Origin: Lingula anatina
Taxonomy: Eukaryota > Animalia > Brachiopoda
Direction of reading: 5' to 3'
Assembly (NCBI GenBank): GCA_051362555.1
Contig: CM120649.1
Coordinates: 5,828,001 to 5,892,000 of the forward strand
Length of the DNA stretch: 64,000 bases
Shown here: piece by piece, positions 1 through 64,000 of the stretch
How positions within the stretch are numbered: the first letter of the stretch is position 1
Layout: each line of letters opens with the position of its first letter
The notes under the pieces: model-generated
Told to the model about the DNA's origin: nothing
Seen by the model: the letters and a program-made list of their open reading frames with translations, nothing else
The model's database searches: none
Position numbers and translations under genes: made by a program

Positions 1-2005
1 AACATTACATAATGTTTAATAGCATAATGACAATCAAATGTTATTAATAAAATATTAGTAACATAGACATTCAGAAAATGTGACAAGCAAAAGTCTTCAG
101 TATCATGGAACTTTAAAGTCACACCTTGAAAATGCCAATATGTGAAAAATTAAATTTTCACAAAAAACTGTTTAACTGCCAAAAAAAAAAAAAAAAAAAA
201 AAAATACCAAACAGACCGCATTGCCTACTGAAGCTGTATTTTAGTCCCATGTTTCTATCCTGTAAGTTTGAGAACAGTAAGTGACATGATTTTCCTTAAA
301 TGGTCATCATGGAAGCAGTGCCCGAAATGGGGGTTTCTTCAAATTTTGATGCAATATTACATAATGTTTAACAGCTTAATGACCATCAATTTTTAATTAT
401 AAAATATTTGTATCACAGATATTCAGAAAATGTGACTAGCAAAGGTCTTCAGGCCCATGGAACTTCAAAGTCACGCCTTGATAATGCCAAAATGTAAACA
501 AGACAGCACTGTTCTGAAATGGGTTTATTTCCATTTTTAACACTTTTTTAACATAAAACAAAATAAACATTTTACTGCCATTTTTATATGTCCAACTAAG
601 AAAATTGATGAGATGGGAAAAGTATCAATAGAACAGTGTTAAATGTCCAATTTCCTCCATTCTGAGTTTCTGAACATAGTGGATGATTGAATCTGACAAA
701 CTGCAATGATATGAGTTTATTTCCATTTTTGACACTTTATTACACAATACATGATAACAAGTTTACCATGTTTTTTACATAATCAACTAACAATGTTGTA
801 AAGATGCAGGAAATATCAAACAAACACTTTTAGGCATCTTATTAGTTAAATAATGAGACTGTTAACATGCCTAATAATTGAATCTGAGGAAATGTGAAAA
901 AACAGTATAACTTCTTAAGTAATGGCCCGATTATGCTTATTTTCGAACTCAACCTGCGTTTTAGTAAGATTGACCACTCCTGTGAGTATAATTACAATTG
1001 GCCAATCCGTTTTTCTTATATTGTGTTATCAGTGTTGCATTTATATTGAAAATAGTGAAAAAAACAGCATAAATTACCTAAAAGTGACCCGATCATGCTG
1101 ATTTTCGAACTTGACCTGCGTATTATGAATATTCATCAGTTCTGTAAGTTTCAAGTCAAAAGGTAAAATGGTTTTCCACTTATCGTGTTATCGGTGCTGC
1201 ATATATGCTGAAAAAAGTGAAAAAACAGCATAAATTCCCTAAAAGTGACCCGATCATGCTGATTTTCGAACTTGACCTGCGTATTATGAATTTTCATCAG
1301 TTCTGTAAGTTTCAAGTCAAAAGGTAAAATGGTTTTCCACTTATCGTGTTATCGGTGCTGCATATATGCTGAAAAAAGTGAAAAAACAGCATAAATTCCC
1401 TAAAAGTGACCCGATCATGCTGATTTTCGAACTTGACCTGCGTATTATGAATATTCATCAGTTCTGCAAGTTTCAAGTCAAAAGGTAAAATGGTTTTCCA
1501 CTTATCGTGTTATCGGTAAAAGTGCACGGCGACGGCGACGACGGCGACGACGGCGACAGCGACGACGGCGACGACAGACGCAGATGATGGCTATATGTAC
1601 AGACACATCTGTGTCTGTACATAAAAACAGCATAAATTCCCTAAAAGTGACCCGATCATGCTGATTTTCGAACTTGACCTGCGTATTATGAATATTCATC
1701 AGTTCTGTAAGTTTCAAGTCAAAAGGTAAAATGGTTTTCCACTTATCGTGTTATCGGTACTGCATATATGCTGAAAAAAGTGAAAAAACAGCATAAATTC
1801 CCTAATAGTGACCCGATCATGCTGATTTTGAACTTGACCTGCCTATTATGAATATTCATCAGTTCTGCAAGTTTCAAGTCAAAAGGTAAAATGGTTTTGC
1901 ACTTATCGTGTTATCGGTAAAAGTGCACGGCGACGACGGCGACGACGGCGACGACAGACGCAGATGATGGCTATATGTACAGACACATCTGTGTCTGTAC
2001 ATAAA
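1..2005 (-). mobile_element. Non-autonomous Helentron/HINE-type element with tandem arrays (runs off the left edge)
   Basis: Terminal hairpin TATGTACAGACACA-TC-TGTGTCTGTACATA (1974-2003 and 1594-1623), CGA/CGG microsatellite, ~140-bp core repeats (about 900-1915), ~340-bp repeats (1-500); ends in a T-run. Confidence 0.8.
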
Positions 2006-3112
2006 TTTAAAAACTTGCTTCAATCAAAAGGCATTATTATGATAGCTTTCTGTAAGATACAAATTTTTCCACGAAAAGCCTAATAAACTGAGTTGGGTTA
2101 TCAGCAATGCAAGGTCCTGCCAGTTTAAGTGACATTATTTCTGGTCTGGTGGCAAATGCATTTACTTAGATGTTACTTTAATGCCCAATAGCCAAGTCTC
2201 AATCCATCAGTAGGTTTCTGGGTTACTGTTCAGATTTACAGAAAATATCAAGTTCAAGCTTTGTAACAACATAACCACTCTCTAAATGCAAGATCTACCA
2301 AAGTGCCCAAAATCCATTCTTCACATTCTTCGTGTGTAACACCCCCGGTTGCTGTATAACAGTCCAAAGCAAGCCAGCAGACAGTGGCTCCATAACCAAA
2401 CCTCTCTTTAACATACCAAGCCCTTTAAGCACCAAAGTGGACTTAAAAATACAAAAGGGATGATGTATGAACTCACACGATCAAAACGGATTATGTAACC
2501 ATCACATAAATTGAAAAAGATGGTCGAGAAAAATAAAAGCTGTAACTTTGACTGCATAGAAATGACATTTATAAAAGCAGATCAGTGTTGCCATGCCCAA
2601 GTTGTGCTTGTGTCCAGCATTATCAGTTTTCTGGATAACAAAGCCAAGGGGTTGTAAGGTTCTGTAAGTGATGAGCACAATATGATGACATCATACAAAA
2701 GTACACAATAAGTGGTGACTTAACACAAATGAGCACATCTAAACTTGTCATTCACAAAGAATTTCAGTTGGTGACATTACCACCAATATCATAGTATTTC
2801 ACATCATGATTGTAAACATCCACTACTGATGTCATACAAATGAGCTCAACAACTGATGATGTCATCAACATGGCCACAAAAACTGATGATGTCACCTACT
2901 GGTACATGCAAAACATGAAATGCTTATGTCAAGCACAAAATTCCATGATGTTACCCTTCAGCACACTGAAAGATGATGTCAAAGCATCCTAACAACCGAT
3001 AACAAAGGGGACATTCTGAAAGTTTGGGTTACAGTATGCACCAAGAAGGTATAAGTCAGTAAGGTTTGAAAAGCAATTCAAAAATAGAAATAACCTGTTC
3101 GCTGATACATAC

Positions 3113-3139
3113 GGAGACTTTGGTGGTTCATCCCCTTCA
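3113..3139 (-). CDS. SLC9A: Probable NHE C-tail micro-exon (27 nt) EGDEPPKSP
   Basis: TAG/GTATGT, phase 2 to 2, open frame; no family motif to confirm it. Confidence 0.6.
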
Positions 3140-3894
3140 CTACAGGCAACAAAAGGAATTATTTATGAATTATGCCAATAATCAGTTATGTTTACAAATG
3201 ATTTATGCTACAAAAATTAGATGATAAAGGAGCAAGCTTCTTTTTTTTTTAAGAAGAAGTTTTGAGTTTATATTTCTTCCTGTAAGAAACTTGGTAAGTG
3301 GTGATTTACCTTTAATTGATATAAACTGCTAAGAAAGCATCTTGAATGTATAATTTAAATTTTAACTACTAGTAGGTAATAGCATAATAGGGCATTAATC
3401 TCGTCTCCCGTGTCGAGGCAAAAAAAAGCAAAAATACATGATATTTTATCAACCCTGCAATCTGTCTAATTAAGATCATCTCCCCACAACCTAATCTAAT
3501 CCTTCCTTTTATCCACCACTGTTACTGTAATTACACAAGCCCTAGCAGCATGCTATAGATTAGCTTCCCATGATGAACTTTTCATGGTAAATTGTCCTCC
3601 TGACCCCCAGGACTGTATCAAGTTGGGTTGGACTTACTTAACTGGAAACATTACTTCCAACATGATGACTATAAACCACAAACACTGCAATACTCAGAAC
3701 TTGCCTTAAATACTATTGTTGATTTGATTAACATTAAAAACTTTAACAACTGTTGCTATACAGTTAAGATTTTTTCCCATATCCACACAACACAAAATTC
3801 TCAGTTCCACGCATGTGAAAACACTTTCTAACAGAACAATGGCAAACATGTACTAAATTTATAAATCTATCTAAAGCGGTGAAATAAAACTTAC

Positions 3895-3969
3895 AATTCT
3901 GGGGCAATATCGATGCTGCTTGCCCATCTCTTGGCTGCCTCTGTTCCTGCAACGTTCTCATAGTGCTGC
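3895..3969 (-). CDS. SLC9A: NHE C-tail exon QHYENVAGTEAAKRWASSIDIAPE
   Basis: AAG/GTAAGT, 75 nt, phase 2 to 2, open frame. Confidence 0.8.
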
Positions 3970-4055
3970 CTTGAAAGAGAAAACACAGAGATCTGTTGTC
4001 AAAACTTGAGCTGTTCAATACAGCCTGGTGACTTTATTACTTACATCTTATCTAA

Positions 4056-4195
4056 GACCCCATTCCCACACCTAGATCGATCTAGCAGAATCTTCCCGTT
4101 GCAGAGGGGTTTCTTGCTAAAATGCACTCAGCTTAGGTAGCTCTGATGTCTGGCATGCCTACTGAAGCTGTTAGGGGGTAATTAGTTATTGTTTA
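4056..4195. mobile_element. Partial MITE family A-related copy
   Basis: GACCCCATTCCCACACCTAGATCGATCTAG start. Confidence 0.6.
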
Positions 4196-4376
4196 CTTAA
4201 ATGTAGGAAAAACTCATTTTGGTATCTGGATTATCATAAACCCCTACAGTACTTTTAAGGTATATTTCATAGTTATCTTTTTATATGCTCCTTTCATAAT
4301 CATCTATATTAATAAAATACCCCATCTTAGAGTTTTTAATTTCATTATAATGTATAAAGCTAGTAAAATTTCATAC

Positions 4377-4483
4377 CTTAGAGCTATTTCCTGGAACAAT
4401 TCCATGATTTGTTCATCATGTCTCTGGGGATTGTTCTGAAGCCACTTCTTTAAGTACTGCAAGTCCAATCTATTGACACTTTC
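4377..4483 (-). CDS. SLC9A: NHE C-tail exon ESVNRLDLQYLKKWLQ...IMELFQEIALR
   Basis: AG/GT, phase 0 to 2; resembles the NHE 'xxxYLKxxL' tail segment. Confidence 0.9.
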
Positions 4484-4860
4484 CTGAGAAAAGCGAAATA
4501 CAATTTCCCTTATACAAACAAAGATCCAAGAATAGAATATTAATGAAGATCCAAAGATCCATGAATAGAATACTGATGAAATAAAACCTTTCCCTGTTTT
4601 CATATTTCCCCACTGAAGATGAACTGCTCCTAAAATGTGCTTCAAATTAGGCATTAGATTTAAAGCTACAGCAATTAAGTGAATAACCTGTTTGAATAAT
4701 AAATGACAATGGGTAAATGTGGAATGGTTTATGTCACTGAAACAGAATAAAAGGTTAAGCAGTAAATTGTGCTGAAATGTGATAGGCGAGATGCATGGAC
4801 AACTAAATGTGTTGGATGCGACAGCAAAATGTGACAGAATGTGTTAGGTGTGATACTTAC

Positions 4861-4926
4861 CCTCAACCAGTGATCACCATGAGTTCCCATGATCTCCTCA
4901 ATACCAGCTAGGACATGGTCTGTCAC
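4861..4926 (-). CDS. SLC9A: NHE exon VTDHVLAGIEEIMGTHGDHWLR (CHP-binding region)
   Basis: 'DHxLAGIE' motif of plasma-membrane NHEs. Confidence 0.95.
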
Positions 4927-5402
4927 CTGGAGTGATACAATTGTTTCATACCCATGACGTCACCATAGTTAAGGTAAGAGAGTGACAATACCCAAAATTT
5001 TATCTCTTCCATATAACGCTGGCTTTACATAAGCGGTCTTACCCCCCCCCCCCCAGGAGAGGGTGCTAGTCTTGCCATTATATCCAACCTCTGACTATAA
5101 AATCTTTATCTCAAATATAACTTATTAATTTTCTACTTATTCTGCTACTATATCAGGATACTTACATTACAGATATGAAGCAGTAGTCAATATTTGCTAC
5201 AACATGCTTAAGTTTACAGTATGGTTTACAGAGCAGAAAAAGTATTCTTCTTACATTTTACTTATTAAAAGAAGTAAGGGAGAACTGTTCTATCCCTTTA
5301 CTTTAATTTTGTCTTTTACAGGAGAAAGAGAGAGTGAGAGGGAGAGAGAGAGGGAGAAAGAGAGAAAGAGAGGAGGGTTAATTTTGGAGACAATAAACTT
5401 AC

Positions 5403-5492
5403 ATGGTAATTAATCTCTTCACTCATGCTCACAACCTTATTTTTCTTCTTTTTGATCTGTAACAATTTCACCAGTGGCTTGATGGTACCACC
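5403..5492 (-). CDS. SLC9A: NHE exon GGTIKPLVKLLQIKKKKNKVVSMSEEINYH
   Basis: 'TIKPLV' motif followed by a basic juxtamembrane cluster. Confidence 0.95.
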
Positions 5493-5811
5493 CTGCAAAA
5501 TAAACAATTTGATTTTTAATATTCATCTCATTCCAATAATTAAATGCAATACATATTTTTATAAGCATATGAAAATGATTACATTTTTAAAAAAATTTAT
5601 TACTAGACTTGTTTGTCAATAGAGAACATAACAACATCATATGGAAAGGTGCTCCAATGGTGTTTGGGAGATCAAAAACCTTCATAAAAGTATGTCAAGT
5701 GCCCAAAACTATTTATTTATAATTTGTGTGGGAGAAGAGGGGCAGGAAATGGATGGTTTCAGATATGCCATTTTAATATACTAGTACCGTAGTACGTGTA
5801 GCTTCTCGTAC

Positions 5812-5940
5812 CTGTATAAATACTGTAAATATGATAACAACCAGTGTAGTAGTCAGGAAAGCTCTGAACCGGGGCACATCATTCTCATTCAACATGGCCA
5901 CCAAAGAAAAGCACACGGCTCCTCTAAGTCCGCCATATGC
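5812..5940 (-). CDS. SLC9A: NHE exon AYGGLRGAVCFSL...FTVFIQ
   Basis: GGLRGA signature; 129 nt. Confidence 0.97.
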
Positions 5941-6129
5941 CTGAAAGTTGACATATTTTGTAACATAAATCCTCTCATCAATAACTCTGATCAGTGATAT
6001 TGTGAAACTCTTCAGTTTCACTGAATGTAATTATTAGAAAGTTGGCATGTACTCAGATATATTAATATACTGAAATCAAAAACAGAATTTGATTGACAGT
6101 TCATGTCAAAGTATCATACTCTGTCTTAC

Positions 6130-6206
6130 CATGATGAACTGTTCTTCAAGCTCAATCTTCCTGAGCCTGTACAGCTTATTAGCAATCAATGTCAGACCAA
6201 ATACAC
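6130..6206 (-). CDS. SLC9A: NHE exon VFGLTLIANKLYRLRKIELEEQFIM
   Basis: 'EQFIM' precedes AYGGLRGA; phase 1 to 0. Confidence 0.94.
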
Positions 6207-6645
6207 CTGTAACATAGAGCAGACAATTATAGCATATGCCTTTAATTATTCACACACCCCACCCCCTCCCCACTTGCCCCGGCTTGGACTTGTAGGCCTC
6301 AGCAACCTATTTACATGGTCGAAAATATCAATTAGCTCAGTGCTTTAAGTACTGTTTAAATGTATTCTTACATGTTAGACTCTGGCACAACCATCACAAT
6401 CTACCTGGCACAACTAATGCAATGTTTAGAACATCTAACACAATGTCTGGTATCTCTAACGCAATGTCCATACAAAATGATCACTTACTTATTTATATAA
6501 TCTGATTTAATACTAAACAAAGGAATAGACTCCAGAGAGTGATCCCTGCTGTGTGCTGGCATGGTCTGGTCATGGAGAATGTGGCACAACCGTCACAATC
6601 TCTCTGGCACAACTGACACAATACCTACTCCAACTCCATACTTAC

Positions 6646-6767
6646 TCATAAACCTGATCACTAAACAAAGGAACAGTGTCCAGAGAGTGAACCCAGTATG
6701 CCAGTCATGATCTGGTCTGACCAGTGTTAAACCCAAGAACATGAAGATCATACAATCACTGGCAGTA
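6646..6767 (-). CDS. SLC9A: NHE exon TASDCMIFMFLGLTLV...WTLFLCLVIRFM
   Basis: 'IFMFLG' motif; AG/GT. Confidence 0.95.
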
Positions 6768-7041
6768 CTGGAATAGTGATTAAATATATATATATATATC
6801 ACAAGTATTAAGACCTGTATAAAGTACACCCTGAGTTTCAGAGTTTCTGGAAACTTGCCTCTAATATCAGCATGGCTTTCCTGGTTCCAGTTATTGGAGG
6901 CAACAGATGGGAATGTTGAGGTAAGTTTTCAAAAACATCTGAATATCAGTTGGTGATAAATTCTTGTATGGCATATATATATACATGACGTAGCACATAA
7001 CCAATTTTTTTTTTCACATTTTTTTACTGACATACCATACC

Positions 7042-7208
7042 CAGGGGCCGATTTAGGCCGTCTTCTGGGTCTTCCGGAAGATGGTCAGATTTTCAAGTTT
7101 ACATTGACGGGTATCTAATTTTTTTATGTCGGAAGACGGTCAAAAATGGAGGATGGATCAATAAAGATAACTTGGAAGACTCTCAGAACATCTCTGGATC
7201 CGCCCCTG
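7042..7208. mobile_element. hAT5-like MITE (related partial copy at about 23700-23832)
   Basis: CAGGGGC...GCCCCTG ends; 5-bp TSD ATACC. Confidence 0.7.
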
Positions 7209-7281
7209 ATACCCCCCCCCCCCCTGCATAACTCATAAAAGCACATACATGTATTACCTTCTATCCCACCTTGCGTCTTAC

Positions 7282-7377
7282 CTTAACATTTTGCTGAAGT
7301 AGGTGACGGTGGTGAGAGACTTGTGGGAGATGTTATTGAAGGCGTAGTGGGCCTGCATCAGGCCGCAGCAGCAAATA
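7282..7377 (-). CDS. SLC9A: NHE exon ICCCGLMQAHYAFNNISHKSLTTVTYFSKML
   Basis: 'NISxKSxTT' motif; AG/GT. Confidence 0.95.
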
Positions 7378-7533
7378 CTGAAATGGATAGAGTAATGGAA
7401 AACTGTTGGTATTGCCACTGACAGTTTGTCACAAGTCACGGAATATTCATTATTTGTTGACAAAATGGTGTGGTCTACCAAGACACAAGTCTGGGTTTTA
7501 AAAAAGCTTCGTCTTTATCATGGAGCCAAAGAC

Positions 7534-7773
7534 TTATGGTAATTACTCAATCTTTTCAATGGGCAAAAATGATCATACTTTCAGATACATAATTTTAAAA
7601 TCACAAAAATCATATTCCTATATTACATTTGTGTTGCTTTGCTGAATAGAAGAAAAGAGTATCTTGCATTTTAATTTTGTTGCTACCACTCAAAAGATAT
7701 ATGTTCTAATTTTAAGAAATTATCTGTAAAATTCACAGTTTTCCCCCACTGAAAAGATCGAGCCATTACCATA
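7534..7773. mobile_element. TA-flanked MITE family C (copies at about 14411-14660 and 22206-22464)
   Basis: TAYGGTAATTACT.GATCTTTTCA ... TGAAAAGATC.AGTAATTACC ends; shared interior. Confidence 0.65.
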
Positions 7774-8602
7774 GTCATTAAGATTTCTAGGAACTGCCTT
7801 AGGCCCTATCTACACGCCTCATAAGTAATTAATATATTCAATATGACATCTATCATAAATATAAGTGTGCTTGTTTGGTGTATGATTTATTTAACAAATA
7901 GTACCATACACAGTGAGAGGCAGATGGCACCAGCTTGCAACTGTATGTTAGCAATAGCAAGACTGGGTCATTTGTTCTTAGAACCAGCAGTAATAAAATT
8001 GCTGTTACCGTAGCTCTAAATATGTACTTAGCTTCCACAAACTACATTTTCCAACATTGCTTTCATCAAAACCTTATCATCAGCACAAACCACTTTCTAA
8101 ATGCTCAGATAATAATTGCATCAGACTTAATGTAGACATTGCATGACTGTAAAACATACTGTGTGTAAAATGTGCTTCTCTTTGTATAATTTTGGATTAA
8201 ATTCCTTCATTTTGGAGATTCTTTTTTAACTTTTCATTTCTGACAGTTACATTATCGAATTCCTAAAGAGGTGATTGCATGTTTTGACAACAATAATGAC
8301 ATCACTCAGTGAAAAAGATGTTTAGCCCATTTTTTCAAATAGCACCAAGCAACATATACTGAAATCTACTGAGTCATTGTGACCCAGTTAAAGAAAGAAA
8401 TAAATCATAAAATTACTTATCACCTCTCAAAATAGTAAATATCATAACGCTCATATTATTTTTGAATTATTTTATGTAGCGCCATTTTCTAATTCTCTCA
8501 AACTGAAAACGTAGCAAAATATGTTTTTCATTCTTGTTTATAACCACTGTTTAATGTGTATGTCAGTTCTCAATAATCTCCAATACTTAGGGTCAAACTT
8601 AC

Positions 8603-8684
8603 CCAATAATTCCTGAGAAATGGAACAGTTCTGCAGACAGATAGGACAGGTATGCCAGCAGTAGTATGGTCAGTGGTTCCACCA
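8603..8684 (-). CDS. SLC9A: NHE exon VVEPLTILLLAYLSYLSAELFHFSGII
   Basis: 'AELFHFSGI' motif; AG/GT. Confidence 0.95.
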
Positions 8685-8749
8685 CTGGAATTATCATTGG
8701 AATACTGTGTATTCAGTGTTAATGCATGTGATATATGGCAGGTAGCAAT

Positions 8750-9140
8750 ATAGTGTGTTAGATGTGAACAGAATGTGTTGAGTGTGAATATAATGTGTTA
8801 GATGTGAACAGAATGTGTTGAGTGTGAATATAATGTGTTAGGTGTGAACAGAATGTGTTGAGTGTGAATATAATGTGTTAGGTGTGACAAAATGTGTTGA
8901 GTGTGAATATAATGTGTTAGGTGTGACAAAATGTGTTTAGGGTGAATATAATGTGTTAGGTGTGACAAAATGTGTTGAGTGTGAATATAATGTGTTAGGT
9001 GTGACAAAATGTGTTTAGGGTGAATATAATGAGTATGGTGTGAGTAGAATGTGTTAAGTGTGAATATGCGACAGGTATGAACAGACAACGTGTTAGTTGT
9101 CAATATGAAGTGTAAAGTGTGAACAGAATGTTTAGATGCA
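8750..9140. repeat. ~40-bp (2 x ~20) minisatellite AATGTGTTAGGTGTGA
   Basis: Direct tandem units visible. Confidence 0.9.
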
Positions 9141-9188
9141 GTTAGTGAATATAATCTGAAAAGTTTTATTTCATTTCACAAATCTTAC

Positions 9189-9300
9189 CCCTAACATGTT
9201 CTGTATATTTAGTAATAACAGAGCTCAGTGCCCCAAACAAGATTCCCAAAACAGCACCGCCAAGACTCACAACAAAGAAGGCTGCCACAGCCAGAAATAC
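9189..9300 (-). CDS. SLC9A: NHE exon VFLAVAAFFVVSLGGAVLGILFGALSSVITKYTEHVR
   Basis: FFVVSLGG motif; AG/GT. Confidence 0.95.
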
Positions 9301-9737
9301 CTGAAAAGACAAGAGACATTCTGGTCTATATATGGTTGAATTTCTACATCAGACACTGTAGTAAAAATTAATATACTAGAAATTATCTGTATATCAAAAT
9401 GCATTGCCATAAAACTAATGACAAGTAAATTTGAATTAGTAAGAAAAAAAAAAAAAACATCAAACATAATAAAACAACTACTTTGTCCATTTATCCATAT
9501 ACTGCCACAGCTAAGACAAATGATAAATTTAAGGCACACTAATATTTTGATAACAGCAAATTCAACAAAATTGGTTCACCAAACTTATTTTAACAGTGAC
9601 ACCTTACACAAATTCACAGGCACACCAAATGCAATTTCACAGGCACATATACCACAATTGAACAGGAAGCAAAAGCACATATTACCAAACACATTTAAAA
9701 TCGTTATTATCTTAATGCTGCTTCACATAGTTATTAC

Positions 9738-9814
9738 CTGCCCCACATTTATATCTTCTGGAGGCATTGCATTAAAGGCTTTCATTGTATTATACAATAC
9801 CACAGTGACAGCAT
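9738..9814 (-). CDS. SLC9A: NHE exon DAVTVVLYNTMKAFNAMPPEDINVGQ
   Basis: 'DAVTVVLY' motif; phase 1 to 0. Confidence 0.95.
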
Positions 9815-10247
9815 CTGGAAGTGTGATTACTTTAGATAAATACTAAAATAATACATTTGGCTAAGATCTTTACTGTCTTTTGAGAATCACACATTTTATA
9901 GAATGTGATAGCACTGAATATTGCATCAGTGATCTATTTGACAAGCTGTCAAATTTCAAATAATACTTCTGAATCAGTTAAAGGATCAGTTGAACTACAA
10001 ATGTACATTCACATGCATCATTTTATACCTTTCAATTAAGCTTTTTTCATGTGCATACTTTCAATATATTATCATCATCTGAAAAAAGACTTTAACAGTC
10101 CTATACCTCATAAATGATGGCTAAATTTAAACATTTTAAAATGTGTGTTAAGTTAGAATAAGATTGATGATGCATTATTGAAGCTGAACCTTGGTTTTCT
10201 CAAATATTCCTTACTCATAAAAAAACACATCCATCACAAAGACCTAC

Positions 10248-10323
10248 CATTAAAAAGAGATTCACCAAAGACCAAGAAGTACAGTGTCTGGTTCACACCA
10301 ATCTCTTGAAATATAGCCAACAC
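10248..10323 (-). CDS. SLC9A: NHE exon VLAIFQEIGVNQTLYFLVFGESLFN
   Basis: FGESLxND ion-binding motif; AG/GT. Confidence 0.96.
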
Positions 10324-11568
10324 CTGAAAGGAAAAAGACAGTACAGAATTTTTCTTTGTAACCTTCTTAAAATATGCACTTGATTTTGCTTGGAGGGGGG
10401 GGGGGGGGGTAGTTTGGGAACTATAATAAAATCAAAGACTGAGCACTTGTCAAATAGCCAAACAGCACCCCCTCTCTCTTCCTCTCTCTCAAAGTCAGAT
10501 AAAGCTTTAATTTGTAATAGCAGGTATATTACCAACCATGAAATTTAAATTTTAGTCCCTCGCCAAATTTACTAACAATGTAACCAGAGTTGCCAAAAAT
10601 TTAACATTGCTCGTACATAAAATAAAAAATCAATTAGTAAAAGTAACATCAAATACACAAAGTGCTCCACAGGGAATGTTGCTAATTGGAAAGAGACAAT
10701 ACTATCTCCCTTGGGCCAAAAACATTTACCATGATATTGCACAGTCTGTCGTTATTTGATCAATGGATGCAGTCAGAGATACAATCAGTAAAATGGCTTC
10801 ATATATCATCTGGTGTTATTAAACAGGATTACCCATTTTAAACCATCCTATTCAGGTAAGGTTTGGGTAATTTCTAGTCTTTTCTACTTCCAGCCAAAAG
10901 AATAATGTCATCAATACCGTGTCTCATATTGATCAAGGCTATTGGTGATGGTTGAAAGAACTTGGAAGCTGCTTTCATAATTTTTTGTTGACAATGTGAG
11001 CATCAGTTTTTTTTAAAACTTGGAAATATTATCTAGTCTTGTTTAGATATTTTGACAAAAACATATTTATTTATTTATTCTCTGTGTAGATACCAGACAT
11101 TTTAGATAAATGTTTGCACAGAGTGACCACTATAAGGATACTGATTTCAATTCTTTCATATTTGAAATCTTCCCTAATTCTCTTTTTCACAGAGATGCAT
11201 ATATCCAAATGCAAAGATCTATCATAAAATGCATATATTGACCAAAGCTATAATGGACAGAGAGACCTTAAGACAAACACCTGGGTTTTCTGATACACAA
11301 AGAAAAAGGCACACGATGGACAGACAGAACATCGACAAACAGCTGGACAGAAATGAACAGAAATTGAAAAGTCACACATTTTAATCACCTCATTATTCTT
11401 TTCCTTTCTTTTTGGCTCACAAACATACATGTACTTTCATAAATCCAAATTCCCTTGCATAATTGTATTATTTATAATAATCATCATCTTTAGGTACAAA
11501 TAAACAGAGCCCTATTCTTATGGATAACAATCAATTTTGTTATTATTTAGTGACTGCTGTCTACTTAC

Positions 11569-11681
11569 AGCCACTGGATCCACTGCCACTATGAGAGCAC
11601 TAAACAGAAGACACTGGACAAATGTCACTGAGAAGTCGTCCCCCATGGCCCCTACTGACATCAGCCCATACAGGGTTGGAC
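11569..11681 (-). CDS. SLC9A: NHE exon PTLYGLMSVGAMG...LLFSALIVAVDPVA
   Basis: AVDPVA signature; AG/GT. Confidence 0.96.
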
Positions 11682-11788
11682 CTGGAGCAGAATGTGGTAG
11701 ATGAGAATATATTTTTTCTTTTGCAAAAAAAAAATAAATAAATAAATAAACAAATAAAATAAATAAATAAAAATAAAAACAAAAATAA

Positions 11789-11823
<35 letters not shown>

Positions 11824-12506
11824 AATAAAAAAAGATTATTGTGGGTGCAACAGTATTTAGTGTATTGGGCCAGGAGTAAGATGTGTATGATGAGATCACA
11901 AAATGTGTTGAGGAGAACATATTATTGCGAAAGGTGTGATTAGGCATTACAGGTTTTGGACAAGGAGCAGAATGTGTTAGATGAGATGATAAAATCTCTT
12001 GGTAAAAACAGATTATTGTGTTAGGTGAGATATAGTATTAAGTATATTGGACCTGGGGCAATTTGTGCTAGATGGGACGACAAAATTTGTTGGATAAAAC
12101 TACATTATTGTGATAGATGTGATTTAGTATTATAGGTATGAGATGGGATGGCAAAATGTGTTGGATAAGATCACACCCAATTCTGTTTGAAGTCTCCATT
12201 ATGTGAACACCTTAAAATTAGAAGCTTAGAACTCAAAAACAGCTTTATAGATCATAGCTTTGTCAATAGTTTTGGATGTGTTGAACAAAATTATTATTAT
12301 TATCATTATTTTATAATTATTCAAAATATTATTTATCTTTTGTTAAGGTCTAACAAACTTCTCTGTACACTTCTCTCTATACTTGATGTGATAAAGCAAA
12401 CTGTTGCATCTACAATAATCCTATCCACAACACTGCACTATTTATCTTTAGCTTACACTGTGTGGCAACACAATAAATCAAAAGAGCATTAGTGGAATGA
12501 ACTTAC

Positions 12507-12534
12507 CTATTAGAAAGCAATTAATCACTGTGCC
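12507..12534 (-). CDS. SLC9A: NHE micro-exon (28 nt) GTVINCFLIG
   Basis: TAG/GTAAGT, phase 0 to 1; needed to join the flanking exons in frame. Confidence 0.9.
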
Positions 12535-13338
12535 CTAAAATAAATGGAAATATGTTTCAAAATGTATAGAAAGGTTAACATATCAGCATATAGCAGATGA
12601 ATAAATTAGATTGAAAACACATTAAACACATTAATAACCCAAGCTTTCTACTTATGTGCCTTTTCCAGGAACTAAAAAAAATAACCTGTGCCATTTATCT
12701 TACGCTTGATGACACTACATCAAATCAAAAGTGATTGGTTTAGGTTTTTTTTATTCCTGAAGAAGGTGCAAAAGCTGAGAGCTTGGGCATTTTATACCAA
12801 TAATGTGATCTTAATACTTGCATTTTAAATCAAATTTATTTCTTATACAAAATCAACATGATGCTTATTATTAATCTTCAACATATACTAGATGTAACAC
12901 AAAATAATAAATGTGTATTTAAGTGGTGCAATAATGTAAAATGTCACTTTTAACTTTGGATTCTATGAAACACTCCTCTTAGCATTACGATCTTGCAGGG
13001 TATAACAGTTGAATAATACAGACACACAAATAGATCTGGCCAGATGGACCTCAGTTTTCATCATGGTCAGGTTATACAATACAATTTCATTGGCTGTGAC
13101 AGCTAAATGTGTTAGGTGTGCACTGTGAGTGCACTAAATGTAGCAGTGGATTGTGTTGGGTGTGCCAGTTCCTGTTAAAGGTATTAAGTGTAAAGATGAT
13201 TTGTGTTAGGTGTGACAGCTGATTGTGTTAGGTGTGACAGCAGATTGTGTTGGGTGAGACAGCTGATTGCATTGGGTGTTTCAGCAAATTGTGCCAAGTG
13301 AGAAATGAGTGTGCAATTTTTATTTACACGGAACTTAC

Positions 13339-13420
13339 AATCACTGCATAGAACATGACAGTTCCCACATTGTCAAAGAAGGTTCTGTCATACAAACTGT
13401 AGGCTGATTCCAGTATTATT
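13339..13420 (-). CDS. SLC9A: NHE exon IILESAYSLYDRTFFDNVGTVMFYAVI
   Basis: CAG/GTAAGT, phase 2 to 0, 'FFxNxGT' motif. Confidence 0.95.
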
Positions 13421-15213
13421 CTGAAAACAAAAGATACTTTTTTACTTATACTTTATTTAGATAAAAGGAAGTGACATATTAATCAAACTGTAGATATCTA
13501 TTTTATAGGTCATGCATAACTTTATATTTTAGTCTTCTTATAATTATAATCAATACATTTTCACGTATAAATCTATCTTTAGTGATTTAACTTTTCTTTA
13601 CTCATTTTTGATTCATTTTCCCTTTTGCAGTTTTCTTTTTTTACTTTCTTACATCTGATTATTTCACTGTAATGAGAGAGCAAGCTCTGCTACAAATAGC
13701 ATCTCCAGTCTGTGCCTTAAAGTTTCCAACACTTGGAAAACTAATAAACCACCAGCAACTTACACTCTCAAGATAAAATCTTACAAAATGGAAAATGATC
13801 TAAAGCAACCACTGAACTTTTTTGTAGTGTCGACAGACTAGTGACTTTGAAAAATCAATTTTTTAACAAGTCTGTCACCAAATCCACTTGTCAAAATGTC
13901 TTGGAGTTGTGGAACATGTCATAAACTGAAAATCTACATTCTGAGATTTCCCAAAGGACAGCACAAAGCCATTTGATGGGTTCCGTTGATAATGCATGAA
14001 TGAATCAAAATAATTGACTGTCATCTTGGTTCACATTATCTACAATTTTAAACTTGTGTTACAAATTGATGATGGGCACCGTAAATATAAAATCTATATT
14101 TTCTCTTGCTTGTGTCAAATGTATTTAAAAAGAGTCAAGATAACTTGATTTCAGAATGACAAGAAAATATGTTCAACATTTCGCTGATCTAACATTATAT
14201 TCAGCATGCTCATCATCAAAATCCGTTTTCCTCACATAAAACTTCTTTTTCGTGAAAACATTAGAAAAGGGGCATCTTGGAGCATTTTATCATCCTTCCA
14301 AAAAACCGAAGTATTTATTCACTCTCATTTTATGAAAGCAATTCCTGGACAGGCCTTTGTATCCAGAGTCCCCCTCCCCAAATTGGTCAACCTTAACTAA
14401 ACATTTTTAATGGTACAGTTATCACTCAAGGGAGGAAAATTAATACTGCATTTTTAAGTCATAATTCCTTAAAATTATAACAGTCCTATTGAGTTGTAGC
14501 AACAAAATTACAAAGCAGGCTACTCTAAAAGTTCTATTCTATGCAGTAAAAGCTATATATTGTCAAATGCTATGCAGAAATGTTATTTTAGCATTTATAA
14601 AACTATAGATCTGACATTTCAACAATTTTTGTGCATAAAATAGATCAATTAATCACCATGTTACGTGTGAATATCAGGACTACTGTCTGGAAGTGAACTT
14701 TTCACCTGTGACACTTTATATCAGCACCATACAGCCACTTTGTAACTGATCTTATTTTAAGCCTGCATATTGCCATTGCCTGTAAGTGCTCTCAGATGGA
14801 AATTACAGTATGGATTAGATTCGTTAATACTAGTAAGCAATGGTTCCTGATGCCAAAGAAAGTAAGTCTATCCTTTCTGCAAAGTCTTCTTCGTTATAAG
14901 CATTATATTCCATGGTCTTCATGTTCCAACCATAATAACTACTGTTACAGTGCTTCACAAACCAAACATTAAAGTTTAAATACTGTTAATAGGAGATTTA
15001 ATGTAAAAACAATGAAAAAAAAAATGAAAAAAAAAAAATAAATAAATAAATGAATAAATTGGGAACTTAGTGGAATCAAAATTCTCAATCAAGAAGGGAG
15101 TTTACCTGGTCATCAAAGGACTTCTCAATTACATTAAAGATATGAAAATATAAATATTTATTTGTAATATGAAAGTTTGAAGGAGCAATTGACAAACACA
15201 TTAAGGTACTTAC

Positions 15214-15282
15214 GGTGGTAAAAGGTAGAGGAAAAAGACATCTGGAGGGAGAGAAGTGGGGAAAAAATCTGCTCCGGCACCT
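15214..15282 (-). CDS. SLC9A: NHE exon (69 nt) GAGADFFPTSLPPDVFFLYLLPP
   Basis: CAG/GTAAGT; FFLYLLPP transmembrane motif. Confidence 0.95.
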
Positions 15283-15594
15283 CTGAAATCGAAGAAAAAT
15301 CAATTAAATTAATAAAACACACACAGATTAATGACATATTGAAATGGTTTAAAAAAATGTCAGTATTGCTTCACAGGAACTTTTGCAATAACACCAATAT
15401 GTTGTTCACCATTCAATTTCATAAATCCACCCAAAGTTATGACAACAGTACTGTATGGAATGTCTTGTTTTGAGGAAAGACTATGCATGCTTTTTCATCA
15501 TACGACTGATACAAAATGAGTATGTTTGAATTTGTGTCATTTTCTGAATCAAAGCAACAATTTTTTTTCTGTGACGGTAAAATAATATACTCAC

Positions 15595-15636
15595 GTTAAA
15601 ATGCCACCCAAAACAGTCCCCAACACAATAAGAAGA
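15595..15636 (-). CDS. SLC9A: NHE exon (42 nt) LLIVLGTVLGGIL
   Basis: CAG/GTGAGT boundaries, phase 2 to 2, continues the 'PESCLLI' motif. Confidence 0.92.
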
Positions 15637-15929
15637 CTGAAAAAAATTATAAAAATTTAATTAAGTTAACCCAGAATGTTAGAAAAATGTATGCAAAGGA
15701 TTTTGTTGGAACATTATTTTTCATCAGTAGTTTAAAAAAGTTTGAAAAAAAAAATCAAAGTTAAACAAAAAGCTTGTGTAATACTAATATAAGTGTACAT
15801 CACAATATGTGTGCCTAATACATGTATTTTGCAAATAATAAAAATTTCATTTTTCTATTCATAAATACAGCAAAACAATATATTGCTTTTATCTTATGTT
15901 GAATTATTTGCTTATATATAAATACATAC

Positions 15930-15975
15930 CATGATTCTGGTACAATTGATGATAAAAAGTTTGCATGATGAAAAC
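15930..15975 (-). CDS. SLC9A: NHE exon (46 nt) GFHHANFLSSIVPESC
   Basis: AG/GT boundaries, phase 1 to 2, conserved NHE 'GFH...PES' motif. Confidence 0.93.
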
Positions 15976-18362
15976 CTGCAAAAATAAAAAAAAAAAGATA
16001 AAAATCATATTTAAATTTCTGTGTGAATTATATGCCAATTTTCTACAAAAAGGATACCTTCAAAGAAAATTTTCTAAAAATGGTCAAAAATGCTCTAAAA
16101 ATATATCCAAAGTCAAAGTCTTCTTCATTATCTCCTGCAGAGATCAACTGTGTCCTCCACAAAACATGTTTCAATCAATCTTCCCTTAATTCTTATGGAA
16201 ATAATTTGATTAATTCCAATTTTTACTCAAAAGAGCCAATTTGATCAGCACTATCTACAGAACCTGCTTCAACATAATCGAAAAAAGTCTCAAAAGCGAT
16301 GACCAGCCATCATCAATCTTTTCTTCGCCTTATTGATGGTGACTTGTGTATTAGAGTGAAGAAACCATTGATCCACCATATCAATACATAAAGACAAAGT
16401 GGTCTGGGTAATTTCCGTACTAATAGCTGATGAAATATAGTATGGGAACTAAATTGCGTATTATTTCTTCTGTTTCCATGGCCATTTCATTATGTGACGA
16501 GCCTGTGTATATTTATCTTTATGCCTTGCTTATTTTTTCATCCACTATAAGTGCTTTTTTGTCTGAGTATGACACTATTTCCTAATTAATCACCCTACTT
16601 CATCAATATTCTCTTCATAAAACAGTAGAGTATGTTGCTGCAATACAATGTTGCATTATAACCCCCAAATGCTTTGATTGAGAATCTTTAATTTGTTATC
16701 TGAAAGGAAATTCTGCAGTTTTATATGCAAATTTTATCTAAAAAATTTTATATGTATTTTCATCTAAAATGTGCTCCTAACTAACTAAAATGTATTTATT
16801 ATAACATTCTTTATCACAGAAAGCAATCATAAATCAGTAATATATATTCTAAAAACTAGCTACATAAATCATTGTAACTATTATCATTAAGCAAAACGTA
16901 ATGCATAAATAATAAAGTGTAACAACAGTTAAAACATCATTATCCTTTCATTAGTATGTACTCACAAATATTATTGTGCACTTAACAGATTTCAACTAAA
17001 TTTGTTCCTCCAAAACAATAAATTTAAATTAATTGAATTTAATTTGCAAATTGAATAAGAAAGATTCATGGAAAGTTTAATACAAGTATGAAATTTACTA
17101 GCTAAGTAAACCTGGTTTCAGAAAATTTTGGCAATCAATATTATGGGAATTCTGAATGCTGTACACGTTACCATTTCTCCCTTGAGTAAAATAAACTAAG
17201 ATGTTCAGAAATCACAGGTTCATCAATTTGCTTGTTGCAAAAGAAAAAAAAAATTCCCAATGGCGTACTAAAGTACAGTATGAGCTCTTGAGAACTGCAT
17301 AACAATTTCCAAAAAAAAATAAACAGACAAGCCAACTGAATAAAGTAAATTCAATGAAATTAGGCTTAATGCAGTATGGGAATTCCCTGTTCTAAGGATC
17401 ATATGCAAAGATAAAACCTTTAGAGCATAATGAAAAGGTCAATAAAGTAAGTAAACAACTGACATGTTGATCCGTGATTTTCCCTACTTAAAACATGTAA
17501 CTTTGAGCTGCATATAAGCTATTAAGTTATAATAATTTATATCGGCAAGAGGAAAATGCAACTGTCTGTCTCTCATTCAGGGTAATTTAGCACTTAGCTC
17601 ATTCCTACGCAGACTTCAATAAAAAAAAAAAAAAGATGTATACATAGAAAATATGAAGCCATCTATCTTCATGCATGGACTCCTGGGAAAACAACAAAGG
17701 TTGAATAATATCATCCTGCTGATAAAACAGTACAAATGTAAAAGTTAAATGACATATCATCTGTAGATCACTTTTTTTGTTCATCTCTTGGGTACCCCTA
17801 GGGATAAATGAAATATTTTTTCCCATTATCTTGATATATATGGAAAGCTTTAAGAGTACAGAATTCCTACTTTAAGTTAACTGGTTCAGTTCCAAATGAC
17901 ATCACCAGATTAATTTACCAGCAATTAATGAGCTGACACAGCAAGTAGAATTTAAATTTGAATACACCCTAAACTTCTAAACTTAATGCAAGTGGTGGGC
18001 AAGTGCTTCCTGTAGTTACAAAACTATAAACTGAGAAGGGCTGACCCAAATTAAATTTGAATACACCTTAAATTTAATATAAGTGATAGGCATGTGCTTC
18101 CTGTGACTACAAAACCATAAAGTGAGAAAGGCCGACCCAAATTAAAACTGAATTCACCTTACATTCAAGGCCTGTCTCCAGTGGCGAAAGGATGACCTAA
18201 CATGCCAGGTGATGTGCATGTAACAATCTATTGCTTCCTGTAGTTACAAACCTATAAACAGATACCTTACTGAGAAAGTAGACACTAATTAGATCTCCTT
18301 TGTGAACTGACCTTAAAATTAATCAGTTTGGTCCTTCAGAGACCTTTACTCGTTATGTCTAA

Positions 18363-18563
18363 GACCCCATTCCCACAGATTTTAGAACGATCTATCACCT
18401 TGGGGAGTCTTACTAGATTACTGTCAGCTTAGCAGGCTTAAAGGTCTGTCCCGCCTACTAAAAGCTGTAAGGGGGTAATTAACTTTTGTGCACAGTTGGC
18501 AGACAGCAATTTAGAGTGAACCCCCAGGGAGTTAGGTCGATCTAGTTGATCGGGAATGCGCTC
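18363..18563. mobile_element. MITE family A copy
   Basis: GACCCCATTCCCA...GGGAATGCGCTC, TAA flanks. Confidence 0.75.
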
Positions 18564-19104
18564 TAAGTGTGAAGGCACCTGTTGTTACATGTGACTGGCA
18601 GTGCTTATTGAATACCTGTGGGAATGGGTATCTATGCTTGTATCCAATCAACTCACATGTTACCTGAGTCAACAAATCTTGGGTTTGTTCAATATCAGCT
18701 TTGTAAGATTTCCTTGTAAGTTAAGGACGGCATTTTCATGATGTGTTGGCCTTTACAAAAGATCTAAGGTATGCTACAGTAGAATTCAAAGATAAACATT
18801 CTGCTAACTGCTATAAAGATGATGCCAATTCTATAAGAAAATGATAGGTCCTAACTTATTTTTTAAAAGTATGTTTTCAATTTTGTTCATTTTTTTCTTT
18901 TTGCTTTAACAGAAAAAAATTTAAATGACAGAGGGGTACTTTTTCCATGGTCCAATCTGAAATTGGTAATGAACTGAAAATCATTTCTTGGTCAAGAAAT
19001 AAAGTAGTATTTTCCCCTCAATATTTTTTGTTTTCAATAATCCTTTTCAGATAATGAACTTTATTACAGCATTATATGTGTTCCATTAGTTCCATTCATA
19101 TATA

Positions 19105-20765
19105 CAGACTTGACATTTAATATGGAATATTTTTTTCCAAGTAATTTTTTATCGTTTTTTTCCTATTTTGCTGACTGATAAATAAAAATAAGGATTAAAA
19201 TCGTGTTTTAATAACTTTAAATTATCGCTTTGATGTCATTGGGACATCAATTCATTAATGGAATTCGCCAGAGAAGCAAACAAAAACACATTGCCTATTC
19301 TATGCCATACGACTTCCATTAAAAGAGATATTTTGGATCTCCATATTTTCCAAATTATCTTCTGTAAAAGAGTTATACGCTCCATAAAAGACCCTCATGT
19401 CAATTGCTAGTCACAAGAATGGTCGCTGTTACGCCTGGCCTCTTCTGGCTGTTGCCAGCCCTCTCGGGCGGCAAGGCATTCCTTGGGGTAGGTTTTTAGA
19501 GTTCAATCGGGAATAATATTCTAGGCATCGGTCTAAAATTGTCCAATTTGGTCCAGTTTTGTTGTAGGACATGTAGGCAGTTGATTCGGCGAGTAATGGC
19601 CTACCGAAATATTGTCTATGTGGTTCAAATGTGGCGATTTTGATGACCAGGGTAGCTGCTCATTCCCTTGGTTCTGTAAGTTATCTGCTATTAAAAGTGC
19701 TCTGTGTGAACCGGCAACCTCACCGTGCAACCTAAAATCGTTCCTAAGGTGTCCCCTATCAAATGATAGTCAAGTGGTTCCGAGATTATCCCTTAATTTG
19801 ATCTGGTTCAGGTTTTCGTCGATGACTACCATTGGTGTTTTGGCACCAATGTGGTATCCACTCCAAATACTGACGCTGTCAATCACCCTTGTCACTTTAG
19901 ACCCGGCATATGCTTCGTCGTAGGTCTCTTCTGGACAACTGTAAACTCTGTTTTGACTAATTGGGCGGTACAGGTGAAATCTGACCTCAATAAAGAAAGT
20001 CACGCAGTTTCAGTGTTCTACCCAGAAACGGCCATGGCCCCCAATTCATTAGAGAAACAGACGACGATGTTTTGCTGTTTACAGTGGGTGCCTCGGAGGT
20101 CGTTTGGTGTTCTTACCTGCTAAAACCAGTTTGGTGTTCGCTAAGGGCTTTAAAAAACGCATTTTGGTGGCAATTTACCCCTCGTTCTGACCGGACTAAG
20201 TGTTTTTTGTTTAGTTGCAGCAGCGTATCCCGAAAGACAGTGGGTCCTGTACCCTGTAGGTAAGATTTTGATACATTGGGGGTGACCTCTGTGTAGGTGC
20301 ATCAGTCTGGGCATTACTCTTTAAAACTGTGGGGACCGTTCCGTTTGGCGCTATGATCTGTCTGGTAATGTCTGTCTTTTTCGCGCCATTCTGCCATAGA
20401 TTAACAAATTTGTAATGCACTACTTGACTCATCTTACGCACTGCAAAACTGACCGCTTGCATGCAAAATTTCAAATTCTTCTATGCAGTGGTTGCCGACA
20501 TAAAGGTACTTTTTTGACAGAACCAAGCTTTGCCTAAGCCAAGCTTTGACCAGCCTAAAGGAACACTACCCAACTAAATCACTACATATTACATAATATA
20601 GCAGCGCAACAGACATGAAAGTCAGTTAATTGGTAGCGACACACCTGACTACACACTTCTCCATTCACAAATCTTATATGAGATCGGAGTTTTTTGAAAA
20701 AAGAACGCATTTTTACCTAGACATACCTTCGAAACTGAAATATTCCATATTAAATGTCAAGTCTG
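19105..20765 (-). mobile_element. Decayed Tc1/mariner DNA transposon
   Basis: 28-bp TIR CAGACTTGACATTTAATATGGAATATTT with TA on both sides; broken transposase frames include LPWSSKSPHLNHIDNI (Tc1 WPxxSPDLNPIEN motif). Confidence 0.9.
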
Positions 20766-21482
20766 TAAATGCATATCCTTATATATTGTGTAAATAATGT
20801 AGTCCATTGAGCCTGCAAATGTATCCCCATATCATTTAGTGGTCAATTAACTTATTATTATCATTAGTCCCAAAGCTAGAGGTTGAGAAGTCAAATAGCA
20901 ATTAAGCAGCCCCCCTCTCCCCAGGGGGTGAATCTCTCCCCAGGGTTCACCCTTACTAGTAAAATACTTCCGAGGTAGATCCAAAAGGGTAGGGGGGAGG
21001 TGCCATGCCATCAATCATATTCTTTCTGAAATCACTTTCTGATGTGGCAGCATAACTACCAAAATTATCAACCCTGGTGCCCACTCAGTTATTAGTTTTC
21101 GATTTTCAATTACAGAGGAAAATAAATCACAAGATAGACAGTTTGAACGAAGTCTTATTCAATAATAACATCTATGCTATTGACTTCAAAAACTAATTCA
21201 ACCTGCTTTTCTGTAGAGAAATTCATTACTGTGTTTGGCAGGAAAAAAGAAGAACATAACTTTTCACTATCCATAGTGCTGGCAGGGACTACACTGTGAC
21301 ATTGACTTGCCAGTGGCAGAAGTCTGAAAGCAAGGTGCAAATTAGAAACAATAAAAACTGCAATATACAGTGAGTACATAAGTAAATAACCCTGTTCTTC
21401 CTTAAGACCTAGAACAGAATGGGTCCATATGAAGTGGGCAATGAGTATACGACTCCACTGAGGGTTTATTGTATTCTGTTCC

Positions 21483-21990
21483 AACCAGTAAAGTGAATGC
21501 CTCCTACCTAATTCAGAACCAAAAACAGAACCAGTTAAGTGAATGCCTCCTACCTAAACCAAAACCAAAAACAGAACCAGTAAGGTGAATAAATTCAGAG
21601 CCTAAACCAGAACCAAAAACAGAACCAGTAAAGTGAATAAATTCAGAGCCTAAACCAGAACCAAAAACAGAACCAGTCTAGTGAATAAATTCAGAGCCTA
21701 AAGCAGAACCAAAAGCAGAACCAGTAAAGTGAATAAATTCAGAGCCTAAACCAGAACCAAAAACAGAACCTAAACCAGAACTAAAAACAGAGCCAAAAAC
21801 AGAACCAGTAAGGTAAATAAATCAAGAACCTAAACCAGAACCAAAAACAGAACCTAAACCAGAACCAAAAACAGAACCAAAAACAGAGCCAGTCTCAGAA
21901 CCAGCTTTAACTTAAAAGTGAAATAAACCAAGAACCTAAACCAGAACCAAAAACAGAATCAGTCTATCTCCCAACAGAACCAGACCCAAA
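21483..21990. repeat. A/C-rich minisatellite (AAACCAGAACCAAAAACAGAACC)
   Basis: 12-bp sub-units in ~48-bp higher-order units. Confidence 0.9.
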
Positions 21991-24062
21991 CGAGCCTAAG
22001 CAATGACCCATGTAAACATATCCCCTCCTTCATCATACTCAGTTAGTATCAGGTAGACCAGGTTTCCAAGAAGCCTTAGGATATGACGGAGCATTTTACA
22101 TTAACCTGTCTCAATTGAATAGCAGAAGATGGATTGCTTTTCCAATAAACATGTTTAGAGGATCATGCATTGCTGTGGGCTTCTGAGCAAAGTGGTACTA
22201 TATATTACGGTAATTACTTGATTTTTTTCAACGAGGGAAAATGTGAATTTTACAGACACTATTTTTAAGTCATAATTTCTTAAAGTTAGAATAAATCCTA
22301 TTTAGTGGCAGCAACGAAATTAAAAAGCAGACTACTCTACCTTTCTAATCTATGCAGTAAAAGCACCACAAATGCTACACAAAAATATAACTTCTGTGAA
22401 CATAAAATTATGTATCTGACAGTTTGATCATTTCCCCCCATTGAAAAGATCAAGTAATTACCACACAATGCCACTGTTGCTAGTGTAGATACAGGTGTTT
22501 TTCAACCTGCATGAACCTAGATACTGTGAAGAGATATAAAATGTAACATCCAGGTTAGGAGTTCATTGCAACTGACTGTTTCCACATGTAAGCACAGGCA
22601 AATACCAGTACTTCTATTGTATCATTATTCCATTTTACCAGCTGTACTTGGGTTAATTGTACCTTGATGACATAGCATTAAATTGTTAGAGTCAGAGATG
22701 AAAGTGGGGTTGAAAATAATCTGGAAAACGCAAGTGCAGAAGGCATGTAGCACCATATGAAATTCGGTGGGGGCACAAATACAATACCCAAATTCTCAGA
22801 ATTCAGGATAAATCATGGAGAACATCACTATAGAATGATTGAGAAACTTGTAACTGAATTAATTCTGGGTCAAAAAGGAAATTAATTACGCACTTTACTA
22901 TTTTGTCCTGTGTTGTTGCAAAGAAAAGATGATTTTGCCAAAAAGTTCATTTTCAAATTTTCAATTTGGTGGCAATAATTCACCTACCAGTAAAAGAATA
23001 CTTAGCCCATAGAGAGCCTGTATGCAGGACATTTCACATAGTGAATTAAAACTTTCCATTCCATCTTATTATTTCTTGAGTGGTCCTACAATGTAAGTTT
23101 ATTACTAGTACGCTACAGAGAACTTAAATAATCGCTTTCACCAGGACGGAGGTTCTACCTGATGGAAGAAATATCAAAGAAAGCACATGCTAAAGGCACA
23201 GCATCATGGGCTACATTCAGAACAGAGGACTAACTAGTCCCAGGGTCAAATATGGCTAATCCACTTGAATGCTTCCCAACAGGGAATTTTTTCAGTGTCT
23301 ATTAGCAGATAAGACGGCAAGCTTTATAGTGGGTCACCATATTTGATCTGTGGACTAATTAGTCCCCTGTTCTGAATGTGGCCATGATGACCAACAAAAA
23401 TGTGACAAAATATTTTGGTGTTTCTTTCCAAACTATTAAGCAATCAATCTCTCAAAACATTTGGCAATGCATTGATGGAAAGCCAAGACAGCTAAAATGC
23501 TAATGTAAACAAGGCAGCAAAGCTGTCAAATGTACAGACAAAAAACAGAAAATAAAGATGCAAAATAGGTCATTTTGTCAATTTTGATGCAATAATAAAT
23601 AATGCTTATCATAGCACTGTCAGTCAACACTGAATTTTAATCATGCACAACAGGTACCATGGTCAATAACAGGAGCGAACCCAGAGATATTTTCTGACAG
23701 TATTCCAAAGTATCTATGTTGATCCATCCTCCATTTTTATGGTCTTCCAACAGAAAAAAATACCAGTCAATATAAACTTAATAACCTGACCGTCTTCCGG
23801 AAGACCCAGAAGATGGTCTCAATCCACCCCTTCAATAAGATTACAGTTTCAGGACCATGAGAGTTCAAATTCTCATAATGAAAGTCTCAATATTTGAAAA
23901 ATGATGACAGTGCATAAAATAATATTACATAATGTTTAAAGACATAAAAAACAATACAACTGCTTATGTGGAAATATAGAAAATGTGCAGAGCCTCAGGC
24001 AGATGAGAGTTAAAAGTCACAAATGCCAGTGTTTGAGAAAAAATTAAAAAGGAAAACATAAC

Positions 24063-24287
24063 AAAACTAGAAAAGCACTCCAAGAGCGCAGACCTCTGCC
24101 AAGACAGCAATTGTTGATTATTATTGATTGATTATTGATCGAGACCACCACCAAAAACTAATCATTGTCCTCCTTGCCCACTTCTGACAGTTCCTGAAAA
24201 TTTCATCAAAATCGGTCCGTAACTTTTTGAGTTATGTTGATGACAGACAAACAGGGGTGAAAACATAACCTCCTTGGCAGAGGTAAA
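24063..24287. mobile_element. Short HINE/DINE-like non-autonomous Helentron
   Basis: AAACTAG...GCACTC/GAGCGC stem, subTIR ACCTCTGCCAAG, GACA microsatellite, terminal ACCTCCTTGGCAGAGGT hairpin. Confidence 0.7.
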
Positions 24288-24329
24288 TATAATTCCAATG
24301 ATGCTGCCATTCAAACTTTTAATCTTTTT

Positions 24330-24368
<39 letters not shown>

Positions 24369-24599
24369 TTATTTGCAATATTAAACAAAATTTACCTGCA
24401 TAATTATCACTGCTTACTTATTATTAATCTAGCAGAGAGCTTAACCTTTGGGAGTTTACAGGGAAATATCAACAAGTGTGCTTTATGCAATCTCATTTAA
24501 TGGCCTATTAATGACTTTATAACTCTGAACTTAGCTAAGTGATACCCAAGGGAAATTTACAGACTGACCCTCTCAAAGATCTTTCAGGCCCATAAGTCA

Positions 24600-27254
24600 C
24601 ATCTTAAGAAAAGCACATAACAATAATGCACAAAATAGGAGACTACCAATTCTGATGCAATAATACATTATGTTTCACTGCACAGTCAACATCAAATTTT
24701 AATTATGCACAACAGGTAACACCAACGAAAGTAAAAGCATAAGGCTTCAGGCCCATCAGAGTTCAAGTTTATACTTTGAAAGTGCCAGAATGAGAAAAAT
24801 GAAAATTTCACACAAAATTGCATGAATTCAATGATAAAAGATAACCCAATTGAGCTGGCTTTCTAATTTGAACTGCATGCCAATCCTAAAAATCATACTT
24901 GTAAGTTAAAAATAATAATAAGTAACACAGTTTTCTTTTCATAATGTTTCCAGTAGCAGTGCAAAAAGATTTTTGTGAATTTTGATGTAACATTACATAA
25001 TAAATTATATAATAATTATCATCAATTTTTGATTATTGACTTTAAATAGCATGGGCATTTAGAAAATTTGATTACTATTCGGCTTCATGTCCATGGGAGC
25101 TCCGAGTCCCACAATGAATATGCCAACACGATAATAATGAATTTTTCACTAAAATGTATAACTTCCAGAAAAAGAAGCCAATTAGACTGCTTTTCCAACT
25201 CAGGCTGCATTTTAGTCCTGTGTTTCTTTTTTGAAAGTTTGACAGTCATAAGTAACACGGTTTTCCCATAATGGTCATCATGGCAGCAGCACCAAAAATT
25301 GTGTTTTCTTCTGTTTTGATGCAACATTACATAATGCTTAACAGCATAATGACCATCAATTTTTAATAATAATATATACGTATCATGGATTTTCAGAAAA
25401 TGTGACTAGCATGGGTCTTCAAGCCCGTGGAGGTTCTAAGTCACACCTTGAAAATGCCAATATGTGAAAAATGAAATTTTCACAAAAAACTGTTTAACTG
25501 CCAGAAAAATTTACCAAACAGACTACATTTCCTACTGAAGCTGTATTTTAGTCCCATGTTTCTTTCCTGTAAGTTTGAGAACAGTAAGTGACATGATTTT
25601 CCTTAAGTGCTCATCATGGGAGCAGTGCCCAAAATAGGGGTTTCTTCAAATTTTAATGTAAAATTACATAATGTTAAACAGCATAATGACCATCAATTTT
25701 TAATAATAGAATATTAGTAACATGGACATTCAGAAAATGTTACAAGCAAAGGTCTTCAGGATCATAGAACTTCAAAGTCACACCTTGAAAATGCCAATAT
25801 GTGAAAAATTAAATTTTCACTAAAAACTGTTTAACTGCCAGAAAAAATTACCAAACAGACTGCATTGCCTACTGAAGCTGTATTTTAGTCCCATGTTTCT
25901 TTCCTGTAAGTTTGAGAACAGTAAGTGACATGATTTTCCTTAAATGGTCATCATGGGAGCAGTGCCTAAAATAGGGGTTTCTTCAAATTTTGATGCAATA
26001 TTACATAATGTTTAACAGCATAATGACCATCAATTTTTAATAATAAAATATTAGTATCATGGATATTCAGAAAATGTGACTAGCAAAGGTCTTCAGGCCC
26101 ATGGAACTTCAAAGTCACATCTTGAAAATGCCAAAATGTAAACAAGACAGCACTTTTCTGAAATGGGTTTATTTCCATTTTTAACACTTTTTTAACATAA
26201 AACAAAATTAACAGTTTACTGCCATTTTTATATGACCAACTAAGAAAATTGATGAGATGGGAAAAATATCAATAGAACAGTATTAAATTTCCAATTTCCT
26301 CCATTCTGAGATTCTGAACATAGTGGATGATTGAATCTGACAAACTGCAATGATATGTGTTTATTTCCATTTTTGACACTTCATTACACAATACAAGATA
26401 ACAAGTTTACCATCATTTTTACATAATCAACTAACAATGTTGTAAAGATGCAGGAAATGTCAAAAAAACACTTTTACATATCTTATTAGTTCAATAATGA
26501 AACTATTAACATGCCTAAGAATTGAATCAGAGAAAATGTGAAAAAAAAAGCATAACTTCCCTAAAAATGACCCAATCATGCTGATTTTCGAACTTGACCT
26601 GCGTATTATAAATATTCATCAGTTCTGTAAGTTTCAAACCAAAAGGTAAAATGGTTTTCCACTTATCGTGTTTACGGTGTTGCATATATGCTGAAAAAAG
26701 TGAAAAAAAAAGGCAAAACTTCCCTAAAAATGACACGATCATGCTGACTTTCGAACTTGACCTGCGTATTATAAATATTCATCAGTTCTGTAAGTTTCAA
26801 ACCAAAAGGTAAAACGGTTTTCCACTTATCGTGTTTACGGTGTTGCATATATGCAAAAAAGTGAAAAAAAAGCAAAACTTCCCTAAAAATGACCCGATCA
26901 TGCTGATTTTCAAACTTGACCTGCGTATTATACAAATTCATCAGTTCTGTAAGTTTCAAACCAAAAGGTAAAACGGTTTTCCACTTATCGTGTTTACGCT
27001 GTTGCATATATGCTGAAAAAAGTGAAAAAACAGCATAACTTCCCTAAAAATGGCCCGATCATGCTGATTTTCGAACTTGACCTGAATATTATGAATATTC
27101 ATCAGTTCTGTAAGTTTCAAGTCAAAACTTAAAACGGTTTTCCACTTATCGTGTTTACGGTAAAAGTGCACGCCAACGGCAACGGCAACGGCAACGGCGA
27201 CGACAGACGCAGGTGACGGCTATATGTACAGATACATCTGTGTCTGTACATAAA
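24600..27254 (-). mobile_element. Second copy of the same HINE-type element
   Basis: Same hairpin (27223-27252) and microsatellite, 140-bp array at 26530-27160, ~340-bp array at 24640-26140 with decayed units out to about 23550; 25660-26530 is near-identical to 1-900. Confidence 0.8.
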
Positions 27255-27291
27255 AAGTATATTATATTCCACCCCAAATCCTCACACTTAC

Positions 27292-27786
27292 CAAGCTTGC
27301 ATAGTGCTGCCACTGTGGTAAACATTACAATAACCAACGGCGCTTTCACATGCTGAAAGTTCCACGCAGCCACATGAATTCCTCCGTGCCCCTCCTCGTG
27401 CCAGTTCACTTTAGGATAGTGCGTACTGTCATGCGTGCTGTTCTTGGATTCGTTTCCATGGAACCAAAAGTGCATGTCTTTTTCCGTTCCTGGTTTATTA
27501 TAATGGACAACATCAGGTTGACTTGCATAGCAGGGTACAAGAAGTGACATGATGACTAGCATGAGCAGCAACAGGGGTTGCCTTAGCCTGGTCACTTTAA
27601 AACATCTACGTGTCCATGCCGCCACAGAGACGCAACACCTTACAGTCCATTTTCTAGCCATAGTGCGTTGTTTAAAACATGTTCCTTCAAACATGCCTAT
27701 GTGTGTCTTGTTCTGACCAAGAACCTCCACGGCCATGTGCTGAATGGATATTTTAGTCATAAGACTGAGAGCCTCCTTTGATGCAT
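27292..27786 (-). CDS. SLC9A: Na+/H+ exchanger (NHE2/3-like), first recognisable coding exon: signal-peptide-like segment, extracellular loop, TM1
   Basis: Acceptor TTTTAG at 27787-27792, donor GTAAGT at 27291. Encodes ...LLLLMLVIMSLLVPCYA...IHVAAWNFQHVKAPLVIVMFTTVAALCKLG. Start could be the ATG at 27760 or 27661; the frame is open back to the acceptor. Confidence 0.9.
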
Positions 27787-28783
27787 CTAAAAGAAACAAA
27801 CAAATAAAAAAAAAAAATTATATGTAATTGTTAATTCAGTAGCAGTGATAAATCACAGAGATTAGTTTAACAATGATGTCACCTTATTACAGCTGTTCTA
27901 CTATTGGTAGTTGGACATCTGTCAATGCATTACCAGTAATGACCTACTGTACCTGTCACTGGCTCATTACTTACTGTCACACCAAACAAAGTGTCACATG
28001 TGACAGAATCACGGTCACACCTAACACAATGTCACATCTAAAGGATCACAATCACACCCAACACAATGTCACATCCGTAAGAATCACAATCACACCCAAC
28101 ACAATTTCTCACCTAACAGAATCATGTCACACCTAACACAATGTCACATCTTCCAGAATCCTTGTCACTGCTTACAAGCAGACTTTATCTTTAGGGGATG
28201 GAAGCAATACCCACTGTCCTAGAATTATTTTATTTTCTAAGGCATTTTCATAATAAAAGATTTAAAATTCTACTGAAATTACTGATTTCCAGCTGATAAA
28301 AGTTTTCAAAATCTTCCTGTTGTCTTGTCTGCATTTAACCGATTATTTGTTAACTGTTCCAATAAAAGAAAAACAATTCTAAACAGTGACTGAGTCTCAA
28401 ATTCAAGTCACCACAGTCTGCTTTACACTGAATCCATATTATCCTTATTACAATATGGTTTTTGCTTACACCACAAAGCCTCGTGCATGTCTTCTCTGCA
28501 GAATATATATGTATATATATATCCTCCTGACAGCTCTCTGCTAAACCTGGTATTCTTGCTGATAAAGTAAAAGCAAATACCTGTAGATCTGTGCCTTACT
28601 CTCAAACCCATTATTGTACGTCAAAGACAATAAACTGTTAGCATGGTTTCCAAAGCAACGCGAGCTCCACAGTTGAGTGGAATTCCATGCAAGAGTCATT
28701 CATGGTTACAAGTGTATCAGTGCAAAACAATCATACTTCCTTCTATGATTGAGCTAGAAAGTACTGGAAAATTTCAATATAGC

Positions 28784-28819
<36 letters not shown>

Positions 28820-30156
28820 TGTATGTGAGTGAGAGAGAGAGAGAAAGAGAGAGCACAACCGCATAGGCTTATATACACAATGTATTCCAGCAACAGCTGC
28901 AAGTTGAGGATTCATATATCAAAGCAGTGTTCTTTATTTCTGCTGAAATAAATAAACAAACAAACAAGAAAAAAAATTTGCTAGTACTTTAACAAGCCAA
29001 ACAGCAGAGAGACAGCAATGGCATTTAGGCAATGAAAGCGCAGACTAAGTCAAACATGCAGGGCTGGCAACCTAATCTTCCAATGGATGTAGCAAATTCC
29101 CTAAGTGGATTACGATGAGAAAATAAACCTATTTGGTATGATGATAAGCAGATCTATCTATCTTGTTTAAAAAATTATTTGTTCCATCATGCTGGTAAAG
29201 ACAGTGTCTTTTTTCCTGGGTAGTTTATTAGCAGTGGCATTGTGTAGGTGTGATTTCCTTGTTGTAAAAAAAGTTGTGTTTACAATGGGGGAAATCTGAC
29301 TCTGATTCTGATATGTGTCTGGTTCACCTACAGTTTAAACCATTAGGGTACCATAACTATCACGCATAAGGATGAGGGTTACTGCCATTTCCACACGCTT
29401 TTATCAGATCAATTGCTGTCTTTAAATTTTGTCTTACCACAATCCACCAATGATCCCACAACAGTACTGACATATTTTTATATATTTATAATATCTTCAG
29501 TTTCTTAATTTCATTACCATTTAAAAGACAGTGGATTACCCCCCCCCCCCCCCCCACAATGTATCAACTAACAATCAAACCAACATATCTAACAGGAAGA
29601 GAATGTCTTTTTACCCTCCCTCCATCTTACTGAATCTATTACACACAAACCATGTCCAACAGAGAATGTGTTTTTACAGGATAGCTATAATAAATAAATA
29701 AATAAATAAATAAATAAATTAAAATAAATAAATAAATAAATAAATAAAATCCTAGAGAACAAATAAGGTTATTATAAAATAAAAAATTGATTATTTTGAA
29801 AATACTGGTATCTTTTACCACTTTTGTTTTTCCTTTTTTCATTTTTTCGTTTGTAGTTTTAAATGTCCTTCCCAGATGTCATAAAATACCACGGAATGAC
29901 CAAATAATAGACTTCATGCATGAAAGCCTGGTCTGTGTGCACAAACTAGTAAGGAATTCTTTTCCCTTTGAATGAAATTTAATAGAAATCATGACTAAGT
30001 TATCTTGACTCCAGAAGAGAATGATTGCACATACAGAATGTGTCTTTTATTGGATATATATATCTGACTATATTAATCCATACAAGCAGAAGATTGGGTT
30101 ATAGTTAAATATTCCCTAGTGTACAAGATTGAACCTCTATTCTATGTAGGATCTTA

Positions 30157-30370
30157 CACCCCATTTCCATAGATTAGATCGACCTACTTTAGATCGACAT
30201 AACTCCCTGGGGGTTCACGCTAAATAGCTGACAGCCGAGCGGACACAAAAATTAATTACCCCTTACAGCTTGTAGTAGGCGGGACGGACATTTAAGTTGG
30301 ATTATCTGAAAGTAATCTAGTGAGACTCCCCGCAGGGATAGATCGATCTAAAATCTATGGGAATAGACCC
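30157..30370. mobile_element. MITE family A copy
   Basis: TTA flanks; same internal sequence. Confidence 0.78.
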
Positions 30371-31396
30371 TTACAGACACTTTCCGAGGACTGCATTTCA
30401 CTGCCACAGGTTTAAGTTGACTGGCCACAGGAGAAGCTTGCCTTTAAATATTTAGGATTTATGTCTACTATAATATAGAATACATTCGCAATTTCTCTGC
30501 CTGTTAAGTCAGTTAAATAATACGTTGGATTCCCCTCCTTGCCCCCAACCAATGAGAGAGAGAGAGAGAGAGATCCACTGGTATATGTTTCAAACAGACA
30601 TACAAAGCAACCAAATGACATATACACAGATGGACAGAGAAACAAAACAGATTGAAGGTGGGATAGGTAGAATATGGAATACAGGTGGATACACTGTTAA
30701 AGATTTGAAGATAATTCATATGTACACTAGAAGAAGAAATTACTGTCACCCACTTCACTCACGCACTTACTGTACTAGTATGGGCCCCCCCTTTGGGAAA
30801 AAAATCAGTGTTTCTACTAAAGTATTTGAATCGAGAAAATACAAATTACTCCTTTTAAGAGATATTTTGCCTGCCAACATTATTCATGTCCCAATTTTTA
30901 AACCTCAGCCAACTACTAGTAATTATCTCACAACGCACAGGCTGAAACAAAAATCCCCCTACACTTACTGTAAGGCCCCCATTGGGAAAAAATAACGTCA
31001 AAACTAAGTATTTGAGCCGAGTTGTGTCTTCATAGAAATTACAAATTACTCCTTTTATAAGAGACATTTTGCCTGACAATATTATTCAACAAACTTCCAA
31101 ATTTTTTTTCTCACAATGCCTAGTTATAGAATAACAGCTGATAATGAGGCAAAAAATTATGTGATCAGCTGAAATATTTACAAGTCACCACAAAGCAGGG
31201 AGAGAGAGTATTGTACATCTTCAAGCCATTTATTAAGAATGATCTAAACATTTTATTATCAATTCTGAGTGATACCTTGATTTCCAATCGATGCTACTTC
31301 ACAGCAGCAAAGCCTCTGTATTAGATACAATTCCCGAGAGGTAGAATGGTAGAACTAGCAAGTCAAGGCATGGTGAGAGGGTAATATATACCACAC

Positions 31397-31584
31397 AGAG
31401 CACATTCGGAACAGTGGACTAATAGATCCACAGATGAAATATGTCCGACCCATCTGAATACTTGTCGTGTAATCCCCACAGCGAATCTATTCAATGTCTA
31501 ATCAGGAATTAAACAACGAGGTTTTTAGTGGGTCCCCGTATTTTGATCTGCAGATCTGTTAGCCTGCTTTTCTGAATGTGCTCT
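31397..31584. mobile_element. MITE family B (other copies at about 23209-23383, 41179-41700, 51069-51209, 53352-53534)
   Basis: AGAGCACATTC.GAACAG.GGACTAA ... TTCTGAATGTGCTCT inverted ends. Confidence 0.75.
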
Positions 31585-32894
31585 TAGTGATGAATGTGGT
31601 GGAAAAAGCCCAAATTGCATTAAATATTAACTCCGCATGAAAAAAGAATCCATCACATGTTCAATCAGACATGTTAACTTTTTTTTAATCTATTTATTTC
31701 ATCATCATTCATTAATTTTTCTTTTGGTATCCAAATGCTGAAAATGATCAGATGCCATTCTCTGTCTGTACGAGCTAAGGGTAAACTCCAACCTTGAAAT
31801 TATTTTATTCGTTCAATCATCTGTCAATCCAATCATTATTGAACCCATTTGTGTATTCATTAATTTTTTTTTTTTTTTGCAATTTACATAATTATTAATG
31901 TAACACTGATACCATTTAAAGCTATAATTTGAAAAAAAATGTGGTTCAGATTCAATGACAAAATGTTTTCATTTCAGTGATGGCAAATAATTGTTTCCGA
32001 AGCCACAAAACAAAAGAATCCTTTGAACTATGATTAAAAGTATAGCAATGCCTTGCCTTATACAGGTACTGTAGGTTTAAAAAACATGTTAAGTCTCTTC
32101 AAAAACACTTTATTTTTTTATAACAGTTCAGAACCATGTACAGGTTAAATATCAAATTACTTTTACCACTAATCACAGGTAAAAATGTCACTTGATCTAC
32201 CTGTAAGGGCTGCTGTAAGTTCAGTGCCTATGGTGAGGCTAGTTAAGCCACCTGCACTTCTGCCAGAAGGCACTGCCCATGGTATAAACCTTCTCTAAGG
32301 GCAGCAAAGGTGAGAACACAGGTTTAACACTCCAACGCAGGTGCTCCTTGATATACACCTTGTTAAAAGTGCCACAGGGCCTGTGTTAAGTCAATTACTG
32401 TTGCAATGTTTTTCAAACTATTGGCATTGCCAGTAGTTCCAATCTTGGCTCTCGCTTTGAAGTAAGTACTACTCAGTAATAGCAACAACTACTTACTAGT
32501 ATGTATTTTACCAACTTATCCTACAAATGCACATACACACACAAACATGCTCGAACATCAGCACATACCTATAAGGCGTATGTAAAATTACCAAAGCAAA
32601 GTCAATATCTATGAAAATCAAAATCCAACCACCAGCCATGCAAACCCATTAATAAACAAGCAATTTAGAAGTCAAGAGTTCAGAAGGATATCCTAGTTCA
32701 CTTCTTCCTTGCAGACAATACCTACTCAAATTTATCAAATCCAGAATTTTTTTTTTTTGCACTCTTAGAATTCTTAGAGAAATTCTAAGAAAATTGCTGG
32801 CGGGGAAATTCAATTTGGTGATTGCCTGGTAAATTACCCTGGAGATCTGCATCCCTATATATCATACCAGCATGGTGCAGGCATAGGACAGGTT

Positions 32895-32933
<39 letters not shown>

Positions 32934-33252
32934 CAAGCTGAATTAATGGATTGGGAAGAAATATGTGTTATTACAGGTTTTTTTTTAATGGATTTATTTC
33001 TACAATAATGATATATACAAAATAAATAAATTCAGAGCAGGCGGCACGTCGCCACAGCATTATGTGCTCGCCTGCAGTATTATAATAAATCGTAAATAAA
33101 TAGATTAATTATAATTATATAAAGGTAATGATAATGCGTTATCTTAAATTACAGTAAATAAATGAGTTAATTATGATAATATAGAAGTAATAATAATAAT
33201 TGTGATAACACTATTAGTAGACATATACATATTGGTGAGAGCAACAGGGAAG

Positions 33253-33287
<35 letters not shown>

Positions 33288-33865
33288 CTTGTGCACGCAT
33301 TCTAACCGAGGACACACACCCGCCCGAAACCCACTAACCGAGGACACACCTCCAACCGAGGACGTCCTCGGTTGACATAAGCAGTGGAATGCATAAAGGG
33401 GCCCATTTCAAGTTAGGTGGTGAAATTTGACGCTATTCTGAGCCAGTCCTCGGTTATGCTGTATAGCGCGGGCCAAATTCCCGCCACGAGTGTATCAGAA
33501 ATACTGTCCAACTTTTTGTCTGAAATCGGGCTATACACACGCGTCCTCGGTTGTGCTGTAAAGGGCGGACCAAATCCCGCGTCCTCGGTTGTGCTGTAAA
33601 GGGCAGACTAAACTGAAACTAATGTTATATCTCAGATGTCTATATATTCAGTAAGTTCATATTTTTAAACTAAAGGTCTTTTTTATCAAATTAAGCTCTC
33701 CTAGGCCGTTACGTAACTACATAACTATCATCGCACTGTACATATTACGGCACGCTTCTTTATTAGTACAACTGACTTGGAGTGGTTTAAATAAAGAAGA
33801 ACTGTCTGAATTTGTGGCTCACTCGGTAGATCTTAGGACCGACAATCTTTTGAGGGTGCAAGAAT

Positions 33866-34894
33866 TACTCTGAAGTATCAAATAAACGTACCGGTACGTT
33901 AATTAATTTTCCAAATTTCTTCCCGCCGGTACGCTCCATTTTCACCCAGTACGCTTATTAATTTTTCAAAAATCTTCCACCCGATATGTTTATTAAATAC
34001 ATATTGTACCGGTGGGAAATTACACAAGTACAAGTCACGCTTTTTATTTTCTTAAATTGAAGTATAATGAGAAGAAAATTGAGATCTCAACTCATTACCG
34101 ACTGTTCTACCAACAGCACTGGAAAGTAGGTCAAGCGGAAGTCGCTCTCTGAACACAACAGTACATGCGTCACCTGATTTCAGTTCCTATAAATAGACGT
34201 GCTTTCCCTTCAACAGTGACAACTACTCATGTACATCGATCGAATGATGCAATGTCGCAAGGTGATAGGATCATATTTATAGATAAGGAGGTCATTTCAA
34301 GTGCAGCAAAGAAGTTGTGCCTGTTTTCAAACGTCAATTATTTCATGCCGATTTATGATTTAAACGATGTTAAATCACATTTCTATGTAAGATAAACCCT
34401 TAGGAGTTTACAGATATGCAAAACGAACCTTATATCTGAGAATAAATTTACTATGAATAACGTCTCCGTATGGCTCTCGGAGGCGGCTTAGGTGCGACAT
34501 ATCTGGGTCTTCGGCCCCTGACGATTATGAAATTTAACTCATGGCAAATATATATATATATATATTTTAATAAATTAGATATCCCGTTTTTAAGATAAAT
34601 TATAATACTGAGTGAATTTTACCTGGTGAATTTTTTTTTTTTTTTGACAATGATCAATAGCTAGCTTTTTTCTTTCTCTTCTTCTTCTTTACTTTTATTT
34701 ATTTATTTCTTTTTTTTTTTTTTGGGGGGGGGGGGGGGAGTGGTGCAAAGGTTTTTTCCACCCAGTACTTTTATTAAATTTCGAGATTTTTTACATCCAG
34801 TACTTTTATTCCATCAGTACTTTTATTAAATTTTGAGATTTTTTCCACCCAGTACTTTTATTCCATCAGTTCTTTTATTCAATACTTCAGAGTA
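33866..34894. mobile_element. ~1-kb TA-flanked TIR element (pogo/Tc1-like, non-autonomous)
   Basis: TACTCTGAAGTATYRAATAAA inverted ends; subterminal CAGTACTTTTATT repeats. Confidence 0.75.
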
Positions 34895-34923
34895 AATGAA
34901 AAGGGTAAATGGATCGTCCGTAA

Positions 34924-35135
34924 ACCCCCTTTACACTGGGGCGGCGTCCTTTGTGCGACCAAGAAACTGGCATCACTGTGGTCGTAGAAAGGAGGTACAA
35001 GCATTGCTTTGGTTGAAAAAAATGAATATTTGGTGATTGGCCAGTTGTCAGAAAGTTAAGTATTATAATTTTGTACTCTCAAATGGATCCGTACTACAGG
35101 ACGCAGAAAGGACGCCGTCCAGTGTAAAGGGCCCC
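34924..35135. mobile_element. Harbinger-like MITE
   Basis: CCCTTTACACTGG.CGGCGTCCTTT inverted ends; TAA/TTA flanks. Confidence 0.7.
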
Positions 35136-35599
35136 TTAGCTAACTATGAATTAATCTACCCCTGACAGTTTGAAGAAGGCTATGACATTATGAAACATTT
35201 ATTATTACATAATGGCTCTGCGAACTACAGTCACTTCTTTTCACCTGTAGATCTGACCTGTTTGTTATACACCTGGCTGCTAGAATAAATACTAAATCTA
35301 ACAACTGAAGTGATATTATATTTTGAATGGGCCCCTGTCGGTCCATGTCGCTAACACAGAGCACTCATATTCATAAACACCGCATTTGCAAGAACCGCTT
35401 TGTGAAATAAAAAAAGAAAAAAAAGACGCCCCGACAATTACGCGTCCTGATATATAGGCCTACAGTTCGGATATGCACACGGCAAAAACGATTAAGGGAC
35501 CGTTCCCAGATCCTATCGTACTAACTATGGATCGATCTCTCCCAGAAGGACTGCTATATAAATTGCAATCAACGTAATCAGTGTGATCTGGCCAATTTT

Positions 35600-37379
35600 A
35601 CAAAGTTGCTGTTTTTCCCTTTTCTCAGCATAATATTATATGCGATGCAACATTTTAAAGAGAACCGATAGGTCTATTTTCATGAAACTCACAGAACTGA
35701 TGAATATCAGTTAAACGCAGGTCAAGTTTGAAAATCTTCATAATGGGCTGCTTTTTTTTTCAGAAAATTTGCTGTTGTTTTTGCTTTTTTCAGCATACAT
35801 GCAACACTGTAAACACAGTTCAAGGAGAAGCAATAGGTCTATTGTCATGAAACTCACAGAACTGATGATTATTAGTAAAAGGGTTGTCAAGATCAAAAAT
35901 CGGCATATCCGGGCCATTTTTTGTCAAAAGTTATGCTGTTTTTTTTTTTTCTGCCATTTTCAGCATATAAGTAACACTGTAAGCACATTTCAGGGAGAAC
36001 CGATAAGCCTGTTGTCATTAAACTCACAGGAGTGATCAATGTTACCAATATACAAATCAAGTTTGAAAATAGGATTGATTGGTTGAGTTTTGTGGAAGTT
36101 GTGCCTTGTTTTGATATATATAAGTGGTTTTCCTCAGATTTGATTGTCAGGCATGTTGACAGTTTCGTTATTGAACTAACTAGATATGTAAATATGTTAG
36201 TGTTTGTCTGAAATTTTCTGCATCTTTACAACATTACTAGTTGATTATATAAATATGACGGTAAACATGTTATCATGTACTGTGTAATACAGTGTCTCAA
36301 AATGGAGGAAATGGGGTGATTATTTTCAAAAGTTTTGCATTTTTTTCTCCTTTTTTCAGTGTACATGCAACACTGTAAACACACTTCAAGGAGAACCAAT
36401 AGGCCTGTTTTCATGAAACTCAGAGAACTGATGATTATTAGTAAATTAAAAAGAATGATCAAGATTGAAAATCAGCATGACCAGGCCTTTTTCTTTCAAA
36501 TGTTATGCTGGTTTTTTTTTCAGCATATATGTAACACTGTAAGCACATTTCAAGGAGAACCAATAAGCCTGTTTTCATGAAACTCACAGTACTGATGATT
36601 ATTAGTAAAAGAATGGTCAAGATTGAAAATCAGCATGACCAGGCTCTTTTCTTTCAAATGTTATGCTGTTTTTTTTAAGCATATAAGTAACACTGTAAGC
36701 ACATTTCAGGGAGAACCGATAACTTAAAGCCTGTTTTCATGAAACTCACAGAACTGATTATTATGAGTAAAAGAATGGTCAAGATTGAAAATCAGCATGA
36801 CCAGTCCCTTTTCTTTCAAATTTTATGCTGTTTTTTTTTCAGCATATAAGTAACACTGTAAGCACATTTCAGGGAGAACCGATAGGCCTGTTGTCATTAA
36901 ACTCACAAGAGTGATCAATGTTATCTATATACAAATCAAATTTAAAAATAAGATAGATTGGTTGAGTTCTGAGGGACTTCAGCTTTTATTTGTATATAAG
37001 TGGTTTTCCTCAGATTTGATTGTCAGGCATGTTGACAGTTTCGTTATTGAATTAACTAGATATGTAAATATGTTAGTGTTTCTCTGAAATTGTCTGCATC
37101 TTTACAACATTGCTAGTTGATTATATAAATATGACGGTAAACATGTTATCATGTACTGTGTAATACAGTGTCTCAAAATGGAGGAAATGGGGTGATTATT
37201 TTCAAAAGTTTTGCATTTTTTTCTCCTTTTTTCAGTATACATGCAACACTGTTAACATATTTCAAGGAGAACCAATAAGCCTGTTTTCATGAAACTCACA
37301 GAACTGATGATTATTAGTAAAAGAATGGTCAAGATTGAAAATCAGCAAGACCAGGCCCTTTTCTTTCAAATGTTATGCT

Positions 37380-37410
<31 letters not shown>

Positions 37411-38240
37411 CCAGCATATATGTAACACTGTAAGCACATTTCAGGGAGAACCAATAACTTAAAGCCTGTTTTCATGAAACTCACAGAACTGATGATTATT
37501 AGTAAAAGCATATAAGTAACACTGTAAGCACATTTCAGGGAGAACCGATAGGCCTGTTGTCATTAAACTCACAAGAGTGATCAATGTTATCTATATACAA
37601 ATCAAATTTAAAAATAAGATTGATTGGTTGAGTTTTGAGGGACTTCAGCTTTTATTTGTATATAAGTGGTTTTCCTCATATTTGATTGTCAGGCATGTAA
37701 ACAGTCTCATTATTGAATTTACTAGATATGTAAAATGGGTTGTTTGACAATTTCTGCCTCTTGACAATATTGCTAGTTGATTATATAAAAATGGTGGTAA
37801 ACCTGTTATCTTGTATTGTGTAAAAAAAGTGCCAAAATGGAAATGAACTCGTATCATTGTAGTTTGTCAGATTCAATCATTCACAATGTTCGGAATGGAG
37901 GAAATTGGACATTTAAACTTGTCATATTGATATTTTTGCCATCTCAACAATTTTCTTAGTTGATCATGTGAAATGGCAGTAAACTGTATTATTTTATGTA
38001 AAAAAGTTAAAAATGGAAAGAAACCCATTTCAGTACAGTGCTCTCTTGTATACATTTAGCATTTTCAAAGTATGACTTTGGAGTTCCATGAACCTGAAAA
38101 CCTTTGCTAGTCACATTTTCTGAATATTCATGACACTAATATTTTATTATAAAAAATTGATGATCATTATGCTGTTAAGCATTATATAATATTGCATCAA
38201 ATTGGAAGAAAGCACAATTTTGGGTGCTGCTGGCATGATG
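35600..38240 (+). mobile_element. Related HINE-type array in the opposite orientation, head missing
   Basis: ~140-bp units (TTTCATGAAACTCACAGAACTGATG...) with a higher-order duplication; 37640-38240 is the reverse complement of about 300-900 and 25940-26540. Confidence 0.7.
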
Positions 38241-41200
38241 TCCTCAATTGTAAAATTGTGTACTGTGCAAGTCTGTATCCAATGGACGACACTTTGTGTT
38301 ATCAAAATATAAAATTCATGATAATAAAAGAGTGCTAAATAGAAAATAAGCATTATGAAAATAAAATGTTTGAAAACGAATTTCTTCGGTCTTTTATTTT
38401 ATTTCATCAGTATCCTTTCTTTTCCTAAATTAATTGATGTTTTATCTCCTAATCTTCAATTCTAAAAAAGTGGCAAAGCCCAGCATTAAATATTGTATAA
38501 CTGTTCATTTAATCATCATCTCTGGTGTTATTTTGGAATTTACCTTAAATATGAAAGAATTTCATAAAAATGTGAATTGCTGCAAAGTAACGCTATATAA
38601 AATTTGCTTTGCATTAAAAGTACAATCATTATTACATGTAGATGCATGCATGTCCTCGGTTGTAATGTGTAGTGTCTGTCCGTGTGTGTGTCCGTGTGTG
38701 TCCTCGGTTAGAATGTAAAATTCTTGTCAGCAAAAAATTAGTTTTTATAAAAAATTAATTTATAACATTCATACTCGAATAGATTTTACCCTAAATTGAA
38801 TGTTTTTATTTTGATTTAACCAAGGAATAAGATGTCCTCGGTTGTATGGTGTTGTGCTGATGTCCTCGGTTGGTACACATAGACAAGTATGTGTGTGTGT
38901 GTGTGTGTGTTTATTTATAAAAAGAAAGAAGTACCTGACCTAAACATTTTTTCCTATCCCCCAGAGCACTTTGGTGCCATACAGCCCCCCCCCCCCCCAC
39001 CAAAAAAAAAAAAAAAAAAAGAAAAAAAAAGAAAAAAAGAAAAAAAAAACACAACACAACACAACAAGAACAAACAAATACTCAAGGCTCTTTAGAAATT
39101 ATTTACACATAGACTCGTTCACTCAATGTTATGTGACTGACATATGCAATAGGATGTTGGATGTAACATCTGCTGGTAGCAATGGCGGTCATCTCAGTTT
39201 ATGTCTGAGAAAGGTTAATGGCCGCAAGCTAGCACTGAGTACTAACTAGGACTTAATTTTCTGCTACATACTGATATAAATAATACAGTTTTATTCAGTC
39301 ACTGTACATTAAAAACACACATAACATGAAAATTATTTTTATAAGTTCTCACTGTTACAGTACAAGACACATCACAAAAAAGTGACAACCATGTCTTCTC
39401 CATCATTACATGTACATGTTCTCTTGCTTGACCCTTTCTATATTGTTTTATCATTCTTTTATGATTGCCAGTATCTTCATCAAATAATCATAGCTCATCT
39501 ATCCCGTTAACAACGATCAGAGAATGGATAAATTTGCACAGCACTTTACTCAACAGCACCTTCTTGAACGAGAGTAATTGGCAATATTTACCATTCAGGC
39601 AATCCTATAGTGCTTAATAGTAAAATAAAGGAGTTCTGCTAACAAAAGTCTCCAGATCAATTAGAGAGCAGTACTAGGACTGTAGAAATGAGACGGGTCG
39701 GGACTAAAAGCATGTACTACCGTAATTAACTCCATGCATCTACAAAGTGCACTTCTTCTTCATAGGCCACCACCGATGTGGAGTTTGACAAACTTCAATA
39801 ATTATATTTTGCCGAAGGTTTCTGTTTCTGGCCATTAACCAAATGTCTCTTGTTGGAAATTCAAAATGGTCAAGAAAGGTCTTTCCTTCTCTGCCTCGGG
39901 CACTTCGCCAGGTATTCTACCACTTAAGATTAACCAATCCCTCTCTTCTGATGGAATGGCCCAAGAGCAAAGTGCACTATTTACTGCAAAGCTCTTGTAT
40001 TAATTAATTCATCCTCTCTCGCTATGTGTGAGAGATAAACCCGGTTTCATCAATTTGTTGTGTGGTCACACTTGAGAATATTGATTTCACCTGCAATTCA
40101 TCTCACAGTTGCGGTTTATCTCAATAAAAAACGTTTCATACAGGTGTCAGCAGAAGCAGATACATGATATTGATTTTATTTGTCATTTAACAAGCTGGTA
40201 TTGGAAAGTGGCATACTAAAGAACTATATATATATATTCATTCTGAACTACATTTACCTCTCTTTTACTTTGCTTCTTTTTTCATTCCTCCATTCTACGA
40301 GAGTGCATGTACTTCTTTTCTATTCTTTCATTTTCTCTCTTAATCATCTTCATCTTTTCTTTTTTTTATGTCTTCTTTGAATTTTTTTTTACCCTTTTAT
40401 AAAAAAATTAATAATTCTTGCCTACTAAGCCTTAAAAATGTCTTTTCTTGTAAATCCTTTCATACTACTGATAAATAAAAGAAAAATAGCTTTAAATGGT
40501 ATGCCTTCTTTAAATCATATTTTAACAGTTCAAAATCAGATCAATAAAAATGACTGTTTTGCCATATCACGTCAGCCTATTTCCCTGTGTCATTCTTCAA
40601 TTAACCCAGACTAACGACTCCAATAATTTAATTATTTGTCGAATTTCTTTTCCCAGAGATCAATAAAGAAATGCTCACTTAAGGAGCCTGTATATATTCC
40701 AAGAAGTTATCAGATCAGAAAACAGAAAATTACTGGTCAAAATCAATACCACTCCAATTATTTGACAGTATATATTACACATTGCTGGCATCACTTTTGC
40801 AAACTAGTACTAGTGAATCTTAGCCAAATACCTTAATTTAATAAAATACCAAACTCTCACAGTATGAGGACCCCAGTGGAATTAATTCTGAGGACCTCCG
40901 TGTATCACCCTAAGAATAATCTCAGTATCCAGAAATAAAATCACATAAATAAATTCATTCCTTGATTCTACATACTAGTATATTCAAATATTACCAAACA
41001 TCTTCCCCACCAACCCTGGGTTTCAATGGATTTCCAGAAACTCACCTCCACTATTTCCATACATGTGTGTGTCATATCCAGTACATGCTAATATAACAGA
41101 ATACCAAACTGATTAAAAGGCCATTGCAATAACCACCTCTGAAACAGGTGCCTTAACTGACACAATAGACAAGATCTAAGAGTGCTTTTAAAACAAATGA

Positions 41201-41439
41201 TCTGCGGACTAACTGGTTCTCTGACTAAATATGGCTGACCCCACCTAAAAGCAGTGCTGCTTAATCTCCTGATGGTCTCCCTGCCTCCACACTCACCATT
41301 AAATGGATTAAATCTCGGCTGCAAGGTTTAAATGCTAGGCCCTTGCAGCAACGGCGAGGGTAGAGGCAGGGAGACCATCCGGTAATTTGTCGATGCTGCT
41401 TTTAAGTGAGTTGGCCATATTTAGTCTGCGGATCTGTTA

Positions 41440-41665
41440 GGGTGCTTTCCCAGAGATTTAGATCGATCTAGAGATTAAGATTTAGATCGACCTAACTCCC
41501 TGGGGGTTCAAGCTAAATTGCAGTCAGCCGAGCGGGCACCATAGTTAATTACCCCCTTACAGCTTTTAGTAGGCGGGACAGACGCTTAAGCCAGCCAAGC
41601 TGACAGTAATCTAGTGAGACTCCCCACAGGGATAGATCGATCTAAAAATCTATGGAAATGGGGTG
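41440..41665. mobile_element. Tourist-like MITE family A copy, nested in a family B MITE
   Basis: TTA TSD; internal TAGATCGATCTA palindromes; near-identical inverted copy at 48075-48300. Confidence 0.85.
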
Positions 41666-42437
41666 TTAGTGCACGTATCAACTTGTTCAGAATGCTCTCT
41701 TAGGCAAAAAGAAATAAATATTTCAGATTTGCTCTCCCTGTATCTCTCCTAAGTGTGCTGTACTAACATAGCCACTTTTATCTTTGATATCATGAGATGT
41801 TTTTAATTGACTTTCACATTGTAAATAGCTTTTAAACTGAAAGTGTCTGGTAACCCTGGGAGCAATATTCCATCCCAAGGGATGGTAGTTATAAGGTTGA
41901 CAGGGCAAACCAATGTCACCATCAAAGACATTGCACTGTGGTAAATTACTTGTAAAATGCAGATATTGCTGTACTTGTAAAACATTCAGTCATGGCAAGG
42001 TCTGTTCTTTAGCTCAGAAACAGTAGTACATATATACATCTGTGAATAAATAAATGAACATATAAAACAGAAAAATAAGTGGAAAGATATTTTGTGACAA
42101 CTATATATAGCCATGAATATGTCCATGTAGATAATATCAAAGGAATCAATCTAATGGACGACAAACTGAAGGATCTGTCCAATGTGTGAATCAAGAAAAG
42201 AAACAACCTTGTTGGAAAATGGTACATGAGAAGTAAAACCAGGATGCTGATCTGCCTTTTTCTCTTTTTTTTTTTATCATTTGATAAGCTTAGCAAGGAA
42301 TGATGAGTCTGATTTTATGCTTAAATAAATCTACTAGTAAGGCCAGTTTGGTGAGTGGGTCCATCAGTCACCCTGAGTGTCAGAAGATCAAAGCACACCC
42401 CTATCATCAGCTCACTTACCCCTGCAATATCCAGTAA

Positions 42438-42851
42438 CACCCCATGTTACTGGACAACCCATCTCCCAGGGGTTTCTCCCTAAATTGCTTTCAGTTTAAA
42501 TAGTTCTGATGTCAGCAGGGGCGTAACCAGACCTTCAAAAATTGTACGCACAGATTTTGAAAATTCCCAGGTACGATTATATTCCTTGAAAAATACACTG
42601 AATTAATGGAGAATAATATCATGGTTGGCTCAAAAAATTGTACGCACAGTGCATCCTTGCGTATGCCTGGTTACGCCCTTGGTCAGCATGCCTACCAAAG
42701 CTCTTAAGGGTTAATTAACTAGTATTGTTTGGCAGCTTCAGTAGGCGTGCCAGACATTTAAACCACTTAATTAAGCCAAAAGCAATTTGGCAAGAAACCC
42801 CTTGGAGATAGGTCGATCCTGTTAGATTGATCTAGGTATGGGAATAGGGTC
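42438..42851. mobile_element. MITE family A-related copy interrupted by a 5-bp-TSD MITE
   Basis: TAA flanks; the halves resemble the partial copy at 4056-4195. Confidence 0.65.
42516..42681. mobile_element. hAT5-like MITE
   Basis: CAGGGGCGTAACC...GGTTACGCCCTTG; TSD GTCAG. Confidence 0.75.
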
Positions 42852-43602
42852 TAAATTCTTGCCTGTTCTTTTTCAGTAACTGTATATGACAGAGACAGGC
42901 TGGTAGTGAAGGTTCTCAGTGTTCTCTGCAACTCAGGGTGATAAAATTAATTCACCTTTACAGGAATATGAGGGTATTGACCTGTAGGCAAATGCTTGAA
43001 CTCAAGCACATTAAAGAGGCTGTCATCTGTAATCATCCATACACAGCTCCAGTAGCCTTTCTAGATAATTACTAGTACATGTAGTAAAGACGTGATATGA
43101 ATTGTTACTCTCTCTCTCTCTCTCTTTCTCGCTCCATAGACTTTAAGCATTACCAATTTTACGCCCCAGGGAAGCTTTTCAAGATTCTTATTGATAGGGC
43201 ATAGTGATACCATCCAAAAACAATGATATTACAGATTATCTGCATTTAGTTCTCAAGCTTTCAGTTTCACTTCTAGTTAGAATCCTATAAAGGTATCCTA
43301 TCAAGGATTTTGTTCACATAATTTGACAGCAAGCTGTGACATCTACTCATGCATCTGAATATTATATTTAAGTTAAAATATTTACCACCTGGAGAAAGCA
43401 TAAAGGCACAGATGCAACTCTTAAAGTTGTACAAACCTACATGTACAGTCCAAATTCACTGACTGATTTAATGAATTTGTCCTACTTCCTGTTATCTTTC
43501 CAGGATTCCTAAATTGAAGCACAAGTTTAGGTGACTCATGATCACTTACTAGTACATAATAATCAGACTAATAAGCTGTCAGTCTCTCTACACATACCAG
43601 TA

Positions 43603-43786
43603 CAGGCCCGTAGCCAGGGGGGGTTCGGGGGGTTCGGGGGGGTTCGAAAGAACCGCCCCTTTTGCTGGAATAAGGTCCACTCTGGGTAAAATTTGCTCTA
43701 GGTACATGATGTTTTTATGGAGAAAGGTCCACTTTTTCAGAAAACGAACCCCCCTTTTGAAATTGCTGGCTAGCTATAGGGGACTG
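43603..43786. mobile_element. hAT5-like MITE
   Basis: CAGGCCCGTAGCC...GCTATAGGGGACTG; TSD CAGTA/GAGTA. Confidence 0.6.
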
Positions 43787-45284
43787 GAGTACATACATGT
43801 ATGTGGCATTAAAAAACTTTAAAGATAAAATCATGCGAAAAGTCAGGCAGTCCCAATTACTGACCCCAGATAAGCAGTAATTCAAACATGGCATTTTCAC
43901 ACATATATCATCTTAAATTGATAATAAATATACATAATATGGCATCATTCTTGACATACTCAAATACAGTCTGATGGCGTATCAGTATGCCATATAAAAT
44001 ATCTTATCATCACAACTGGGAAATAAAACACTGTGGCCTGCTATTAATCAATAATCGATATCTCAATAGGAGGCTGTGTTATGTAAGGTATGTACTAGTA
44101 GGGGCCTAACCTTAATTACATTACAGATGTAGCTTGGATTGCACTGAGTTATTTATTTCAATCAGATCTGCAATTCTAATGAAGAACCAATTACTATACT
44201 GACTATGGGGTCATCCATTTCATTATAATTTTCACAAGTCTAGGGGGAGGGGATTAATGTCCTCTCTTCATCTTTGGGGAAAATAATGAAAATGATGATA
44301 TCCAAATTGCTGTCAAAGGTTTTCATTTTTGGCTTTTCATCTGGTGCTCTCTGGGGGTGGGGGGTGTCTGGAAAAAAGTATACCTATTATACATGTTGAA
44401 AAATGTTGATGATAAAAAACCCTAGACCCCAGGGTGAAAGTTGTGAAAACTAAATATCCTAGAAACGTATACAGCTGGCAGTTTTTCATTGCATATATTA
44501 TATACCATATGAAAAAACATCAAAATTTAGATTGAAAATCCTGAAATCAGGCATAATTCTGAAAAATTTCACCCATGTTTACAACTGTCTTCTAAGGTCT
44601 GAGTCACAAGGGGCCAACTCTACTCTCTTTTATCCTCTCTTCCTCCTTCAGCAACATCCAAGATCTGCTGAAGTTTCAGACAGACTCACTTACCAAGTAT
44701 GTGCTATCAATTCTCTATTCTAGCAAAATTTCGACAAAAACTTCTTTCAAACCAACTTGGCATGTTGTGGATCAATATAATTGTCATATACTATACAGTT
44801 TTAAAGTACATGTGCATCTCCACTATAGAAAACATATACGCTGGTAGAGAGTAAAGTACTAGTATGCTGAAAACATGTTTATACCTGTATATGAACAGGT
44901 ATGTAATGTGAGTACAGCAAGGTGAAAATTAGCCTCAGGTTGACCTCCATATTCACTACAGCTTAAAACCTCACAGTGAGGCAAGGTGGAAAGGTGTGTT
45001 CAGATCTGTATATGAGCAGGTATGTAGTAAGGCGAGGCGAAAAACATATTCACTTCAAAAGCTGTATGTAAAGCTGTATGTAAAGCTGTATGCCAAAAGA
45101 GTTCCGGTTAACTGAATTGCCTATCTACCTACCAACCAGTTCAGGTTGCCTAATGGGGCTATCAGTTTTTTTCACCACTGTGTGGCGCGCGTGTTTTAGT
45201 TGGGGTACTTTTGCGCATGCGCGTACTTTCTCGTGTGTTTGCAGTTTCATTTTTAATCTGACGCTGTAAATATCGCTCTAAATA

Positions 45285-46620
45285 ATGCCAGGATACTGTT
45301 GTGTTCTGGAATGTACATCGTCAACAGGAGGTCATTCTTTCCGAAAGACACAAAGCAAAGTTACCAGTGGAGAGTTGCCATCAGGAGGGTTGATTCTACA
45401 TCAAAAACACTATGGAAACCAAAGGCACATGACAAAGTCTGTTTCCTCCACTTTCGTGAGGAAGATTACACTTCTACGTAAGTTGTACTTGCTGTTGTCG
45501 CTTTTAGTATTAATAATGAGTTTGTCAACTTATTCATTAGGTCTTTGTTATCGATGTTTAAGTAATTATATCGTGTAACGTGCTTAGAATGTTAATTTTA
45601 AGACATTCTTCACCTAGCATTATGTAGCGATTTTGGGGGGGTGGGGGGGGTGGGGAGAAAACACTCTACGACTAAGCTACCGAGCCCGGGTCAACCCCGA
45701 CCAGCCAATACAATTATTTCTTCGTTTTTATATGATAATCCATGAGGTTTTTTAAAGGCCACGTTTTCAAATTAAGACAACTTGATTTTAATTGTATTAA
45801 TAATCGTTATGTGCACTCCTTTTGCAGATGAGAGAAAAAGACTGAAGCCAGGAACGATACCATATTTCCATTTAATAAAGTGAAAGACGTACTATCATCA
45901 GCCGTCTAGCTAAACGCTGCGAAGTATCAGATCCGGTGACAGTAGGCCTACTAACAGCTCCTGATTATATTCATGGAGGTAAATATAACGCATGATATAA
46001 TAACAGATTTAAAAATAAAATGTTTCTTTTTATTTGTATAATTATCTGTGTAAATACTAAAAAACCGAGAGACGGACTAAAGGGGACAAGAGGCAGTCAG
46101 ATCTGCGTCATTTCTGTCATCTACACCGATTTTATGTGTTAATTAATACATGAAGTATTTTTCTTTGTGTAATTTATTAACTTGTGTATTTATTTTTTGT
46201 TGTATCCTATAGGTTGAGTCTCAAGCAGATGAAGCAGTGGAAGACAAACATGAAGACTGCCCTGCTGAGAGCCAAAAAGAAAGTACAGCTTCCCAGTGTG
46301 ATATCATTACATCATCAGACACAAGAGAAAGCATCATGCTGTACCAGCAAAATGCAAAGGCTGTCCAGTATCTAACTGGATTTAGTCATTGTGAACACTT
46401 CATGTTGTTTTTCAATTGCCTTGGACCAGCAGCTCACCGCTTGAATTTCAAATGTTTGTCACCAGAGGACCAGTGTTTTTTGACCATTATGCATTTTGAC
46501 CGTTTCAAGCTATCGGTAACAACGGTGTCAGAAATAAAACGCACATGGATCAACTTTGTTTTTCCAGCTCAGTGAAATGAACATTTAGCCAGAACGTGAC
46601 ATTGTTGACGACTATATGCC
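45285..46620 (+). pseudogene. THAP-HTH transposase remnant (frameshifted, DDE core deleted)
   Basis: MPGYCCVLEC...HSF/PKD...WRVAIRR...W.P...VCFLHFREEDY, intron, RKRLKPGTIP; later QYLTGF...LSPEDQCFLT...FKLSVTTVSEIKRTWINF. Confidence 0.85.
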
Positions 46621-47599
46621 TGTAAAATTTAAGAAATATGGAGTATTGACTTCATGGGTAAACAAGAGTGACTGGCATAATTTGTCCTTGTCTTTCGGTT
46701 GCATTCAAAATATCACCAAACCTAAAAAATAAAATTAAATTAATGAGATTGTTTTTTTAACTGTTCTTTTCAATTTGTATTTCAAATGCAAAATGAAATT
46801 GAACATTCATAGCATTAAATTGTGACCTTCAAACCATGATATATCATCTCACACCTTGTATTTCTGTACTATAATGCAACTACAGGTACATAGTAGCTCA
46901 AGCTACATGACATTGTATGACATGACATTGATACAAGACATTTGAACAAGTAAAAAACTAGCAAACTTATTTTCGTTTGCACACCTACCTCAATGCTGTT
47001 ATTCTCCATGATCTTTCTTCATGCCACACTCGACCTTTACTTTGGCCTCTAGTTCTGTTTTCAAGTTCTGACACGTCCTTCTCTTTGACCTACCAACATC
47101 AATGCAAGGTTATGAGGGAGTGAAAAAAAACAATGATGTTAACAAAACGATGCTAACATTCTTGGCAAACACTGTTTAGATTGTCTACCTCATCTACACT
47201 TAGTTATGTCAACTGTCATTGACATAAAACACGCATCAGGCCTTGTTTTTCCCTTACAAATTTGCGTTGACACAAGTCGTGTTAAATGTCGGACCTGGTA
47301 CACGAAATTTGATTACTGAAACGAACGGTCCTTTATCGACTAGGAGTGCCTACAATAAACATATTTTAAACATAAATACCTTCATTATATTCTCGGGATA
47401 TGGAAATATGCAATGACAATATTATTTTCTTGGAATATAGTAATAAATTAGGCATATAAGTAGTGCGGAACTAGCCGCCGCTTACACCTGGCTTTTGACA
47501 GGGAGCTCACACAGAAACCCATATTTTACGGGAAGATTCGAGCGCGAAACCTTCAATGTTAGTGATACAGCTGACACATTTATAAGTAAATACACTAAC

Positions 47600-47700
47600 C
47601 TTTCTATCAAATCCTGTTTCTTTCCTCTTGTGGAGGCTCCTCTTTCAACTAGTTGAAGTTTTAACTTCGCACCGTTTGCTTTCCGTACTCTAAAGCCATT
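47600..47700 (-). pseudogene. SAP-domain exon of the element's second gene
   Basis: KLKLQLVERGASTRGKKQDLIER followed by a GTTAGT donor. Confidence 0.75.
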
Positions 47701-48074
47701 TCTACACGGACGCGAAAACGAGGCTATCTTCAATAACCACTATTACCCCAGCGCCCTCTTTAGGACAAACGGCTCCGCGTATAGCCCCATTCTGACTAGC
47801 TCCCATGCCAATTAAGCCAATCTTATCTCTTTGTTGCCCACTCATTGCTAACACACTTGATTTAAGACCATGTGGTTACAATTTCTAACCACAATGAGCC
47901 AATCTAATCCTCTGCTGTTCCCTCAATTGCTATTACAATTGATTTTATACCATGTGATTACATTTACAATGTCTAACCAGAAGAATTAAGCCAATCTAAT
48001 CCCATGTAGTGTTATGTATGTTACAAAACATACAGGGAGCAAACACAACCATCAAAATGGATTTCGACGTGTAA

Positions 48075-48300
48075 CACCCCATTTCCATAGAATTTTAGAT
48101 CGATCTATCCCTGTGGGGACTCTCACTAGATTACTGTCAGCTTGGCCGGCTTAAGCGTCTGTCCCGCCTACTAAAAGCTGTAAGGGGGTAATTAACTAAG
48201 GTGCCCGCTCGGCTGACTGCAATTTAGCGTGAACCCCCAGGGAGTTAGGTCGATCTAAATCTTAATCTTTAGATCGATCTTAATCTCTGGGAAAGCACCC
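48075..48300. mobile_element. MITE family A copy
   Basis: TAA TSD; reverse complement of 41440-41665. Confidence 0.85.
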
Positions 48301-48907
48301 TAAGATTAACTCTTTCACAAAAAGTCCAACAAAATCAGAATATTAATGTAGTAAATGAAGTTTATTTTACAGATCCTCCCAACCGTGTAGTATAAAAGTG
48401 GGATTTCTGCCAATAATAGGAGAAATCTCATGATTGATGCCATCATCTACATGTAGGTATAACCCTAATATTCCATCATTATTCACCTGTCTCACCTATT
48501 AGGCAAGTATATCTACCTGGAGTTTTTATCTACAAAACATTCAGCATTCAAACATATTGTTCTGCCATACTATAACATCTGTCAGAGGCCGTTGAGTTAT
48601 ATAAGAGTCCTACTACAGCTAGGAATAAATTGACACAAATCAATGCTTTTTATAGATTACTAATAATTTATAGGCTTAAATGTGAACTGTCAATACCTGT
48701 GTTTTAAGTAAAACCAATTTTCTCCCTGTGGCTGTTATGTCATTGATCATATTCACAAGGTTGTCAACTCTATTTGTTTTAAAGCACAAGTCCCCATTTC
48801 TGAATGTCACTTGTGGCTGTGTTGTCATTCTGCTATTAACACCATGATTGGCTTTCACTGAGACAACCTGCCTGCCGTCCGTTTATTTTGTCTATTTTAG
48901 ATGGGAA

Positions 48908-48959
<52 letters not shown>

Positions 48960-49526
48960 GCTGTACATGACTAGATACATGTGAGTGACGTCTACCATGC
49001 ACCTCCTTCACATTTTATCAATTGAATATAACATGATGTAATCCAGAATAAACTGGTCGCTGCCCTAGAGACTGTTTTTTTCTGGAGATTTGTTTGTAGA
49101 AGTCTGAAATTATAAGTTTAACCCTTTCTTATGTTCAATTGCCAAGTAGGGCACTTAAGCGCGAGAAGGAAGTCTGAACTAGAAAAAACTCGGAAAAATC
49201 TCAAAGCACAACTCAGAGAGGAATAAGGTGTATTTCAACCCTAACCTACCTTGATTTCCCTTGAACATTCTTTGTTCTAGTAATTAGCAAACAAATAAGC
49301 ACGGTTATCACATCATATATTGAAAATACACTCCATAAGTGTTTACCTTTGTGTCTAGCTATATTAAGCACATAATCTGAAGCGGTTTTGAGTGGCCACA
49401 AACCACACAAGAGCCTGGGTTTAAAATAAAAAAAAAAACTGAACAATTATCATGGGACCGAAAATTACTTTTCTGCATGTACTGAGATCTACAAGTGAAT
49501 TAAAAATCTCAGAATTCCGTGACTTT

Positions 49527-50115
49527 ATGGAAAAAAAAATCATGTCTGAAAAGTTGATAACAACTGTAAATCCACTCCACATGAGTATATCTGTGTAACT
49601 AGCTGTACACAGTGATTAAGGCTTCGTTCACATGGAAAGTCTATTTTCTAAAAATCTATTTTCTATTCGCGGTATATCTTGTGATCACGGTCTGTGCGAC
49701 AGTGTCCTGAATATCCCGCGGCGTAATTACTGGCGGCTACAAGTTACTATAAGTGATCATAAGATACCACGAATAGAAAATAGATTTTTAGAAAATAGAC
49801 TTTCCATGTGAACGAAGCCTAAGTGCTGTAGGATCTTACTTAGAACAGCCTTAAACTCAAAGGCCTGAAGGCTGAAGTAAAGACTTTAAGTCGCATTTCC
49901 AGTTAGGTTGGGTTGACTTAATGGAAAAAATCATGTCTGAAAAGTTGATAACAACTGTAAATCCACTCCACATGAGTACAGTATATCTGCCTGACTAGCT
50001 GTCCACAGTGATAAAGTGCTGTAGGATCTTACTTAGAACAGCCTTAAACTCAAAGGCCTGAAGGCCGATTTTAAAGTAAAGACTTTAAGTTGCATTTCCA
50101 GTTAGGTTGGGTTGA
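49527..50115 (+). repeat. Local tandem duplication (~195-bp unit), first unit carries the MITE
   Basis: ATGGAAAAAATCATGTCTGAAAAG...TTAGGTTGGGTTGA occurs twice. Confidence 0.9.
49620..49819. mobile_element. Young 200-bp Harbinger/Tourist-like MITE
   Basis: About 50-bp perfect TIR GGCTTCGTTCACATGGAAAGTC...; TAA TSD. Confidence 0.9.
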
Positions 50116-52846
50116 TCAACCTTAGTATGATCCATCTTAGCAGACAGTTTGGGATTGGTTTCATAAAACAGGTTAAGTCCCAAAACTTGTCTAAACATTT
50201 GGACCCCAAATTAAGGCTACTTTAAATTATTTTAACACAAACCAATAGTTGTCCACCTGTATAAAGTAAGTAACCAGTTGGAAACGCCAACAATCCCTCT
50301 CCTGTTATAAAACTGGCACAGCATTTCATCAATTATACTATTACTACCCCAGTACTACCAATTTATCTTCTGTGAAAGTAGACCAACATTTCGCTTGAAA
50401 TGTTAAGAACAGTTTCTGTCTATTTTTATGAATCCACCCCATGGTGACAATAACTCCACCATAGGAGGCCTAAAGTCGCCTTCTGAAAATTTTATTCCAG
50501 TAAAGGCAGTTCCACCATTAAGCAAGGAACAAGACAAACCTTTGATGCCCCATGGGGTGCTAATCAAAATCAGGCGTGAAACAGACAGATGGATGGATGC
50601 ATGAGCGGATGTATAAAGCCCACACATGAAATTCCATTCCGCTGGAACCACGCTGGAAACACGACTTGGGCATTATCCTGCAACCTGACCTCAGAGAACC
50701 CACTGTGCAACTGTGCACCATATAACCAAATCAATGACAAATTAAATTTCGCATCTGGTGGTGCATCACTGGGCCTGTTCCTATAAGATCTAATTCTATT
50801 TGATTCCAATGAGTCATCAGAAGAATATAAGGCCATCCCAGTCTGACTTAAAGTTCAGCATTCAGTATGACATTATATATATTAAAATTATCAAAAAATA
50901 AAATATTCAAAATATAAACAAACCCATGACATGAAAAAAGTTTTAGACACCATACAGCCTGTTTCTAGTGTGTGGATCTGAATCCCTACCTCAGCAAGCC
51001 ACCAGATCTCTACCCATAAGGAGCCAACCTAATCCCCCTATTGTCCCGCCCAGTGCCAACATAGCTATGGCTGAATTCTGAACAGTGGACTAACTAGTCT
51101 GAGGGTCAAATATGGCAACCCATTAAAAAGCTGTCTAATCCATTAATAGACACTATAGATTCCCATATTTGAAGCTGGGACTAATAAGTCCACTGTTCTG
51201 AATGTGGCCTGATGGCTTACTAGTACTGTGCAGAGAAATCAAAATCAGATGGCTGAGATACCATGAACTAAGTTAGGTGAGCCTAAATCCAGAGGAAACA
51301 GACCTTGTAAGAAGTGTCTGTACATTCAGATAGCTGAAGAATGTGTGGCTATGATGCTGAGTAATTGTCCACAAAACAGCAAAATCTTTGCCATTTAGAC
51401 ATTAAACAGCCGTAAAGACCTACAGTAGGTATATACTGATAAAGAGCTACATATACTGTGCACACTTCTCTTTACTGGTAACATTCACAACTCTTTTCAA
51501 ACAAAGATAAAATTGTTTAAAGAAAGCCACATAAACGATGACAATTCTTCATCTGAGATTCAAAACTCCACAATAAATTCATGTGAATAACACGAAAATG
51601 TAATAAACTGCATTTTACAGCCAAAACAGCAGTTCATCATAATATCTGGATATCGCGAGATATTGGACCATCAATAATTGCTACCCTACATAATAATGTC
51701 TTAAGAGATTATTACTAAAAACATACTCTTTTTTTTTTAATCAATCGATTAATTTTAAATGTTGGAACAGATTTATTAACCATGGTAAGAATGGGAAATT
51801 ATCAATTGCCAGAGGAAATTTTGTTTTATGGCATTTTTCATGGCAAAATGAAAAGTTGTCTTCCCTTTAAACTTTGCCAAATTAATGTCTGGGTCATGCT
51901 GAGAATTTCCAAATGTATTCGCTGGAGTATAAAGGCCAATACTTATCACTCAAATCATTTACCTCAGCAATTATAGAAAGATTACAGAGGAATGACTGCA
52001 CATTAGTTTGTATCAACTTCCTGGGTTCAGAGGCATGATTGCAAATTAGTTTGTTCTAACTTCCTGGGCTCAGAACTTTATGATAAGTTTTTTTTTCTAA
52101 TATCTAAAATGTTATTTTCCTCTTTTTTTAATCAAACAGATGTCACCCTTTTTTTTTTTAACCAAACTGCCAAATATGGATTTTCAATTTGAGTAAAAAT
52201 ATGATCTCCCTTACAAGTACTTTTGAATCTCTACTCATCTGGCTTATGGAGAAGCCACATTCCAGCTTTTTACATCCCCCATCATTGCACCATTTCCATG
52301 TAGACTGCTGGCATTTCAGATGTGATAAAACAGACTCTCACTTCAAATGTCAATCTCTTTTTTATTGCTTTTCATGTAGCACCATTAAAAAAACATAGAG
52401 CTGACTATCTGCAGAAATTTAAAGCAACACAAACTGTATCAAATAACCGTATTCCATGATAATTCTTTGATGACAATTAGTATGCACATGAATTGAGAAC
52501 CATCATTATTGGAAAAAATGATATTGTACTCTATGAACAAGTTAATACACAAGGGAAACTATTGTCGCATATATTTTGGAGAATTGCTGCTTGTTGCAAT
52601 AAACAAAATAACGAAATCATTACAGCTAACACTTTATAGCAATTATTGCTCTGTAGTACAGAAATTCATTGTAGTACAGAAATTCATTCCTGGAAAAATG
52701 GGGCAGTTTTCATTAATAACTCCAGAATTTATACCTGTTTAACACCGTTTGACCTTCTCCACCCATCTCCCAACAAAAAGGTCTGATAATAGATCATGAA
52801 AAGATTTCTCAGGCAAATACAACATTTTATTATTCCCAGAGAAGAA

Positions 52847-53269
52847 TGGTTCAGAGACCTGGTCACTGAATGCCTCCATGGAACACAAGCTACAAGTAGC
52901 TCAGAGAAAGATGGAAAGAATTATGTTGAACATCAATCCAAGAGAGCGGAAAACGAATGTATGGTTACGTGAACAGACCAAAATTAAGGACGTACTGCTC
53001 ACAGTTAAAGAAATGAAATGGAGGTGGGCAGGACATGTCAAAAGAATGAAGGACAATAGGTGGACAATCAGGCTTACAGAATGGACCCCAAGGTATGGAC
53101 AAAGAAAAAGAGGAAGGCCGGTCAAACGATGGAGGGATGAATTAGATGACTACTGGAAGTCTTGGAAGAAGAAACCTTGGCCAAACTGGAAATCTGAGGC
53201 TCTGGATAGGAAACAATGGAAAAAGCATGCTGAGGCCTTTGTCCAACAGTGGAACACTATAGGCTCTAA

Positions 53270-53302
<33 letters not shown>
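52847..53302 (+). mobile_element. 5'-truncated RTE-clade LINE
   Basis: GSETWSL...QRKMER...KWRWAGHV...RGRP.KRW C-terminus; (TGA)n tail; TSD AGAGAAGAA at 52838 and 53303. Confidence 0.92.
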
Positions 53303-53303
<1 letters not shown>

Positions 53304-54874
53304 GAGAAGAAATGTATTGCAAATTAGATAATTGTTTCTGAAGTCACTATTAGAGCGCAGTCAGGACAATGGACTAACAGATCCGTAAATCAAATAAGGC
53401 GACCCACTAAAAAGTTTGCCACTTAATTAGTTCCCAATTAGACACTGAATAGATTATGCAACAAGTATTCAAGTGGGTCAGCCATATTTGATCTGTGGAT
53501 CTAGATCTGTTAGTCCGCTGTTCTGAATGTGTTCTATGATGTCTATCTGCCTTAAGTGGCCAGCATGATATTTTAACCATATGATATGTCAAAGCTGCCT
53601 CCCAGGTAAAAACAGGTAAATTCTCTTGAGTAAGATTAACTTTTTTTATGGCCTTTACACAATGGGCAATGAAAAACCTATTTAACAGTAAAAGCCCATT
53701 GCCATGACCAGCTTCCTCCTGAGAGGGTAATTGCTCTCTGTAAAGTTTCTAACTGTCCTCTTCATGTGATGAGACAAAGGGTGCATTCAGATTCACACAA
53801 TGTACTAGCTGGGTCAGTCCAACTCTGCAGGGGATTCTCACTAAAGTGCAATCAGTGCTATCAGTTTAATGAGCACACAATAATTAACCACCCCTTGCTG
53901 CTCAAAGAGGCGTGCCAGACAAATACTAAGCTGTTTCCACTGATTTGGCGAGAATCCCCGGAAGAGTTGGACCGGCCCAGCTAGTATGATATGTGAATCT
54001 GAATGCGGTCTTAGATATATTACACAAGGACCGCAAATGTGAGAGGGGAAAGAGGTGGGGTTAAGAGCCTAAGTGATCTCCAATCAGAAAATCTATACTC
54101 TTTTTGCTATAACCTTCTTGATTGCAGCTCGATCATCTCTGGGTTGCTGGCAATTTATTTGGTTTTGGCATTAGACTTTTTAACTGACTAACATTAAGTA
54201 ATTTATACCATGGCTTTCTGAGAGGGAAACCAGATGCCAAAAAGTGATGTTATCTTGAAAGGTTATTTTCCAGGCAGAAGCAAAACAAGACACAAAAACT
54301 GAACAGGGTCCAAAATGTTAGCATGCAAATCTACAGGTTGTAGGCAGAGAACTGGTGAGACTATGGTAGGAAAACAGCTATAAATCAACAGGCTGCAAGG
54401 GCCTCTCACACAAATGATGTTTCTGGACATAGATTAGATGGCTAAAATTGACTGACTTTTGGGGTCTATAAGTACAAAACAATGGACATATTAGGATATA
54501 TAGCTTATACTGTTAATCCCTGATAGTCATCTGTGTTACACCAAAATTCACAATTTTATGTGATCTTCACAAATTCCAATGTAAATGATAAAAAAATAAG
54601 ACTTTAACATCAAATCTTATAATAAAAATTGATATAAAATGTCAACCATTCTTTTCTTTTTACAAAAGACAGGTAATGCTTTATTGGAAAGACTACCACT
54701 GATTTACCCTATATCAGAGTAGGCTAAGAAATTCATTTGGTTTACAAGATAAAACCAATTTTGTGTAGGTCTCGGGTCTTCAGAGTAACCAGAGCCCCAT
54801 TAACAAGGACAAGAACCTGTGATTAAGGCCTACACACACTACAGGTAAGGGTACAGAGCATTTTTTACATGTAA

Positions 54875-55135
54875 CTCCATGACAGATGGCTTGACCACAG
54901 GTGAATATATGACAGGTGACTTCATGATAAGTGACTCTGTGACAGGTGACTTAACAAGTGACTCTGTGACAAGTGACATCATAAGTGACTTTGTGACAAG
55001 TGACTCCACAACAAGTGACTCTGTGACAAGTGACTCCACGGCAAGTACTAGTAACTCTGTAGCAGGTGACTCCACAGCAAGTTACTCAAAGACAAGTGAC
55101 TCCTTCACAAGTAGCCCCTTGACAGGTGACTGCAT
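54875..55135. repeat. 15-bp minisatellite TGACAAGTGACTCTG
   Basis: About 17 degenerate units. Confidence 0.85.
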
Positions 55136-56559
55136 GAACATGGGCCAGAATGAAACAATGCATGATAATGACTGGTATTATCATTTAAGGGGAAATTCAC
55201 ATCGTCATTAAAGAGAAGAAAAAAAGTTCAACTTCTTCAAGTAAATTATCTGGTTTAATATATCAATTAACAAATTTTACTGATAATTAACACTGGTGTT
55301 TCTCCCATTGAAGCTTATCTGGTTTATATGTCTATTTACAGGCATTTAATGGTGATACTGCTGGCACCTCCTGATAATATTACATACAATATATATGTCA
55401 TCAAAGTTTCATGTTAAATTTAGTGATTTTTGGTGAATTTTGGTAATTACAGGGCAGGGTCAGAAATGACCTGCCGTGGCACACAGAGTCAGAGATGACC
55501 TACCACACACATCTCCAGCATCATTTTGATAATTACAGGGCAGGGTCAGAAATGACCTGCCATGACAAATATTTAGCATTTAACTTGAAATACAGGTCCG
55601 TAACACTGGCTGGGCACAAGTTGAAGGGACATGTTGTCGCCCTTACAGTTATCTTAAATGTATCTCTTTGATCATAGGAATGTCTTTGATATTTGTGTAT
55701 ATAATCCCCTGTATCCTCACAGAGGGACAGAGGGACAGGGAGAGAGATAGAATAAAGTCGGTGGCAACAGAAAATCTTGTTGTTGGTTATTGCTGATCCC
55801 TCAGTCTTCCACTGATACTGAAGTTCAACTCTGATAAAAATATATATCAAAATTCAACATCATGCATGACGAAATACTGAAAAAAGTTCAGTTGAGGAAC
55901 AGAAAAAATCTGTTTTTGATTTTATTCATGAATAAATTATCAATTACTGCTGTCTGTCAATACTGGTACACTGAACATGGCTGCTACACAGGTATTTAAC
56001 ATTTAACGAGGAATTCAGCAGGAACTAGATAGGCCTAAATGTCAGGTACAACACCCACCCATAGCATATTTAGTTTCATACCAAGCTCATTAATTTTCCC
56101 AATGAGAACCACCAGCAGTGGTGCGAGGCAATGTTTTTCAAGGTATTTCTAATAAACATGCTCTCTCTCTCTCTCTTTTTCTCCCCCCCCCCTCCCCTAA
56201 TAACAAGTGGTGTTAATATAAACATTCCATTCATCAAGTAAGAATGAGCAAGCACACAATGCCAGTTCCAACAATTATGATATCATATTTCATATATATA
56301 TTCTACAGTACTGTATATCATTGCCTACCTAATAATTCATGATTGAACCAGTTTTTATCATAAACTGCTGATGATTACTCACTTTAGCTAGAGTGAGGAA
56401 AACGAAAAGCCATCAATGATTTATATTTTAAATGATACAATCAGGCAGGCATTTTCCATCATTAATTCACATACCACTAATAATTATAAATTGGGCAAAC
56501 AATTTTAACCATTTGTGTAAAAATAATATTATTTAAAAAGTTCCACAAGATACAACCAG

Positions 56560-56609
<50 letters not shown>

Positions 56610-57385
56610 TTTATAGAAGCAATTATAAGCTCTAAGCTTTAATTTCTAAACACAAGCCTAAGGATAGATCAATACATACGCCAGGGAGGCTGGATACCCA
56701 CAGACTATGGCTGATTTGGTTCCTAAACCTCAGCAATTCCCTATGCAGATTATACACAACACTCTCAAGGAATTAACTCAAGGTGAAGTCAGATTAGGGC
56801 ACTTTATGGCGTGTTTCCAGTGAAGTAAGGTCGACCTTCCTTGGACAGCATAAAAAAAAACATTATTTACATGACTGGTAATTCATAAATCACAAGATGG
56901 AAGTTCAACATTCCCACTTTATTTAGGTGCTTATCCATATATCTACTGTGCTAGTGGCACTTCATCTTTCTTTTAATTCTGTTTTTTTTTTTCTTTAACC
57001 TTAAACACTTTTTATTTATTTATCCATCTTATTCATTTATCTATATTTTGTCTTCTCTCTGCTCAAATCACAGTTACAGAATATCCTGACAGACTGAGAT
57101 TAGTCCTACTGTGTGATCTGGCACCACATCCATCACTGATTCCCAAGCGAATCACATCTCCAATGAAACATCCAGAGTATTCAATTATGTCTTTGCTACC
57201 TTAGAAGATCTATAAAGGCAACCCCACCCCAACCCCACCCCTCTTCTTCGAATTCAGTTATCACTTTTAAGTTTCAAAATTGTTTCGTATGCAACCGCTC
57301 GTAACCAAAAGTTCACCTTTAGAAATTCAGAAAATGAAAACAAAAAGGATTACAGCTCCATGTTCCCTTCATAAATTCAGTTATG

Positions 57386-57422
<37 letters not shown>

Positions 57423-58321
57423 AAATATAGAGAGTAGAAGCTTAGGGGGAGCATAAATAAAAACATCCAAATATCTGGATTTCTCGATAAATCCAGTGGG
57501 GTAATATAATTATCCAGACTCGTACATATGTACCACATTTTGTTTCACATACCAGGCTATGTTATGAACAATATCACATTCATGCAATCCATATTACACA
57601 TATACACAGTAACCATAATACGATATGAACAATAGTGCATGTGAAATTCAATATATACATACTGGTATAAACATAGTTACTAAAATAAGCAATCGACTGG
57701 AACTGATCAATAAATATCTATATACTTTCAATTACGATACTGACATATTACTTAATATATTTATTACTCAATGTATATAACTGTCAAAATATTGACAGCA
57801 TCAATTTTATTCAAAGCAATGTTTTGTTGGTAAAAACTGAAAAAAGTGCTATTTTTAGGTTCTGAAAGAGGAGAGGGTTCATATGATAGACAGCATGTCT
57901 TAATTTGTGAGTAACAGAAGGCAATAAAGATTTTAAAGAATAATTAGCTGAGATAGTGGAAGAGCTGTGTATTTTTTCATATTTAAAAATCTTGTTGTTA
58001 CTATAAAAAGGAACCTTAGCCTTGGGACTGACTTCACAAAAGAACTATTTTAGACTGCACCTTGGTGTAAACAAAACAGCAATCGAAAAAGGGAAAATTT
58101 TGACGTCCCAATATAATACTGTGAAATGAGGAACTCATAACCCCCCCCCCCCCCCCCAAAAAGAAAAAAAAAATCTGCACAGTTAATATCTACGTTTTCT
58201 ACACTGTCGATACCTATAGTCGCACACTCAACTTCACAGGCACATGTAACCACCAGAGTACACCACCATAACGCAAGAAACCCATTGTAAAGTGTAGATT
58301 TACTCATGCGATGAAACTTAC

Positions 58322-58480
58322 CTGAAATACTTGAAACAGAGTGGGAAAGAACTTCAAGTAGCGAACTTCGCCTATTGAAAACCACTGCAACTAAATTCCA
58401 GTTTGTTTCAGTTGCTACCAAATCATTCGGATTATCCAGTTATCCAATCATCTTATATGTATGCAACAGAGTTTCCAGGT
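58322..58480 (-). promoter_or_regulatory. Candidate first (non-coding) exon and promoter of the NHE gene
   Basis: Perfect CAG|GTAAGT donor at 58321 inside a locally CpG-retaining segment (about 58.2-58.7 kb) with CCAATC and GACGTAA motifs; no other host CDS between here and 27786. The 5' limit is a guess. Confidence 0.45.
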
Positions 58481-59035
58481 TCTACCTCAGATATGAAGAC
58501 GTAAGCTACATACATGCTTAGTTGTGTTACGACTTCCCCAAACAAACTTGACCTCGCCTCGCGCCAAGGTCAGTCGCTTAGTGCACAGAAAAATGCTTGC
58601 ATTGGAATGCGGTAGCTGAGTTCAAATGCGAACACATTTGATGATACAAGTTTTCGCTTGGGTGTCTCAGGTTTATATGAAATTGCGTTTTTTTTCTTGT
58701 GAAAACATGTGTTCTATTTATTTTCTATTTGAAAAAAAAATCATCTAAATAAAATTGAAGAACAGCATCAAACCAATGAAGAAATTAGAAAATGTTTTTC
58801 AAATTCGCATAACTTTATCTTTTGGTTATATTATAGGCCTACCCACTATTAACTTTGGGAATGTGCATCTCCTTGAGCGCCATTTATAAAAGCTTCATGT
58901 GGGGCCTACCTTTCTGTCCCTACCTTTTTCTATCAAAAGTTAGGATCAAAAGTTTGTGAAGTGCCAAAATGTTCACGACTCCCTTAAGATAGTCCATTTA
59001 TTATTTATTTATTTATTAAAATAGTTTATTTATTT

Positions 59036-59088
<53 letters not shown>

Positions 59089-59272
59089 TTTGGGGGGATT
59101 GTGTGCTATATTATTCTAATAAATCAACTACTGGTAGTTTTCAATATCTGCAATTATTACTGATTAAGAAAACAGTTCACATATTGGCTAATCACAATCA
59201 ATATTATTCCGTTTATATATTAATCTATTTATAAAATTATCAAATAAATAAATTTTTGGTTAGGGTGTTCAT

Positions 59273-59348
<76 letters not shown>

Positions 59349-59861
59349 GTCACGAATCCGCTGGTGTCCGGTGGGGAGAAGTGATTCTGTGATGACCAGG
59401 GCCACTGTTAGCTGTGCAATCCATACACACGTATCTGCCATTGGAAACGTAGGTACTCCGAAAATGCAAATTTACTAGACACAGGTTCAAACAAACTAAT
59501 GAGCAATTGCTCCAAAAATAATACGAACATTCACACTTTTTATGTACCGATCATTCAAACATAAAGATATAAACGTAAATTGAAGTATAAAGGCGTGATT
59601 ATTTTTGCATGGTACTAGAAAATGTGTGAAGCACTAGTCAGTTTTCCCGATATATCCAATATTAAAGTATCTACCAACTAGTTGTGCTTCCCTTGTTAAG
59701 CTTCCAATGCAATGTAAGGATTGTTTGTTCTGTTTTGTTTGTATTTTCAGTTCTAGTTAAATACATAATGCATTCAAGTAGGCCTAAATCCATTAATCCA
59801 TCGTCACGTAGCTGCATGGACTTTGTATTGAAACGTAACATCGTGAATGAAAGGCATTATT

Positions 59862-60603
59862 TCAATTCATATGGGGAAAGTTTTCGTCCAAGTCATTCAT
59901 AAACGATGGGTCGTTGTCAACGTCTATATAAAAGGCGTGTTTATTCACGGAAATATGCACGGGGTTGGACGATTTTGGAACTACTGTAATGTTTCTATCC
60001 ATAGCGTATCTTAACAAAACCGTGGCAGGACTTGTACGATATTTCCTAGCAGCTGTCAAAACCCTTGGGTTATCGAAAAATGGGTTACTTTCTGGATATC
60101 CTTCGTCAAGCCACTTAAAACCGAGCACGCTATGAGCCATAAATTGTATTCCATGCTTGGTGCAAAATTTGCGCAACTTTGTGTTTCTTTTTATCAAGTC
60201 AAACCTAGCTTGAAGAACGGAGACTGGAACTGTGGCTTTTTGTAACAGTTCTTTCAATTGCGATATTTTAAAATTACTGACTCCAATAGAACGAACAGTT
60301 CCCGTTTGGTTCAGTTCTTCCAGTGCTTCCCAAGATTCCTGCCACGTGCCTCTTTTCTCGTCTGCTTCACACTCGAATCCTTGTGTGTCACAAGATGGCG
60401 CTTTAATGAGAACCAGGTCGATGTAATCTGTCTTCAGGCGGTTCAGCGATCTTTCGATTGACTTTTTAGTTGCGTCTTTACCCAAATGTTTTGGATGAAC
60501 TTTAACAATTATAAAAACCTCTTCGCGTCTGCAATATGGATTCTGGGCTAAAATGGAACCAAGAGCCGCTTCGCTCTCATCTTCTGGATCTGTGTCAAAT
60601 AAC
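59862..60603 (-). CDS. JmjC/cupin-AKR fusion, terminal exon, aldo-keto reductase barrel
   Basis: LFDT...REEVFIIVKV...SLNRLKTDYIDLVLI...SIGVSNF...VVPKSSNP; stop TGA at 59862-59864. Confidence 0.95.
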
Positions 60604-60853
60604 CTGACAAAAATATGATATTAAAATGAATATAAATGTATATTAAGTAAGGTATGTGCATGGGTAAAAATATAGAGAAGGATCACTAATTTATTTACTC
60701 TATGATTTTTGAAAGTGGGTTTGTGAAAATTTAAAGTCATTAGCTCCTGTGCTTTGTAGCATGCGGTAAATAGATCATGTCTCGACCTCACCTGATCACA
60801 AATATAAAAATATACACTGATCATGCTGTGTTTAAACAGTAATTTTGTTTCAC

Positions 60854-60938
60854 CTGTAGCCGACTTTCAGCGCGTGTGGTATAGCTGTTTGCGCATCTTT
60901 GTGAGGCATTCCGCCGAGACCAAGACCCAACATCGGCA
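60854..60938 (-). CDS. JmjC/cupin-AKR fusion, AKR exon MPMLGLGLGGMPHKDAQTAIPHALKVGYR
   Basis: 'MPxLGLG...AL..GYR' AKR motif; phase 1 to 2. Confidence 0.93.
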
Positions 60939-61486
60939 CTAGAATTAAATTTTACAAAATTAAAAAAAAAAAAAAAAAAAAAATCATAAACTGATTATAC
61001 AGTGTTGCAGTACCGTGGTGTGCAACGTATGACCCCCACAAAGTTCAATGCGAGAGAATAGGTGTATTTTGTACCAAAACCACAGGGCTCGTCTTCTCAT
61101 ATTAAATTCAGTTTAGCTTTTCGGGTGTTTTTGTCTTCATCATTTACAAAAATGATAAGTTTATGGTATAAGAATGATAATTGGTTAAGTATATGTATTT
61201 GTTTAAACTTTTCACCTATGTATGAAAAGCCTTTCAAAGTACAACGTAATATAATATGCTTATTTTGAAAGTTTTTTGAAAGCTTATTTTGAACTCATCG
61301 CGCAGTCGTGCCTTCTTCAGCACAAATTGATGAGGTGAATGTTATAAATAAAATTATCTAAATGCCTCGCTGGCCCTAGATTATCCTTATTTTGTAAGAG
61401 TGTCTCATATCCCACTTTTGTATGTTCAGATTAACATATTCTAAACACAATATGATTTGGACCCGCTGCATCACAACTGTACATAC

Positions 61487-61627
61487 TTTCATATCCACTC
61501 TTCAATAAAAAAGGGTCGGTTTCTTCTTTCTCGTTCCACTGTTCCATAGCTGGCGGAGTGAGATACGGATACTTGGTTAGTACTTCTCTCACGGTTAAGT
61601 CCTCCATCCGAATATTGCACTCCAATT
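61487..61627 (-). CDS. JmjC/cupin-AKR fusion, linker exon ending in the AKR N-terminus (FLLKSGYE)
   Basis: TAG/GTATGT, 141 nt, phase 1 to 1; 'L.SG.xMP' is the start of the AKR fold. Confidence 0.88.
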
Positions 61628-61973
61628 CTAAGGAAAGCAAGCACAATTTATGATTCTCGGTAAAAAGAAAGCATGTTTTATTAATGATTTTATCATGTAA
61701 TTGTTTTCACTTTTGAATTATGAAAAGGTCATCAAAATATATTTTAAAAAGCACCAAATTTATGCAGTTTCCGATAAGTACCAACCAGCTTGCACGTTCA
61801 TGTCAGTGCTTATCACAAACCTTTAATAGGAGTGCTAACGCATGAATTTCGTGCTGAGATTAAACATATAGTAATCACGTAATCAAACAAGAACGGTTCC
61901 TCTATTTTACCCAATTTTACCAAATTTTCGAATGTATCACAAATAAAAAGAATAATATATTTCACAACCACAC

Positions 61974-62240
61974 CCGTTGGTTTCTGCTCTCGGAGTTTAA
62001 TGCAGCTTTCAATGTACTCCGCATCGTTGGAATCTGGACATTCCCACATACACCACAGGAAATTGATGAACACCGCCACGGCGATGTTGGGAGCGCCCCC
62101 TTTTGTTCGCACTTGGTGGAACCAGCCCTCGGGTACATATATGATATCCCCGGCCTCAAGTGTGGTATTATAGATGACGATTTTTGAAACATCAGGGAAT
62201 TTGGTCAAGTCCACCGCCTCCTGGTTTACTGGAGAAATAC
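61974..62240 (-). CDS. JmjC/cupin-AKR fusion, exon carrying the distal His (LEAGDIIYVPEGWFHQV)
   Basis: 'VDLxKFP...L.xGD.lY.P.gWxHxV' JmjC signature; 267 nt, phase 1 to 1. Confidence 0.93.
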
Positions 62241-62438
62241 CTGGAAATGGGATATACGTCAATAGTGAACTTTGATAATAATTACATAAAAATGACATAA
62301 CATATCATTAATAATAACGTTGCTTGCGAAAGATGACAATAATAATTATTATTGTTAACATAAAAGAAAAAGAGCACAGTCCCTTGTAAACCGCGAAGAT
62401 ATGCCTCGGTTTATTTAATATAAAATATAACATAATAC

Positions 62439-62482
<44 letters not shown>

Positions 62483-62495
62483 CAAAATGGTGTAC

Positions 62496-62661
62496 CATTA
62501 TGAGGTTCGAAGTCATCAGTATACAGGTATTTGCCGTCGCGGGGGGTAGTAAGGATCCAGTGACGCCCACCCACCACCTGGGCGAAGATGGTTTCCGTGA
62601 CGTCAAGATGAATGTCGGTGCTCGACCACCCGGCGTTGAAGAACATAGCTACTTGTTTCAG
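62496..62661 (-). CDS. JmjC/cupin-AKR fusion, exon carrying HxD (STDIHLDVTETIFAQVVGGRHW)
   Basis: TAG/GT, 166 nt, phase 0 to 1; JmjC 'T-x-x-H-x-D...Q-V-x-G-x-K/R-x-W' pattern. Confidence 0.92.
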
Positions 62662-62989
62662 CTAAAATTAAAAAAGTTTCCAAATATGTAATAATGATCG
62701 CAACCATGATTATGTTGCAAATGCTCAAAACCGATGGAGGGCAAGGATTTTTCTTAATTTTAATAATAATCATAAACGCTGGCCTAGGTGTTAAAGACGC
62801 TGCCGTGTTTAACTAATATATTTTAGATCTTATAAGCGTTGTGTTTAAAAAAAAACACAACTATATTTTAATAAGTTTATTTTGTTGCGTCATGATGTTG
62901 GTCAACCGAGTCAAACAGAACGAAAATGAGGAATGGTCTATATTTCAATAGGAAATATTCAATATTTTAACGCTTCATTCTCAACCTAC

Positions 62990-63095
62990 CATTTTCAGCA
63001 ACCCTTCACAAGCGACAAAACCCGGGAATGTGAGATCTTCAGCCATCTCTGGACTGATAGTGGAGTCCATATAGATCTTTTCCTTCCTATATGTA
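62990..63095 (-). CDS. JmjC/cupin-AKR fusion, exon TYRKEKIYMDSTISPEMAEDLTFPGFVACEGLLKM
   Basis: CAG/GTAGGT, phase 2 to 0; resembles the pre-core segment of cupin_8-type JmjC proteins. Upstream exons were not resolved. Confidence 0.85.
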
Positions 63096-63854
63096 CTGTG
63101 TAACAAAACCAAGAAAACATGCAATGAGCATTCCAAAATTGGCAAGCAAAGAAGAGGCACCGAATCAGGACTACCAGTACAAGTAACTGTGAAGCCCGTG
63201 AGGTTCGAGTGGATTTTCCTTTCCTGAACATGTGTCCTTGTACACCGTCAAACGACCTCCCCCTTTCCAAAAATAAAATAAAATAAAATAAAATAAAATA
63301 AAATAAAATAAAATAAAATAAAATAAAATAAAATAAGAAGAAAGAAAAAGAAAACTTTAATACTTTAAACAGTCATGGGTTGTGTATTGGAATTGAAATC
63401 AGCATTCCATAATTAACAAGCAAAGAAGAAGCGCCGAATCGGGGCTATTCCGAAAAGTCAGAGTAGATCTTTATTCCCTGTATACTAGTGTATACGACCC
63501 CCCTTCCATAATAAAAAAAGAGAAAAACAAAAGAAAATCTAATTAATGTTTTAAATAGGCATGGGTTGTGTATCGGAAATTAAGCTTTATCATTCATTAG
63601 GGATAGCACGTGCGTCACTTCTGGACAATTCAATGAACTGTCGGAACACGGAGAAAGACGGTGAACGACGTGCGGTTCATGTACCTGAGATATGGAAGAA
63701 ACTCTAGGGCTTTTAAGTAGTTATTTACCCCTTTTACATGTCATAGAGATTTTATTGAGCAAGTGTACAGGAACCTTTGATAAAAGAATAAGCTTGCGTT
63801 GGCTGTGCTTAGGATATTCGCGGATTTCTGTCCAAATCATCATTTCCTTTCCCT

Positions 63855-63955
63855 TCAGGTTTGCTTGGTGTTTCTTGAGGTCTGATTTTTTTTTTTGCCG
63901 TCCAGCCAGTTAAAAAAACTGTTTATGACGTCGAGCATACCCCCTTGCAATATAC
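63855..63955 (-). CDS. Possible terminal exon of an upstream gene (ILQGGMLDVINSFFNWLDGKKKNQTSRNTKQT*)
   Basis: CAG acceptor near 63956, short open frame to TGA; no family motif. Confidence 0.25.
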
Positions 63956-64000
63956 CTGTATCATAGGTGTGTGTGTGTATGCGTGTGTGTGTGTGTGTGT

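Follow-up and report, generated by a model that had tools for sequence, protein, structure and literature searches.

The window, a stretch of 64,000 nucleotides of Lingula anatina DNA, contains the last six coding exons of the gene LOC106153304, all on the minus strand. The gene encodes the protein XP_013382636.1 (641 amino acids), which exon 6 matches with 100% identity; residues 1-140, including a hydrophobic N-terminal segment, are encoded by exons past the end of the window. Each of the six exons has an AG acceptor and all five introns have GT donors, and the joined exons give 501 codons plus stop in a single open frame (the other frames have 35 and 25 stops), confirming the stop-free reading given in a preliminary description of this DNA. 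In the order of translation, the features are:

62990..63095, minus strand: first coding exon within the window, residues 141-175 of 641, with the near-invariant Cys169 (63010-63008)
62496..62661, minus strand: JmjC exon with the Fe ligands His193 (62610-62608) and Asp195 (62604-62602), Thr199 and Arg208 (62565-62563)
61974..62240, minus strand: JmjC exon with His272 (62118-62116), the third Fe ligand, and the beginning of the helical linker
61487..61627, minus strand: linker exon with the invariant Cys323 (61619-61617), together with strand 1 of the aldo-keto reductase (AKR) domain
60854..60938, minus strand: AKR exon opening with a split A|TG codon
59862..60603, minus strand: last coding exon, the AKR barrel, with Asp398 (60596-60594), Lys429 (60503-60501), Lys462 (60404-60402) at the position of the catalytic His, the invariant Cys466 and Cys473, and the stop codon (59864-59862)
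59500..59861, minus strand: 3' UTR, RNA reads extending at least as far as 59500

Pfam assigns exons 2 and 3 to Cupin_8 (E 2.4e-7 and 3.6e-12) and exon 6 to Aldo_ket_red (E 1.5e-41); the order of a JmjC core leading into an AKR barrel, as first described, stands.

All five junctions are present in RNA-seq reads, among them the three that had been proposed for such a check (61974/61627, 61487/60938 and 60854/60603). Split reads cross 61974/61627 (12, 16, 41 and 31 reads in one count over four runs) and, in another count over four runs, 60854/60603 (4, 0, 53 and 36) and 62990/62661 (4, 0, 29 and 16). Junctions 61487/60938 (6, 10, 52 and 38) and 62496/62240 (7, 10, 36 and 24) were scored by eye, in the runs of the first count, from loose read ends matching the next exon, the joint table of the other count omitting rows near repeats. 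At 61487/60938, two diverged RNA runs have a one-base difference. Loose read ends at 63095 continue, in a comparison by eye, into the preceding residues of P0001, and in the stranded runs X1 and X2 all reads have one orientation, consistent with minus-strand RNA. The reads are short and come from runs selected by species label, of which run X4 is too shallow for joints. Transcription of the AKR separately from the JmjC exons, raised in the preliminary description as a possible objection, left no sign: intron 4 (60995-61474) has zero read depth in four of four runs, hence no separate AKR start is seen, nor an AKR-only alternative first exon. The Met of the MPMLG motif is indeed split A|TG by an intron; two codons further on comes another in-frame Met, entirely inside exon 5. 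No second copy of the gene was found within the 64-kb window. As far as short reads go, splicing yields one mRNA that encodes a JmjC (Cupin_8) domain and an AKR barrel.

The JmjC half matches PF13621 (Cupin_8) with 128 bits (cut-off 27.4) and has the strands of a double-stranded beta-helix in an AlphaFold2 model. Its best solved relatives are JMJD7, JMJD5, TYW5 and FIH (E 2.8e-19, 5.8e-17, 4.7e-13 and 7e-10), with which it shares the HxD...H iron triad (His193, Asp195, His272; kept in 12/12 aligned Lingula rows) and Thr190, at a position of the FIH Thr196 type; it differs from them by the hydrophobic N-terminus, the fused AKR and two changes at the 2-oxoglutarate (2OG) site, namely Thr199 where JMJD7 and TYW5 have Asn and Arg208 where they have Lys. 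We regard these proteins as related and claim orthology to none. Among the 12 Lingula rows, the Asn position holds Thr in ten, Ile in one and Asn in one, the Lys is replaced by Arg in all, and eleven have Ala at a later position where many relatives have Asn. Since these 2OG-site residues are altered, the use of 2OG by the Lingula protein is not assured.

The AKR half matches PF00248 (Aldo_ket_red) with 153 bits, and Foldseek supports a (beta/alpha)8 AKR barrel, the same as in AKR1B1, yeast xylose reductase and 2,5-DKG reductase (Foldseek E 6.5e-26, target TM about 0.8; phmmer E 4.5e-34). The best 50 Foldseek matches listed are all single AKR domains, none spanning both domains, with TMq at most 0.41; a lead at 0.77 in the ESM Atlas, to a cnidarian AKR/propeller cluster, is under the reliability line. 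The catalytic tetrad Asp-Tyr-Lys-His and the cofactor contacts, as defined in PMC8708191 and PMC6261992, were transferred onto the Lingula protein via HMMER alignments. The tetrad is incomplete: Asp398 and Lys429 are kept, the Tyr is absent (in 12/12 Lingula rows) and the His is replaced by Lys462, this position being Lys in eight, Gln in three and Arg in one of the Lingula rows, compared to His in 28/28 rows that are not of the Lingula type. Neither this loss nor the change of Asn and Lys to Thr and Arg in the JmjC domain had been noticed in the preliminary description. On the nicotinamide side, Asp398, Ser504, Asn505, Gln526 and Ser553 align with cofactor contacts of xylose reductase, as do Lys605 and Asn615; the Tyr that stacks on NADP(H) is His in Lingula and the equivalents of Arg276 and Glu279 differ, likewise in intact coral members. 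The Lingula domain thus shares Asp, Lys and most nicotinamide contacts with known AKRs, and differs from them in the absent equivalents of Tyr48 and His110, a Cys pair in loop A, the fusion and a probably luminal location. In three Lingula paralogs (P0032, P0033 and P0159) the cofactor-contact residues are eroded and NADP(H) binding is therefore not needed family-wide; full-length barrels are present in 12/12 aligned Lingula rows. Of the proposal that hydroxylation is coupled to an NAD(P)(H)-binding module, the binding remains plausible, but in Lingula a functional reductase is unlikely to be the partner because both Tyr and His are missing.

A search with eight Lingula proteins led to a protein of 1071 amino acids whose cluster includes a protein of the coral Pocillopora; the latter aligns to the Lingula protein with 33% identity over 632 colinear residues that include both domains and the linker. 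Searching with the Pocillopora protein gave 42 matches, all within the length range 581-1852, and a profile search of 1.84 billion representatives gave 27,890 matches, of which the best 150 are listed. The JmjC-then-AKR order is found in the choanoflagellate Stephanoeca diplocostata, in the sponges Sycon and Oscarella, in many cnidarians (Pocillopora, Oculina, Acropora, Montipora, Actinia, Nematostella, Paramuricea, Dendronephthya, Sanderia, Hydra, Clytia and Hydractinia) and in deuterostomes (the hemichordates Saccoglossus and Glandiceps, and the amphioxus Branchiostoma); contrary to the preliminary description, the fusion is not specific to one lineage. Domain content was verified by Pfam for six fusion proteins and by our own profiles besides. 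Many family members carry in addition an ShK domain or a PQQ-like propeller. Among the named matches listed, there is no fusion from a vertebrate, arthropod, nematode or mollusc. Lingula has at least 13 named loci with both domains, most of them clustered on three scaffolds, counted from database proteins, which may include alleles and assembly duplicates; an internal repeat in P0162 is possibly a gene-model error. That two adjacent genes have been joined by a prediction error or by rare read-through is largely refuted and barely credible: short reads alone cannot establish one full-length transcript, and Lingula has AKR-only gene models (P0035, P0037), but the junctions are spliced, intron 4 has no depth, and the colinear coral protein and the same architecture in many phyla speak against it. 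A repeated fusion of related AKRs to other 2OG oxygenases was also considered and found no support: in the 45 AKR-bearing matches of 52 scanned proteins, the common partners of the AKR are ShK domains (12) and propellers (3), and none is of the P4H type.

Active sites were compared in 41 aligned rows. All 19 of the other rows that cover both sites (anthozoans, sponges, deuterostomes, Stephanoeca and further relatives; one more is truncated) retain H-x-D, Asn, Lys and His of the JmjC domain as well as Asp, Lys and His of the AKR, with the Tyr 4-8 residues past the Asp; the Tyr spacing is irregular in Nematostella, Stephanoeca and P0192. In the eight rows of the medusozoan clade, four of them named, the JmjC domain lacks its first His and its Asp but the AKR keeps Tyr, Lys and His, and mean identity among the four named medusozoans is 26% in the JmjC domain versus 65% in the AKR. 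Hydractinia has, in addition, a JmjC-propeller protein that lacks an AKR, with an intact site in the cluster representative (P0314/P0415). Lingula is the mirror image of the medusozoans: the Fe triad is kept, the Tyr lost and the His replaced, each in 12/12 rows. This residue state is not unique to Lingula, because P0274 shares it. Judged by these residues, different lineages have disabled opposite halves of the fusion.

Both halves of the Lingula protein could still be catalytic if the barrel were rewired, with Lys462 and acidic residues serving an NADP(H)-dependent step after hydroxylation; we regard this as improbable. A rewiring from His to Glu is known for AKR1D1, LOC106153304 keeps Asp398, Lys429 and cofactor residues, the segment that replaces the surroundings of the lost Tyr is conserved in most Lingula paralogs, and the 19 intact relatives have both sites. 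Yet Tyr and His are lost together, the His position varies between Lys, Gln and Arg, and three paralogs have also lost cofactor contacts. Moreover, medusozoans retain the fusion despite a dead JmjC domain; coupling within one chain is therefore not required for the persistence of the fusion.

A tree was built from 81 AKR domains, in which a branch with support 97/86 separates the 42 fused domains from 37 other AKRs. Two proteins that lack a JmjC domain, P0189 (an amphioxus AKR-propeller protein) and P0292, fall on the fused side and were excluded from the groups after the quick tree had been inspected; P0364 was counted as fused despite its weak JmjC match (45 bits with our own profile, no Pfam match). 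The 12 Lingula AKR rows form one clade (95/85) with P0274, on a long branch, as sister (100/97). A quick JmjC tree (53 rows, fused and unfused domains mixed, partly fragments and partly JmjC-propeller proteins, three truncated rows excluded) groups the Lingula rows with support 95, these together with P0274 and P0284 with 99, and places them near the deuterostome fusions with 88. Both trees have midpoint roots only. They are consistent with a single origin of the fusion predating animals. The Lingula gene descends from a fusion that is also present in a choanoflagellate, the choanoflagellate evidence being one named transcriptome protein.

To assess selection, the window was compared with the diverged RNA runs X7, X8 and X9 at near-fixed sites, the differences amounting to several percent. 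AKR codons have 21 synonymous and 8 non-synonymous differences over 188 and 661 sites, respectively, a ratio of about 0.11 that is rough because it is drawn from partial lists (27 differences in exons 5-6, among the 40 of 113 listed, and 21 exonic ones from a second list). Linker codons have 6 synonymous and 4 non-synonymous differences, the JmjC part of exon 3 has 8 and 0. The barrel is under purifying selection, even though the ratio is rough. Lingula paralogs are 62% identical in the JmjC domain and 57% in the AKR. AlphaFold2, run with 60 sequences, models the whole chain with pLDDT 91.5, mostly above 90, and a high pTM of 0.84, which suggests a fixed arrangement of the two domains. We consider it highly improbable that the barrel is a remnant in the course of being lost, retained only for want of a clean removal: catalytic residues are lost, erosion has gone further in P0032, P0033 and P0159 and the AKR branch of P0274 is long, but selection on the codons, the full-length barrels in all 12 rows and the high pLDDT all stand against decay.

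The 5' exons, whose recovery had been suggested in order to look for a signal peptide, are represented in the 641-amino acid protein: residues 7-23 are hydrophobic (KD13 2.09 at residue 7; hydropathy only). Such an N-terminal segment is present in 35 of 36 N-complete family members and in 0/13 control AKRs. A C-terminal -EL is found in seven of the 36 N-complete members, four of them ending in KDEL; the KDEL end is absent from the Lingula copies. Cys169 is conserved in 40/41 aligned rows and Cys323, Cys466 and Cys473 each in 41/41; Cys542 is likewise near-invariant (40/41), and N-glycosylation sequons are recurrent. Together, the hydrophobic N-termini, the KDEL-like ends and the four near-invariant cysteines suggest a family of the secretory pathway. 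There is a precedent for a JmjC domain in this location: JMJD8 is a JmjC protein that bears a signal peptide and resides in the ER lumen (PMC5684140); JMJD8 differs in being JmjC-only and lacking an AKR.

The reading that we favour, and consider probable, is that the Lingula protein is a luminal Fe/2OG oxygenase that carries a retained pseudo-AKR module. The N-terminal segment, a putative signal or anchor, would route the protein into the secretory pathway, either to the ER/Golgi lumen or outside the cell, where Cys169 would pair with Cys323 and Cys466 with Cys473 as disulfides. The JmjC site would bind Fe and 2OG, with Arg208 in place of the Lys, and hydroxylate a substrate in the lumen; the likeliest candidate is a secreted protein, given the kinship to JMJD5, JMJD7 and FIH and the location. 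The barrel is predicted to be folded against the JmjC domain as a non-catalytic binding or structural module; it may still bind NADP(H) or help to hold the substrate.

The altered 2OG site is the main evidence against this luminal oxygenase. The Lingula JmjC domain may no longer be a 2OG hydroxylase, and its metal site could use a different co-substrate or act hydrolytically; alternatively, both halves could be binding-only. We rate this as unlikely. The Asn and Lys that all 19 intact relatives keep, with or without the later Asn, changed together on the stem of Lingula and P0274, the stems are long for both domains, and PDB titles name JMJD5 a bifunctional peptidase. Against such a change of chemistry, the 2OG C5 carboxylate, which is bound by Lys in FIH and JMJD5, is held by Arg in PHD2 and AspH (PMC10631261). 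The Fe triad is also invariant over the 12 paralogs; no non-synonymous change occurs in what was sampled of the JmjC portion of exon 3. The Arg of PHD2 and AspH comes from a different strand, which qualifies its likeness to Arg208; Thr at the Asn position occurs in active KDM2/7 enzymes, a further point against a changed chemistry.

Much work has been devoted to JmjC oxygenases and to AKRs, for the most part as separate enzymes of the cytosol or nucleus. Each of the two domains is familiar; their fusion is real, ancient and unstudied in the open literature searched. In agreement with the preliminary description, which knew of no characterised JmjC-AKR fusion, none was found described in the open full-text literature searched. 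Whether the architecture is already an annotated family has a divided answer: proteins with Cupin_8 and AKR, optionally followed by ShK and a PQQ-like propeller, are in RefSeq and UniRef with both Pfam labels, but in the records examined the annotation is automatic and the name solely 'uncharacterized protein'. Among these relatives, Pocillopora XP_058958816.1, Nematostella XP_048580544.1, Sycon XP_065176613.1 and Glandiceps XP_077998374.1 share homology with the Lingula protein across the linker and the domains on either side of it. The AKR Tyr and His are retained in these relatives, and ShK, a beta-propeller or KDEL is a frequent addition, whereas the Lingula protein has none of these and its gene has multiplied. 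A role in the shell matrix has no support, as cupin, aldo and JmjC are not mentioned in the Lingula papers PMC4595640 (supplement), PMC13425148 (text and supplement) and PMC13121700 (text).

More tentatively, and with considerable doubt, the observations may be read jointly: a secretory-pathway enzyme from before the origin of animals would have hydroxylated a secreted protein or glycan with its JmjC domain and oxidised or reduced the product with its AKR and luminal NADP(H), and lineages would later have split the job. Hydrozoans would then hold a fusion with dead JmjC and live AKR together with a paralog with live JmjC and no AKR; in Lingula, the barrel would have become a cofactor- or substrate-binding module and the gene would have multiplied for a lineage-specific secreted product.

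From choanoflagellate to amphioxus, the family unites a JmjC domain and an AKR, apparently in the secretory pathway. It offers a natural experiment, with both sites intact in corals, sponges and deuterostomes, a dead JmjC in medusozoans and a dead AKR in Lingula. The laboratory models Nematostella and Hydra have family members, and the reciprocal loss of catalytic halves makes the function of the family directly testable.

RNA-seq runs carrying the same species label differ in how closely they match: reads of X1 and X2 match the window at 59500-63095, the region of the JmjC-AKR gene, with at least 99% identity, whereas those of X7-X9 are mostly 90-99% identical to it and their differences are near-fixed, as for a strongly diverged population or a cryptic species. 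A minor joint at 61631-61925, with non-canonical ends and eight extra letters (three reads in X7, one in X8), probably reflects an indel within the intron, carried by unspliced RNA from this diverged population.

Elsewhere in the window, five further stretches were noted:

19430-20010, minus strand: abutting open frames in different phases, in a GC-richer stretch
27817-27290, minus strand: open frame with a hydrophobic segment
45282-45575, plus strand: transposon-like fragment
46213-46572, plus strand: transposon-like fragment with a weak HTH_Tnp_4 match (Pfam, E 6.6e-4)
52800-53270, plus strand: transposon-like fragment

Among the three transposon-like fragments are presumably the C-terminus of a LINE/RTE element and a THAP-like start. 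The frame at 27817-27290 has no match in Pfam or PDB; its end stretch appears to resemble exon 1 of a Na+/H+ exchanger gene. The frames at 19430-20010, with no match in a Pfam search, are possibly a decayed gene or element.

Outside Lingula, the nearest relatives of the Lingula copies are P0274 and P0284; P0274 shares the Arg/Thr state of the JmjC 2OG site, and its AKR is eroded further than that of Lingula. Most proteins of the sister AKR clade (P0285-P0305 and neighbours) have N-terminal hydrophobic segments, and ShK domains are frequent; the clade forms a broader group of apparently secretory AKRs. In amphioxus, Branchiostoma P0167-P0169 and P0187-P0191 have JmjC-AKR-AKR-propeller and AKR-propeller architectures, with a KDEL C-terminus on those whose sequences were examined.

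In the hydrozoan Hydractinia, LOC130630282 (P0314/P0415) is a JmjC-propeller protein without AKR whose Fe site is intact, as read from its cluster representative P0314, and the separate JmjC-AKR protein LOC130641380 (P0241) has a dead Fe site. Judged from these sequences, the ancestral functions may possibly have been split between the two.
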